Shown: in pieces, positions 1-64,000 of the stretch
How positions within the stretch are numbered: position 1 is the stretch's first letter
How the letters are laid out: each line of letters begins with the position of its first letter
DNA from: Eledone cirrhosa
Lineage: Eukaryota
Length of the DNA stretch: 64,000 nt
Direction: 5' to 3'
Assembly (NCBI GenBank): GCA_964016885.1
Contig: OZ024742.1
Span: forward strand, 14,136,001-14,200,000
The notes under the pieces: generated by a model
What the model was told of the DNA's origin: nothing
The model's input: the letters and a program-made list of their open reading frames with translations, nothing else
The model's database searches: none
Translations under genes and position numbers: made by a program

Positions 1-3000
1 TAGTCTCAATGTGAGACCTAACCCTAGAAGTGACCACCTGACCTAATCTAGCCTCAATGTGAGACTATCTAACCCAAGAAGTGACCACCTGACCTAGTCT
101 AGCCTCAATGTGAGACCATCTAACCCTAGAAGTGACCACCTTACCTAGTCTAACCTCAATGTGAGACCTCTAACCCTAGAAGTGACCAGCTGACCTTGTC
201 TAGCCACAATCTTTGACTTTCTATCCCTAGAAGTGACCACCTGACCTAGTCTAGCCTCAATGTGAGATAATCTAACGCAAGAAGTGACCACCTGACCTAG
301 TCTAGCCTCAATGTGAGACGATCTAACCCAAGAAGTGACCACCTGAACTAGTGTAATCTCAATGAGACCTAACCCAAGAAGTGACCACCTGACCTAGTCT
401 AGCCTCAATGTGAGACGATCTAACCCAAAAAGTGACCACCTGAACTAGTGTAACCTCAATGAGACCTAACCCTAGAAGTGACCACCTGACCTTGTCTAGC
501 CTCACTGTGAGACCATCTAACGCAAGGAGTGACCACCTGACCTAGTGTAACCTCAATGTGAGAACTTCTAACCCTAGAAGTGACCACTTACCTAGTCTAA
601 CCTCAATGTGAGACCTAACCCTAGAAGTGACCACCAGACCTAGTCTAGCCTCAATGTGAGACCTTCTAACCCTAGAAGTGACCACCTTACCTAGTCTAGT
701 CTCAATGTGAGACCTAACCCTAGAAGTGACCACCTGACCTAGTCTAGCCTCAATGTGAGATCTTACTCTAGAAGTGACCACCTGACCTAGTCTAGCCTCA
801 ATGTGAGACCTAACCCTAGAAGTGACCACCTGACCTAGTCTAGCCTCAATGTGAGACCTAACCTTAGAAGTGACCACCTGACCTAATCTAGTCTCAATGT
901 GAGACTATCTAACCCAAGAAGTGACCAGCTGACCTAGTCTAGCCTCAATGTGAGACCTTGTAACCCTAGAAGTGACCACCTGACCTAGTCTAGCCTCAAT
1001 GTGAGACCTAACTCTCGAAGTGAACACCTGACCTAGTCTAGCCTCAATGTGAGACCATCTAACCCTAGAAGTGACCACCTGACCTAGTCTAACCTCAATG
1101 TGAGACCTCTAACCCTAGAAGTGACCAGCTGACCTTGTCTAGCCTCAATGTTTGACCTTCTATCCCTAGAAGTGACCACCTGACCGAGTCTAGCCTCAAT
1201 GTGAGATAATCTAATGCAAGACGTGACCACCTGACCTAGTGTAACCTCAATGTGAGACCTAACCCTAGAAGTGACCAGCTGACCTAGTCTAGCCTCAATG
1301 TGAGACTTCTAACCCTAGAAGTGACAACCTGACCGAGTGTAAACTGAATGTGAGACCTAACCCAAGAAGTAACCACCTGACCTAGTCTAGCCTCCAATGT
1401 GAGACCTAATCCTAGAAGTGACCACCTGACCTAGTCTAGCCTCAATGTGAGACCTGACCTAGTCTAGACTCAATGTGTGACCTATCCCTAGAAGTGACCA
1501 CCTGACCTAGTGTAACCTAACCCTAGAAGTGACCAACTGACCTAGTCTAGCCTAAATGCGAGACCTAACCCTAGAAGTGACCACCTGACCTAGTCTAGCC
1601 TCAATGTGAGACCTAACCCTAGAAGTGACCACCTGACCTAGTCTAGCCTCAATGTGAGATTTCTAACCCTAGAAGTGACAACCTGACCAAGTGTAAACTG
1701 AATGTGAGATCTAACCCAAGAAGTGACCACCTGACCTAGTCTAGCCTCAATGTGAGACCTTCTAACCCTAGAAGTGACCACCTCACCTAGTCTAACCTCA
1801 ATGTGAGACCTCTAACCCTAGAAGTGACCAGCTGACCGTGTCTAGCCTCAATGTGTGACTTATCCCTAGAAGTGACCACCTGACCTAGTGTAACCTAAAC
1901 CTAGAAGTGACCACCTGACCTTGTCTAGCCTCACTGTGAGACCATCTAACTCAAGGAGTGACCACCTGACCTAGTGTAACCTCAATGTGACAACTTCTAA
2001 ACCTAGAAGTGACCACTTACCTAGTCTAACCTCAATGTGAGACCTAACCCTAGAAATGACCACCAGACCTAGTCTAGCCTCAATGTGAGACCTAACACTA
2101 GAAGTGACCACCTGACCTAGTCTGACCTCTAACCCTGGAAGTGACCAGCTGACCTTGTCTAGTCTCAAGGTTTGACCTATCCCTAGAAGTGACCACCTGA
2201 CCTACTCTAGCCTCAATATGAGACCATCTAACGCAAGAAGTGACCACCTGACCTAGTGTAACCTCAATGTGAGTCCTAACCCTAGAAGTGACCACCTGAC
2301 CTTGTCTAACCTCAATGTGAGACCTTGTAACCCTAGAAGTGACCACCTGACCTAGTCTAGCCTCAATGTGAGACCATCTAACCCTAGAAGTGACCACCTT
2401 ACCTAGTCTAGCCTCAATATGAGACCATCTAACGCAAGAAGTGACCACCTGACCTAGTGTAACCTCAATGTGAGACCTAACTCTATAAGTGACCACCTGA
2501 CCTAGTCTAGCCTCAATGTGAGACCTAACCCTAGAAGTGAACACCTGGCCTAGTCTAGCCTTAATATGAGACCATCTAACCCTAGAAATGACCACCTTAC
2601 CTAGTCTAGTCTCAATGTGAGACCTAGCCCTAGAAGTGACCACCTGACTTAGTCTAGCCTGAATGTGAGACCTTCTAACCCAAGAAGTGACCAGCTGACC
2701 TAGTCTAGCCTCAATGTGAGACTTCTAACCCTAGAAGTGACAACCTGACCTAGTGTAAACTGAATGTGAGAACTAACCCAAGAAGTGACCACCTGACCTA
2801 GTCTAGCCTCAATGTGAGACGATCTAACCCAAGAAGTGACCACCTGAACTAGTGTAACCTCAATGAGACCTAACCCTAGAAGTGACAACCTGACCTAGTC
2901 TAGCCTCAATGTGAGACCTAACCCTAGCAGTGACCACCTGACCTAGTCTAGCCTCAACGTGAGACCTAACCCTAGAAGTGACCACCTGACCTTATCTAGC

Positions 3001-6000
3001 CTCAATGTGAGACTATCTAACCCAAGAAGTGACCACCTGACCTAGTCTAGCCTCAATGTGAGACCATCTAACCCTAGAAGTGACCACCTGACCTAGTCTA
3101 ACCTCAATGTGAGACCTCTAACCCTAGAAGTGACCAGCTGACCTTGTCTAGCCTCAATGTTTGACCTTCTATCCCTAGAAGTGACCACCTGACCTAGTCG
3201 AGCCTCAATGTGAGATAATCTAACGCAAGAAGTGACCACCTGACCTAGTGTAACCTCAATGTGAGACCTAACCCTAGAAGTGACCAGCTGACCTAGTCTA
3301 GCCTCAATGTGAGACTTCTAACCCTAGAAGTGACAACCTGACCGAGTGTAAACTGAATGTGAGACCTAACCCAAGAAGTAACCACCTGACCTAGTCTAGC
3401 CTCCAATGTGAGACCTAATCCTAGAAGTGACCACCTGACCTAGTCTAGCCTCAATGTGAGACCTAACCCTAGAAGTGATCAGCTGACCTAGTCTAGCCTC
3501 AATGTGTGACCTATCCCTAGAAGTGACCACCTGACCTAGTGTAACCTAACCCTAGAAGTGACCAACTGACCTAGTCTAGCCTAAATGTGAGACCTAACCC
3601 TAGAAGTGACCAACTGACCTAGTCTAGCCTCAATGTGAGACCATCTAATGCAAGAAGTGACCACCTGACCTAGTGTAACCTCATTGTGAGACATAACCCT
3701 AGAAGTGACCACCTGACCTAGTCTAACCTCAATGTGAGACCTTTAACCCTAGAAGTGACCACCTGACCTAGTCTAGCCTCAATGTGAGACCTAACCCTAG
3801 AAGTGACCACCTGACCTAGTCTAGCCTCAATGTGAGATTTCTAACCCTAGAAGTGACAACCTGACCAAGTGTAAACTGAATGTGAGACCTTCTAACCCAA
3901 GAAGTGACCACCTGACCTAGTCTAGCCTCAATGTGAGACCTTCTTACCCTAGAAGTGACCACCTGACCTAGTCTAGCCTCAATGTGAGACCTAACCCTAG
4001 AAGTGACCACCTCACCTAGTCTAACCTCAATGTGAGACCTCTAACCCTAAAAGTGACCAGCTGACCTTGTCTAGCCTCAATGTGTGACTTATCCCTAGAA
4101 GTGACCACCTGACCTAGTGTAACCTAAACCTAGAAGTGACCACCTGACCTTGTCTAGCCTCACTGTGAGAGCATCTAATGCAAGGAGTGACCACCTGTGA
4201 GAACTGACCACCTGACCTAATCTAGTCTCTATGTGAGACTATCTAACCCAAGAAGTGACCAGCTGACCTAGTCTAGCCTCAATGTGAGACTTCTAACCCT
4301 ATAAGTGACACCCTGACCGAGTGTATACTGAATGTGAGACCTAACCCAAGAAGTAACCACCTGACCTAGTCTAGCCTCCAATGTGAGACCTAATCCTAGA
4401 AGTGACCACCTGACCTAGTCTAGCCTCAATGTGAGACCTAACCCTAGAAGTGACCACCTGACCTAGTCTAGCCTCAATGTGAGATCTTACTCTAGAAGTG
4501 ACCACCTGACCTAGTCTAGCCTCAATGTGAAACCTAACCCTAGAAGTGACCACCTGACCTAGTCTAGCCTCAATGTGAGACCTAACCTTAGAAGTGACCA
4601 CCTGACCTAATCTAGTCTCAATGTGAGACTATCTAACCCAAGAAGTGACCAGCTGACCTAGTCTAGCCTCAATGTGAGACCTTGTAACCCTAGAAGTGAC
4701 CACCTGACCTAGTCTAGCCTCAATGTGAGACCTAACTCTCGAAGTGAACACCTGACCTAGTCTAGCCTCAATGTGAGACCATCTAACCCTAGAAGTGACC
4801 ACCTTACCTAGTCTAGTCTCATTGTGAGACCTAACCCTAGAAGTGACAACCTGACCTAGTGTAAACTGAATGTGAGACCTAACCCAAGAAGTGACCACCT
4901 GACCTAGTCTAGCCTCAATGTGAGACGATCTAACCCAAGAAGTGACCACCTGAACTAGTGTAACCTCAATGAGACCTAACCCAAGAAGTGACCACCTGAC
5001 CTAGTCTAGCCTCAATGTGAGACGATCTAACCCAAAAAGTGACCACCTGAACTAGTGTAACCTCAATGAGACCTAACCCTAGAAGTGACCACCTGACCTT
5101 GTCTAGCCTCACTGTGAGACCATCTAACGCAAGGAGTGACCACCTGACCTAGTGTAACCTCAATGTGAGAACTTCTAACCCTAGAAGTGACCACTTACCT
5201 AGTCTAACCTCAATGTGAGACCTAACCCTAGAAGTGACCACCAGACCTAGTCTAGCCTCAATGTGAGACCTTCTAACCCTAGAAGTGACCACCTTACCTA
5301 GTCTAGTCTCAATGTGAGACCTAACCCTAGAAGTGACCACCTGACCTAGTCTAGCCTCAATGTGAGATCTTACTCTAGAAGTGACCACCTGACCTAGTCT
5401 AGCCTCAATGTGAGACCTAACCCTAGAAGTGACCACCTGACCTAGTCTAGCCTCAATGTGAGACCTAACCTTAGAAGTGACCACCTGACCTAATCTAGTC
5501 TCAATGTGAGACTATCTAACCCAAGAAGTGACCAGCTGACCTAGTCTAGCCTCAATGTGAGACCTTGTAACCCTAGAAGTGACCACCTGACCTAGTCTAG
5601 CCTCAATGTGAGACCTAACTCTCGAAGTGAACACCTGACCTAGTCTAGCCTCAATGTGAGACCATCTAACCCTAGAAGTGACCACCTGACCTAGTCTAAC
5701 CTCAATGTGAGACCTCTAACCCTAGAAGTGACCAGCTGACCTTGTCTAGCCTCAATGTTTGACCTTCTATCCCTAGAAGTGACCACCTGACCGAGTCTAG
5801 CCTCAATGTGAGATAATCTAATGCAAGACGTGACCACCTGACCTAGTGTAACCTCAATGTGAGACCTAACCCTAGAAGTGACCAGCTGACCTAGTCTAGC
5901 CTCAATGTGAGACTTCTAACCCTAGAAGTGACAACCTGACCGAGTGTAAACTGAATGTGAGACCTAACCCAAGAAGTAACCACCTGACCTAGTCTAGCCT

Positions 6001-9000
6001 CCAATGTGAGACCTAATCCTAGAAGTGACCACCTGACCTAGTCTAGCCTCAATGTGAGACCTGACCTAGTCTAGACTCAATGTGTGACCTATCCCTAGAA
6101 GTGACCACCTGACCTAGTGTAACCTAACCCTAGAAGTGACCAACTGACCTAGTCTAGCCTAAATGCGAGACCTAACCCTAGAAGTGACCACCTGACCTAG
6201 TCTAGCCTCAATGTGAGACCTAACCCTAGAAGTGACCACCTGACCTAGTCTAGCCTCAATGTGAGATTTCTAACCCTAGAAGTGACAACCTGACCAAGTG
6301 TAAACTGAATGTGAGATCTAACCCAAGAAGTGACCACCTGACCTAGTCTAGCCTCAATGTGAGACCTTCTAACCCTAGAAGTGACCACCTCACCTAGTCT
6401 AACCTCAATGTGAGACCTCTAACCCTAGAAGTGACCAGCTGACCGTGTCTAGCCTCAATGTGTGACTTATCCCTAGAAGTGACCACCAGACCTAGTGTAA
6501 CCTAAACCTAGAAGTGACCACCTGACCTTGTCTAGCCTCACTGTGAGACCATCTAACTCAAGGAGTGACCACCTGACCTAGTGTAACCTCAATGTGACAA
6601 CTTCTAAACCTAGAAGTGACCACTTACCTAGTCTAACCTCAATGTGAGACCTAACCCTAGAAATGACCACCAGACCTAGTCTAGCCTCAATGTGAGACCT
6701 AACACTAGAAGTGACCACCTGACCTAGTCTGACCTCTAACCCTGGAAGTGACCAGCTGACCTTGTCTAGTCTCAAGGTTTGACCTATCCCTAGAAGTGAC
6801 CACCTGACCTACTCTAGCCTCAATATGAGACCATCTAACGCAAGAAGTGACCACCTGACCTAATCTAGCCTCAATGTGAGACTATCTAACCCAAGAAGTG
6901 ACCACCTGACCTAGACTAGCCTCAATGTGAGACCATCTAACCCTAGAAGTGACCACCTTACCTAGTCTAACCTCAATGTGAGACCTCTAACCCTAGAAGT
7001 GACCAGCTGACCTTGTCTAGCCACGATCTTTGACCTTCTAACCCAAGAAGTGACCAGCTGACCTAGTCTAGCCTCAATGTGAGACTTCTAACCCTAGAAG
7101 TGACAACCTGACCTAGTGTAAACTGAATGTGAGACCTTCTAACCCAAGAAGTGACCATCTGACCTAGTCTAGCCTCAATGTGAGACGATCTAACCCAAGA
7201 AGTGACCTCCTGACCTAGTGTAACCTCAATGAGACCTAACACGAGAAGCGACCATCTGACTTAGTCCAGCCTCAATGTGAGATCTTCTAACCCTTGAAGT
7301 GACCACCTGACCTAGTCTAGCCTCATTTGGAGACCTAACCCTAGAAGTGACCACCTGACCTAGTCTAACCTCAATGTGAGACCTAACCCTAGAAGTGACC
7401 ACCTGACCTACTGTAGCCTCAATGTGAGAGTATCTAACCCAAGAAGTGACCACCTGACCTAGTCTAGCCTCAATGTGAGACCATCTAACCCTAGAATTGA
7501 CCACGTGACCTAATCTAACCTCAATGTGAGACCTCTAACCCTAGAACTGAACAGCTGACCTTGTCTAGCCTCAATGTATGACTTATCCCTAGAAGTGATC
7601 ACCTGACCTAGTCTAGCCTCAATGTGAGACCATCTAACGCAAAAAGTGACCACCTGACCTAGTGTAACCTCAATGTGAGATCTAACCCTAGAAGTGACCA
7701 CCTCACTTAGTCTAGCCTGAATGTGAGACCTTCTAACCTTAGAAGTGACCACCTGAGCTAATCTAGTCTCAATGTGAGACTATCTAACCCAAGAAGTGAC
7801 CAGCTGACCTAGTCTAGCCTCAATGTGAGACGATCTAACCCAAGAAGTGACCACCTGAACTAGTGTAACCTCAATGAGACCTAACCCTAGAAGTGACAAC
7901 CTGACCTAGTCTAGCCTCAATGTGAGACCTAACCCTAGAAGTGACAACCTGACCTAGTGTAAACTGAATGTGAGACCTAACCCAAGAAGTGACCACCTGA
8001 CCTAGTCTAGCCTCAATGTGAGACGATCTAACCCAAGAAGTGACCACCTGAACTAGTGTAACCTCAATGAGACCTAACCCTAGAAGTGACAACCTGACCT
8101 AGTCTAGCCTCAATGTGAGACCTAACCCTAGCAGTGACCACCTGACCTAGTCTAGCCTCAACGTGAGACCTAACCCTAGAAGTGATTACCTGACCTAATC
8201 TAGCCTCAATGTGAGACTATCTAACCCAAGAAGTGACCACCTGACCTAGTCTAGCCTCAATGTGAGACCATCTAACCCTAGAAGTGACCACCTGACCTAG
8301 TCTAACCTCAATGTGAGACCTCTAACCCTAGAAGTGACCAGCTGACCTTGTCTAGCCTCAATGTTTGACCTTCTATCCCTAGAAGTGACCACCTGACCTA
8401 GTCTAGCCTCAACGTGAGATAATCTAACGCAAGAAGTGACCACCTGACCTAGTGTAACCTCAATGTGAGACCTAACCCTAGAAGTGACCAGCTGACCTAG
8501 TCTAGCCTCAATGTGAGACTTCTAACCCTAGAAGTGACAACCTGACCGAGTGTAAACTGAATGTGAGACCTAACCCTAGAAGTGATCAGCTGACCTAGTC
8601 TAGCCTCAATGTGTGACCTATCCCTAGAAGTGACCACCTGACCTAGTGTAACCTAACCCTAGAAGTGACCAACTGACCTAGTCTAGCCTAAATGTGAGAC
8701 CTAACCCTAGAAGTGACCACCTGACCTAGTCTAGCCTCAATGTGAGACCATCTAACGCAAGAAGTGACCACCTGACCTAGTGTAACCTCATTGTGAGACA
8801 TAACCCTAGAAGTGACCACCTGACCTAGTCTAACCTCAATGTGAGACCTTTTAACCCTAGAAGTGACCACCTGACCTAGTCTAGCCTCAATGTGAGACCT
8901 AACCCTAGAAGTGACCACCTGACCTAGTCTAGCCTCAATGTGAGATTTCTAAACCTAGAAGTGACAACCTAACCAAGTGTAAACTGAATGTGAGACCTAA

Positions 9001-12000
9001 CCCAAGAAGTGACCATCTGACATAGTCTAGCCTCAATGTGAGACCTTCTAACCCTAGAAGTGACCACCTGACCTAGTCTAGCCTCAATGTGAGACCTAAC
9101 CCTAGAAGTGACCACCTCACCTAGTCTAACCTCAATGTGAGACCTCTAACCCTAGAAGTGACCAGCTGACCTTGTCTAGCCTCAATGTGTGACTTATCCC
9201 TAGAAGTGACCACCTGACCTAGTGTAACCTAAACCTAGAAGTGACCACCTGACCTTGTCTAGCCTCACTGTGAGACCATCTAACGCAAGGAGTGACCACC
9301 TGACCTAGTGTAACCTCAATGTGAGAACTTCTAACCCTAGAAGTGACCACTTACCTAGTCTAACCTCAATGTGAGACCTAACCCTAGAAGTGACCACCTG
9401 ACCTAGTCTAGCCTCAATGTGAGATCTTACTCTAGAAGTGACCACCTGACCTAGTCTAGCCTCAATGTGAGACCTAACCCTAGAAGTGACCACCTGACCT
9501 AGTCTAGCCTCAATGTGAGACCTAACCTTAGAAGTGACCACCTGACCTAATCTAGTCTCAATTTTAGACTATCTAACCCAAGAAGTGACCAGCTGACCTA
9601 GTCTAGCCTCAATGTGAGACCTATCTCTCGAAGTGAACACCTGACCTGGTCTAGCCTCAATGTGAGACCATCTAACCCTAGAAGTGACCACCTTACCTAG
9701 TCTAGTCTCATTGTGAGACCTAACCCTAGAAGTGAACACCTGACCTAGTCTAGTCTCAATGTGAGACCTAACCCTAGAAGTGACCACCTGACCTAATCTA
9801 GCCTCAATGTGAGACTATCTAACCCAAGAAGTGACCACCTGACCTAGTCTAGCCTCAATGTGAGACCATCTAACCCTAGAAGTGACCACCTTACCTAGTC
9901 TAACCTCAATGTGAGACCTCTAACCCTAGAAGTGACCAGCTGACCTTGTCTAGCCACAATCTTTGACTTTCTATCCCTAGAAGTGACCACCTGACCTAGT
10001 CTAGCCTCAATGTGAGATAATCTAACGCAAGAAGTGACCACCTGACCTAGTGTAACCTCAATGTGAGACCTAACCCTAGAAATGACCACCTAACCTAGTC
10101 TAACCTCAATGTGAGACCTTGTAACCCTAGAAGTGACCACCTGACCTAGTCTAGCCTCAATGTGAGACCTAACGCTCGAAGTGAACACCTGACCTAGTCT
10201 AGCCTCAATGTGAGACCATCTAACCCTAGAAGTGACCACCTTACCTAGTCTAGTCTCAATGTGAGACCTAACCCTAGAAGTGAACACCTGACCTAGTCTA
10301 GCCTCAATGTGAGACCTAACCCTAGAAGTGACCACCTGACCTAATCGAGCCTCAATGTGAGACTATCTAACCCAAGAAGTGACCACCTGACCTAGTCTAA
10401 CCTCAATGTGAGACCATCTAACGCAAGAAGTGACCACCTGACCTAGTGTAACCTCAATGTGAGACCTTCTAACCCTAGAACTGACCACCTGACCTAATCT
10501 AGTCTCAATGTGAGACAATCTAACCCAAGAAGTGACCAGCTGACCTAGTCTAGCCTCAATGTGAGACTTCTAACCCTAGAAGTGACAACCTGACCGAGTG
10601 TAAACTGAATGTGAGACCTTCTAACCCAAGAAGTAACCACCTGACCTAGTCTAGCCTCCAATGTGAGACCTAATCCTAGAAGTGACCACCTGACCTAGTC
10701 TAGCCTCAATGTGAGACCTAACCCTAGCAGTGACCACCTGACCTAGTCTAGCCTCAATGTGAGACCTAACCTTAGAAGGGACCACCTGACCTAATCTAGA
10801 CTCAATGTGAGATTATCTAACCCAAGAAGTGACCAGCTGACCTAGTCTAACCTCAATGTGAGACTTCTAACCCTAGAAGTGACAACCTGACCTAGTGTAA
10901 ACTGAATGTGAGACCTTTTAACCCAAGAAGTGACCATCTGACCTAGTCTAGCCTCAATGTGAGACGATCTAACCCAAGAAGTGACCTGACCTAGTGTAAC
11001 CTCAATGAGACCTTCTAACACTATAAGCGACCATCTGACCTAGTCCAGCCTCAATGTGAGATCTTCTAACCCTTGAAGTGACCACCTTACCTAGTCTAGC
11101 CTCATTTGGAGACCTAACTCTAGAAGTGACCACCTGACCTAGTCGAACCTCAATGTGAGACCTAACCCTAGAAGTGACCACCTGACTTAGTCTAGCCTCA
11201 ATGTGAGACCTAACCCTAGAAGTGACCACCTGACCTACTGTAGCCTCAATGTGAGAGTATCTAACCCAAAAAGTGACCACCTGACCTAGTCTAGCCTCAA
11301 TGTGAGACCATCTAACCCTAGAAGTGACCACCTGACCTAATCTAACCTCAATGTGAGACCTCTAACCCTAGAACTGAACAGCTGACCTTGTCTAGCCTCA
11401 ATGTATGACCTATCCCTAGAAGTGACCACCTGACCTAGTCTAGTCTCAATGTAAGACCTAACCCTAGAAGTGACCACCTGACCTTGTCTAGCCTCAATGT
11501 GAGACCATCTAACGCAAGAAGTGACCACCTGACCTAGTTTAACCTCAATGTGAGACCTAACCCTAGAAGTGACCACCTGACCTAGTCTAACCTCAATGTG
11601 AGACCTAACCCTAGAAGTGACCACCTGACCTAGTCTAGCCTCAATGTGAGACAATCTAATGCAAGATGTGACCACCTGACCTAGTGTGACCTCAATGTGA
11701 GACCTTCTACCCTAGAAGTGACCACCTGACCTAATCTAGTCTCAATGTGAGACTATCTAACCCAAGAAGTGACCACCTTACCTAGTCTAGTCTCAATGTG
11801 AGACCTAACCCTAGAAGTGACCACCTGACCTAGTCTAGCCTCAATGTGAGATCTAACCCTAGAAGTGACAACCTGACCTAGTCTAGCCTCAATGTGAGAC
11901 TTCTAACCCTAGAAGTGACGACCTGACCTAGTGTAAACTGAATGTGAGACCTAACCCAAGAAGTGACCACCTGACCTAGTCTAGCTACAATGAGAGATCT

Positions 12001-15000
12001 TCTAACCCTTGAATTGACCACCTGACCTAGTCTAGCCTCATTGTGAGACCTAACCCTAGAAGTGACCACCTGACCTAGTCTAACCTCAATGTGAGACCTA
12101 ACCCTAGCAGTGACCACCTGACCTAGTCTAGCCTCAATGTGAGATAATCTAATGCAAGATGTGACCACCTGACCTAGTGTAACCTCAATGTGAGACCTTC
12201 TAACCGTAGAAGTGACCACCTGACCTAATCTAGTCTCAATGTGAGACTATCTAACCCAAGAAGTGACCACCTTATCTAGTCTAGTCTCAATGTGAGACCT
12301 AGCCCTAGAAATGACCACCTGACCTAGTCTAGCCTCAATGTGAGACCTAACCCTAGAAGTGACCACCTGACCTAGTCTAGCCTCAATGTGAGAGTATCTA
12401 ACACAAGAAGTGACCATCTGACCTAGTCTAACCTCAAAGTGAGACCTCTAACCCTAGAAGTGACCACCTGACCTTGTCTAGCCTCAATGTTTGACCTTCT
12501 TTCCCTAGAAGTGACCACCTGACCTAGTCTAGCCTCCATGTGAGATCATCTAACGCAAGAAGTGACCACCTGACCTAGTGTAACCTCAATGTGAGACCTA
12601 ACCCTAGAAGTGACCACCTGACCTAATCTAGTCTCAATGTGAGACTATCTAACCCAAGAAGTGACCAGTTGACCTAGTGTAAACTGAATGTGAGACCTAA
12701 CCCAAGAAGTGACCACCTGACCTAGTCTAGATACAATGTGAGATCTTCTAACCCTTGAATTGACCACCTGACCTAGTCTAACCTCAATGTGAGACCTTCT
12801 AACCCTAAAAGTGACCACCTGACCTAGTCTAGCCTCAATGTGAGACCTTCTAACCCTAGAAGTGAACACCTGACCTAGTCTAGCCTCAATGTGAGACCTA
12901 ACCCTAGAAGTGACCACCTGACCTAGTCTAGTCTCAATATGAGACCTTCTAACCTTAAAAGTGACCACCTGACCTAATCTAGTCTCAATGTGAGACTATC
13001 TAACCCAAGAAGTGACCAGCTGACCTAGTCTTGCCTCAATGTGAGACTTCTAACCCTAGAAGTGACAACCTGACCTAGTGTAAACTGAATGTGAGACCTT
13101 CTAACCCAAGAAGTTACCACCTGACCTAGTCTAGCTACAATGTGAGATCTTCTAACCCTTGAATTGACCACCTGACCTAGTCTAGCCTCATTGTGAGACC
13201 TAACCCTAGAAGTGACCACCTGACCTAGTCTAGTCTCAATGTGAGACTATCTAACCCAAGAAGTGACCAGCTGACCTAGTCTTGCCTCAATGTGAGACTT
13301 CTAACCCTAGAAGTGACAACCTGACCTAGTGTAAACTGAATGTGAGACCTTCTAACCCAAGAAGTTACCACCTGACCTAGTCTAGCTACAATGTGAGATC
13401 TTCTAACCCTTGAATTGACCACCTGACCTAGTCTAGCCTCATTGTGAGACCTAACCCTAGAAGTGACCACCTGACCTAGTCTAGCCTCAATGTTTGACCT
13501 TCTATCCCTAGAAGTGACCACCTGACCTAGTCTAGCCTCAATGTGAGATAATCTAACGCAAGAAGTGACCACCTGACCTAGTGTAACCTCAATGTGAGAC
13601 CTAACCCTAGAAGTGACCACCTGACCTAATCTAGTCTCAATGTGAGACTCTAACCCAGGAAGTGACCAGCTGACCTAGTCTAGCCTCAATGTGAGACTTC
13701 TAACCCTAGAAGTGACAACCTGACCGAGTGTAAACTGAATGTGAGACCTTCTAACCCAAGAAGTGACCACCTGACCTAGTCTAGCCTCAATGTGAGATGA
13801 TCTAACCCAAGAAGTGACCACCTGACCTAGTCTAGCCTCCAATGTGAGACCTAATCCTAGAAGTGACCACCTGACCTAGTCTAGCCTCAATGTGAGACCT
13901 AACCCTAGAAGTGACCACCTGACCTAGTCTAGCCTCAATGTGAGATCTTACTCTAGAAGTGACCACCTGACCTATTCTAGCCTCAATGTGAGACCTAACC
14001 CTAGAAGTGACCACCTGACCTAGTCTAGCCTCAATGTGAGACCTAACCTTAGAAGTGACCACCTGATCTAATCTAGTCTCAATGTGAGACTATCTAACCC
14101 AAGAAGTGACCAGCTGACCTAGTCTAGCCTCAATGTGAGACCTTGTAACCCTAGAAGTGACCACCTGACCTAGTCTAGTCTCAATGTGAGACCTAACTCT
14201 CGAAGTGAACACCTGACCTAGTCTAGCCTCAATGTGAGACCATCTAACCCTAGAAGTGACCACCTTACCTAGTCTAGTCTCATTGTGAGACCTAACCCTA
14301 GATGTGAACACCTGACCTAGTCTAGTCTCAATGTGAGATCTAACCCTAGAAGTGACCACCTGACCTAATCTAGCCTCAATGTGAGACTATCTAACCCAAG
14401 AAGTGACCACCTGACCTAGACTAGCCTCAATGTGAGACCATCTAACCCTAGAAGTGACCACCTTACCTAGTCTAACCTCAATGTGAGACCTCTAACCCTA
14501 GAAGTGACCAGCTGACCTTGTCTAGCCACGATCTTTGACCTTCTAACCCAAGAAGTGACCAGCTGACCTAGTCTAGCCTCAATGTGAGACTTCTAATCCT
14601 AGAAGTGACAACCTGACCTAGTGTAAACTGAATGTGAGACCTTCTAACCCAAGAAGTGACCATCTGACCTAGTCTAGCCTCAATGTGAGACGATCTAACC
14701 CAAGAAGTGACCTCCTGACCTAGTGTAACCTCAATGAGACCTAACACGAGAAGCGACCATCTGACTTAGTCCAGCCTCAATGTGAGATCTTCTAACCCTT
14801 GAAGTGACCACCTGACCTAGTCTAGCCTCATTTGGAGACCTAACCCTAGAAGTGACCACCTGACCTAGTCTAACCTCAATGTGAGACCTAACCCTAGAAG
14901 TGACCACCTGACCTACTGTAGCCTCAATGTGAGAGTATCTAACCCAAGAAGTGACCACCTGACCTAGTCTAGCCTCAATGTGAGACCATCTAACCCTAGA

Positions 15001-18000
15001 ATTGACCACCTGACCTAATCTAACCTCAATGTGAGACCTCTAACCCTAGAACTGAACATCTGACCTTGTCTAGCCTCAATGTATGACTTATCCCTAGAAG
15101 TGATCACCTGACCTAGTCTAGCCTCAATGTGAGACCATCTAACGCAAAAAGTGACCACCTGACCTAGTGTAACCTCAATGTGAGATCTAACCCTAGAAGT
15201 GACCACCTCACTTAGTCTAGCCTGAATGTGAGACCTTCTAACCTTAGAAGTGACCACCTGAGCTAATCTAGTCTCAATGTGAGACTATCTAACCCAAGAA
15301 GTGACCAGCTGACCTAGTCTAGCCTCAATGTGAGACGATCTAACCCAAGAAGTGACCACCTGAACTGGTGTAACCTCAATGAGACCTAACCCTAGAAGTG
15401 ACAACCTGACCTAGTGTAAACTGAATGTGAGACCTAACCCTAGAAGTGACAACCTGACCTAGTGTAAACTGAATGTGAGACCTAACCCAAGAAGTGACCA
15501 CCTGACCTAGTCTAGCCTCAATGTGAGACGATCTAACCCAAGAAGTGACCACCTGAACTAGTGTAACCTCAATGAGACCTAACCCTAGAAGTGACAACCT
15601 GACCTAGTCTAGCCTCAATGTGAGACCTAACCCTAGCAGTGACTACCTGACCTAGTCTAGCCTCAACGTGAGACCTAACCCTAGAAGTGATTACCTGACC
15701 TAATCTAGCCTCAATGTGAGACTATCTAACCCAAGAAGTGACCACCTGACCTAGTCTAGCCTCAATGTGAGACCATCTAACCCTAGAAGTGACCACCTGA
15801 CCTAGTCTAACCTCAATGTGAGACCTCTAACCCTAGAAATGACCAGCTGACCTTGTCTAGCCTCAATGTTTGACCTTCTATCCCTAGAAGTGACCACCTG
15901 ACCTAGTCTAGCCTCAACGTGAGATAATCTAACGCAAGAAGTGACCACCTGACCTAGTGTAACCTCAATGTGAGACCTAACCCTAGAAGTGACCAGCTGA
16001 CCTAGTCTAGCCTCAATGTGAGACTTCTAACCCTAGAAGTGACAACCTGACCGAGTGTAAACTGAATGTGAGACCTAACCCTAGAAGTGATCAGCTGACC
16101 TAGTCTAGCCTCAATGTGTGACCTATCCCTAGAAGTGACCACCTGACCTAGTGTAACCTAACCCTAGAAGTGACCAACTGACCTAGTCTAGCCTAAATGT
16201 GAGACCTAACCCTAGAAGTGACCACCTGACCTAGTCTAGCCTCAATGTGAGACCATCTAACGCAAGAAGTGACCACCTGACCTAGTGTAACCTCATTGTG
16301 AGACATAACCCTAGAAGTGACCACCTGACCTAGTCTAACCTCAATGTGAGACCTTTTAACCCTAGAAGTGACCACCTGACCTAGTCTAGCCTCAATGTGA
16401 GACCTAACCCTAGAAGTGACCACCTGACCTAGTCTAGCCTCAATGTGAGATTTCTAAACCTAGAAGTGACAACCTAACCAAGTGTAAACTGAATGTGAGA
16501 CCTAACCCAAGAAGTGACCATCTGACATAGTCTAGCCTCAATGTGAGACCTAACCCTAGAAGTGACCACCTCACCTAGTCTAACCTCAATGTGAGACCTC
16601 TAACCCTAGAAGTGACCAGCTGACCTTGTCTAGCCTCAATGTGTGACTTATCCCTAGAAGTGACCACCTGACCTAGTGTAACCTAAACCTAGAAGTGACC
16701 ACCTGACCTTGTCTAGCCTCACTGTGAGACCATCTAACGCAAGGAGTGACCACCTGACCTAGTGTAACCTCAATGTGAGAACTTCTAACCCTAGAAGTGA
16801 CCACTTACCTAGTCTAACCTCAATGTGAGACCTAACCCTAGAAGTGACCACCAGACCTAGTCTAGCCTCAATGTGAGACCTTCTAACCCTAGAAGTGACC
16901 ACCTTACCTAGTCTAGTCTCAATGTGAGACCTAACCCTAGAAGTGACCACCTGACCTAGTCTAGCCTCAATGTGAGATCTTACTCTAGAAGTGACCACCT
17001 GACCTAGTCTAGCCTCAATGTGAGACCTAACCCTAGAAGTGACCACCTGACCTAGTCTAGCCTCAATGTGAGACCTAACCTTAGAAGTGACCACCTGACC
17101 TAATCTAGTCTCAATTTTAGACTATCTAACCCAAGAAGTGACCAGCTGACCTAGTCTAGCCTCAATGTGAGACCTAACTCTCGAAGTGAACACCTGACCT
17201 GGTCTAGCCTCAATGTGAGACCATCTAACCCTAGAAGTGACCACCTTACCTAGTCTAGTCTCATTGTGAGACCTAACCCTAGAAGTGAACACCTGACCTA
17301 GTCTAGTCTCAATGTGAGACCTAACCCTAGAAGTGACCACCTGACCTAATCTAGCCTCAATGTGAGACTATCTAACCCAAGAAGTGACCACCTGACCTAG
17401 TCTAGCCTCAATGTGAGACCATCTAACCCTAGAAGTGACCACCTTACCTAGTCTAACCTCAATGTGAGACCTCTAACCCTAGAAGTGACCAGCTGACCTT
17501 GTCTAGCCACAATCTTTGACTTTCTATCCCTAGAAGTGACCACCTGACCTAGTCTAGCCTCAATGTGAGATAATCTAACGCAAGAAGTGACCACCTGACC
17601 TAGTGTAACCTCAATGTGAGACCTAACCCTAGAAATGACCACCTAACCTAGTCTAACCTCAATGTGAGACCTTGTAACCCTAGAAGTGACCACCTGACCT
17701 AGTCTAGCCTCAATGTGAGACCTAACGCTCGAAGTGAACACCTGACCTAGTCTAGCCTCAATGTGAGACCATCTAACCCTAGAAGTGACCACCTTACCTA
17801 GTCTAGTCTCAATGTGAGACCTAACCCTAGAAGTGAACACCTGACCTAGTCTAGCCTCAATGTGAGACCTAACCCTAGAAGTGACCACCTGACCTAATCG
17901 AGCCTCAATGTGAGACTATCTAACCCAAGAAGTGACCACCTGACCTAGTCTAACCTCAATGTGAGACCATCTAACGCAAGAAGTGACCACCTGACCTAGT

Positions 18001-21000
18001 GTAACCTCAATGTGAGACCTTCTAACCCTAGAACTGACCACCTGACCTAATCTAGTCTCAATGTGAGACAATCTAACCCAAGAAGTGACCAGCTGACCTA
18101 GTCTAGCCTCAATGTGAGACTTCTAACCCTAGAAGTGACAACCTGACCGAGTGTAAACTGAATGTGAGACCTTCTAACCCAAGAAGTAACCACCTGACCT
18201 AGTCTAGCCTCCAATGTGAGACCTAATCCTAGAAGTGACCACCTGACCTAGTCTAGCCTCAATGTGAGACCTAACCCTAGCAGTGACCACCTGACCTAGT
18301 CTAGCCTCAATGTGAGACCTAACCTTAGAAGGGACCACCTGACCTAATCTAGACTCAATGTGAGATTATCTAACCCAAGAAGTGACCAGCTGACCTAGTC
18401 TAACCTCAATGTGAGACTTCTAACCCTAGAAGTGACAACCTGACCTAGTGTAAACTGAATGTGAGACCTTTTAACCCAAGAAGTGACCATCTGACCTAGT
18501 CTAGCCTCAATGTGAGACGATCTAACCCAAGAAGTGACCTGACCTAGTGTAACCTCAATGAGACCTTCTAACACTATAAGCGACCATCTGACCTAGTCCA
18601 GCCTCAATGTGAGATCTTCTAACCCTTGAAGTGACCACCTTACCTAGTCTAGCCTCATTTGGAGACCTAACTCTAGAAGTGACCACCTGACCTAGTCGAA
18701 CCTCAATGTGAGACCTAACCCTAGAAGTGACCACCTGACTTAGTCTAGCCTCAATGTGAGACCTAACCCTAGAAGTGACCACCTGACCTACTGTAGCCTC
18801 AATGTGAGAGTATCTAACCCAAAAAGTGACCACCTGACCTAGTCTAGCCTCAATGTGAGACCATCTAACCCTAGAAGTGACCACCTGACCTAATCTAACC
18901 TCAATGTGAGACCTCTAACCCTAGAACTGAACAGCTGACCTTGTCTAGCCTCAATGTATGACCTATCCCTAGAAGTGACCACCTGACCTAGTCTAGTCTC
19001 AATGTAAGACCTAACCCTAGAAGTGACTACCTTACCTAGTGTAACCTAAACCTAGAAGTGACCACCTGACCTTGTCTAGCCTCAATGTGAGACCATCTAA
19101 CGCAAGAAGTGACCACCTGACCTAGTTTAACCTCAATGTGAGACCTTCTAACCCTAGAAGTGACCACCTGACCTAGTCTAACCTCAATGTGAGACCTAAC
19201 CCTAGAAGTGACCACCTGACCTAGTCTAGCCTCAATGTGAGACAATCTAATGCAAGATGTGACCACCTGACCTAGTGTGACCTCAATGTGAGACCTTCTA
19301 CCCTAGAAGTGACCACCTGACCTAATCTAGTCTCAATGTGAGACTATCTAACCCAAGAAGTGACCACCAGACCTAGTCTAGCCTCAATGTGAGACCTTCT
19401 AACCCTAGAAGTGACCACCTTACCTAGTCTAGTCTCAATGTGAGACCTAACCCTAGAAGTGACCACCTGACCTAGTCTAGCCTCAATGTGAGATCTTACT
19501 CTAGAAGTGACCACCTGACCTAGTCTAGCCTCAATGTGAGACCTAACCCTAGAAGTGACCACCTGACCTAGTCTAGCCTCAATGTGAGACCTAACCTTAG
19601 AAGTGACCACCTGACCTAATCTAGTCTCAATTTTAGACTATCTAACCCAAGAAGTGACCAGCTGACCTAGTCTAGCCTCAATGTGAGACCTAACTCTCGA
19701 AGTGAACACCTGACCTGGTCTAGCCTCAATGTGAGACCATCTAACCCTAGAAGTGACCACCTTACCTAGTCTAGTCTCATTGTGAGACCTAACCCTAGAA
19801 GTGAACACCTGACCTAGTCTAGTCTCAATGTGAGACCTAACCCTAGAAGTGACCACCTGACCTAATCTAGCCTCAATGTGAGACTATCTAACCCAAGAAG
19901 TGACCACCTGACCTAGTCTAGCCTCAATGTGAGACCATCTAACCCTAGAAGTGACCACCTTACCTAGTCTAACCTCAATGTGAGACCTCTAACCCTAGAA
20001 GTGACCAGCTGACCTTGTCTAGCCACAATCTTTGACTTTCTATCCCTAGAAGTGACCACCTGACCTAGTCTAGCCTCAATGTGAGATAATCTAACGCAAG
20101 AAGTGACCACCTGACCTAGTGTAACCTCAATGTGAGACCTAACCCTAGAAATGACCACCTAACCTAGTCTAACCTCAATGTGAGACCTTGTAACCCTAGA
20201 AGTGACCACCTGACCTAGTCTAGCCTCAATGTGAGACCTAACGCTCGAAGTGAACACCTGACCTAGTCTAGCCTCAATGTGAGACCATCTAACCCTAGAA
20301 GTGACCACCTTACCTAGTCTAGTCTCAATGTGAGACCTAACCCTAGAAGTGAACACCTGACCTAGTCTAGCCTCAATGTGAGACCTAACCCTAGAAGTGA
20401 CCACCTGACCTAATCGAGCCTCAATGTGAGACTATCTAACCCAAGAAGTGACCACCTGACCTAGTCTAACCTCAATGTGAGACCATCTAACGCAAGAAGT
20501 GACCACCTGACCTAGTGTAACCTCAATGTGAGACCTTCTAACCCTAGAACTGACCACCTGACCTAATCTAGTCTCAATGTGAGACAATCTAACCCAAGAA
20601 GTGACCAGCTGACCTAGTCTAGCCTCAATGTGAGACTTCTAACCCTAGAAGTGACAACCTGACCGAGTGTAAACTGAATGTGAGACCTTCTAACCCAAGA
20701 AGTAACCACCTGACCTAGTCTAGCCTCCAATGTGAGACCTAATCCTAGAAGTGACCACCTGACCTAGTCTAGCCTCAATGTGAGACCTAACCCTAGCAGT
20801 GACCACCTGACCTAGTCTAGCCTCAATGTGAGACCTAACCTTAGAAGGGACCACCTGACCTAATCTAGACTCAATGTGAGATTATCTAACCCAAGAAGTG
20901 ACCAGCTGACCTAGTCTAACCTCAATGTGAGACTTCTAACCCTAGAAGTGACAACCTGACCTAGTGTAAACTGAATGTGAGACCTTTTAACCCAAGAAGT

Positions 21001-24000
21001 GACCATCTGACCTAGTCTAGCCTCAATGTGAGACGATCTAACCCAAGAAGTGACCTGACCTAGTGTAACCTCAATGAGACCTTCTAACACTATAAGCGAC
21101 CATCTGACCTAGTCCAGCCTCAATGTGAGATCTTCTAACCCTTGAAGTGACCACCTTACCTAGTCTAGCCTCATTTGGAGACCTAACTCTAGAAGTGACC
21201 ACCTGACCTAGTCGAACCTCAATGTGAGACCTAACCCTAGAAGTGACCACCTGACTTAGTCTAGCCTCAATGTGAGACCTAACCCTAGAAGTGACCACCT
21301 GACCTACTGTAGCCTCAATGTGAGAGTATCTAACCCAAAAAGTGACCACCTGACCTAGTCTAGCCTCAATGTGAGACCATCTAACCCTAGAAGTGACCAC
21401 CTGACCTAATCTAACCTCAATGTGAGACCTCTAACCCTAGAACTGAACAGCTGACCTTGTCTAGCCTCAATGTATGACCTATCCCTAGAAGTGACCACCT
21501 GACCTAGTCTAGTCTCAATGTAAGACCTAACCCTAGAAGTGACTACCTTACCTAGTGTAACCTAAACCTAGAAGTGACCACCTGACCTTGTCTAGCCTCA
21601 ATGTGAGACCATCTAACGCAAGAAGTGACCACCTGACCTAGTTTAACCTCAATGTGAGACCTTCTAACCCTAGAAGTGACCACCTGACCTAGTCTAACCT
21701 CAATGTGAGACCTAACCCTAGAAGTGACCACCTGACCTAGTCTAGCCTCAATGTGAGACAATCTAATGCAAGATGTGACCACCTGACCTAGTGTGACCTC
21801 AATGTGAGACCTTCTACCCTAGAAGTGACCACCTGACCTAATCTAGTCTCAATGTGAGACTATCTAACCCAAGAAGTGACCACCTTACCTAGTCTAGTCT
21901 CAATGTGAGACCTAACCCTAGAAGTGACCACCTGACCTAGTCTAGCCTCAATGTGAGATCTAACCCTAGAAGTGACAACCTGACCTAGTCTAGCCTCAAT
22001 GTGAGACTTCTAACCCTAGAAGTGACGACCTGACCTAGTGTAAACTGAATGTGAGACCTAACCCAAGAAGTGACCACCTGACCTAGTCTAGCTACAATGA
22101 GAGATCTTCTAACCCTTGAATTGACCACCTGACCTAGTCTAGCCTCATTGTGAGACCTAACCCTAGAAGTGACCACCTGACCTAGTCTAACCTCAATGTG
22201 AGACCTAACCCTAGCAGTGACCACCTGACCTAGTCTAGCCTCAATGTGAGATAATCTAATGCAAGATGTGACCACCTGACCTAGTGTAACCTCAATGTGA
22301 GACCTTCTAACCGTAGAAGTGACCACCTGACCTAATCTAGTCTCAATGTGAGACTATCTAACCCAAGAAGTGACCACCTTATCTAGTCTAGTCTCAATGT
22401 GAGACCTAGCCCTAGAAATGACCACCTGACCTAGTCTAGCCTCAATGTGAGACCTAACCCTAGAAGTGACCACCTGACCTAGTCTAGCCTCAATGTGAGA
22501 GTATCTAACACAAGAAGTGACCATCTGACCTAGTCTAACCTCAAAGTGAGACCTCTAACCCTAGAAGTGACCACCTGACCTTGTCTAGCCTCAATGTTTG
22601 ACCTTCTTTCCCTAGAAGTGACCACCTGACCTAGTCTAGCCTCCATGTGAGATCATCTAACGCAAGAAGTGACCACCTGACCTAGTGTAACCTCAATGTG
22701 AGACCTAACCCTAGAAGTGACCACCTGACCTAATCTAGTCTCAATGTGAGACTATCTAACCCAAGAAGTGACCAGTTGACCTAGTGTAAACTGAATGTGA
22801 GACCTAACCCAAGAAGTGACCACCTGACCTAGTCTAGATACAATGTGAGATCTTCTAACCCTTGAATTGACCACCTGACCTAGTCTAACCTCAATGTGAG
22901 ACCTTCTAACCCTAAAAGTGACCACCTGACCTAGTCTAGCCTCAATGTGAGACCTTCTAACCCTAGAAGTGAACACCTGACCTAGTCTAGCCTCAATGTG
23001 AGACCTAACCCTAGAAGTGACCACCTGACCTAGTCTAGTCTCAATATGAGACCTTCTAACCTTAGAAGTGACCACCTGACCTAATCTAGTCTCAATGTGA
23101 GACTATCTAACCCAAGAAGTGACCAGCTGACCTAGTCTTGCCTCAATGTGAGACTTCTAACCCTAGAAGTGACAACCTGACCTAGTGTAAACTGAATGTG
23201 AGACCTTCTAACCCAAGAAGTTACCACCTGACCTAGTCTAGCTACAATGTGAGATCTTCTAACCCTTGAATTGACCACCTGACCTAGTCTAGCCTCATTG
23301 TGAGACCTAACCCTAGAAGTGACCACCTGACCTAGTCTAGTCTCAATGTGAGACTATCTAACCCAAGAAGTGACCAGCTGACCTAGTCTTGCCTCAATGT
23401 GAGACTTCTAACCCTAGAAGTGACAACCTGACCTAGTGTAAACTGAATGTGAGACCTTCTAACCCAAGAAGTTACCACCTGACCTAGTCTAGCTACAATG
23501 TGAGATCTTCTAACCCTTGAATTGACCACCTGACCTAGTCTAGCCTCATTGTGAGACCTAACCCTAGAAGTGACCACCTGACCTAGTCTAGCCTCAATGT
23601 TTGACCTTCTATCCCTAGAAGTGACCACCTGACCTAGTCTAGCCTCAATGTGAGATAATCTAACGCAAGAAGTGACCACCTGACCTAGTGTAACCTCAAT
23701 GTGAGACCTAACCCTAGAAGTGACCACCTGACCTAATCTAGTCTCAATGTGAGACTCTAACCCAGGAAGTGACCAGCTGACCTAGTCTAGCCTCAATGTG
23801 AGACTTCTAACCCTAGAAGTGACAACCTGACCGAGTGTAAACTGAATGTGAGACCTTCTAACCCAAGAAGTGACCACCTGACCTAGTCTAGCCTCAATGT
23901 GAGATGATCTAACCCAAGAAGTGACCACCTGACCTAGTCTAGCCTCAATGTGAGACGATCTAACCCAAGAAGTGACAACCTGAACTAGTGTAACCTCAAT

Positions 24001-27000
24001 GAGACCTAACCCTAGAAGTGACAACTTGACCTAGTCTAGCCTCAATGTGAGACCTAACCCTAGAAGTGACCACCTGACCTGGTCTAGCCTCAATGTGAGA
24101 CCTAACCCTAGAAGTGACCACCTGACCTAGTCTAACCTCAATGTGAGACCTCTAACCCTAGAAGTGACCAGCTGACCTTGTCTAGCCTCAATGTGTGACC
24201 TATCCCTAGAAGTGACCACCTGACCTAGTCTAGCCTCAATGTGAGACCTACCCCTAGATGTGACCACCTGACCTAATCTAGCCTCAATGTGAGACTTCTA
24301 ACCCTAGAAGTGACAACCTGACGTAGTGTAAACTGAATGTGAGACCTAACTCAAGAAGTGACCACCTGACCTAGTCTAGCTACAATGTGAGATCTTCTAA
24401 CCCTTGAATTGACCACCTGACCTAGTCTAGCCTCATTGTGAGACCTAACCCTAGAAGTGACCACCTGACCTAGTCTAACCTCAATGTTAGACCTAACCCT
24501 AGCAGTGACCACCTGACCTAGTCTAGCCTCAATGTGAGACCTAACCCTAGAAGTGACCACCTTACCAAGTCTAGCCTCAATGTGAGACCATCTAACCCTA
24601 GAAGTGACCACCTGACCTAGTCTAACCTTAATGTGAGACCTCTAACCCTAGAAGTGACCAGCTGACCTTGTCTAGCCTCAATGTTGACCTATCCCTAGAA
24701 GCGACCACCTGACCTAGTGTAGCCTCAATGTGAGATAATCTAACGCAAGATGTGACCACCTGACCCAGTGTAACCTCAATGTGAGACCTTCTAACCCTAG
24801 AAGTGACCACCTGACCTAATCTAGTCTCAATGTGAGACTATCTAACCCAAGAAGTGACCACCTGACCTAGTCTAACCTCAATGTGAGACCTAACCCTAGA
24901 AGTGACCAGCTGACCTTGTCTAGCCTCAATGTGTGACCTTCTATCCCTAGAAGTGACCACCTGACCTAGTGTAACCTAAACCTAGAAGTGACCACCTGAC
25001 CTTGTCTAGCCTCAATGTGAGACCATCTAACGCAAGAAGTGACCACCTGACCTAGTGTAACCTCAATGTGAGACCTTCTAACCCTAGAAGTGACCACCTG
25101 ACCTAATCTAGTCTCAATGTGAGACTATCTAACCCAAGAAGTGACCACCTGACCTAGTCTAACCTCAATGTGAGACCTAACCCTAGAAGTGACCAGCTGA
25201 CCTTGTCTAGCCTCAATGTGTGACCTTCTATCCCTAGAAGTGACCACCTGACCTAGTGTAACCTAAACCTAGAAGTGACCACCTGACCTTGTCTAGCCTC
25301 AATGTGAGACCATCTAACGCAAGAAGTGACCACCTGACCTAGTGTAACCTCAATGTGAGACCTTCTAACCCTAGAAGTGACCACCTTACCTAGTCTAGTC
25401 TCAATGTGAGACATAACCCTAGAAGTGACCACCTGACCTAGTCTAGCCTCAATGTGAGACCTAACCCTAGAAGTGACCACCTGACCTAGTCTAGCCTCAA
25501 TGTCAGACCTAACCCTAGAAGTGACCACCTGACCTAGTCTAGCCTCAATGTGAGACCTAACCTTAGAAGTGACCACCTGCCCTAATCTAGTCTCAATGTG
25601 AGACTATCTAACCCAAGAAGTGACCAGCTGACCAGTCTAGCCTCAATGTGAGACTTCTAACCCTAGAAGCGACAACCTGACCTAGTGTAAACTGAATGTG
25701 AGACCTAACCCAAGATGTGACCATCTGACCTAGTCTAGCCTCAATGTGAGACGATCTAACCCAAGAAGTGACCACCTGACCTACTGTAACCTCAATGAGA
25801 CCTAACACTAGAAGCGACCATCTCACCTAGTCTAGCCTCAATGTGAGATTTTCTAACCCTTGAAGTGACCACCTGACCTATCCTAGCCTCATTTGGAGAC
25901 CTAACCCAAGAAGTGCCCAGCTGACGTAGTCTAACCTCAATGTTAGACCTAACCCTATCAGTGACAACCTGACCTAGTCTAGCCTCAATGTGAGACCTTC
26001 TAACCCTAGAAGTGACCACCTGACCTAGTCTAACCTCAATGTGAGACCTCTAACCCTAAAAGTGACCAGCTGACCTTGTCTAGCCTCAATGTTTGACCTT
26101 CTATCCCTAGAAGTGACAACCTGATCTAGTCTAGCCTCAATGTGAGACCTAATAAACCGTAGAAGTGACCACCTGACTTAGTTTAGCCTCAATGTGAGAC
26201 CTAACCCTAAAGTGACCACCTGACCTTGTCTAGCCTCAATATTTGACCTAACCCAAGAAGTGACCACCTGACCTAGTCTAGCCTCAGTGTGAGACCTAAC
26301 CCTAGAAATGACCACCTGACCTAGTCTAGCCTCAATGTGAGACCTAACTCTTGAACTGACCACCTGACTTAGTCTAGCCTCAATGTGAGACCTAACCCTA
26401 GAAGTGACCACCTGACCTAGTCTAACCTCAATGTGAGACCTTCTAACCCTAGAAGTGACCACCTGACCGAGTGTAACCTCAATGTGAGACCTAGCCCTAT
26501 AAGTGACCACCTGAACTAGTGTAACCTCAATGTGAGATCATCTAGCCCTAGAAGTGATCACCTGACCTAGTTTACCCTCAATGTGAGATCTTCTAACCCT
26601 AGAAGTGACCATCTGACCTTTTAGCCTCAATGTGAGACCATCTAACCCTAGAAGTGACCACCTGACCTAGTGTAGCCTAAATGTGAGACCTTCTAACCCA
26701 AGAAGTGACTACCTGATCTAGTGTAACCTCAATGTGAGACCTAACCCTAGAAGTGACAATCTGACCTTGTCTAGCCTCAATGTGAGACCTGACCTAGTCT
26801 AGCCTCAATGTGAGACCTAACCCTAGAAGTGACCATGTGACCTAGTCTAGCCTCAATGTGAGACCTAACCCTAGAAGTGACCATGTGACCTAGTCTAGCC
26901 TCAATGTGAGACCTAACCCTAGAAGTGACCATGTGACCTAGTCTAGCCTCAATGTGAGACCTAACCCTAGAAGTGACCACGTGACCTAGTCTAGCCTCAA

Positions 27001-27591
27001 TGTGAGACCTAACCCTAGAAGTGACCAGCTGACCTACTTTACCCTCAATGTGAGACCTAACCCTATAATTGACCAGCTGACCTAGTCTAGCCTCAATTTC
27101 AGACCTAACCCTAGAAGTGACAACCTGACCTAGTCTAGCCTCAATGTGAGACCTAACCCAAGAAGTGACCACCTGACCTAGTCTAGCCTCAATGTGAGAC
27201 CTAACCCTAGAAGTGACCACCTAACCTAGTCTAGCCTCAATGTGAGACCTCTAACCCTAGAAGTGACCAGCTGACCTTGTCTAGCCTCAATGTGTGACCT
27301 ATCCCTAGAAGTGACCACCTGACCTAGTCTAGCCTTAATGTGAGACCTAACCCTAGAAGTGACCACCTGACCTAGTCTAACCTCAATGTGAGACCATCTA
27401 ACCCTAGAAGTGACCAGCTGACCTTGTCTAGCCTCAATGTGAGACCTCTAACCCTAGAAGTGACCAGCTGACCTTGTCTAGCCTCAATGTGTGACCTATC
27501 CCTAGAAGTGACCACCTCACCTAGTCTAGCCTCAATGTGAGACCATCTAACCCTAGAAGTGACCACCTGACCTAGTGTAACCTCAATGTGA
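1..27591. repeat. Satellite array, ~48-bp monomer (50/51-bp variants), consensus CCTAGAAGTGACCACCTGACCTAGTCTAGCCTCAATGTGAGACCTAAC; roughly 550 copies; continues beyond the left edge
   Basis: Monomer read directly. Minus-strand ORFs show the 16-aa period VVTSRVRSHIEARLGQ. The array stops ~75 bp before the first UCHL5 exon in the window. Confidence 0.98.
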
Positions 27592-27665
27592 CAGCAAGCA
27601 TGTAAAACATGTAAAATGATGTAATTCCATAATGAGTAATTTCTTTCTTTCTATTTTCTTTACAG

Positions 27666-27727
27666 ATACGTGGATTAACTTTGAGTAATTCCGATGTTAT
27701 ACGCCAAGTCCACAATAGTTTCTCTAG
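27666..27727 (+). CDS. UCHL5: UCHL5/UCH37 internal exon (IRGLTLSNSDVIRQVHNSFS-R)
   Basis: Polypyrimidine tract and TACAG acceptor, AG|GTAAGA donor. Matches the UCHL5 motif GLALSNSDVIRQVHNSFAR. Phase 2 end fits the next exon. Confidence 0.93.
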
Positions 27728-27929
27728 GTAAGAATGGTCCCTTATTTTATGGCTTCAAGACTGTAAAATATGTGTTGATGGAGACTCACCTGACTATTGT
27801 TTCTAGCAAACCAAGCAACCATGTTGAGACACTCATTGAATCATATTTAAATATGTTAAATATAGACATTCTGGTGCTAGAACTAAAAACTCCCCATTCC
27901 GCACTATAAAGGGGTCATGCCAGACCCCC

Positions 27930-28225
27930 AACAAAAAGCACCCAGTTGTTAGGTGACAGTGCTGATGACAACAAAAATCACCCAGTTCAACCTGTAGGGC
28001 AGTAATACGGTTACCATGACAAAAAGCACCTAGTCCACTCTGTAAAGTGGTCGTTACAGTGTCACAACAAAAAGCACCCAGTCCACACTGTAAACTGATC
28101 GTGTAGGTGTCAACAAAAAGCACCCAGCACACACTGTAAAGTGGTTGTGTAGGTGTCAACAAAAAGCACCCAGCACACCCTGTAAATGTGGTTGGCATAA
28201 GGAAGCCATAGAAACTAAGCCAAAA
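27930..28225 (+). repeat. ~46-48-bp tandem repeats derived from the RTE LINE/SINE 3' tail (AAAAAGCACCCAG...CTGTAAAGTGG)
   Basis: The same unit occurs twice in the LINE 3' UTR at 60430-60510. Confidence 0.8.
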
Positions 28226-28271
28226 CCAGTTGTTTTTTTTTTGTATTTTATTGTTATTTTTATTTACCAAG

Positions 28272-28402
28272 GCAACAGATGTTTGAATTTGATGAGAAAC
28301 TAGCCAAGAAGGATGATGATGTATACCACTTTGTTGGTTATCTCCCTATTAATGGCCGTTTGTATGAACTAGATGGTTTAAAAGATGGACCAGTAGATTT
28401 AG
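28272..28402 (+). CDS. UCHL5: UCHL5 exon carrying catalytic His and Asp ([44 protein letters not shown])
   Basis: Peptidase C12 motifs YHF and LYELDGL. AAG acceptor after a T-rich tract, G|GTGAGT donor, phases consistent. Confidence 0.96.
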
Positions 28403-29029
28403 GTGAGTCTTATTCTTCTTTATTGTGGGATTATTGTCTTCCTTTTCTTGTTGTGTTGATTGATGATCATTGTAAACATGACTACCTCATATCTTTAGGG
28501 ATATCTAGGACTACATTATCTAATGTGCCCTTCCTCTTTTTTTTAAGACATTAGGTACTCTCAGGCCTCAAATAAGAGTTGTCACCCCACCCCACCCCTA
28601 CACGCTTATTAATTTTTCAGATTTTTCCAACCCCTTGCTATTATTCCATCCACCTCCAGTTATTAAATTTTACTACTCTATAAATCCCATACGTTATAAA
28701 ATAAATAGGATGGGTTGGGCTCTCAATATATAAATTAAACGACTAATTCTGGGTTTTTTTTTAAATCAACAGAGACAACCTAGAAAAATTACCAATTTTC
28801 CAACCCCCAGATGTGTGATGTTAGTGTACATGATCAGCATGTCCACTTTCCCTGCTAGCAAGGTCTGTATAGACCAAGTCAATACTGAAGTGGTGGCTAC
28901 TGATCTCCCAGACAGGCCAAGGATCTGTTGTATCACCTATGTTCCCAGCAAGGGTTGGACAGGTCTATATAGACCAAGTCAATACTGTAGCAATGGCTAC
29001 TGATCTCCCAGACAAGCCAGGGATCTGTT

Positions 29030-29345
29030 GTCCAGCAAAGCATGGATGAGCTGAGAGAGAGAAACTGAGTATAAAAGGAATCAAATGTAGAGTGTGCAAG
29101 AGAGAAAGGCTGCACTGGTATGGTCTTGTGATGTGTATTTGAGTTGAAAAATGCCAAGAGTTCCATGTGGGAAGAAGCTGCAGTAGAGGAAGACCAAGGA
29201 ACACCTAAGTAGAAGTGGTTAGAGTAGATCTCATAACAGAAAACCTGACAGAGAATATGATGAAGGAACACAAATGGGGGGAAGCTTTGCTGGAAGAGAT
29301 CCTCTAACTCATGCAAGCAGAGAAACACACAAACTGATGATGATA
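29030..29345 (+). mobile_element. Decayed RTE-like LINE 3' fragment
   Basis: Degenerate ELREKLSIKGIKC..HWYG..RGRPR translation resembling 59920-60369, ending in (GAT)n. Confidence 0.7.
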
Positions 29346-29400
29346 AAATAAGAATTTACAGAGACTTAGCTGCTCTTTCTCGTCATACAGTTACTTAGAG

Positions 29401-29655
29401 GTGAAGGCGTATGGTTTAGTGGTTAGCATTGGGCTTGCAATCGAAAGGTTGTGAGTTCAATTCTCGGACCGGGTGATGTGTTGTTTCCTTGAGCAAGGCA
29501 CTTTATTTCATGTTGCTCCAGTTTACTCAGCTGTAGAAATGAGATGATAGGACTGGGGGTCCCTATCATTAAATTACCCAAGACACCTCCAACAAGATAT
29601 ACCTTGGAGGAGGCCAGCTAAACCTGAATAGGGGTGAGCTGTAACAACAACAACA
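29401..29655 (+). mobile_element. tRNA-derived SINE with (CAA)n tail and 12-bp target-site duplication
   Basis: A box TGGTTTAGTGG, B box GAGTTCAATTC, central CCTTGAGCAAGGCACTT domain. TSD AGTTACTTAGAG at 29389-29400 and 29656-29667. Confidence 0.88.
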
Positions 29656-29755
29656 AGTTACTTAGAGCCTCCCTCTTTAACACTATTGTCTTTGTTGTGT
29701 ATTTTATTTTTCCTTTATCTTCACTTTCTTTCACTTTCTTTTCTCTACTTGGCAG

Positions 29756-29822
29756 GTGTTGTTGATGAGAATGCTGACTGGCTTGACGTCGTTAGACCTG
29801 TTATTGAGAAACGGATACAGAA
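29756..29822 (+). CDS. UCHL5: UCHL5 exon (VVDENADWLDVVRPVIEKRIQ-K)
   Basis: Long pyrimidine tract and GCAG acceptor, AA|GTATGT donor. Matches the DW...RPVIEKRIQKY motif. Confidence 0.93.
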
Positions 29823-30826
29823 GTATGTAATAGTTTTAATATTAATCTTACCTTCAAGGGTGGTGGAGGGTCTAATACAGAAGTATGTAATAGTTTTAGT
29901 ATTAATCTTACCTTCAAGGGTGGTGGAGGGTCTAATACAGAAGTATGTAATAGTTTTAGTATTAATCTTACCTTCAAGGGTAGTGGAGGGTCTAATACAG
30001 AAGTATGTAATAGTTTTAGTATTAATCTTACCTTCAAGGGTGGTGGAGGGTCTAATACAGAAGTATGTAATAGTTTTAATATTAATCTTACCTTCAAGGG
30101 TGGTGGAGGGTCTAATACAGAAGTATGTAATAGTTTTAATATTAATCTTACCTTCAAGGGTGGTGGAGGGTCTAATACAGAAGTATGTAATAGTTTTAAT
30201 ATTAGTCTTACCTTCAAGGGTGGTGGAGGGTCTAATACAGAAGTATGTAATAGTTTTAATATTAATCTTACCTTCAAGGGTGGTGGAGGGTCTAATACAG
30301 AAGTATGTAATAGTTTTAGTATTAATCTTACCTTCAAGGGTAGTGGAGGGTCTAATACAGAAGTATGTAATAGTTTTAGTATTAATCTTACCTTCAAGGG
30401 TGGTGGAGGGTCTAATACAGAAGTATGTAATAGTTTTAATATTAATCTTACCTTCAAGGGTGGTGGAGGGTCTAATACAGAAGTATGTAATAGTTTTAAT
30501 ATTAATCTTACCTTCAAGGGTGGTGGAGGGTCTAATACAGAAGTATGTAATAGTTTTAATATTAGTCTTACCTTCAAGGGTGGTGGAGGGTCTAATACAG
30601 AAGTATGTAATAGTTTTAATATTAATCTTACCTTCAAGGGTGGTGGAGGGTCTAATACAGAAGTATGTAATAGTTTTAATATTAATCTTACCTTCAAGGG
30701 TGGTGGAGGGTCTAATACAGAAGTATGTAATAGTTTTAATATTAGTCTTACCTTCAAGGGTGGTGGAGGGTCTAATACAGAAGTATGTAATAGTTTTAAT
30801 ATTAATCTTACATTTAAGGGTGGTGG
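29815..30826 (+). repeat. 60-bp minisatellite, 17 near-identical units, starting at the UCHL5 exon end
   Basis: Consecutive 60-nt lines are nearly identical from 29821 to 30781. Confidence 0.98.
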
Positions 30827-31203
30827 ATTGATAGAATTGGTGGAGCATCTGATAAAATGCCATTGTGGTATTTGTTCTGTATATTCTGATGCCAAACTGC
30901 TGCTTTGGTAGACATCTGGTGCCAAACTCTCTTACTGCTGAGGTAGACTTCTGGTGCCAGACTTTCCTGTTGAGGTAGACATCTGGTGCCAGACTTTCCT
31001 TACCTAGTAGTACTACATCCCATATCCTATGTAATATTTTCATTTCACGCCACTAGTTGTCATTGTTACAACTATATTTCTCATATCCCACTCCATTCCC
31101 AACTCTTATATTTTTCCCACTTTATTCCCAACTCTCATTATATTTCAGTTGTTTTCACTGTAACATAATATATGATTGTTTTCTCTTTATCTTCTACATC
31201 CAG

Positions 31204-31291
31204 GTACCACAATGATGAAATCCACTTTAATTTAATGGCCATTGTCTCAGATCGGAAAATGTTATATGAACGCAAGATGAAAGATTTTGAG
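31204..31291 (+). CDS. UCHL5: UCHL5 exon (YHNDEIHFNLMAIVSDRKMLYERKMKDFE)
   Basis: CCAG acceptor, GAG|GTTTGT donor. Matches the EI.FNLMAIVSDRKM motif. Confidence 0.95.
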
Positions 31292-31489
31292 GTTTGTCCA
31301 ACTGTAATTCTTCATTGTTGTAAATCCATTCTTTGCACTGGCAAAGATTGGATGGGTAACTCTCTATCTATGTATATGTAGTAAACATTGGCTTTATCAG
31401 TATCTACCTATAAAGTGATGGGTGAACTAACTGACACAGCTTAAAGTATAGCGGTTCCTCAGAACCTGTTGAGTACCTGACAATGTTTC

Positions 31490-31775
31490 TAGTGCTGGTG
31501 CTATAACAAAATATACCCAGTACACTCTGTAGTGGTAGTGCTGGTACAACAATAAAATATGTGGTAGTGCTGGTGCTATAATAAAATACACCCAGTACAC
31601 TCTGTAGTGGTAGTGCTGGTGCTATAATAAAATACACCCAGTACACTCTGTAGTGGCAGTGCTGGTGCTATAATAAAATACACCCAGTACACTCTGTAGT
31701 GGTAGTGTTGGTACAACAATAAAATACACCCAGTAGACTCTGCAAGATGGTTAACATTAGACAGGGCGTCCAGTT
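31490..31775 (+). repeat. Degenerate ~46-bp tandem repeat related to the LINE/SINE tail (AAAATACACCCAGTACACTCTGTAGTGG)
   Basis: About 5 units, followed by a GGTTAACATTAG..GGGCGTCCAG tail-like motif. Confidence 0.7.
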
Positions 31776-31863
31776 ATGGTATATATAACTGTAGTTGTAC
31801 ATGTATATATGTATTTATGCTAAAAGGTGTATAATTTCTATATCACCTGTTTACTTTTTGCAG

Positions 31864-31956
31864 AGCTCTTCCATGGAAACTGATGATATCGGTAGTGAGA
31901 TAAGCAGACTCCAGATCTTGATACAAGAAGAGGAACAAAAGATGGCACGTTATAAA
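31864..31956 (+). CDS. UCHL5: UCHL5 exon (SSSMETDDIGSEISRLQILIQEEEQKMARYK)
   Basis: TTTTTGCAG acceptor, AAA|GTAAAT donor, phase 0-0. Encodes the coiled-coil start of the ULD domain. Confidence 0.9.
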
Positions 31957-32082
31957 GTAAATATCTTTTACTTTCTTTATTATTTTTATTTTTATATATG
32001 TGTGTATGTGTATATATATAAAAATGTGTGGTTGTGTATATATATATATATTGTGTTCTATTATTTCATTTGAAATAATAAA

Positions 32083-32274
32083 TAATTGTTTCTACTTTAG
32101 GCACAAGGCCAGCAATTACCCAGTACATTACTGGTTCTTTATTTTTCCGACCCCGTAAGGATGAAAGGCAAAGTTGACTTCAGCGGGATTTGAACTCAGA
32201 ATGGAAAGGGCCGTAACTCTATGCGTCAAAGCATGACGTCCGACCCTCTACCGATACTGCCTATCCACTGCCCT
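32083..32274 (-). mobile_element. tRNA-related SINE (Nin/Deu-domain-like core GCCTTTCATCCTT.CGGGGTCG.AAA)
   Basis: B box CTGAGTTCAAATC on the minus strand. Homologous to 32388-32582 and 36540-36700. Confidence 0.8.
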
Positions 32275-32387
32275 TTGAAATAATAAATATTGATATTAAT
32301 AGTAATAAGGAGTAATAAATAAACATATTGATGTTATATTGATACCTCGCATTCCTACTCATTGTTATTATTAACACTCTACACTCT

Positions 32388-32582
32388 AGGGTGGTGGACT
32401 GGCAGTATCAGTAGAGTGTCGCACGCCATGCTTTGCAGCATAGAGTTACGGCCCTTTATGATCTGAGTTCAAATCCTGCCAAGGTTTACATTGCCTTTCA
32501 TCCTTACGGAGTCGATAAAATAAAGTACCAGTAATGCACTGGGATAATTGCTGGCCTTGTGCCAAATGTAGAAACAATTATT
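32388..32582 (+). mobile_element. tRNA-related SINE of the same family, opposite orientation
   Basis: B box GAGTTCAAATCC, core GCCTTTCATCCTTACGGAGTCGATAAAATAAAGTACCAG. Confidence 0.8.
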
Positions 32583-32691
32583 ATATGTGTATGTATGTGT
32601 GTGTATATATATATATTTATCTTGAGATATTTTGAATTTCTGTCACTTAGAAGATTCTGTGTAAATGTATCCATTGCTGTTATCTTTACAG

Positions 32692-32790
32692 ATTGAAAAC
32701 ATCCGTCGCAAACATAATTACTTGCCATTTATTGTTGAACTGCTGAAGTGTTTGGCCAAAGAGGAGAAACTAGTACCTCTGGTAGAGAAG
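32692..32790 (+). CDS. UCHL5: UCHL5 exon, ULD domain ([33 protein letters not shown])
   Basis: TTTACAG acceptor, AAG|GTAATC donor. Contains the hallmark [13 protein letters not shown] motif. Confidence 0.96.
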
Positions 32791-33309
32791 GTAATCTCTC
32801 ACTACACTTTATTTCTACTCATAGTAATACTATATATGTTTGTCTGTGTGACTGTAGGAGACAGTGAAAGTATGCTTGTATGTTGTATGTGTGTGTATGT
32901 GTGTCTGTGTGACTAAGAGACAATGTAAGTATGTTTGTATGTGTGTATGTGTGTCTGTAAGAGACAGTGTAAGTATGTTTGTCTGTGTATGTTGTATGTG
33001 TGTCTGTGACTGTAAGAGACTGTAAGTATGTGTGTCTGTGACTATAAGTATATGTGTCTGTGACTGTAAGAGACTAAGTATGTGTGTCTGTGACTATAAG
33101 AGACTAAGTATGTGTGTCTGTGTATGTTGTTATGTATGTGTGTGACTGTAAGAGACTGTAAGTATGTGTGTCTGTGTATGTTATGTATGTGTGTGACTGT
33201 AAGAGACTAAGTATGTGTGTCTGTATATGTATAATGGACTTCTGTTTTACATATTTTTCATCATATTCATTATTTAACTTTTAAATCACTCTTAAATTTA
33301 TTATAACAT

Positions 33310-33545
33310 CATTGTCATCATCATCATCATCATCAACGTTTTTACATATATTTGTTCACGCATGGGTTGGGTGGGTCCTTCTCAACACACCACTCAATGT
33401 GTTCCTTGATATCCTCTGAGTCTCAGTGATTTGAGGTCAGCTCTCCCCACCTCAAATCTTTCTTGGTCTACCTCTACTGTGGCTTCCATCGACTGGGATT
33501 TCCTGACATGTCTTCACCCATCATCATCCATGCACATCACATGCC
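33310..33545 (-). mobile_element. Decayed RTE-like LINE 3' fragment
   Basis: Minus strand reads ..VDGSHSRGRPRK.. and ends in (GAT)n. Confidence 0.6.
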
Positions 33546-33639
33546 TTTGAGAGGTGTAATTGTGCAAAGTCAGCTTTTATAATAATAATTGATGCCCTTT
33601 CCTCATATTTATCTGTCAATCTCTCCCTGTTTTGTTTAG

Positions 33640-33681
33640 GCCAAAGAAAAAGCTGCAAAGAAGAAGGAAGTGAAAGCTTGA
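33640..33681 (+). CDS. UCHL5: UCHL5 terminal coding exon (AKEKAAKKKEVKA*)
   Basis: TTTGTTTAG acceptor, in frame with the previous exon, TGA at 33679-33681. Lys/Glu-rich tail as in UCHL5 orthologues. Confidence 0.88.
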   Translation, partial: AKEKAAKKKEVKA

Positions 33682-34576
33682 TAATACCTGTTCTCTATCT
33701 CTTGCTTTATCCACTCACCTGTTGGTGTTCATTAGTAAAAGGTAAGCTCTCTCAACAATCCAGTCTGCTTGATGAACACTGAGCTGTTGCTACTAATGTT
33801 TCTGGTATTTCTAGTGGTTGGTTGTTGCTTATCCTCCACCTCCTCCTAACCACACCAGCCTCCACCTCCTCCTCTTCCTAACCACACCAGCCTCCACCTC
33901 CTCCTAACCACACCAGTCTACTCAACCTCAATTGTGTAAACAGACCTATGATGAGAGCTACTCCAGCTGGGACCAGCCCAGTATATTTTCAGACTATATA
34001 TCTTCAACTACATTATCCAACCTTCTATAACTTTGCAATATATTTTTATTGACTTAGAAAGTTAATGTCACTAATTAATGTTATTTAATGGAACTCATTA
34101 TTTAGCCAAAAAATATTATTATATTAATAGGTGAACAGAGTGAAATAGTCAGCAGTGGCTTTGTGTTATAGTAATAGGTAACTTGTTCTACATATGTACA
34201 TACTTATATATGTATATATACACACTAAAACCATGATAGTAATGGGGAAACTGTTCTTGTAAATATCATCATCGTTTAATGTCCATTTTCCACGTTAGTA
34301 TGGGTATGACTCCACATAAGTACTGGCTAAGTATGGGATAACATGTCCAACCGTTGTTAGCAGGGAAAACATGTTAAATGATGATGATGATGATAACTAA
34401 TATTTTATATAAAATGTTATTGTTATATACTTATCTTCAATGTAGTATTACTATCTCTTTCTCTCCCTTTCTAGGGCTGTGTCTTGTTCTTTATGACCAC
34501 ATCCAACGATGCTGTTCTTCGTCTACTGTATATGTTTACCATTTTCAACACCAAATATCTGATGTTTTCATATATC

Positions 34577-34582
34577 AATAAA
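34577..34582 (+). promoter_or_regulatory. Candidate polyadenylation signal AATAAA for UCHL5
   Basis: AATAAA ~900 bp after the stop, followed by T-rich sequence. Not verified. Confidence 0.35.
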
Positions 34583-34889
34583 CATTTGACAATATTATTC
34601 AATAATTCTTTCTTTATTTCAAAATATATATAATATCTATAGAAACTATGTAATATGAGAGCTACAGCTTGATAACATCTGTCTGCCCCCATTAGGTGGC
34701 TATTGTGGTATGCTTGAGTAAGTTTGTGAGTCAGAGATTGATTTGTTGAATTTGGAGGGTGAGTACAGTTTGGTTTGGTAAGAGTCATGGGTACAAGTTG
34801 GCGTATGGTTTAGGGTGTTTGCTGAAGGTTAGTAGACTAATTGGAGCAATAACTGTCTTATTTACGCATATATATATGCGTAAATAAGT

Positions 34890-35090
34890 TGACATTGTAC
34901 TCAGTGCTCCTGTGGGAACCCCTACATGGACACACTGGAAGAGGAAGACCAAGGTTAACATATGTTGATGCCCTAAGGACAGACACTGGTCTGTTGGAGA
35001 CGCAGGACATGGCAGCGATAATGATGGACAGAGACCACTGGAGAGAACTCGTCCATGGATATCTCAGGAATTTTACCCGCCCTAGAAAAT
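34890..35090 (+). mobile_element. RTE-like LINE 3' fragment; second shorter copy at ~35450-35590
   Basis: LLWEPLHGHTGRGRPRLTYVD...MMDRDHW is a typical RTE C-terminus. Confidence 0.75.
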
Positions 35091-35831
35091 AGAATATATA
35101 TATATAGGAACAAGTATGACCCCGACGGCAGAGCTGAAGCCGTTTTGACAGCTATTTCTGGACAGGTAGTTTGTTCCATGCTTGACTATTTATGGTCCAT
35201 CTGGTTCCTTACCACAATTCCTTCGTCATTTATATATATATATATATATACCTACATATATCAGGATAGATTCAGTTTGAAACTGGTTAGACCATTACTC
35301 AACAGAGTACCCGATACTTGGAGTAGTAGAGTATGGTTATATTATAAAGTGTCAGGACCCCGATGGCTGAGCTCTTGCTGTTTCAACAGTTCCAGACAGG
35401 AACTAGCTGTTGAAATGGCAACTCTTTAAAATATATATATATATGAAAGGAAGACCAAGGTTAACGTATGTTGATGCCCTAAGGACAGACACTGGTCTGT
35501 TGGAGACGCAGGACATGGCAGCAATAATGAGGGACAGAGACCGCTGGAGAGAACACGTCCATGGATCTCGGGAATTTTACCCGCCTTAGAGATAGATAGA
35601 TATATGAAAAAATTCAGGACCCTGACTGCTGACCTCCGACTGTTTCAACAGCTGGAACTGAACTGAAGTGGCAGGAATATAGCTGGTCTCCTTATAATCC
35701 ATATATGGGCAGACGGTCTATGCATAAATAATCTTTAACATTCCCTTGTTTTGGGGTTTTTTTCGGGGAGTGGTCAGTATTAAGTACCCTGGTAAGTAAT
35801 GGTCTAACTGGTTTTTACCGCCTCCATTCTG

Positions 35832-35865
<34 letters not shown>

Positions 35866-36539
35866 TGAACAATGAAAATATAACCATTGAAGATAGGTTC
35901 TTAATCAGTTCATTGTTTTACGATCGTTTCAATGGAACCTCATACTATGAGAGCCTACTACAAAAACAATTGCCTCAATACATAATCTTGTTGAAATAAT
36001 CTCTTCCAGACTCCATTGAGTTCTAACATTATCGACCCCCACTGTAAAGTGGTCGTGATGGTAACACAACAAAAAGCACCTAGTACTCACTGTAAATGAG
36101 GTTGGCGTTAGGAAGAGTGTCCAGGCCAAAATCAGTTCTGTGTGAGCAAGACATGGTCATCTGATCTGGCTTGTTTCACAATGGGATAACTCATCTAGCT
36201 AATGTGGAAAATGGATGTTATACAGTAATGATGATATATATGAAAGCCTATGTAATTTGTCTATATATATATGTAACTGTGATCATATCACAGCTACCTC
36301 AGTAGTCCACAACTTAAAACACCTATAGCAAGACTTATAATACATACAAAACATATTGTATATGTATTCAAATAGTCCTTTATTATAAATAATATTTAGT
36401 GCTACTGGTATCTGAAATGTTCCTACTTTAAAGTGTTTCATACTTAAAAATATTAAATTCTCTCACATTATTTATAACTACACATGTATTAACTTAGAAA
36501 ATTATAAATTAAACATTGAATTTTTGTTTTTAATATAAA

Positions 36540-36700
36540 CATTGTTTCTACTTTCGGCACAAGGCCAGCAATTACCCAGTGCATGACTGGTACTTTATTT
36601 TATCGATCCCCGTAAGGATAAAAGGCAAAGTTAACCTCGGTGAGATTTGAACTCAGAATGTAAAGGGCCGTAATTCTATGCGTCAAAGCGTGGCGTCCTG
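36540..36700 (-). mobile_element. Truncated SINE of the 32083-32274 family; a further fragment lies at ~38770-38880
   Basis: Direct sequence similarity within the window. Confidence 0.75.
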
Positions 36701-37440
36701 AAAATTATTGTCCAGGGCTCAAGTTCACCACAACTGATCAAAGGTGCATGTATAGTACATAGAATAATGTACAAAAGTTGGGAAAGTGAACATGATATAC
36801 AGACGTCTGTATGGAGGGGGAATGTCAGGTGTAGTGTTGGCAGTTTTGAAGGATGCAGTGTCCCAACAGCTAACCTATACAAGTAGTTTGTTCCATGCTT
36901 GACATTTATTGAATAACTAAAGGTGACAGTTTTACAATCCACCACTAATTTGCGTACTTAGCCGCTTCCTTCAACATTCATTGCCTGTCGACAACCCCCA
37001 ACCTCCCTCTGTAGGACCTCCCACTGCTCACTTTAAGAAAATCTCATGTAGAAAAGCAGGGGGGACAACTCAAGATTTCAGTATAGTAAGGTTTTGAAGA
37101 TCTTAAATTGTCTCCCCTGCTTCACATTCAGTCATTCATCTTCGGTGAACAAAATCTTGGTCAGAAGTTAGTTATATCAGATGGTGTCCAGTGTTCATTA
37201 GATGTTTCGATCCTTAACCGTAACAGCACCTTCATTGGTGGCCAAATTACTGCCCATCTTCTCCAGGTTTCCAATTTATTTCCTCTCTCCAGCTCCATAA
37301 TAAACAAGGGTGAGACCCTTTCTACTGCCACCCACATCCTGTGAGCTACTTCCTTCTCTTTGTGCGTTGAAAGGAAAGATTAATCTTGATCTTTGGCAAA
37401 TAGGGCAACAACTGCGTAGATGTTTCTCTCTTATTAAACC

Positions 37441-38630
37441 TCACCAGCAAAACGTAATTTTGAGGTTGATGACCAGGTCCGTAGTCAGAAATTATTATAC
37501 GTCTGTAATTTGATACAGACAAGTGGGTGTGACATGATAATAAAATGGCCCAATGACGCCATCTGCATGGAAAATAATTTGTAAAGTACTAATGCAATGT
37601 GGTGAACAAGGGAATTGTACTGAGTCAGGTCATGTAATGTTACAAAGTCAGGTATCTCACCTGACTTGGTAACATCACACAATAGGTCTTTGTTTTTTTT
37701 TAATTTATAATGTTTACAAAACTTAGATTTACTAAGGCAGGGAGGACAACTCCAGATCAAAACAAACAAAAACAAAAATGAAAATATATTGACTATATCA
37801 AAATCTCATGACCAAAAGAGAGGCTATGTGGTAGCTCCACCTGCTAGAAATAACAGCCAAATGTTACTCATCACATACCATCCTTAACCCTTTAGAATTT
37901 ACATTACTCTATATATACTATTATATTTTCACGGTGAAGGCTTTACCTTATATAATATCAAATCTATGAGATTTTGATATTATTTATTTTGAGAACAATA
38001 CTTTAATATCAGTATGAGTGGCCGGTTACAGCTAGTTAGAACAAAAAGAGGTGAGAGAATTCTGGCCGGATATGGCCGGTTTAAATGCTAAAGGGTTAAA
38101 ATGGAAGGGAATTTTAGATAATGAGAGAAATAAAATGATAATCCTGAAACCACCCAGATATACAGGGTTGTTAAGAATCCACATCACATTAGTTTTTGTC
38201 AGATCTTTGGAGTTTATTAGGTAGCCCCAGTTTTACTTTAAAGTTGATGTCTTCACTACACAAAAACCTTTACTAATGTTGAGGCACATATGATGTGCAG
38301 AATTTGAACTCGAAATGTAAAAAGCCCCTGGAGCCCTTATTCACCAGCAAAATGTAATTTTAAGTATGATTACCAGGTATGTAGTCAAAAATTATTATAT
38401 GTCTGTAATTTGATACAGACAAGTAGGTGTGACATAATAAAATAACCCAATGATCCCATCATCATGGAAAATAATTTGTAAAGTACTAACACAATGTGGT
38501 GAACAAGGGAATTGTACTAAGTCAGGTCATGTAATGTTACAAAGTCAGGCATCTCATCTGACTTGGTAACATCACACGATAGGTCTATGTTTTTTAGCAT
38601 GTTTCCCTTTTTTTAAACATATAATGTGCA
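37441..38630 (+). repeat. ~270-bp dispersed direct repeat (37441-37720 and 38341-38630)
   Basis: Alignable copies 900 bp apart, each containing small internal hairpins. Confidence 0.85.
37888..38095. mobile_element. piggyBac-type MITE, 208 bp
   Basis: TTAA|CCCTTTAGAATTTA ... TAAATGCTAAAGGG|TTAA: TIRs with a TTAA target duplication. Confidence 0.85.
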
Positions 38631-38889
38631 AAACTTGAACTCAGAATGTAAAGAGCCACTGAAACCATATGATAGGACATCACACCTGACTTTATAATAT
38701 CGTACAATATGTGTTTAGAGAGGCCTAAGTATATATTACAATGGCATTTTGGTTCAAATTCATAATATTGATTTCAAAATTAGGTACAAGGCCAGCAAAT
38801 TTTAGGGAAAGAGTAAAGTTGATTAAATTACCCCCAGTATTTGACTGGTACTTTATTTTATTGACCCTGGAAGGATGAAACATTGTTGT

Positions 38890-39105
38890 GATGTCTTAAC
38901 TTCAAGTGTTGTTGGAGGAACTGCAGACTGGAGTAGTGTACCATCTTCGATCCATCTACACCACAAGCCTGGACTTGGAATGTTGTGCAGTTCTAACTGC
39001 TCCATTCCATGATGTTATCCACCCATTTTCCCATATCATGTCCTTGCCTTCTTTTCCCTAGAACTGTTCCATAGGGAATGGTCTTGATCAATCCATGGAG
39101 AATTT
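38890..39105 (-). mobile_element. Decayed RTE-like LINE 3' fragment
   Basis: Minus strand reads KTIPYGTVLGKRRQG...WVDNIMEWS. Confidence 0.6.
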
Positions 39106-39262
39106 ATAGAGATTGGAAATGGAAAAATCATGATATTGATATCTTTCTGGGGGAAGTTGGTGATATAAAGAGAATGAAACTGAAGCTAATGAAGTTTTCT
39201 ACGTTTGAATTATATTTTAAGTTGACAGTAACAACATAAGAAAACAAGTTAAAAAACAGTGA

Positions 39263-39855
39263 GATCATCATCATCATCATTATCACCATTTAACGTCCAT
39301 TTTTCACACAAGCATGGGTTAGACAAGTTGTCCTGTTGTGAGACAAGCCAGATTAAATGTCCCTGTCTTGCTGATACACAACTGATTTGGGCTTGGTTTC
39401 TATGGCTGGATGCCTTTCCTAATGCCAACAACATTTATAGTGAGTGCTGGGTGATTTTTTGATGTGTCAACATCACGACCACTTTACATTGTGGGCTGGG
39501 TGCTTTTTGTTGTGATACCTACACAACCTCTTTACATTGTGGGCTGGGTGCTTTTTGTTGTGATACCTACACAACCTCTTTACATTGTGGGCTGGGTGCT
39601 TTTTGTTGTGATACCTACACAACCTCTTTACATTGTGGGCTGGGTGCTTTTTGTTGTGATACCTACACAACCTCTTTACATTGTGGGCTGGGTGCTTTTT
39701 GTTGTGATACCTACACAACCTCTTTACATTGTGGGCTGGGTGCTTTTTGTTGTGACACCTACAAGACCACGTTACAGTGTGGACTGGGTGTTTTTCGTTG
39801 TGACACCTACACAAGCATTTTACAGTTTGAGCTGGATGCTTTTTGTTGTCATCAA
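39263..39855 (-). repeat. LINE/SINE 3' tail with an internal 48-bp unit amplified ~8-9 times
   Basis: (CAT)n tail at 39263, several identical 48-bp units, homologous to 58574-58800. Confidence 0.85.
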
Positions 39856-42060
39856 AATGGTCACTTCATAGTATGGACTGTGGGCTGGAGTGGGGAAGGT
39901 ACATGATGATAGAAGAGGTACATCTAGGGGTGAGATATATTTTAAAAAAGTGAAAAATGTTAAAACATAACAAAAACATCAAAACCCAACCAGACCTTCC
40001 CTAGATTCTCCAATCAATAGAAAGTAGGGAATGTCTGGTTTTGTTTGGATGTTTTAATTATGTTTCATCAATTGAAAGTATTCACATGTTAGTCAGATTG
40101 TCATTTCTTTACTAAAAAATTCTTTCAAAATAACTTTCTTTTTAAGCAGGCAGATTATGCAATCAATTTATGCTTGGTTGTATTAACTCATGGCTGGGCC
40201 CCTAGATTTTCAAGTATTTTGGACTCACTCTGGCACTTAAATTCTTCACCCCACTTTAGCTGACGACAACTTGGACCCTATTAACCCATAACTTAGTCCC
40301 TTCTGGAAGGTACATCGATCTTTTATTCAACTACAGTTTAACAAAAAAAGGAGAGAAAAATCCCTTGTCATTGCAGGGTCCCTTAACTTATCAGACTTAT
40401 GTATAATATGACCCTAGATTTATGTAAATATCTGTGAAGCTAGCTAAGATAGTTGTTTATTAGGGAGTTATATAGAGGTAGTAATGTTGATATACTAATT
40501 GTAGTAAACATGAGACTGAGGAGAAAATATAAGGATCTAGTACTTAGTGGGGGTAGTGGTTAGAGGGAGGGACAAAGTAGAAGTCAAGTGAGGGGTGTTA
40601 GTAGGAGGAGTGGGTAGTGGTAGATAGAGGAGAAGTTAGTAAGAGGAGTGGGTAGTGGTTAGATAGAGGAGAAGTTAGTAGGAGGAGTGTAGTAGTGGTT
40701 AGAGAGGAGAAGTAGTTAGGAAGGGATAAAGTAGTGGTCAGAAGGAGGATTGGGTAGAGGTTAGAGTGGAGTTGGGGAGTGGAAAAGGAGGGGGAGAGTT
40801 TCATTAAGTAATCAGACACAACACACATACATAAATGCAATACATACACATACATGCAAGTACACACAAACGTACACATACATGTACGAACACAAAAGTA
40901 AATGTATGCACCCATACACATATACATGCGCGTAGACACGCATCCACAAATACACACATATACATATATACGCACGCACACACATATACATATATACGGA
41001 CGCACACACCTATACATACAAGCGCACCACACACATACACATACACATACGTACACATACATTTACGCAGAAGCAGACGCATATATAAGTACACACCCAT
41101 ACATATACGTAGCATACACACACAGACATACATGTATACAGACATAAACGTAAACATATACACGTACGCATACATATACACGTACACATAAAACATTTAA
41201 TTTCAGCCCTCCTCCTTCTCCTCTCACTCTCCTCCTCCTTGCTATCTCTGTTTATCTTCTCCCCCTCCCCTTCATGGTTAATTCACAGATATTCTACGTA
41301 GATATTGACGAAGATGGTGGCGGTGGGGGATTTAACACATTTTTTTAGTCACTCCAATTAGAAATCAATTAGTTTTCATATCTCATGTATATATACACAA
41401 CTGTAACGGGTATATATGTATATATAGACGTTACTAATAAAAATATATTATCGTCTGTTTGACGATGAGAAGTTGAAACGGAAACTACCGAGTTTTTCCG
41501 AACATAGTTGGGTGATGGCGTCGTTCGGAGTTGTTGGTATAAACGACCAACGATAAACCTTAATATTTCACTGATACCCGTACCTCAGGCGGACTTTACT
41601 GTCATGTCGTGACTAAATATCAACACATTAATTATATAATTACACGGAGGATTGCCATCTTTAACGGTAAGAACTACACACGGGATTTTAGACTGGTTTA
41701 TTTCATGATGCTGGCCTCTTCTTAGATATATATTTAGCTGTTATTTCTCACACCTTTCAAATGTTGTTATTTTTGGGGAACTCTACGTTTCACATTTTTG
41801 GACTGTCAAAATAATCATTGTTTCCTTTTATCTGTTTTCTTCTAGCTGGTTCGATTCCTATTTCTATTATATTTAGGCAGTCTTCAACTATATCGTAAAC
41901 GAGTTCACAACCATACTGTACTATGATGTAGATATTTGTTATAAACCCACTCTTACCTACTTCACTATAATTACGACAGCTATTTATAACTTTAGATATA
42001 TATATTTACCCTACGGTCAAGCTTAAACTGTTTCGATGTTGAAAATGGTCAAATTATTAG

Positions 42061-42140
<80 letters not shown>

Positions 42141-42335
42141 TATACGTATATATTCGACACACTGAAGACGAGTAGAATTTATGTTATATAAATATATTGT
42201 GTTTATAACACACACACGTAGAGAGAGAGAGATTCTACTAATTTTGACTGGTATGACCATTTTCAATATCGAAACGGTTTAAACTTAACCGTAGGGCCAA
42301 TACATATATATATACGCATACATACATATATATAT

Positions 42336-42458
42336 ATAGGAACGAGTAGGACCCCGACGGCTGAGCTCAAGCCGTTTCGACGGCTAATTCTGGACTCAGT
42401 CCAGAAATAGCCGTCGAAACGGCTTGAGCTCAGCCGTCGGGGTCCTACTCGTTCCTAT
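42336..42458. other. 123-bp near-perfect palindrome (1-nt centre at 42397, one mismatch) containing hammerhead stem II/III-like halves
   Basis: Arms checked by reverse complement. Confidence 0.92.
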
Positions 42459-42535
42459 TACCCACTCTACTATCCTAAGTATTGAGTACTTTGGTGCGTT
42501 ATGGTCCATCTGGTTCCTTACCACTTTTCCTTCGT

Positions 42536-42572
<37 letters not shown>

Positions 42573-43309
42573 TAAATTGATGTAGTTTGCACCTACAAAT
42601 AATACTGAAGTTTGTGTGTGTGATGTTAGGGCCCACATTCCTTCTGATTCAGTAGAAACATACCCTCTCTCTTGTTTTCACATTCAGTATATTTATCAAT
42701 GTGGTCTTATTTTTTTATTGTGAGACAGTGGGGTGTAATTTTGAGGGAGATTTGGCTACTATTTCTAGCGTGTTGAATGGCCACATATAATGTGTTGTGT
42801 TTGAAATAGAACCAAAGCTAGTGTCAGACCAACTGATTGTGTTGTACCACATCACCTCCCTAAACATCTCACATACTATGAACATCTGATCCATATACAT
42901 ACACACATACACAGATGTGTGTGGACCTCCCTTGGCACACATCTCACACACCATGAACATCTGATCCACACACACATACACACACACACATACACACACA
43001 CACACACAGATGTGTGTGTGGACCTCCCTCGACATACATCTCACATACCATGAACATCTGATTGACAGACACACACAACTATGTGTATATGTGTGTGTAT
43101 ATATATATATTTGCTCTACGGTTCTTATATATTTGATATATATTTATCCTTATCGAGCCCTCTTTGGATTTTAGTCTTCAAATTTATTATTATTACTATT
43201 ATATATATATATATACATATATATATATGTGTGTGTGTATATATATATATATATGAATGGGTTTATGTATATTACTCAACACACATCTGATATACCATGA
43301 ACATCTGAT

Positions 43310-43406
<97 letters not shown>

Positions 43407-43692
43407 AGTGTATGTACATTACTCGATATACATATGAGACACCATGGACATCTGATCCACGCACGCACACGCATAAACAAATATATACTGTTTACGTTAC
43501 CTTGTTTACCAATGGGTAGAACTGGTGATTTCTTTTAGTAAATCAAGATGCAATAAATTAAAGCACTCAACGTAATGCAGATCATCCATCGTAAATGTGG
43601 TATCCAGTGGTTAGTGGAGAAATGGAGTGAAATATTCATTAAAAACAACGGAAGGCTGGACTAGAAACTTTATAATTTTAATTCCGTGAAAT

Positions 43693-43764
43693 CACTATAC
43701 ATATTTCAATGGCTCAGCTTCATCATCTGAATATGATGCAAGACTAAGACGATTTCATCAGGTG
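43693..43764 (-). ncRNA. Candidate type I hammerhead ribozyme (Penelope-like pLTR type)
   Basis: Minus strand: CAC-CTGATGA-[long imperfect stem II]-GAAA-TA-TG-TA-TA-GTG. Confidence 0.5.
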
Positions 43765-43909
43765 TTAATTGCAGAATTATATAAGAGAACAGAATGTTGG
43801 CGAACCTCAGAGAATAGAGGACCAATTCAAGGATGGCCCACCGGTTCAGTGTTATTGTAACGGCAGGTTATCCCTGATTCATATATATATATATATATGA
43901 ATGTATTTA

Positions 43910-44190
43910 CAAAAGAACTGCTGGACAGATTTTACAGGTAAAACCAACCGACAGGACAGCCAGGGGCAGACCCCGAATAAGATGGTTGGATAACATCCAT
44001 GAGCTTGGTTGGTCTCACTTGGAGACTGTGCTGGTTCTGACACCCAGAGGTAGACCCCGAATAAGATGGTTGGATAACATCCATGAGCTTCGTTGGTTTC
44101 ACTTGGAGACTGTGCTGGTTCTGACAGGATCCACTAGAATGAGTGTTTGAGGACTCTAGCCCAACCCAGCGACCCTCTCAGGAATAAGTG
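43910..44190 (+). mobile_element. RTE-like LINE 3' fragment with an ~83-bp internal duplication
   Basis: Reads RILQVKPTDRTARGRPRIRWLDNIHELGW. AGACCCCGAATAAGATGG.. is duplicated. Confidence 0.65.
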
Positions 44191-44540
44191 GGTGAAGAAG
44201 AATGTATTTATGTACATTAACCCATACACATCTGACATACCATGTCCGTCTCAGCCCCCCCCCTCTCTCTCTCTGCCACACTAACTCATATCTCCTCACA
44301 CTCCAACACATACACATTTGGTGCCCTTCATCACACCACCCCATCCTTCCATTTATTGTCCCAATCTCATTAATCCCAGCCTCCTGCCCCTTATTCTGAA
44401 GTTATCCACCCTCATGCTATACCTCCCTACTCTCCTATCTATTATTCACTATAAAATACCCCTAAATCCCTTTAAAAGTCAGTGATTCCCTAATTGTAGA
44501 AATATTGTAAGGTACCTTCAGTCATTTTGGTCACACTAAA

Positions 44541-47500
44541 CATTACCAAGGTACTCTAGTTACATTACCAAGGTACTCTAGTTACATTACCAGGGTACTC
44601 TAGTTACATTACCAAGGTACTCTAGTTACATTGCCAAAGTACTCTAGTTACATTACCAAGGCACTCTAGTTACATTACCAAGGTACTCTAGTCACATTAC
44701 CAGGGTACTCCAGTTACACTACCAAGGTACTCTAATTACATTACCAAAGTACTGTGAGTTACATTCCCAAGGTACTCTAGTTACATTACCAAGGTACTCT
44801 AGTTACATTATCAAGGTACTCTAGTTACATTACCAAGGTACTCTAGTTGCATTACCAGGGTACTCTAGTTACATTACCAAGGTACTGTAGTTATATTACC
44901 AGGGTACTCTAGTTACATTACCAGGATACTTTAGTTACATTACCAATGTACTCTAGTTACATTACCAGGGTACTCTAGTTACATTACCAAGGCACTCTAG
45001 TTACACTACCAAGGTACTCTAGTTACATTTCCAAGGTACTCTAGTTATATTACGAAGGTACTCTAGTTACATTTCCAAGGCACTCTAGTTACATTTCCAA
45101 GGTACTCTAGTTATATTACCAAGGCACTCTAGTTATATTACCAGGGTACTCTAGTTACACTACCAAGGTACTCTAGTTACACTACCAAGGTACTCTAGTT
45201 ACACTACCAATGTACTCTAGTTATATTACCAAGGTACTTTAGTTACACTATCAAGGTACTCTAGTTATATTACCAAGGTACTCTGGTTACATTTCCAAGG
45301 TACTCTAGTTACATTTCCAAGGTACTCTAGTTACATTTCCAAGGCACTCTAGTAATATTAACAAGGTACTCTAGTTACACTACCAAGGTACTCTAGTTAT
45401 ATTACCAAGGTACTTTAGTTACATTACCAATGTACTCTAGTTATACTACCAAGGTACTCTAGTACATTACCAAGGTACTCTAGTTACATTACCAAGGTAC
45501 TCTAGTTACATTACCAAGGTACTCTAGTTACATTACCAAGGTACTCTAGTTACACTATCAAGGTACTCTAGCCATATTACCAAGGTACTCTAGTTACACT
45601 ACCAATGTACTCTAGTTACATTACCAGGGTACTCTAGTTACATTACCAAGGCACTCTAGTTACACTACCAAGGTACTCTAGTTACATTTCCAATGTACTC
45701 TAGTTATATTACGAAGGTACTCTAGTTACATTTCCAAGGTACTCTAGTTACATTACCAAGGAACTCTAGTTACATTTTCAAGGCACTCTAGTTATATTAC
45801 CAAGGTACTTTAGTTACACTACCAAGGTACTCTAGTTATATTACCAAGGTACTTTAGTTACATTACCAATGTACTCTAGTTACACTACCAGGATACTCTA
45901 GTTACACTACCAAGGTACTCTAGTACATTACCAAGGTACTCTAGTACATTACCAAGGTACTCTAGTTACATTACCAAGGTACTATAGTTATATTACCAGG
46001 GTACTGTAGTTACATTACCAAGGTACTCTAGTACACTACCAAGGTACTCTAGTTACATTACCAAGACACTAGTTATATTACAAAGGTACTCTAGTTACAC
46101 TACCAGGGTACTCTAGTTACATTACCAAGGTACTCTAGTTACATTACCAAGGTACTGTAGTTAAATTGCCAAGGTACTGTAGTTATATTGCCAAGGTACT
46201 CTAGTTATATTACCAAGGTACTCTAGTTGCATTACCATGGTATTCTAGTTGCATTACCATAGTATTCTAGTTACACTACCAAGGTACTCTAGTTATATTA
46301 CCAAGGTACTCTAGTTACATTACTAAGGTACTCTAGTTACATTAAAAAGTGCTTTAGTTATATTACCAAGGTACTCCAGTTATATTACCAAGGTACTCTA
46401 GTTATATTACCAGGCTACTCTAGTTACATTACCAAGGTACTCTAGTTACATTATCAAGGTACTCTAGTTACATTACCAAGGTACTCTAGTTGCATTACCA
46501 GAGTACTCTAGTTACATTACCAAGGTACTGTAGTTATATTTCCAGGGTACTCTAGTTACATTACCAGGATACTCTAGTTACATTACCAATGTACTCTAGT
46601 TACATTACCAAGGAACTCTAGTTACATTTCCAAGGCACTCTAGTTATATTACCAAGGCACTCTAGTTATATTACCAGGCTACTCTAGTTACACTACCAAG
46701 GTACTCTAGTTACACTACCAAGGTACTCTACTTCACTACCAATGTACTCTAGTTATATTACCAAGGTACTCTAGTTATATTACCAAGGTACTCTACATTT
46801 CCAAGGTACTCTAGTTACATTTCCAAGGCACTCTAGTAATATTACCAAGGTACTCTAGTTACACTACCAAGGTACTCTAGTTATATTACCAAGGTACTTT
46901 AGTTACATTACCAATGTACTCTAGTTACACTACCAGGATACTCTAGTTATACTACCAAGGTACTCTAGTACATTACCAAGGTACTCTAGTTGCATTACCA
47001 AAGTACTCTAGTTACATTACCAAGGTACTCTAGTTACACTATCAAGGTACTCTAGTCATATTACCAAGGTACTCTAGTTACATTATCAAAGTACTCTAGT
47101 CATATTACCAAGGTACTCTAGTTACACTACCAAGGTACTCTAGTTACATTACCAGGGTACTCTAGTTACATTACCAAGGTACTCTAGTTACATTTCCAAG
47201 GTACTCTAGTTACATTACCAAGGAACTCTAGTTACATTTCCAAGACACTAGTTATATTACAAAGGTACTCTAGTTACACTACCAGGGTACTCTAGTTACA
47301 TTACCAAGGTACTCTAGTTACATTTCCAAGGCACTCTAGTTACATTTCCAAGGTACTCTAGTTACATTACGAAGGTAATCTAGTTACATTTCCAAGGTAC
47401 TCTAGTTACATTACCAAGGAACTCTAGCTACATTTCCAAGGCACTCTAGTTATATTACCAAGGCACTCTAGTTATATTACCAGGGTACTCTAGTTACACT

Positions 47501-48626
47501 ACCAATGTACTCTAGTTATATTACCAAGGTACTTTAGTTACACTATCAAGATACTCTAGTTATATTACCAAGGTACTCTAGTTATATTACCAACGTACTC
47601 TAGTTACATTTCCAAGGCACTCTAGTAATATTACCAAGGTACTCTAGTTACACTACCAAGGTACTCTAGTTATATTACCAAGGTACTTTAGTTATATTAC
47701 CAATGTACTCTAGTTACACTACCAGGATACTTTAGTTATACTACCAAGGTACTCTAGTACATTACCAAGGTACTCTAGTTACATTACCAAGGTACTCTAG
47801 TTACATTACCAAGGTACTATAGTTATATTACCAGGGTACTGTAGTTACATTACCAAGGTACTCTAGTACACTACCAAGGTACTCTAGTTACATTACCAAG
47901 ACACTAGTTATATTACAAAGGTACTCTAGTTACACTACCAGGGTACTCTAGTTACATTACCAAGGTACTCTAGTTACATTTCCAAGGTACTCTAGTTGCA
48001 TTACCATGGTATTCTAGTTGCATTACCATGGTATTCTAGTTACACTACCAAGGTACTCTAGTTATATTACCAAGGTACTCTAGTTACATTACTAAGGTAC
48101 TCTAGTTACATTAAAAAGTGCTTTAGTTATATTACCAAGGTACTCCAGTTATATTACCAAGGTACTCTAGTTATATTACCAGGCTACTCTAGTTATATTA
48201 CCAAGGTGCTCTAGTTACATTACCAAGGTACTCTAATTACATTACCAAGGTACTCTGGTTATATTACCAGGGTACTCTAGTTATATTACCAAGGTACTCC
48301 AGTTATATTACCAAGGTACTCTAGTTATATTACCAGGCTACTCTAGTTATATTACCAAGGTACTCTAGTTATATTACCAGGCTACTCTAGTTATATTACC
48401 AGGCTACTCTAGTTATATTACCAGGATACTCTAGTTACACTACCAAGGTACTCTAGTTAAATTACCAAGGTACTCTAGTTACACTACCAAAGAACTCTAA
48501 TTACATTACCAAGGTACTCTAGTTACATTAAAAAGTGCTCTAGATATATTACCAGGGTACTCTAGTTACATTACCAGGGTACTCTAATTACATACCAAGG
48601 TACTCTAGTTATATTACCAGGGTACC
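44541..48626. repeat. 22-bp satellite (TTACATTACCAAGGTACTCTAG)n, ~4.1 kb
   Basis: Monomer read directly; recurring variant blocks. Confidence 0.97.
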
Positions 48627-48987
48627 GTAATACATATTAAAACATATTTAAATTTTCTGAAGAGTTAAGAAACCTTTGTGTGGTGTCATGTTTCTCTTAA
48701 TAAAGTAATATCTACCCAAACAATTGTACAACTTAACAAGTCAACATAGTTTAACTGGCTATAGCTTTCATTACAAGAAACTATTGTATGATTCATTAAG
48801 TAAACGTAAGGTTTATTTTGACACCTGTCATAACATTGGTTACACTAATACCTCTGTTGACCACCTACCTTAGCAGCTTCTTAATTTACTCAGGTTTTCA
48901 TCTTCTTAATTAACTCAATCGACTGACAACTTTTTCTCTTCAGACTTGACCGATCTAATGATATCTTATCTATGTTCCTTTTCATTA

Positions 48988-50350
48988 ACCCTACCTGAGC
49001 TAACATACCCCACCCCCATCTATATATACCCTACCTGAGCTAACATACCCCACACCCCTATCTACATATACCCTACCTGAGCTAACATACCCACACCCCT
49101 CTACATAAACCCTACCTGAGCTAACATACCCCACACCCCTCTACATAAACCCTACCTGAGCTAACATACCCAACACCCCTCTATATATACCCTACCTGAG
49201 CTAACATACCCCACACCCCTCTACATATACCCTACCTGAGCTAACATACCCACACCCCTCTACATAAACCCTACCTGAGCTAACATACCCCACACCCCTC
49301 TACATATACCCTACCTGAGCTAACATACCCCACACCCCTCTACATAAACCCTACCTGAGCTAACATACCCAACACCCCTCTATATATACCCTACCTGAGC
49401 TAACATACCCCACACCCCTCTACATAAACCCTACCTGAGCTAACATACCCACACCCCTCTACATATACCCTACCTGAGCTAACATACCCCACACCCCTAT
49501 CTACATATACCCTACCTGAGCTAACATACCCACACCCCTCTACATATACCCTACCTGAGCTAACATACCCCACACCCCTCTACATATACCCTACCTGAGC
49601 TAACATACCCACACCCCTCTACATAAACCCTACCTGAGCTAACATACCCCACACCCCTCTATATAAACCCTACCTGAGCTAACATACCCCACACCCCTCT
49701 ACATATACCCTCCCTGAGCTAACATACCCACACCCCTCTACATATACCCTACCTGAGCTAACATACCCCACACCCCTCTATATAAACCCTACCTGAGCTA
49801 ACATACCCCACACCCCTCTACATATACCCTACCTGAGCTAACATACCCCACACCCCTCTACATATACCCTACCTGAGCTAACATACCCCACCCCCAGCTA
49901 CATATACCCTACCTGAGCTAACATACCCCACACCCCTCTACATATACCCTACCTGAGCTAACATACCCCACCCCCAGCTACATATACCCTACCTGAGCTA
50001 ACATACCCCACACTCCTCTACATAAACCCTACCTGAGCTAACATACCCCACACTCCTCTACATATACCCTACCTGAGCTAACATACTCCACACCCCTCTA
50101 CATATACCCTACCTGAGCTAACAAACCTCACCCCCATCTACATATACCCTACCTGAGCTAACATACCCCACACCCCCTCTACATATACCCTACCTGAGCT
50201 AATATACTCACCCCACTCCCGCCCCTCTGTCTGATCTAGTAACTCTACCGGAGCTAATATCCCCCCCCCCTCTGATCTTGTAACCCTACCTGAGCTAATA
50301 TAACCCCCGACACCCTGATCTAGTAACTCTAACTGAGCTAATATACCCCC
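48988..50350. repeat. ~40-bp C-rich minisatellite (ACCCTACCTGAGCTAACATACCCCACACCCCTCTACATAT)n, degenerating to ~50960
   Basis: Monomer read directly. Confidence 0.95.
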
Positions 50351-51654
50351 CCACACACACACACACTGATCTATTAACCCTACCTGTTCTAATATACCCT
50401 CCATTGATCTATTAACCCTATCTCTATACTAATATACCCACTCCCCATTGATCTATTAACCCTATCCTAATATACTCACCACCCCACACTGATTCTCTAC
50501 CTCTGCTAGTATACCCCCATCATTAGATACCCTACCTGTGCTAATGTAGCTCCCATCTCATGATACCCAACTTGAGCTAATACACCACCCCACCACTGAT
50601 CCATTGACCTTACCCCCACCACATATTGATACCCTATCTCTATTAATATGCCCCCTCCAGGAGGTCAATCCCTAGCATGCAGTATTGTCTGGTCAGGGTC
50701 CCCACAGTCACATGCTTGGCTGTCTTTCATTTTCAATCAATGGTGATGATGGGCTGTCTTGACATATGTCGTGTGGATCAGATTAAGGGACACACGTTGC
50801 ATTCTGGGAAAGTCAAAGCTGGCTGGTGTAGAGGTAGGGTTCTGGACAAGGTCTTGGTTGGCAAATTTGGACTCATTCCATGATCTTTGACATACCCTAC
50901 CTCAGCTAATATACCCACACCTCTGATCCATTAACCCTACATCTGCTAATATACCCCCATCACACTGTCAGGTAAGGAAATATATAAATATATTGTATCA
51001 TGCCTCTGATTTAATATGGTCTATGATTCACCTCTAAATATATATATATATATATATGTATATATATGTATCATCATCATATGTCTGCTTTCCCTGCTAG
51101 CAAGGGTTGGACAGGTCCAACATAGACCAAGTCAGTACTGAAGCAGGGCTACTGATCTTTCAGACAGGTCAAGGGATCTGAATTCTACTTATGTACAGTC
51201 ATATCAAATGCAGAAGAGAAGTTATCATGTCTTTTGACACAAATTGAAGGGTCCCTCTAAGCCTTTGTTTGGCAAGCTTTCTATGGCTTGATGCTCTCAC
51301 AACATGTATTGGCTGCTTTTATTGTATAGGTCACCAACATACACACACACACACATTATCTTATTAAGTTATTAGTACAGTTATAATCAAAAGGGCAACA
51401 AACTAATCGATCATCTCTCTCTCTCTCTCTCTCTCTCTCAGCCTCTATTATAGTATATTAGTTGGTTTTCTGGTTTTTCCACGGACCACTTAACCAGTTT
51501 CAAAGCTCGCTGCTAAATATGTCATCCTCTCCATCTTTCTACCATAGTATATCTCTAAATGGAGTCACACACTAAATATATTCCACCATACTATATCTGT
51601 AATACAACCACAGAAGTAAATATTGCTGCAAAAGTCACATTTCTCTACATCGTT

Positions 51655-52950
51655 TTGTTTGTGGAGGTATCTCTGCATGTCTATATGTATGTATGTGGGT
51701 ACGTGTTTCTGTGTGTGTGTTTGTGGAGGTATCTCTGCATGTCTATATGTATGTATGTATGTGGGTACGTGTTTGTGTGTGTGTGTTTGTGGAGGTATCT
51801 CTGCATGTCTATATGTATGTATGTATGTGGGTACGTGTTTTTGTGTGTGTGTTTGTGGAGGTATCTCTGCATGTCTATATGTATGTATGTATGTGGGTAC
51901 GTGTTTCTGTGTGTGTGTTTGTGGAGGTATCTCTGCATGTCTATATGTATGTATGTGGGTACGTGTTTCTGTGTGTGTGTTTGTGGAGGTATCTTTGCAT
52001 GTCTATATGTATGTATGTATGTATGTGGGTACGTGTTTCTGTGTGTGTTTGTGGAGGTATCTTTGCATGTCTATATGTATGTATGTATGTGGGTACGTGT
52101 TTCTATGTGTGTGTTTGTGGAGGTATCTTTGCATGTCTATATGTATGTATGTATGTGGGTACGTGTTTCTATGCGTGTGTTTGTGGAGGTATCTTTGCAT
52201 GTCTATATGTATGTATGTCTATATGTATGTGAGTACGTGTTTATGTGTGTGTGTGTGTTTGTGGAGGTATCTCTGCATGTCTATATGTATGTATGTATGT
52301 ATGTATATATGTATATGGGTACGTGTTTATGTGTATGCGAGTGTTTGTGGAGTTATCTCTGCATGTCTATATGTATATATGTGGGTACGTGTGTATGTAT
52401 GTGTGTGCGTGCGTTTGTGGAGTTACATCTGCATGTCTATATATGTATGTGTTTATGTGTGTATGTGGTTGTGGGGTTATCTCTGCATGTCACTATGTAT
52501 GTATGTATGTAGGTAGGTACGTGTTTGTGTGTGTTTGTGGAGTTATCTCTGCATGTATGTATGTGGGTATGTGTTTATCTGTGTGCGTGTCGTATTTGTG
52601 TTTATCTCAGCTCTGAGCATGTCTCTATGTATGTGTGTGTGGTGGTATCTGTGTATGTTTGTGTTTATCAGTGGTGTATACGTGTGTGTTTGTGTTTATC
52701 AGTGGTGTATGCGTGTGTGTATCTGTGAGTGTGTGCGTGTGTGTTTGTATCTTTGTGTGTATCTGTGCGCGTGTCTGTGTGTGTGGGGATTTGTGTGTTT
52801 GTGTATATCTGCGCGTGTCTGTGTGTATCTGTGTTTGTGTCTAATCTATGTGTGTGTGTGTATCTGTGTTTGTGTCTAATGTGTGTGTGTGTATCTGTGT
52901 TTGTGTCTAATCTGTGTGTGTATCTGCACGTGCCTATGTGTAATCTACGT
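51655..52950. repeat. ~60-66-bp compound minisatellite with (GT)/(GTAT) microsatellites, decaying into GT-rich low complexity
   Basis: Repeated GTGGAGGTATCTCTGCATGTCTATATG anchor. Confidence 0.9.
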
Positions 52951-53029
52951 ATGTGTATATGTATGTGTAGCTTTTCCGCAGACACCTGATCACATGACAT
53001 CACTAGATGTATGTAAACCATTCGTTGGT

Positions 53030-54015
53030 GTTACCCCTCTCCTTTCACAATCTCTCCAGCCATCAAATACCCCTCTCCTTTCACAATCTCTCCAGCCATC
53101 AAATACCCCTCTCCTTTCACAATCTCTCCAGCCATCAAATACCCCTCTCCTTTCACAATCTCTCCAGCCATCAAATATCTCTCTCCTTTCACAATCTCTC
53201 CAGCCATCAAATATCTCTCTCCTTTCACAATCTCTCCAGCCATCAAATACCTCTCTCCTTTCACAATCTCTCCAGCCATCAAATACCTCTCTCCTTTCAC
53301 AATCTCTCCAGCCATCAAATACCCCTCTCCTTTCACAATCTCTCCAGCCATCAAATACCCCTCTCCTTTCACAATCTCTCCAGCCATCAAATATCTCTCT
53401 CCTTTCACAATCTCTCCAGCCATCAAATACCTCTCTCCTTTCACAATCTCTCCAGCCATCAAATACCTCTCTCCTTTCACAATCTCTCCAGCCATCATAT
53501 ACCTCTCTCCTTTCACAATCTCTCCAGCCATCAAATATCTCTCTCCTTTCACAATCTCTCCAGCCATCAAATATCTCTCTCCTTTCACAATCTCTCCAGC
53601 CATCAAATATCTCTCTCCTTTCACAATCTCTCCAGCCATCAAATACCTCTCTCCTTTCACAATCTCTCCAGCCATCAAATACCTCTCTCCTTTCACAATC
53701 TCTCCAGCCATCAAATATCTCTCTCCTTTCACAATCTCTCCAACCATCAAATATCTCTCTCCTTTCACAATCTCTCCAGCCATCAAATATCTCTCTCCTT
53801 TCACAATCTCTCCAGCCATCAAATATCTCTCTCCTTTCACAATCTCTCCAGCCATCAAATATCTCTCTCCTTTCACAATCTCTCCAGCCATCAAATACCT
53901 CTCTCCTTTCACAATCTCTCCAGCCATCAAATACCTCTCTCCTTTCACAATCTCTCCAGCCATCAAATATCTCTCTCCTTTCACAATCTCTCCAACCATC
54001 AAATATCTCTCTCCT
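53030..54015. repeat. 36-bp minisatellite (CTCTCCTTTCACAATCTCTCCAGCCATCAAATAYCY)n, ~27 units
   Basis: 12-aa periodic ORFs in several frames. Confidence 0.97.
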
Positions 54016-54179
54016 CATGTTTTAACAAGAATTTCTCTTGAAGTTCTTCCATTCTTCTAAATATCTGTTGAAAACAAAAATGGTACAATTCTTATTCCTC
54101 TATTATATTATCCCCCTCCCCCTCCTCTCAGTACGAAGGAGAGGGGATAAATAATATAATAAGGGGAGGATGTGTTAAT

Positions 54180-54565
54180 GTTTGCTATATATCCCTCCTC
54201 TTCCCTCCTCCCAATACAGGGAGTCTGCTATATATCCCCCCCTCTCCCCTCCCCCCAATACAGGAGGAGGTCTGCTATATACCTCCCCCTCTCCCTTCAA
54301 TACAGGGGAGAGACCTGCTATATCCCCCCTCACCGCCCAATACAGGGAGGGGGTCTGCTATATACCTCCCCCTCTCCCCTCAATACAGGGGGAGACCTGC
54401 TATATCCCCCCCTCACCTCCCAATACAGGAGGGTCTGCTATATATCTCCCCCTCTCCCCTCAATACAGGGGAGACCTGCTATACCCTCCCCTCTCCCCTC
54501 AATACAGGGGGTCTCCTACACCCCCCTTCTCCCTCCAATACAGGGGGTGAAGGTCTGCTATATAT
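54180..54565. repeat. ~42-bp degenerate minisatellite (CTGCTATAT-C-rich-CAATACAGGGG)
   Basis: About 9 units seen. Confidence 0.85.
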
Positions 54566-54824
54566 TCCATGTGTTTCAGACATGTCAAGCAATCCCTTAC
54601 AAAACTAGAGGTAGGTGTGTGCACTTGTTCTGTTGCAGCAATATCTCTAATCTTCCTGTTGCATTACACTGCACCATTGCTGGTGATTACCTACCTGCTG
54701 CTGGTGGTGATGGTGTAGATAGTGGTGGTGGTGGTGGTGTGTCAATATGTGCTGGTGGTGGGGGTACATGGTGTAAACGGTGGTGATGATTGCTGCTACA
54801 TTTGAAATATTTCTACTTTCGTCA

Positions 54825-55616
54825 GTCTTACTACCACAACCACAACCATCACCGCCACTACTACTACTACTACCTCTATTACTACTATCACCACTACTAC
54901 CACAACTACCATCACTACTACTACTACCACAACCGCCACTACTATTACTGCCACCACCATTACTACTACCAATACGACCACTATTGCTACTATCACCACC
55001 ACTATTACTACCACAACCACCACCACCATCGCCACTACTACTACCACCACTATTACTGCTACCACTACTATTACGACCACTATTACTATTATCACCACCA
55101 CCACCATCGCCACTACTACTACCACCACCATCGCCACTACTACTACCACCACTATTACTATTATCACCACCACCACCACCATCGCCACTACTACTACCAC
55201 CACCATCGCCACTACTACTACCACCACTATTACTGCTACCACTACTATTACGACCACTATTACTATTATCACCACCACCACTATTACTACCACCACCACC
55301 ATCGCCACTACTATTATTACCACTATTACTGCTACCACTACTATTATTACCACTATTACTACTACCACCATCACCACTATTACTACCACCACCACCATCG
55401 CCACTACTATTATTACCACTATTACTGCTACCACTACTATTATTACCACTATTACTACTACCACCATCACCACTATTACTACCACCACCACCATCGCCAC
55501 TACTATTATTACCACTATTACTGCTACCACTACTATTATTACCACTATTACTACTACCACCATCACCACTATTACCACCACCACTATTACTACCACAACC
55601 ACCACCACTACTACTA

Positions 55617-55650
<34 letters not shown>

Positions 55651-55710
55651 CACTATTACTACTATCACCACCACCACCACCTTTATTACTACTATCACCA
55701 CCACCACCAG
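54825..55710. repeat. Compound trinucleotide repeat (CAC/TAC/TAT)n with higher-order blocks
   Basis: Read directly; gives spurious poly-His/Tyr and poly-Pro/Leu ORFs. Confidence 0.95.
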
Positions 55711-55889
55711 TCTGTTATGTGTGGGACACACCTCTTAGTTTATCGTATCGTAGTTTCCTCCTTGCTAGCAGTCACGATGTTTATAGTGAGATGTGGTCAC
55801 GTGTGGAAAGCTATAATTACCATTTCACTTGAGTAAAAACCCGATAAATACACAACAAATATATTTTAGTGAGGTTTTATATATTTTTC

Positions 55890-56108
55890 CTGCAGAACAG
55901 TCCATGTTTTGGATTAGGCTGAGAGCTGTAGAACAGTCCATGTTTTGGATTAGGCTGAGAGCTGTAGAACAGTCCATGTTTTGGATTAGGCTGAGAGCTG
56001 TAGAACAGTCCATGTTTTGGATTAGGCTGAGAGCTGTAGAACAGTCCATGTTTTGGATTAGGCTGAGAGCTGTAGAACAGTCCAAGTTTTGGAGTAGGGT
56101 GAGAGCTG
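55890..56108. repeat. 36-bp minisatellite, 6 units (AGAACAGTCCATGTTTTGGATTAGGCTGAGAGCTGT)
   Basis: Read directly. Confidence 0.95.
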
Positions 56109-56633
56109 GCTGGGAATCATGTGTCATGTCGTTTAAATCGTTAGATGTAACAGCTTCTCGTTTTACTAAACACCAGTTATGCAATATGTCTATAAAAATC
56201 ATGTATCTCTAAAAAATACACACACACACACACACATATACATAGTAATAATAATAAATGTGAAAACTAAAATCCAAAGAAAGCAGCGATTCTTTGCTTA
56301 AACTTTAATCTGTTACTTTAATATATATATATATATATATATATATCATCATAATTTCATTATTATTATTATTATTATCATCATTCCCGTTTAGCGTCCT
56401 TTTTCCATATATATATGTCTATATATCCGTATGAGTTCTTGTCTTGTGGCCCTGTGATAAACAGGCGAAACTCCAGAGTGACAAGACTCACTATTCACTC
56501 TTAATAAATGAATGTGTGTGTGTGTGTGTGTGTGTGTAGATCCCGAGTGAAATAGGGGGTGGGGGTGGAGTGCCACAGTTAAAAAGGTATTCAATACATT
56601 AATAAATTGTAAACATAATTAAATATAGAAATA

Positions 56634-56683
56634 GCTTCTACAGGACTAGAACTGTTTCATTCGTACGAAATCATCAGGAATGC
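56634..56683 (-). ncRNA. Candidate type I hammerhead ribozyme
   Basis: Minus strand: GCATTC-CTGATGA-T-TTCGTACGAA-T-GAAA-CAG-TTCTAGTC-CTG-TA-GAAGC. GUA site; U.U at the base of stem II. Confidence 0.55.
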
Positions 56684-56789
56684 CAAGTGACCTAAAAAGT
56701 TGTTGATACTTTTCCTAGTGGCGGGGGTACCCTATTTTAAGAAGATATCTAAGAAGGGATTAGAAGCCATTTCTATATTGATATATATA

Positions 56790-57128
56790 CATGGCTTAGT
56801 GGTTAGAGCATTGGCCTTGCAATCGAAAGGTTGTGAGTTCAATTCTCAGACCGGGTGATGTGTTGTTTCCTTGAGCAAGACACTTTATTTCACATTGCTC
56901 CAGTTTACTCAGCTGTAGAAATGAGATGATAGGGACTGGGGTCCCTATCATTCCACTGCAAAGTGGTCGTGAAGGTGCCACGGCAAAAAAGCACCCAGCA
57001 CTCACTGTAAATGAGGTTGGTGTTAGGAAGGGCATCCAGCTGTAGAAATCAAGCCAGAATCAGTTCCCGTCCCACCCTTGCAAGCAGGGAAAAAACGGAC
57101 GTAAAATGAAATGATGATGATGAAATGA
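56790..57128 (+). mobile_element. tRNA-derived SINE with an RTE-LINE-derived 3' tail and (GAT)n end
   Basis: Head nearly identical to 29410-29570; tail matches the LINE 3' UTR at 60410-60555. Confidence 0.85.
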
Positions 57129-57130
57129 TA

Positions 57131-58425
57131 CGAGGGGGATCAAAAAGTTCGCGGAATTTTTCAGAAAATATTCTATTTTTCAAAAAATATGATTTACCTT
57201 CAATTTATTTTTCTACATAGTTGCCATCCAGGTCAATACACTTCACAAAGCGATGCTTCCACCTACATCAGCCGTCTCTAAAGAAAGTTGAAGGCCTTGT
57301 TCGAAGCCATGTGTTGGCAGTGTTTTTAGCTTCTTCAACACCACTAAAACGGGTTCCTTTTAGCATTTCTTTGAGTTTTGGAAAGAGGAAAAAGTCTGAT
57401 GGGGCTAAATCTGGACTATAAGGCAGGTGAGGAAGCACTTCCCATCGAAATTCTCGAAGAACTTCTTTTGCAACCCGCGCAGAATGCGCTGGTGCATTGT
57501 CATGGTCAAACAAGATCCCACCATGAAGTTTCCCTTTTCGTTTCTTGACTAATGCCTCTTTCAGTTTCCTTAAAACATTTGCATAGTAAGCTCTTGTCAC
57601 AGTTCTTTGACCTTCAAGATAATCTATTAGTATCACCCCATCTGAATCCCAGAAAATGGTGGCCATCACTTTTTTATCCGACTTTTGAGATTTGAACTTG
57701 ATTGGCCCCGATGATCCACGTGGAAGCCACTGTTTTGACTGCTGTTTGGATTCAGGATCATACTGGTAGATCCAGGTTTAATCTCCGGTGATGATTCTGG
57801 TCAGGAAATGCTCTTCATCAACTTCAATTTTGTTTAATATCGCCAAAGACAGATCACTTCAAAGAATCAGCTGATCTGGGCGCAACGCTTTTGGGACCCA
57901 TCGCACTGAAAGCTTGCTTAGTCCCAAATTATCGTGCAGAATTGAATTTGCCGAACCATATGAAATGTCTAGGGACTTAGCTAACTGATTAACTGTTATT
58001 CTTCGATCTTCTTCAATTAAAGTCTGAGCAGCCTCAACGTTTGGTCATTTTTTGATGTTCCTAGTCTTCCACTGCAATGGTTGTCTTCAAGGTCGTCTCT
58101 CCCTTGTTTGAATCGATGAATCCACTTGTAGACAGCAGTTTTCTTTGGAGCAGTAGTACCGTAAACTTTAACTAAAGCCTCCATAATCTGTGTCCCTTTC
58201 CATTTGAGTTTCACCAGAAACTTGATATTCGATCTTATCTCAAAATAACTATTTTCCATTGTTCCAAAAAGAGTTTTTTTTAAAGAGTGTCAGTACTGTA
58301 CAATAGTCCACGCATGACTGACTGCAAGTGACTAATAGCAAGGTAAACACCCAATGACAATGTTGTGACATGTTTAATATTGTCTTACTACGATAAAATT
58401 CCGCGAACTTTTTGATCCCCCCTCG
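57131..58425 (-). mobile_element. Full-length (~1.3 kb) mariner DNA transposon, irritans/Hsmar2-like TIRs
   Basis: ~30-bp TIRs CGAGGGGGATCAAAAAGTTCGCGGAATTTT at both ends; TA on the left, TG on the right; internal transposase remnant. Confidence 0.95.
57205..58259 (-). pseudogene. Disrupted mariner DD34D transposase
   Basis: Motifs WVPKAL, ITGD*TW, HDNAPAH, YSPDLAPSDFFLF, C-terminal GNYVEK*. Contains in-frame stops and a frameshift. Confidence 0.93.
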
Positions 58426-58475
58426 TGTATATATATCCTTATATAGATGATGGTTGTGAAAATAGAGTATGTAAG

Positions 58476-58544
58476 GCTAAATAGTGAGTCTTGTTACTCT
58501 GGAGTTTCGGCAAAACTCCAGAGTAACAAGACTCACAATTTAGC
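58476..58544. other. 32-bp-arm hairpin (5-nt loop, one mismatch) related to 56468-56495
   Basis: GTGAGTCTTGTTACTCTGGAGTTT / AAACTCCAGAGTAACAAGACTCAC. Confidence 0.9.
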
Positions 58545-58573
58545 TTAAATAAAATGACAATATATTATATATA

Positions 58574-59590
58574 TCATCATCATCATCATCATCATCACCG
58601 TTTTACGTCCGTTCTTCCACGCTAGCATGGGTTAGACGGGTTATCCTGTTGTGGGCAGTGTCTGATCTGGCTTGATTTCTACAGCTGGATGCCCTTCCTA
58701 ACACCAACCTCATTTACAGTGAGTGCTGGGTGCTTTTTCGTGGCGCCTACACGTCCACTTTACAGTGTGGGCTGGGTGCTTTTTTTGCCGTGGCACCTCC
58801 ACGACCACCTTGCGGTGGGGGGAGTGGGGGCATATTGTTTATATGCTTCAGCATGTACCCATGGGAGGTCGGGTACCCTGTATTACTGCGTGACGCCAGA
58901 AGTCACGGTCGTGTGTCATTGTCTTTGAGAGGTGTAGTTGGGTAAGGTCGGCTTTTATCACCTCATCCCAAGTCATCTTGGGTCTCCCCACTCCGCGGTT
59001 TCCATCAACTTCTAGTGCTCTGCACCTTTTTATGCAGCTGTCATCCTTCATACGCATCACATGTCCATACCAGCGTAACCGCCTCTCCTGCACGCAGCAT
59101 TTGATTCCTCTTATGCTCAGTCTCTCTCTCAATTCCTTTATGCTTTGTCGTTCACGTATATTACTGTTACACATCCATCGGAGCATGCAGGCTTCGTTTC
59201 TCTCTAATCTACGTAAGTCTTCCACCTTCAGCGCCCAGGTCTCACTACCATGCAACATCGCTGTTCGGATACACGCATCATACAGTCTGCCTTTCATTCT
59301 GAGGGAGAAGCCTTTTGCAGCTAGCAGTGGTAGTAGTTCCCTAAACTTCTTCCATCCCGTTCTTACCCTAGTTATTGTACTTTCTGAGCACCCACCTCCG
59401 TTGCTAATTCGGTCACCTAGGTAGCAGAAGCTGTCTACTGTTTCTACAGGGCCCTCCCAGAGATTGGTGGTACTTGTTTCCTGTGGCTGTTTGCTTGCTG
59501 TTTCAGCACAGCTGCTGCATGTGAATCCTACATTCTTAATTAAGCTTCCTGAGATCCCGCTACATCTCTTGTGTACCCATTGTTTGCATT
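58574..59590 (-). mobile_element. 5'-truncated RTE-clade LINE; open frame ~59590 to 58848, then 3' UTR and (GAT)n tail
   Basis: FCYLGD, MLHGSETW, RRLRWYGHVMR and GRPKMTW motifs. Confidence 0.92.
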
Positions 59591-59679
59591 TGGGGCAGAG
59601 AATATATATATATATACCTACATAAATGTTGATGATTGTATTTATATATATATAAATACAATATATATATTACAAAAAA

Positions 59680-59813
59680 CATGGGCGGATGTGGTGAGAG
59701 TAGACCTCAGATCGCTGAAGCTCATGGAGGAGATGACGAAGGACCGTGCTGAATAGGACCTGTCCAACCCTTGCAAGCAGGGAAAAGCAGATGTAAAATG
59801 AGGATGATGATGA
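59680..59813 (+). mobile_element. Short RTE 3'-end fragment (different subfamily)
   Basis: WADVVRVDL...MTKDR followed by the CCAACCCTTGCAAGCAGGGAAAAG..(GAT)n tail. Confidence 0.7.
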
Positions 59814-59834
59814 TATATATATATATATATCATC

Positions 59835-60665
59835 AAGTACAATAACTAGGGTAAGAACGGGATGGAAGAAGTTCAGGGAACTACTGCCACTGCTAGCTGC
59901 AAAAGGCTTCTCCCTCAGAATGAAAGGCAGACTGTATGATGCGTGTATCCGAACAGCGATGTTGCATGGTAGTGAGACCTGGGCGCTGAAGGTGGAAGAC
60001 TTACGTAGATTAGAGAGAAACGAAGCCTGCATGCTCCGATGGATGTGTAACAGTAATATACGCAAACGACAAAGCATAAATGAATTGAGAGAGAGACTGA
60101 GCATAAGAGGAATCAAATGCTGTGTGCAGGAGAGGCGGTTGCGCTGGTATGGACATGTGATGCGTATGAAGGATGACAGCTGCATAAAAAGGTGCAGAGC
60201 ACTAGAAGTCGATGGAAACCGCGGAGTGGGGAGACCCAAGATGACCTGGGATGAGGTGATAAAAGCCGACCTTACCCAATTACACCTCTCAAAGGCGATG
60301 ACACACGACCGTGACCTCTGGCGTCATGCAGTAATACAGAGTACCCGACCTCCCATGGGTACAAGCTGAAGCATATAGACAATATGCCCCCACACCCCCC
60401 ACCGCAAGGTGGTCGTGGAGGTGCCACGGCAAAAAAGCACCCAGCCCACACTGTAAAGTGGATGTGTAGGCGCCACGAAAAAGCACCCAGCACTCACTGT
60501 AAATGAGGTTGGTGTTAGGAAGGGCATCCAGCTGTAGAAATCAAGCCAAATCAGTTCCTGTATGAGCAAGGCATGGTCAGCTGACCAGACACTGCCCACA
60601 ACAGGACAACCCGTCTAACCCATGCTAGCGTGGAAGAACGGACGTAAAACGGTGATGATGATGAT
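59835..60665 (+). mobile_element. 5'-truncated RTE-clade LINE, near-identical to 58574-59382 in inverted orientation
   Basis: The two 149-aa ORFs differ at only about six residues; same 3' UTR and (GAT)n tail. Confidence 0.92.
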
Positions 60666-61649
60666 ATATATATATATATATTGTGTATGTGTGTGTAATG
60701 CAGACAGAAAAAAGGTAAGAAAGTAATCCCCTTCTGACACATTTCTACAAAAATAAACCAAATGAAAAGAAATAAACAGAATATTTTTTTATTTTTAAAT
60801 AAACAATGCTGTTCATTATTCATTAGATGTATTTATCACAACTGGTCGTTGACTCAAGGTATTAATGATTAATTCTGTTAAGTTTTGTGACTTGACAGAA
60901 GATAGAAATACTTAAAGAAACAATGTCCATTAAATGACATTCTTATAATTCCCACAATGGCATGATAACACATCATCATTAAAGTCCCTTGTCATATATA
61001 TATATATCATTATTGTCATTCTAACAGCAGCTTCCCTGCTAGTAAAGGTTGGACAGGTCCGTACAGACCAAGTCAGTACTGAAGCTGTGACACTGATCCC
61101 CTAGGCAGGGCAGGGACCTTTGTCTCACTTATGTAAGTGCTCAGGATAGGTTGTCATGCCTTTGACACAACTGAGGGTACTCCCAACCCTTTGTTTGGTA
61201 AGCTTTCTATGGCTGGATGCTCTTTCTATCACCAATCACTTTACAGAGTGTACTGGGTGTTTATCGTGTAACTCACCAATACTAGGGAGGTTATCACGTC
61301 CTTGACATGACTGAAGGGTCCTATGTGTGTATGTGTTAGGTAAGCAAGTAACTACAGTCACAGGTGGTCTAAGTATTCAAATCTGTTACAATGTCTGTCT
61401 CATGTTGGATAATATGCCAATAAAGTTTATATAAATGCTGCAGCAGGGTCTTTCATCCTACTTTTATATATATTGTATATGTGATCCAGTGAATTACTGG
61501 TGGTGCTACCAAATTGAGCACTTGATGCACAAGAGGAGTGTATATATTAAGAAAAACAATGATGTTTACATGCAGTCTTTTATTGTCAACCTGTTATGCT
61601 CGTTTCACATAACTAGCTACATGTAATGAAGCTTCATCATGTTTCTTAT

Positions 61650-61671
61650 ATATATAGATGGCAAGGTAGGT

Positions 61672-61710
<39 letters not shown>

Positions 61711-61880
61711 TGGCAAGGTAGGTTGATATATATATAGATGGCAAGGTAGGTTGATATATATATATATATAGATGGCAAGGTAGGTTGATATATATATATA
61801 TAGATGGCAAGGTAGGTTGATATGTATATATATATATGGCAAGGTAGGTTGATATATATATATATATATATATATATATC
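61650..61880. repeat. (TA)n-GATGGCAAGGTAGGTTGA minisatellite; second block at 63755-63895
   Basis: Six units here and three near the window end, all in the same orientation. Confidence 0.9.
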
Positions 61881-62550
61881 CTAAACGGACTACCATCCGT
61901 TTAGTAATATTGTTGTGGTCGTGTTTTCGTTGGCAATCATCTGTTTACGACAGTACAGCGCGGCTTTACTTTATTTAACTGAGATAAAACTTATATGAGC
62001 ATGAACAGTAGATCATTACGCATCTTTTGGCTTAAAAATCTAGAAATTTGGTCCAGCGGGAAAAAGTTTATAATCAAAGTTTGCTGATAAATCGTGTGTT
62101 CAAGTGAGTGAGTAGTAAGCGTGACGCTAGGGGAGGTAATCCAGAAATGACGCATTTTTTTCAGTGGAACTCTTGTGATTGTGATTACGTTAGTCAAATG
62201 TAGTCAAATCGCCGAATCCCCTCTTCCTAATTGACTACGTCATTTCTGAACGGCCCTACTTGCGTCAGTGTGAAACATTACTTCACTTTTCACTGCTAAA
62301 ATGCTTTTTAAATACTTCGTTAAAAATTTATGTTTATTATCAAAGCTATTTTTTGTACCAATCTATCAATAGTTTGCGAAAATATAGGTAAACATGGGAG
62401 TTAAATTTTTTTTAATCGCATCGATCGCTTTTTCGCACCAACTGTGACACTGTCTGACTGTCTGTCTGACTGACACCTTTGTCGGACCGATTCACTATGA
62501 TCATTTAATTATTAGATAGTTGTTGCTTGCATTGCCTTAAAAAATAGTAG

Positions 62551-63754
62551 ACCAGATAGAAAAATGCATACAGCAAAAAAAAGTAATATTGTTGGAATAT
62601 AAACCTTTAAAAATACAGGACAAGAAACTAAAATAAAACTTTAAAAGAATAGGACAAGAAACTAAGATAAAACTTAAAAAGAATAGGACAAGAAACTAAG
62701 ATAAAACTTTAAAGAATTGGACAAGAAATAAAAAATTTTACAATAATATTAGTGGCAAAATTTTTTTATTCGTTTCCTGTGCTATGCCCCAGTATCTTCT
62801 TGATTAGTGCATAATAATTGTCATGCTCTCATTGTGCATTGCCCCTGAGCGGTTGGTTCTGGTTGGGGTTGGTTGGCTGAGCAGTTCTGCTTCGTCAGAA
62901 TGACCATTGCAAGAAGAATTGGCCGATGCAGCTGCAGGTCTCCTCCAAGAATGCACTTCTGGTCCCGCAACACCAGACGAAGATGGAGAAGACGACCGGG
63001 ACAAGATGTCGACTCTGACCACCGACTACGGCACCTCCCTCAACCACCGGTCCCCCCTCTCTCTGTCCCGTCATCCCTCCAGTCCTCCTGCTCCCCCTTC
63101 CTGTACCAGAAAGCTGTGGCACGCATTCATCTGGACTGCCGGACTTGAACTCAAGGAGAAGATGGACGGGTTGGTCAAGATCAAGGATGAGCGGGACGAC
63201 AAGACCGTCCGCTGCTGCTCAAGATCTGTGCTCATGGGCCCATGGGTCCATTCACATTATGCATGACACATGAGGCGTGTCGCCGAATGATGAAATAGGG
63301 GTATGGTTATGGCCCAATTGGTGTTCAAACCAGGATCAAATGATCCCCCCGGTCTGACGACGACCTATGAATGTGGAACCCAGAGCCTATGAATGTGGAA
63401 CTCGATTTTTTACCAATAAATATTTTGCCACTAATATTATTGTAAATTTTTTTATTTCTTGTCCAATTCTTTTAAAGTTTTATCTTAGTTTCTTGTCCTA
63501 TTCTTTTAAAGTTTTATCTTAGTTTCTTGTCCTATTCTTTTAAAGTTTTATCTTAGTTTCTTGTCCTATTCTTTTAAAGTGTTATCTTAGTTTCTTGTCC
63601 TATTCTTTTAAAGTTGTCCTATTCTTTTAAAGTGTTATCTTAGTTTCTTGTCCTATTCTTTTAAAGTTTTATTTTAGTTTCTTGTCCTGTATTTTTAAAG
63701 GTTTATATTCCAACAATATTACTTTTTTTTGCTGTACGCATTTTTCTATCTGGT
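62551..63754. mobile_element. Foldback-like element: long inverted arms (62551-62770, 63415-63754) with internal ~33-bp tandem subrepeats around a GC-rich core
   Basis: Arms are reverse complements with unequal subrepeat numbers (AGGACAAGAAACTAAGATAAAACTTTAAAAGAAT). No TSD is evident. Confidence 0.75.
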
Positions 63755-63862
63755 ATATATAGATGGCTAGGTAGGTTGATATATATATATATATATATAT
63801 AGATAGATATAGATGGCAAGGTAGGTTGATATATATAGATAGATATAGATGGCAAGGTAGGT

Positions 63863-63898
<36 letters not shown>

Positions 63899-64000
63899 GG
63901 AAATCAGTAAAATCGAATCTCTGGCGGTTTGCAAGTAAATTTGGCCTACTTATATGAAATGATGAGTTAGCAAAGCACTCGATAAGGTAGGGCCTTAGAG

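What the first reader, a model, noticed from the sequence alone, without database searches (positions are those of the whole stretch)
29815..30831. Splice-donor array: a 60-bp minisatellite gives one UCHL5 exon 17 identical in-frame 5' splice sites
The repeat unit spans the exon/intron junction. ATACAGAA|GTATGTAATAG occurs at the true donor (29823) and every 60 nt to 30783. The unit is a multiple of 3 and stop-free in the UCHL5 frame (ORF 29686-30831). Splicing from the n-th donor to the exon at 31204 stays in frame and inserts 0-16 copies of a hydrophobic 20-mer (YVIVLILILPSRVVEGLIQK) near the end of the catalytic domain, with no premature stop to trigger NMD. This is either a VNTR-tuned isoform ladder or dosage rheostat, or a natural test of how exon definition picks the first of 17 identical donors. 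The geometry is seen directly; donor usage is inference.
Basis: partly seen in the sequence, partly recalled or inferred. Interest (0 to 1): 0.8.

Follow-up and report, generated by a model that had tools for sequence, protein, structure and literature searches.

The report
Repeated splice donor in octopod UCHL5
A 60-base piece spanning the end of one exon of an octopod UCHL5 gene is repeated 17 times and copies the splice signal each time, but the one spliced-transcript assembly examined joins at the first signal only, so it is likely an ordinary, mostly silent repeat of a kind already known from human genes such as F7.

Summary
In detail: 17 donors GAA|GTATGT lie 60 nt apart (29823-30783), each in frame with exon 31204. 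Genomic runs show the tandem loop at a depth fitting about 17 copies. The gene is an intact UCHL5, 315/317 identical to the Octopus protein. The ladder reading is not supported. The only spliced contig found (run X4) joins donor 1 to 31204, and no X4 contig was laid on unit-only sequence; minor use is not excluded. No insert appears in 121 of 121 homologs examined. An in-frame, stop-free unit is a 9-16% chance event. The same gene has two more junction-spanning repeats, both 32 bp and out of frame. The array looks young: its tail comes from a high-copy dispersed element, and a related organism's run shows no array. The arrangement is known from human F7, IFI6, CBS, LMNB2 and PDGF (PMC1557585); in F7 the most upstream donor wins whatever the copy number. 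This scan noted eight similar cases in other genomes (unchecked). New member of a known kind; low interest.

The parts
29756..29822 (+). UCHL5 coding exon (67 nt), ending in donor 1
   Evidence: AG and GT borders; spliced joint 28400 to 29754 in run X4; matches PDB UCHL5 chains
29815..30827 (+). 60-bp minisatellite, 16.9 copies; unit = last 8 exon bases + first 52 intron-side bases; 17 donors at 29823+60n
   Evidence: only locus matched in the genome search; loop seen in DNA runs
29823..29828 (+). Donor 1, the one used by the spliced contig
   Evidence: X4 contig's 30 loose letters before 31204 are the end of exon 29756-29822; its cover stops at 29825
29859..29882 (+). 24-nt in-frame microexon-like stretch in each unit (acceptor-like AAG before it, donor after it); no use seen
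   Evidence: 12 of 17 pyrimidines, against 12-17 at eight true acceptors; one true acceptor of this gene (28272) is also AAG
30812..30879 (+). Head of a high-copy dispersed element (SINE-like; family not identified); its first bases form the tail of the repeat unit
   Evidence: depth in the thousands against 6.32 single-copy in X2; 6 blastn hits in 790 kb, starting near the same motif
31204..31291 (+). Next UCHL5 exon (acceptor for the array's intron)
27666..27727 (+). UCHL5 exon after the 326-kb satellite intron
28272..28402 (+). UCHL5 exon upstream of the array exon
31864..31956 (+). UCHL5 exon
   Evidence: X4 loose end behind 31291 is this exon's start
32692..32790 (+). UCHL5 exon
33640..33741 (+). 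Last coding exon of UCHL5 (stop codon), with a donor in the 3' UTR
34475..34600 (+). 3' UTR exon with AATAAA at 34577 (end inferred from the X4 contig's length)

Best explanation
This is a real 17-copy, 60-bp intronic minisatellite whose unit straddles a UCHL5 exon-intron junction; the spliced contig examined uses the first donor, and the other 16 donors are likely passed over because the most upstream donor wins, so the array is likely a young, functionless by-product of tandem duplication. Shown: the geometry, the array in DNA runs, the intact gene, donor 1 use in one run's assembled transcript, and the unit's tail matching a dispersed element. Inferred order of events: (1) a SINE-like element inserted about 30 nt downstream of the donor; (2) a stretch from the exon end into the element's head was duplicated, possibly between two GATA words (29814, 30851), then shortened by 17 nt between two TGGTGGA repeats (30821, 30838); (3) the unit was amplified by slippage or unequal crossing-over, as repeated 6-unit and 3-unit variant blocks suggest. 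Inferred splicing mechanism: 5'-to-3' first-come donor choice after the upstream acceptor, as shown for human F7, perhaps helped by donor 1 being predicted less base-paired. Any leakage would be minor and confined to donors 2-3, as in IFI6 and CBS.
For: X4's single 1163-nt contig (depth 81) reaches 31204 from the end of exon 29756-29822. X4 depth is 0 on 29853-29880 and on 30735-30794. The contig's 577 nt downstream of 28400 fit the donor-1 model and end 18 nt after AATAAA. Spacing across the site is unchanged in 121 of 121 homologs (114 by pattern; 7 read by eye) and there is no insert in 14 of 14 aligned cephalopod-cluster proteins. The site is K210|Y211 in UCH37 numbering (counted), inside residues 205-218 that ubiquitin binding protects and just before I216 of the S1 site (PMC9033301). 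In-frame and open is common: 19 of 51 sampled arrays have a period divisible by 3 and 45 of 102 of their frames are open. Two further junction-spanning arrays in this gene are 32-bp. Organism B's run matches the exon plus 26 intron bases at single-copy depth with no 60-bp loop. Predicted unpaired fraction is 0.65 for donor 1 and 0.34-0.44 for five other copies. In F7 only the most upstream site is used, and repeat number did not change that.
Against: Only one run shows splicing; it is not on record as RNA, and it is contigs, which drop rare variants. Reads were laid on the two flanks, not across the whole array. Two of the five human cases (IFI6, CBS) do use the next two pseudo-donors. None of the three variant positions creates a stop or hits the donor, though three are too few to test. 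True donors of this gene have predicted unpaired fractions of 0.29-0.69, so accessibility is weak evidence. The homologs are the best-scoring 120 of 596 hits plus one, which biases against long inserts. The scanning mechanism was shown in mammalian cells, not cephalopods. The lack of an array in organism B rests on uncovered places, which a filter can cause.
Confidence: 0.8

Rival explanations
1. Substantial leaky use: in some tissue donors 2-3, or the acceptor-like AAG plus donor in a unit (a 24-nt microexon adding VVEGLIQK), are used in 10% or more of transcripts, giving in-frame, NMD-escaping UCHL5 isoforms with 8, 20 or 40 extra residues at the start of the 211-217 loop.
For: All products are in frame. 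IFI6 and CBS use two extra pseudo-donors. The unit's acceptor-like site has 12 of 17 pyrimidines, the low end of this gene's true acceptors, one of which is also AAG.
Against: No X4 contig is laid on unit-only sequence; the main contig is unbroken across the junction; no database protein has the insert.
Confidence: 0.1
2. One reading: a selected, copy-number-tuned isoform ladder or dosage rheostat for UCHL5.
For: Period divisible by 3, frame open through all 16 full units, no variant in the donor.
Against: These features arise by chance in about 9-16% of such arrays. The array appears absent in organism B. The site has invariant length in 121 of 121 homologs. Repeat number did not alter donor choice in F7. 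Donor 1 only in X4.
Confidence: 0.03
3. No extra isoforms, but the decoy donors slow or disturb splicing (intron retention or skipping of the 67-nt exon, both frame-breaking), so longer alleles lower UCHL5 output slightly.
For: In F7, exon skipping rose as the first working donor lay further away. Retention would stop at the TGA ending at 30831.
Against: That F7 effect needed mutated upstream donors; donor 1 is intact here. No X4 contig covers the unique intron 30895-31194, though contigs cannot show absence.
Confidence: 0.05
4. The array is an assembly artefact.
For: The three DNA runs are one sample, perhaps the assembly's own.
Against: The 60-base loop is in three runs' independently built contigs at about 8-16 times single-copy depth, 11.2 expected; the units carry patterned variants.
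Confidence: 0.02

Closest known systems
Human F7 intron 7 37-bp VNTR (Borensztajn et al. 2006, PMC1557585; seen: abstract, introduction passages, first Results section, G-triplet passages, Discussion)
   Same: First unit spans the exon-intron boundary; the true donor is followed by identical copies; only the most upstream donor is seen used; the unit holds two G triplets in both cases.
   Different: 60-bp unit and 17 copies against 37 bp and 5-9; every copy is in frame here, only some in F7; invertebrate; unit tail from a dispersed element; polymorphism and pseudo-donor competence untested here.
Human IFI6 (6-16) intron 2 and CBS intron 13 minisatellites (known only from the introduction passage and reference list of PMC1557585; PMC306954 was not held)
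   Same: Junction-spanning minisatellite with many pseudo-donors (25 in IFI6; 15-20 repeats in CBS).
   Different: Both use two pseudo-donors besides the true one; none was seen used here.
Human LMNB2 (100-bp x 10-15) and PDGF intron 4 (81-bp x 16-18) repeats (same passage)
   Same: Similar unit length and copy number; only the true donor is used.
   Different: Different genes and lineage; their frame relations were not examined here.

Membership tests
Junction-spanning minisatellite with reiterated 5' splice sites (F7/IFI6/CBS/LMNB2/PDGF type) | Tandem array whose first unit covers the exon-intron boundary | tested here: met
   Array starts at 29815, exon ends at 29822
Junction-spanning minisatellite with reiterated 5' splice sites (F7/IFI6/CBS/LMNB2/PDGF type) | Exact donor sequence repeated in the intron | tested here: met
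   17 of 17 copies carry the same 19-nt word
Junction-spanning minisatellite with reiterated 5' splice sites (F7/IFI6/CBS/LMNB2/PDGF type) | The most upstream donor is the main one used | tested here: met
   One run, one contig, donor 1; minor use not measurable
Junction-spanning minisatellite with reiterated 5' splice sites (F7/IFI6/CBS/LMNB2/PDGF type) | Pseudo-donors can be activated when upstream ones are lost (shown for F7) | not testable with these tools
   Needs a minigene
VNTR | Copy number differs among alleles or individuals | tested here: inconclusive
Functional alternative 5' splice-site isoform system | Transcripts from more than one donor | tested here: inconclusive
   None among X4's contigs, but contigs drop rare variants
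Functional alternative 5' splice-site isoform system | Conservation of the alternative segment in relatives | tested here: not met
   No insert in 121 of 121 homologs or 14 of 14 cephalopod-cluster proteins; no array seen in organism B's run
UCHL5/UCH37 deubiquitinase (host gene) | Intact reading frame matching UCHL5 proteins with Pfam PF01088 and PF18031 | tested here: met
   317 aa, 315 identical to P0122; cluster representative carries both families; PDB UCHL5 hits for the C-terminal part, E 2e-41
tRNA-derived octopus SINE (source of the unit's tail) | Match to a named SINE family or a tRNA-like head | tested here: inconclusive
   High-copy and dispersed; no Rfam hit, no ARAGORN gene; no repeat library was searched; the SINE label is recalled, and PMC4758252 passages only show that such SINEs exist in octopus

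The most novel reading that the evidence does not exclude
Each 60-bp unit is a complete in-frame splicing cassette (donor, acceptor-like AAG, 24-nt microexon), and some tissue uses donors 2-3 or the microexon enough to make stable UCHL5 isoforms with 8-40 extra residues beside the ubiquitin-binding S1 site, in proportions set by copy number: a new alternative exon caught being born from a transposon-seeded minisatellite in a proteasome enzyme.
Probability: 0.07. Interest if true: 0.55.

Novelty: new member of a known kind. Interest (0 to 1): 0.17.

Why it matters
As it stands it adds an invertebrate example to a known rule: an upstream donor is chosen over many identical downstream ones. It is also a caution for annotation, since the array gives a 397-codon open frame that could be taken for coding sequence. 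Its modest extra value is that all copies are in frame, so nonsense-mediated decay cannot hide leaky products and raw reads would measure true donor choice; the same gene also offers an acceptor-side case where the last of five copies is the in-frame one. If extra donors or the microexon were used, it would show a route to new alternative exons in a highly conserved enzyme.

Tried and rejected
No listed run was on record as RNA; this blank is not used as evidence. X4 was taken as RNA only from its spliced joints. The RAD run X6 gave only 107 partial matches below 95% identity, from the dispersed element, so nothing on polymorphism. The structure prediction did not finish, so the site's structural place rests on the PDB sequence alignment and paper passages. 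Genome-wide enrichment of repeats at junctions was considered and not supported: of 158 ends of 79 conserved-family exon matches (30 of 47 CCT, 19 of 19 proteasome, 30 of 72 myosin matches), 1 is overlapped by an array with donor-like words (true junction not established) and 2 more arrays stop 12-18 nt outside an end (not examined), against 1.17 expected. UCHL5's 3 of 22 junctions exceed that (Fisher p 0.006), but local array density is about four times higher (0.86 vs 0.22-0.24 per kb), giving 0.71 expected, P(3 or more) 0.036, with the finding's own array counted, so post hoc. G triplets as the cause of first-donor choice: two per unit, but mutating them did nothing in F7, so not invoked. 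Selection on the open frame: three variant sites are too few to test. No Rfam family and no tRNA. A protein search with exon plus two units found 1 hit among 59 candidates, covering the exon only. Paper searches; none of the listings showed a cephalopod case (one search listed 2 unrelated papers), which is weak because most subscription papers are not held.

Full report
Observation. The word ATACAGAA|GTATGTAATAG occurs 17 times at exact 60-nt steps, with donors from 29823 to 30783. TRF reports 29815-30827, period 60, 16.9 copies, 98% matches. All 16 full units are stop-free in the UCHL5 frame, and the joins tried (donors 1, 2, 3 and 17 to 31204) are open. Eight of the 16 full units give the quoted 20-mer; eight carry an Ile>Val change. 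A search of the genome with the exon plus first unit gave 17 matches, all at this locus.

The array is in sequencing data. DNA runs X1 and X3 show a joint going back 60 bases at depth 148.3 and 87.1, against roughly 9-13 for single-copy contigs. X2 has a 90-nt loop contig at 65.1 against 6.32 for the flank, ratio 10.3; the assembled array predicts 11.2. These three runs are one sample and may be the assembly's source; contig depth is only a rough guide. Variation among individuals was not measured.

The host gene. Exons in the window and in L011 give a 317-aa protein, 315 residues identical to P0122, annotated as UCHL5 of Octopus vulgaris and O. sinensis. The genome search found one such locus plus one weak match elsewhere. 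The junction corresponds to K210|Y211 of UCH37 (counted from the alignment). Passages of PMC9033301 place residues 205-218 among those protected by ubiquitin binding, a loop, and put I216 in the S1 site. Spacing across the site is nine residues in 114 of 121 homologs by pattern and in the other 7 by eye. These are top-scoring hits (120 of 596, plus P0001), so long inserts would be under-sampled. Fourteen cephalopod-cluster proteins, of 15 held (one N-terminal fragment left out), show no insert.

Donor use. No run was on record as RNA, but X4 shows a GT..AG joint 28400 to 29754 that the three DNA runs laid beside it lack. Its one contig over the gene (1163 nt, depth 81) reaches 31204 with 30 loose letters equal to the end of exon 29756-29822, that is donor 1. 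X4 has zero depth on 29853-29880 and 30735-30794, where a transcript from any later donor would lie. The 577 nt downstream of 28400 fit the donor-1 exon chain and end 18 nt after AATAAA. Limits: one run, unknown tissue, contigs that drop rare variants, long tables cut, and flanks laid rather than the whole array. The main isoform uses donor 1; minor use is open.

Is 'in frame' special? With the donor held fixed, 5,362 of 20,000 shuffled units are stop-free, about 9% after allowing for period. In 79 hand-picked 10-kb stretches, 19 of 51 arrays have a period divisible by 3 and 45 of 102 of those frames are open, about 16% together. The same sample predicts, with no selection, about 36 donors per 100,000 inside the first unit of an array of 10 or more copies and 79 for 5 or more; these rest on few arrays (12 and 18). 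The same gene holds two more junction-spanning arrays, one over a donor and one over an acceptor, both 32 bp and so out of frame. A control on 158 exon-match ends found 1 possible case against 1.17 expected, and this gene lies in a stretch about four times richer in arrays. So there is no sign of selection for an open frame or of a genome-wide bias.

Origin (inferred). The bases from 30812 to 30879 are the head of a very abundant dispersed element, and the unit's last third begins with the same bases. Organism B's run matches the exon plus 26 intron bases at single-copy depth, shows no 60-bp loop, and matches again from 30973, which suggests it lacks both element and array; uncovered places are weak evidence. 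GATA words at 29814 and 30851 and TGGTGGA repeats at 30821 and 30838 allow a 77-bp first duplication trimmed to 60 bp; this is a post-hoc reading. Variant patterns repeat in blocks of six units (3-8, 9-14) and three (11-13, 14-16), as expected from recent slippage or unequal exchange.

Mechanism and what is known. PMC1557585 (abstract, introduction passages, one Results section, G-triplet passages and Discussion read) describes this arrangement in human F7 and lists IFI6, CBS, LMNB2 and PDGF. [quoted passage not shown] IFI6 and CBS use two extra sites; LMNB2 and PDGF none. I saw those four cases only through that paper's introduction. First-come choice is the best explanation here. Donor 1 is also predicted more open than five other copies (0.65 vs 0.34-0.44), but true donors of this gene range 0.29-0.69. 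Earlier notes of this scan list eight like cases in other genomes; they are unchecked and were read after my reading was formed.

No use was seen.

Verdict. Real, ordinary in kind, probably silent: a new member of a known kind, interest 0.17. The boldest reading not excluded is tissue-specific use of donors 2-3 or the microexon, tuned by copy number (probability about 0.07). No supplementary files were consulted; none is known to bear on these claims.

Noticed in passing
window 1-27591 and G000:C3:13839188-14163591 (L011-L026): The UCHL5 intron after codon 124 is 326,399 nt long, and a 48/51-bp satellite spans about 324 kb of it (present in 16 of 16 sampled 10-kb stretches; lengths). The X4 contig has 455 nt upstream of 28270, which fits splicing across this intron by length only. 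A giant satellite-filled intron in a housekeeping gene may deserve its own look.
   Followed up: partly
L011 5400-5506: A 32-bp x 3.3 repeat spans another UCHL5 donor (GT at 5411); copy 3 repeats the donor exactly, copy 2 has a change at -1, copy 4 has lost GT. Out of frame.
   Followed up: partly
L011 6998-7159: A 32-bp x 5.1 repeat spans a UCHL5 acceptor: five copies of pyrimidine tract plus TAG; the last (exon start 7141) gives the intact protein, and four copies read AG|GT.
   Followed up: partly
L171 1707-1763: A 24-bp x 2.4 repeat with donor-like words overlaps the end of a myosin exon match; true junction not established.
   Followed up: partly
window 33742-34474: An intron in the 3' UTR, starting about 60 nt after the stop codon; this is near the distance at which a downstream junction can trigger nonsense-mediated decay in mammals (recalled rule). 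Inferred from GT/AG borders and contig length.
   Followed up: no
window 39474-39849, 44540-48625, 48988-50207, 51656-52300, 53032-54015, 55890-56108: Many other minisatellites (periods 48, 22, 40, 66, 36, 36); several give long open frames, five for the 36-bp array at 53032, so repeat-made ORFs are commonplace here.
   Followed up: no
window 57268-57777 and L011 about 7450-8750: Mariner-like transposase remnants (label recalled from the translated motifs), similar copies on either side of the satellite.
   Followed up: no
window 58848-60369 (- strand): Two adjacent near-identical open frames that look like the end of a non-LTR retrotransposon coding region (label recalled).
   Followed up: no
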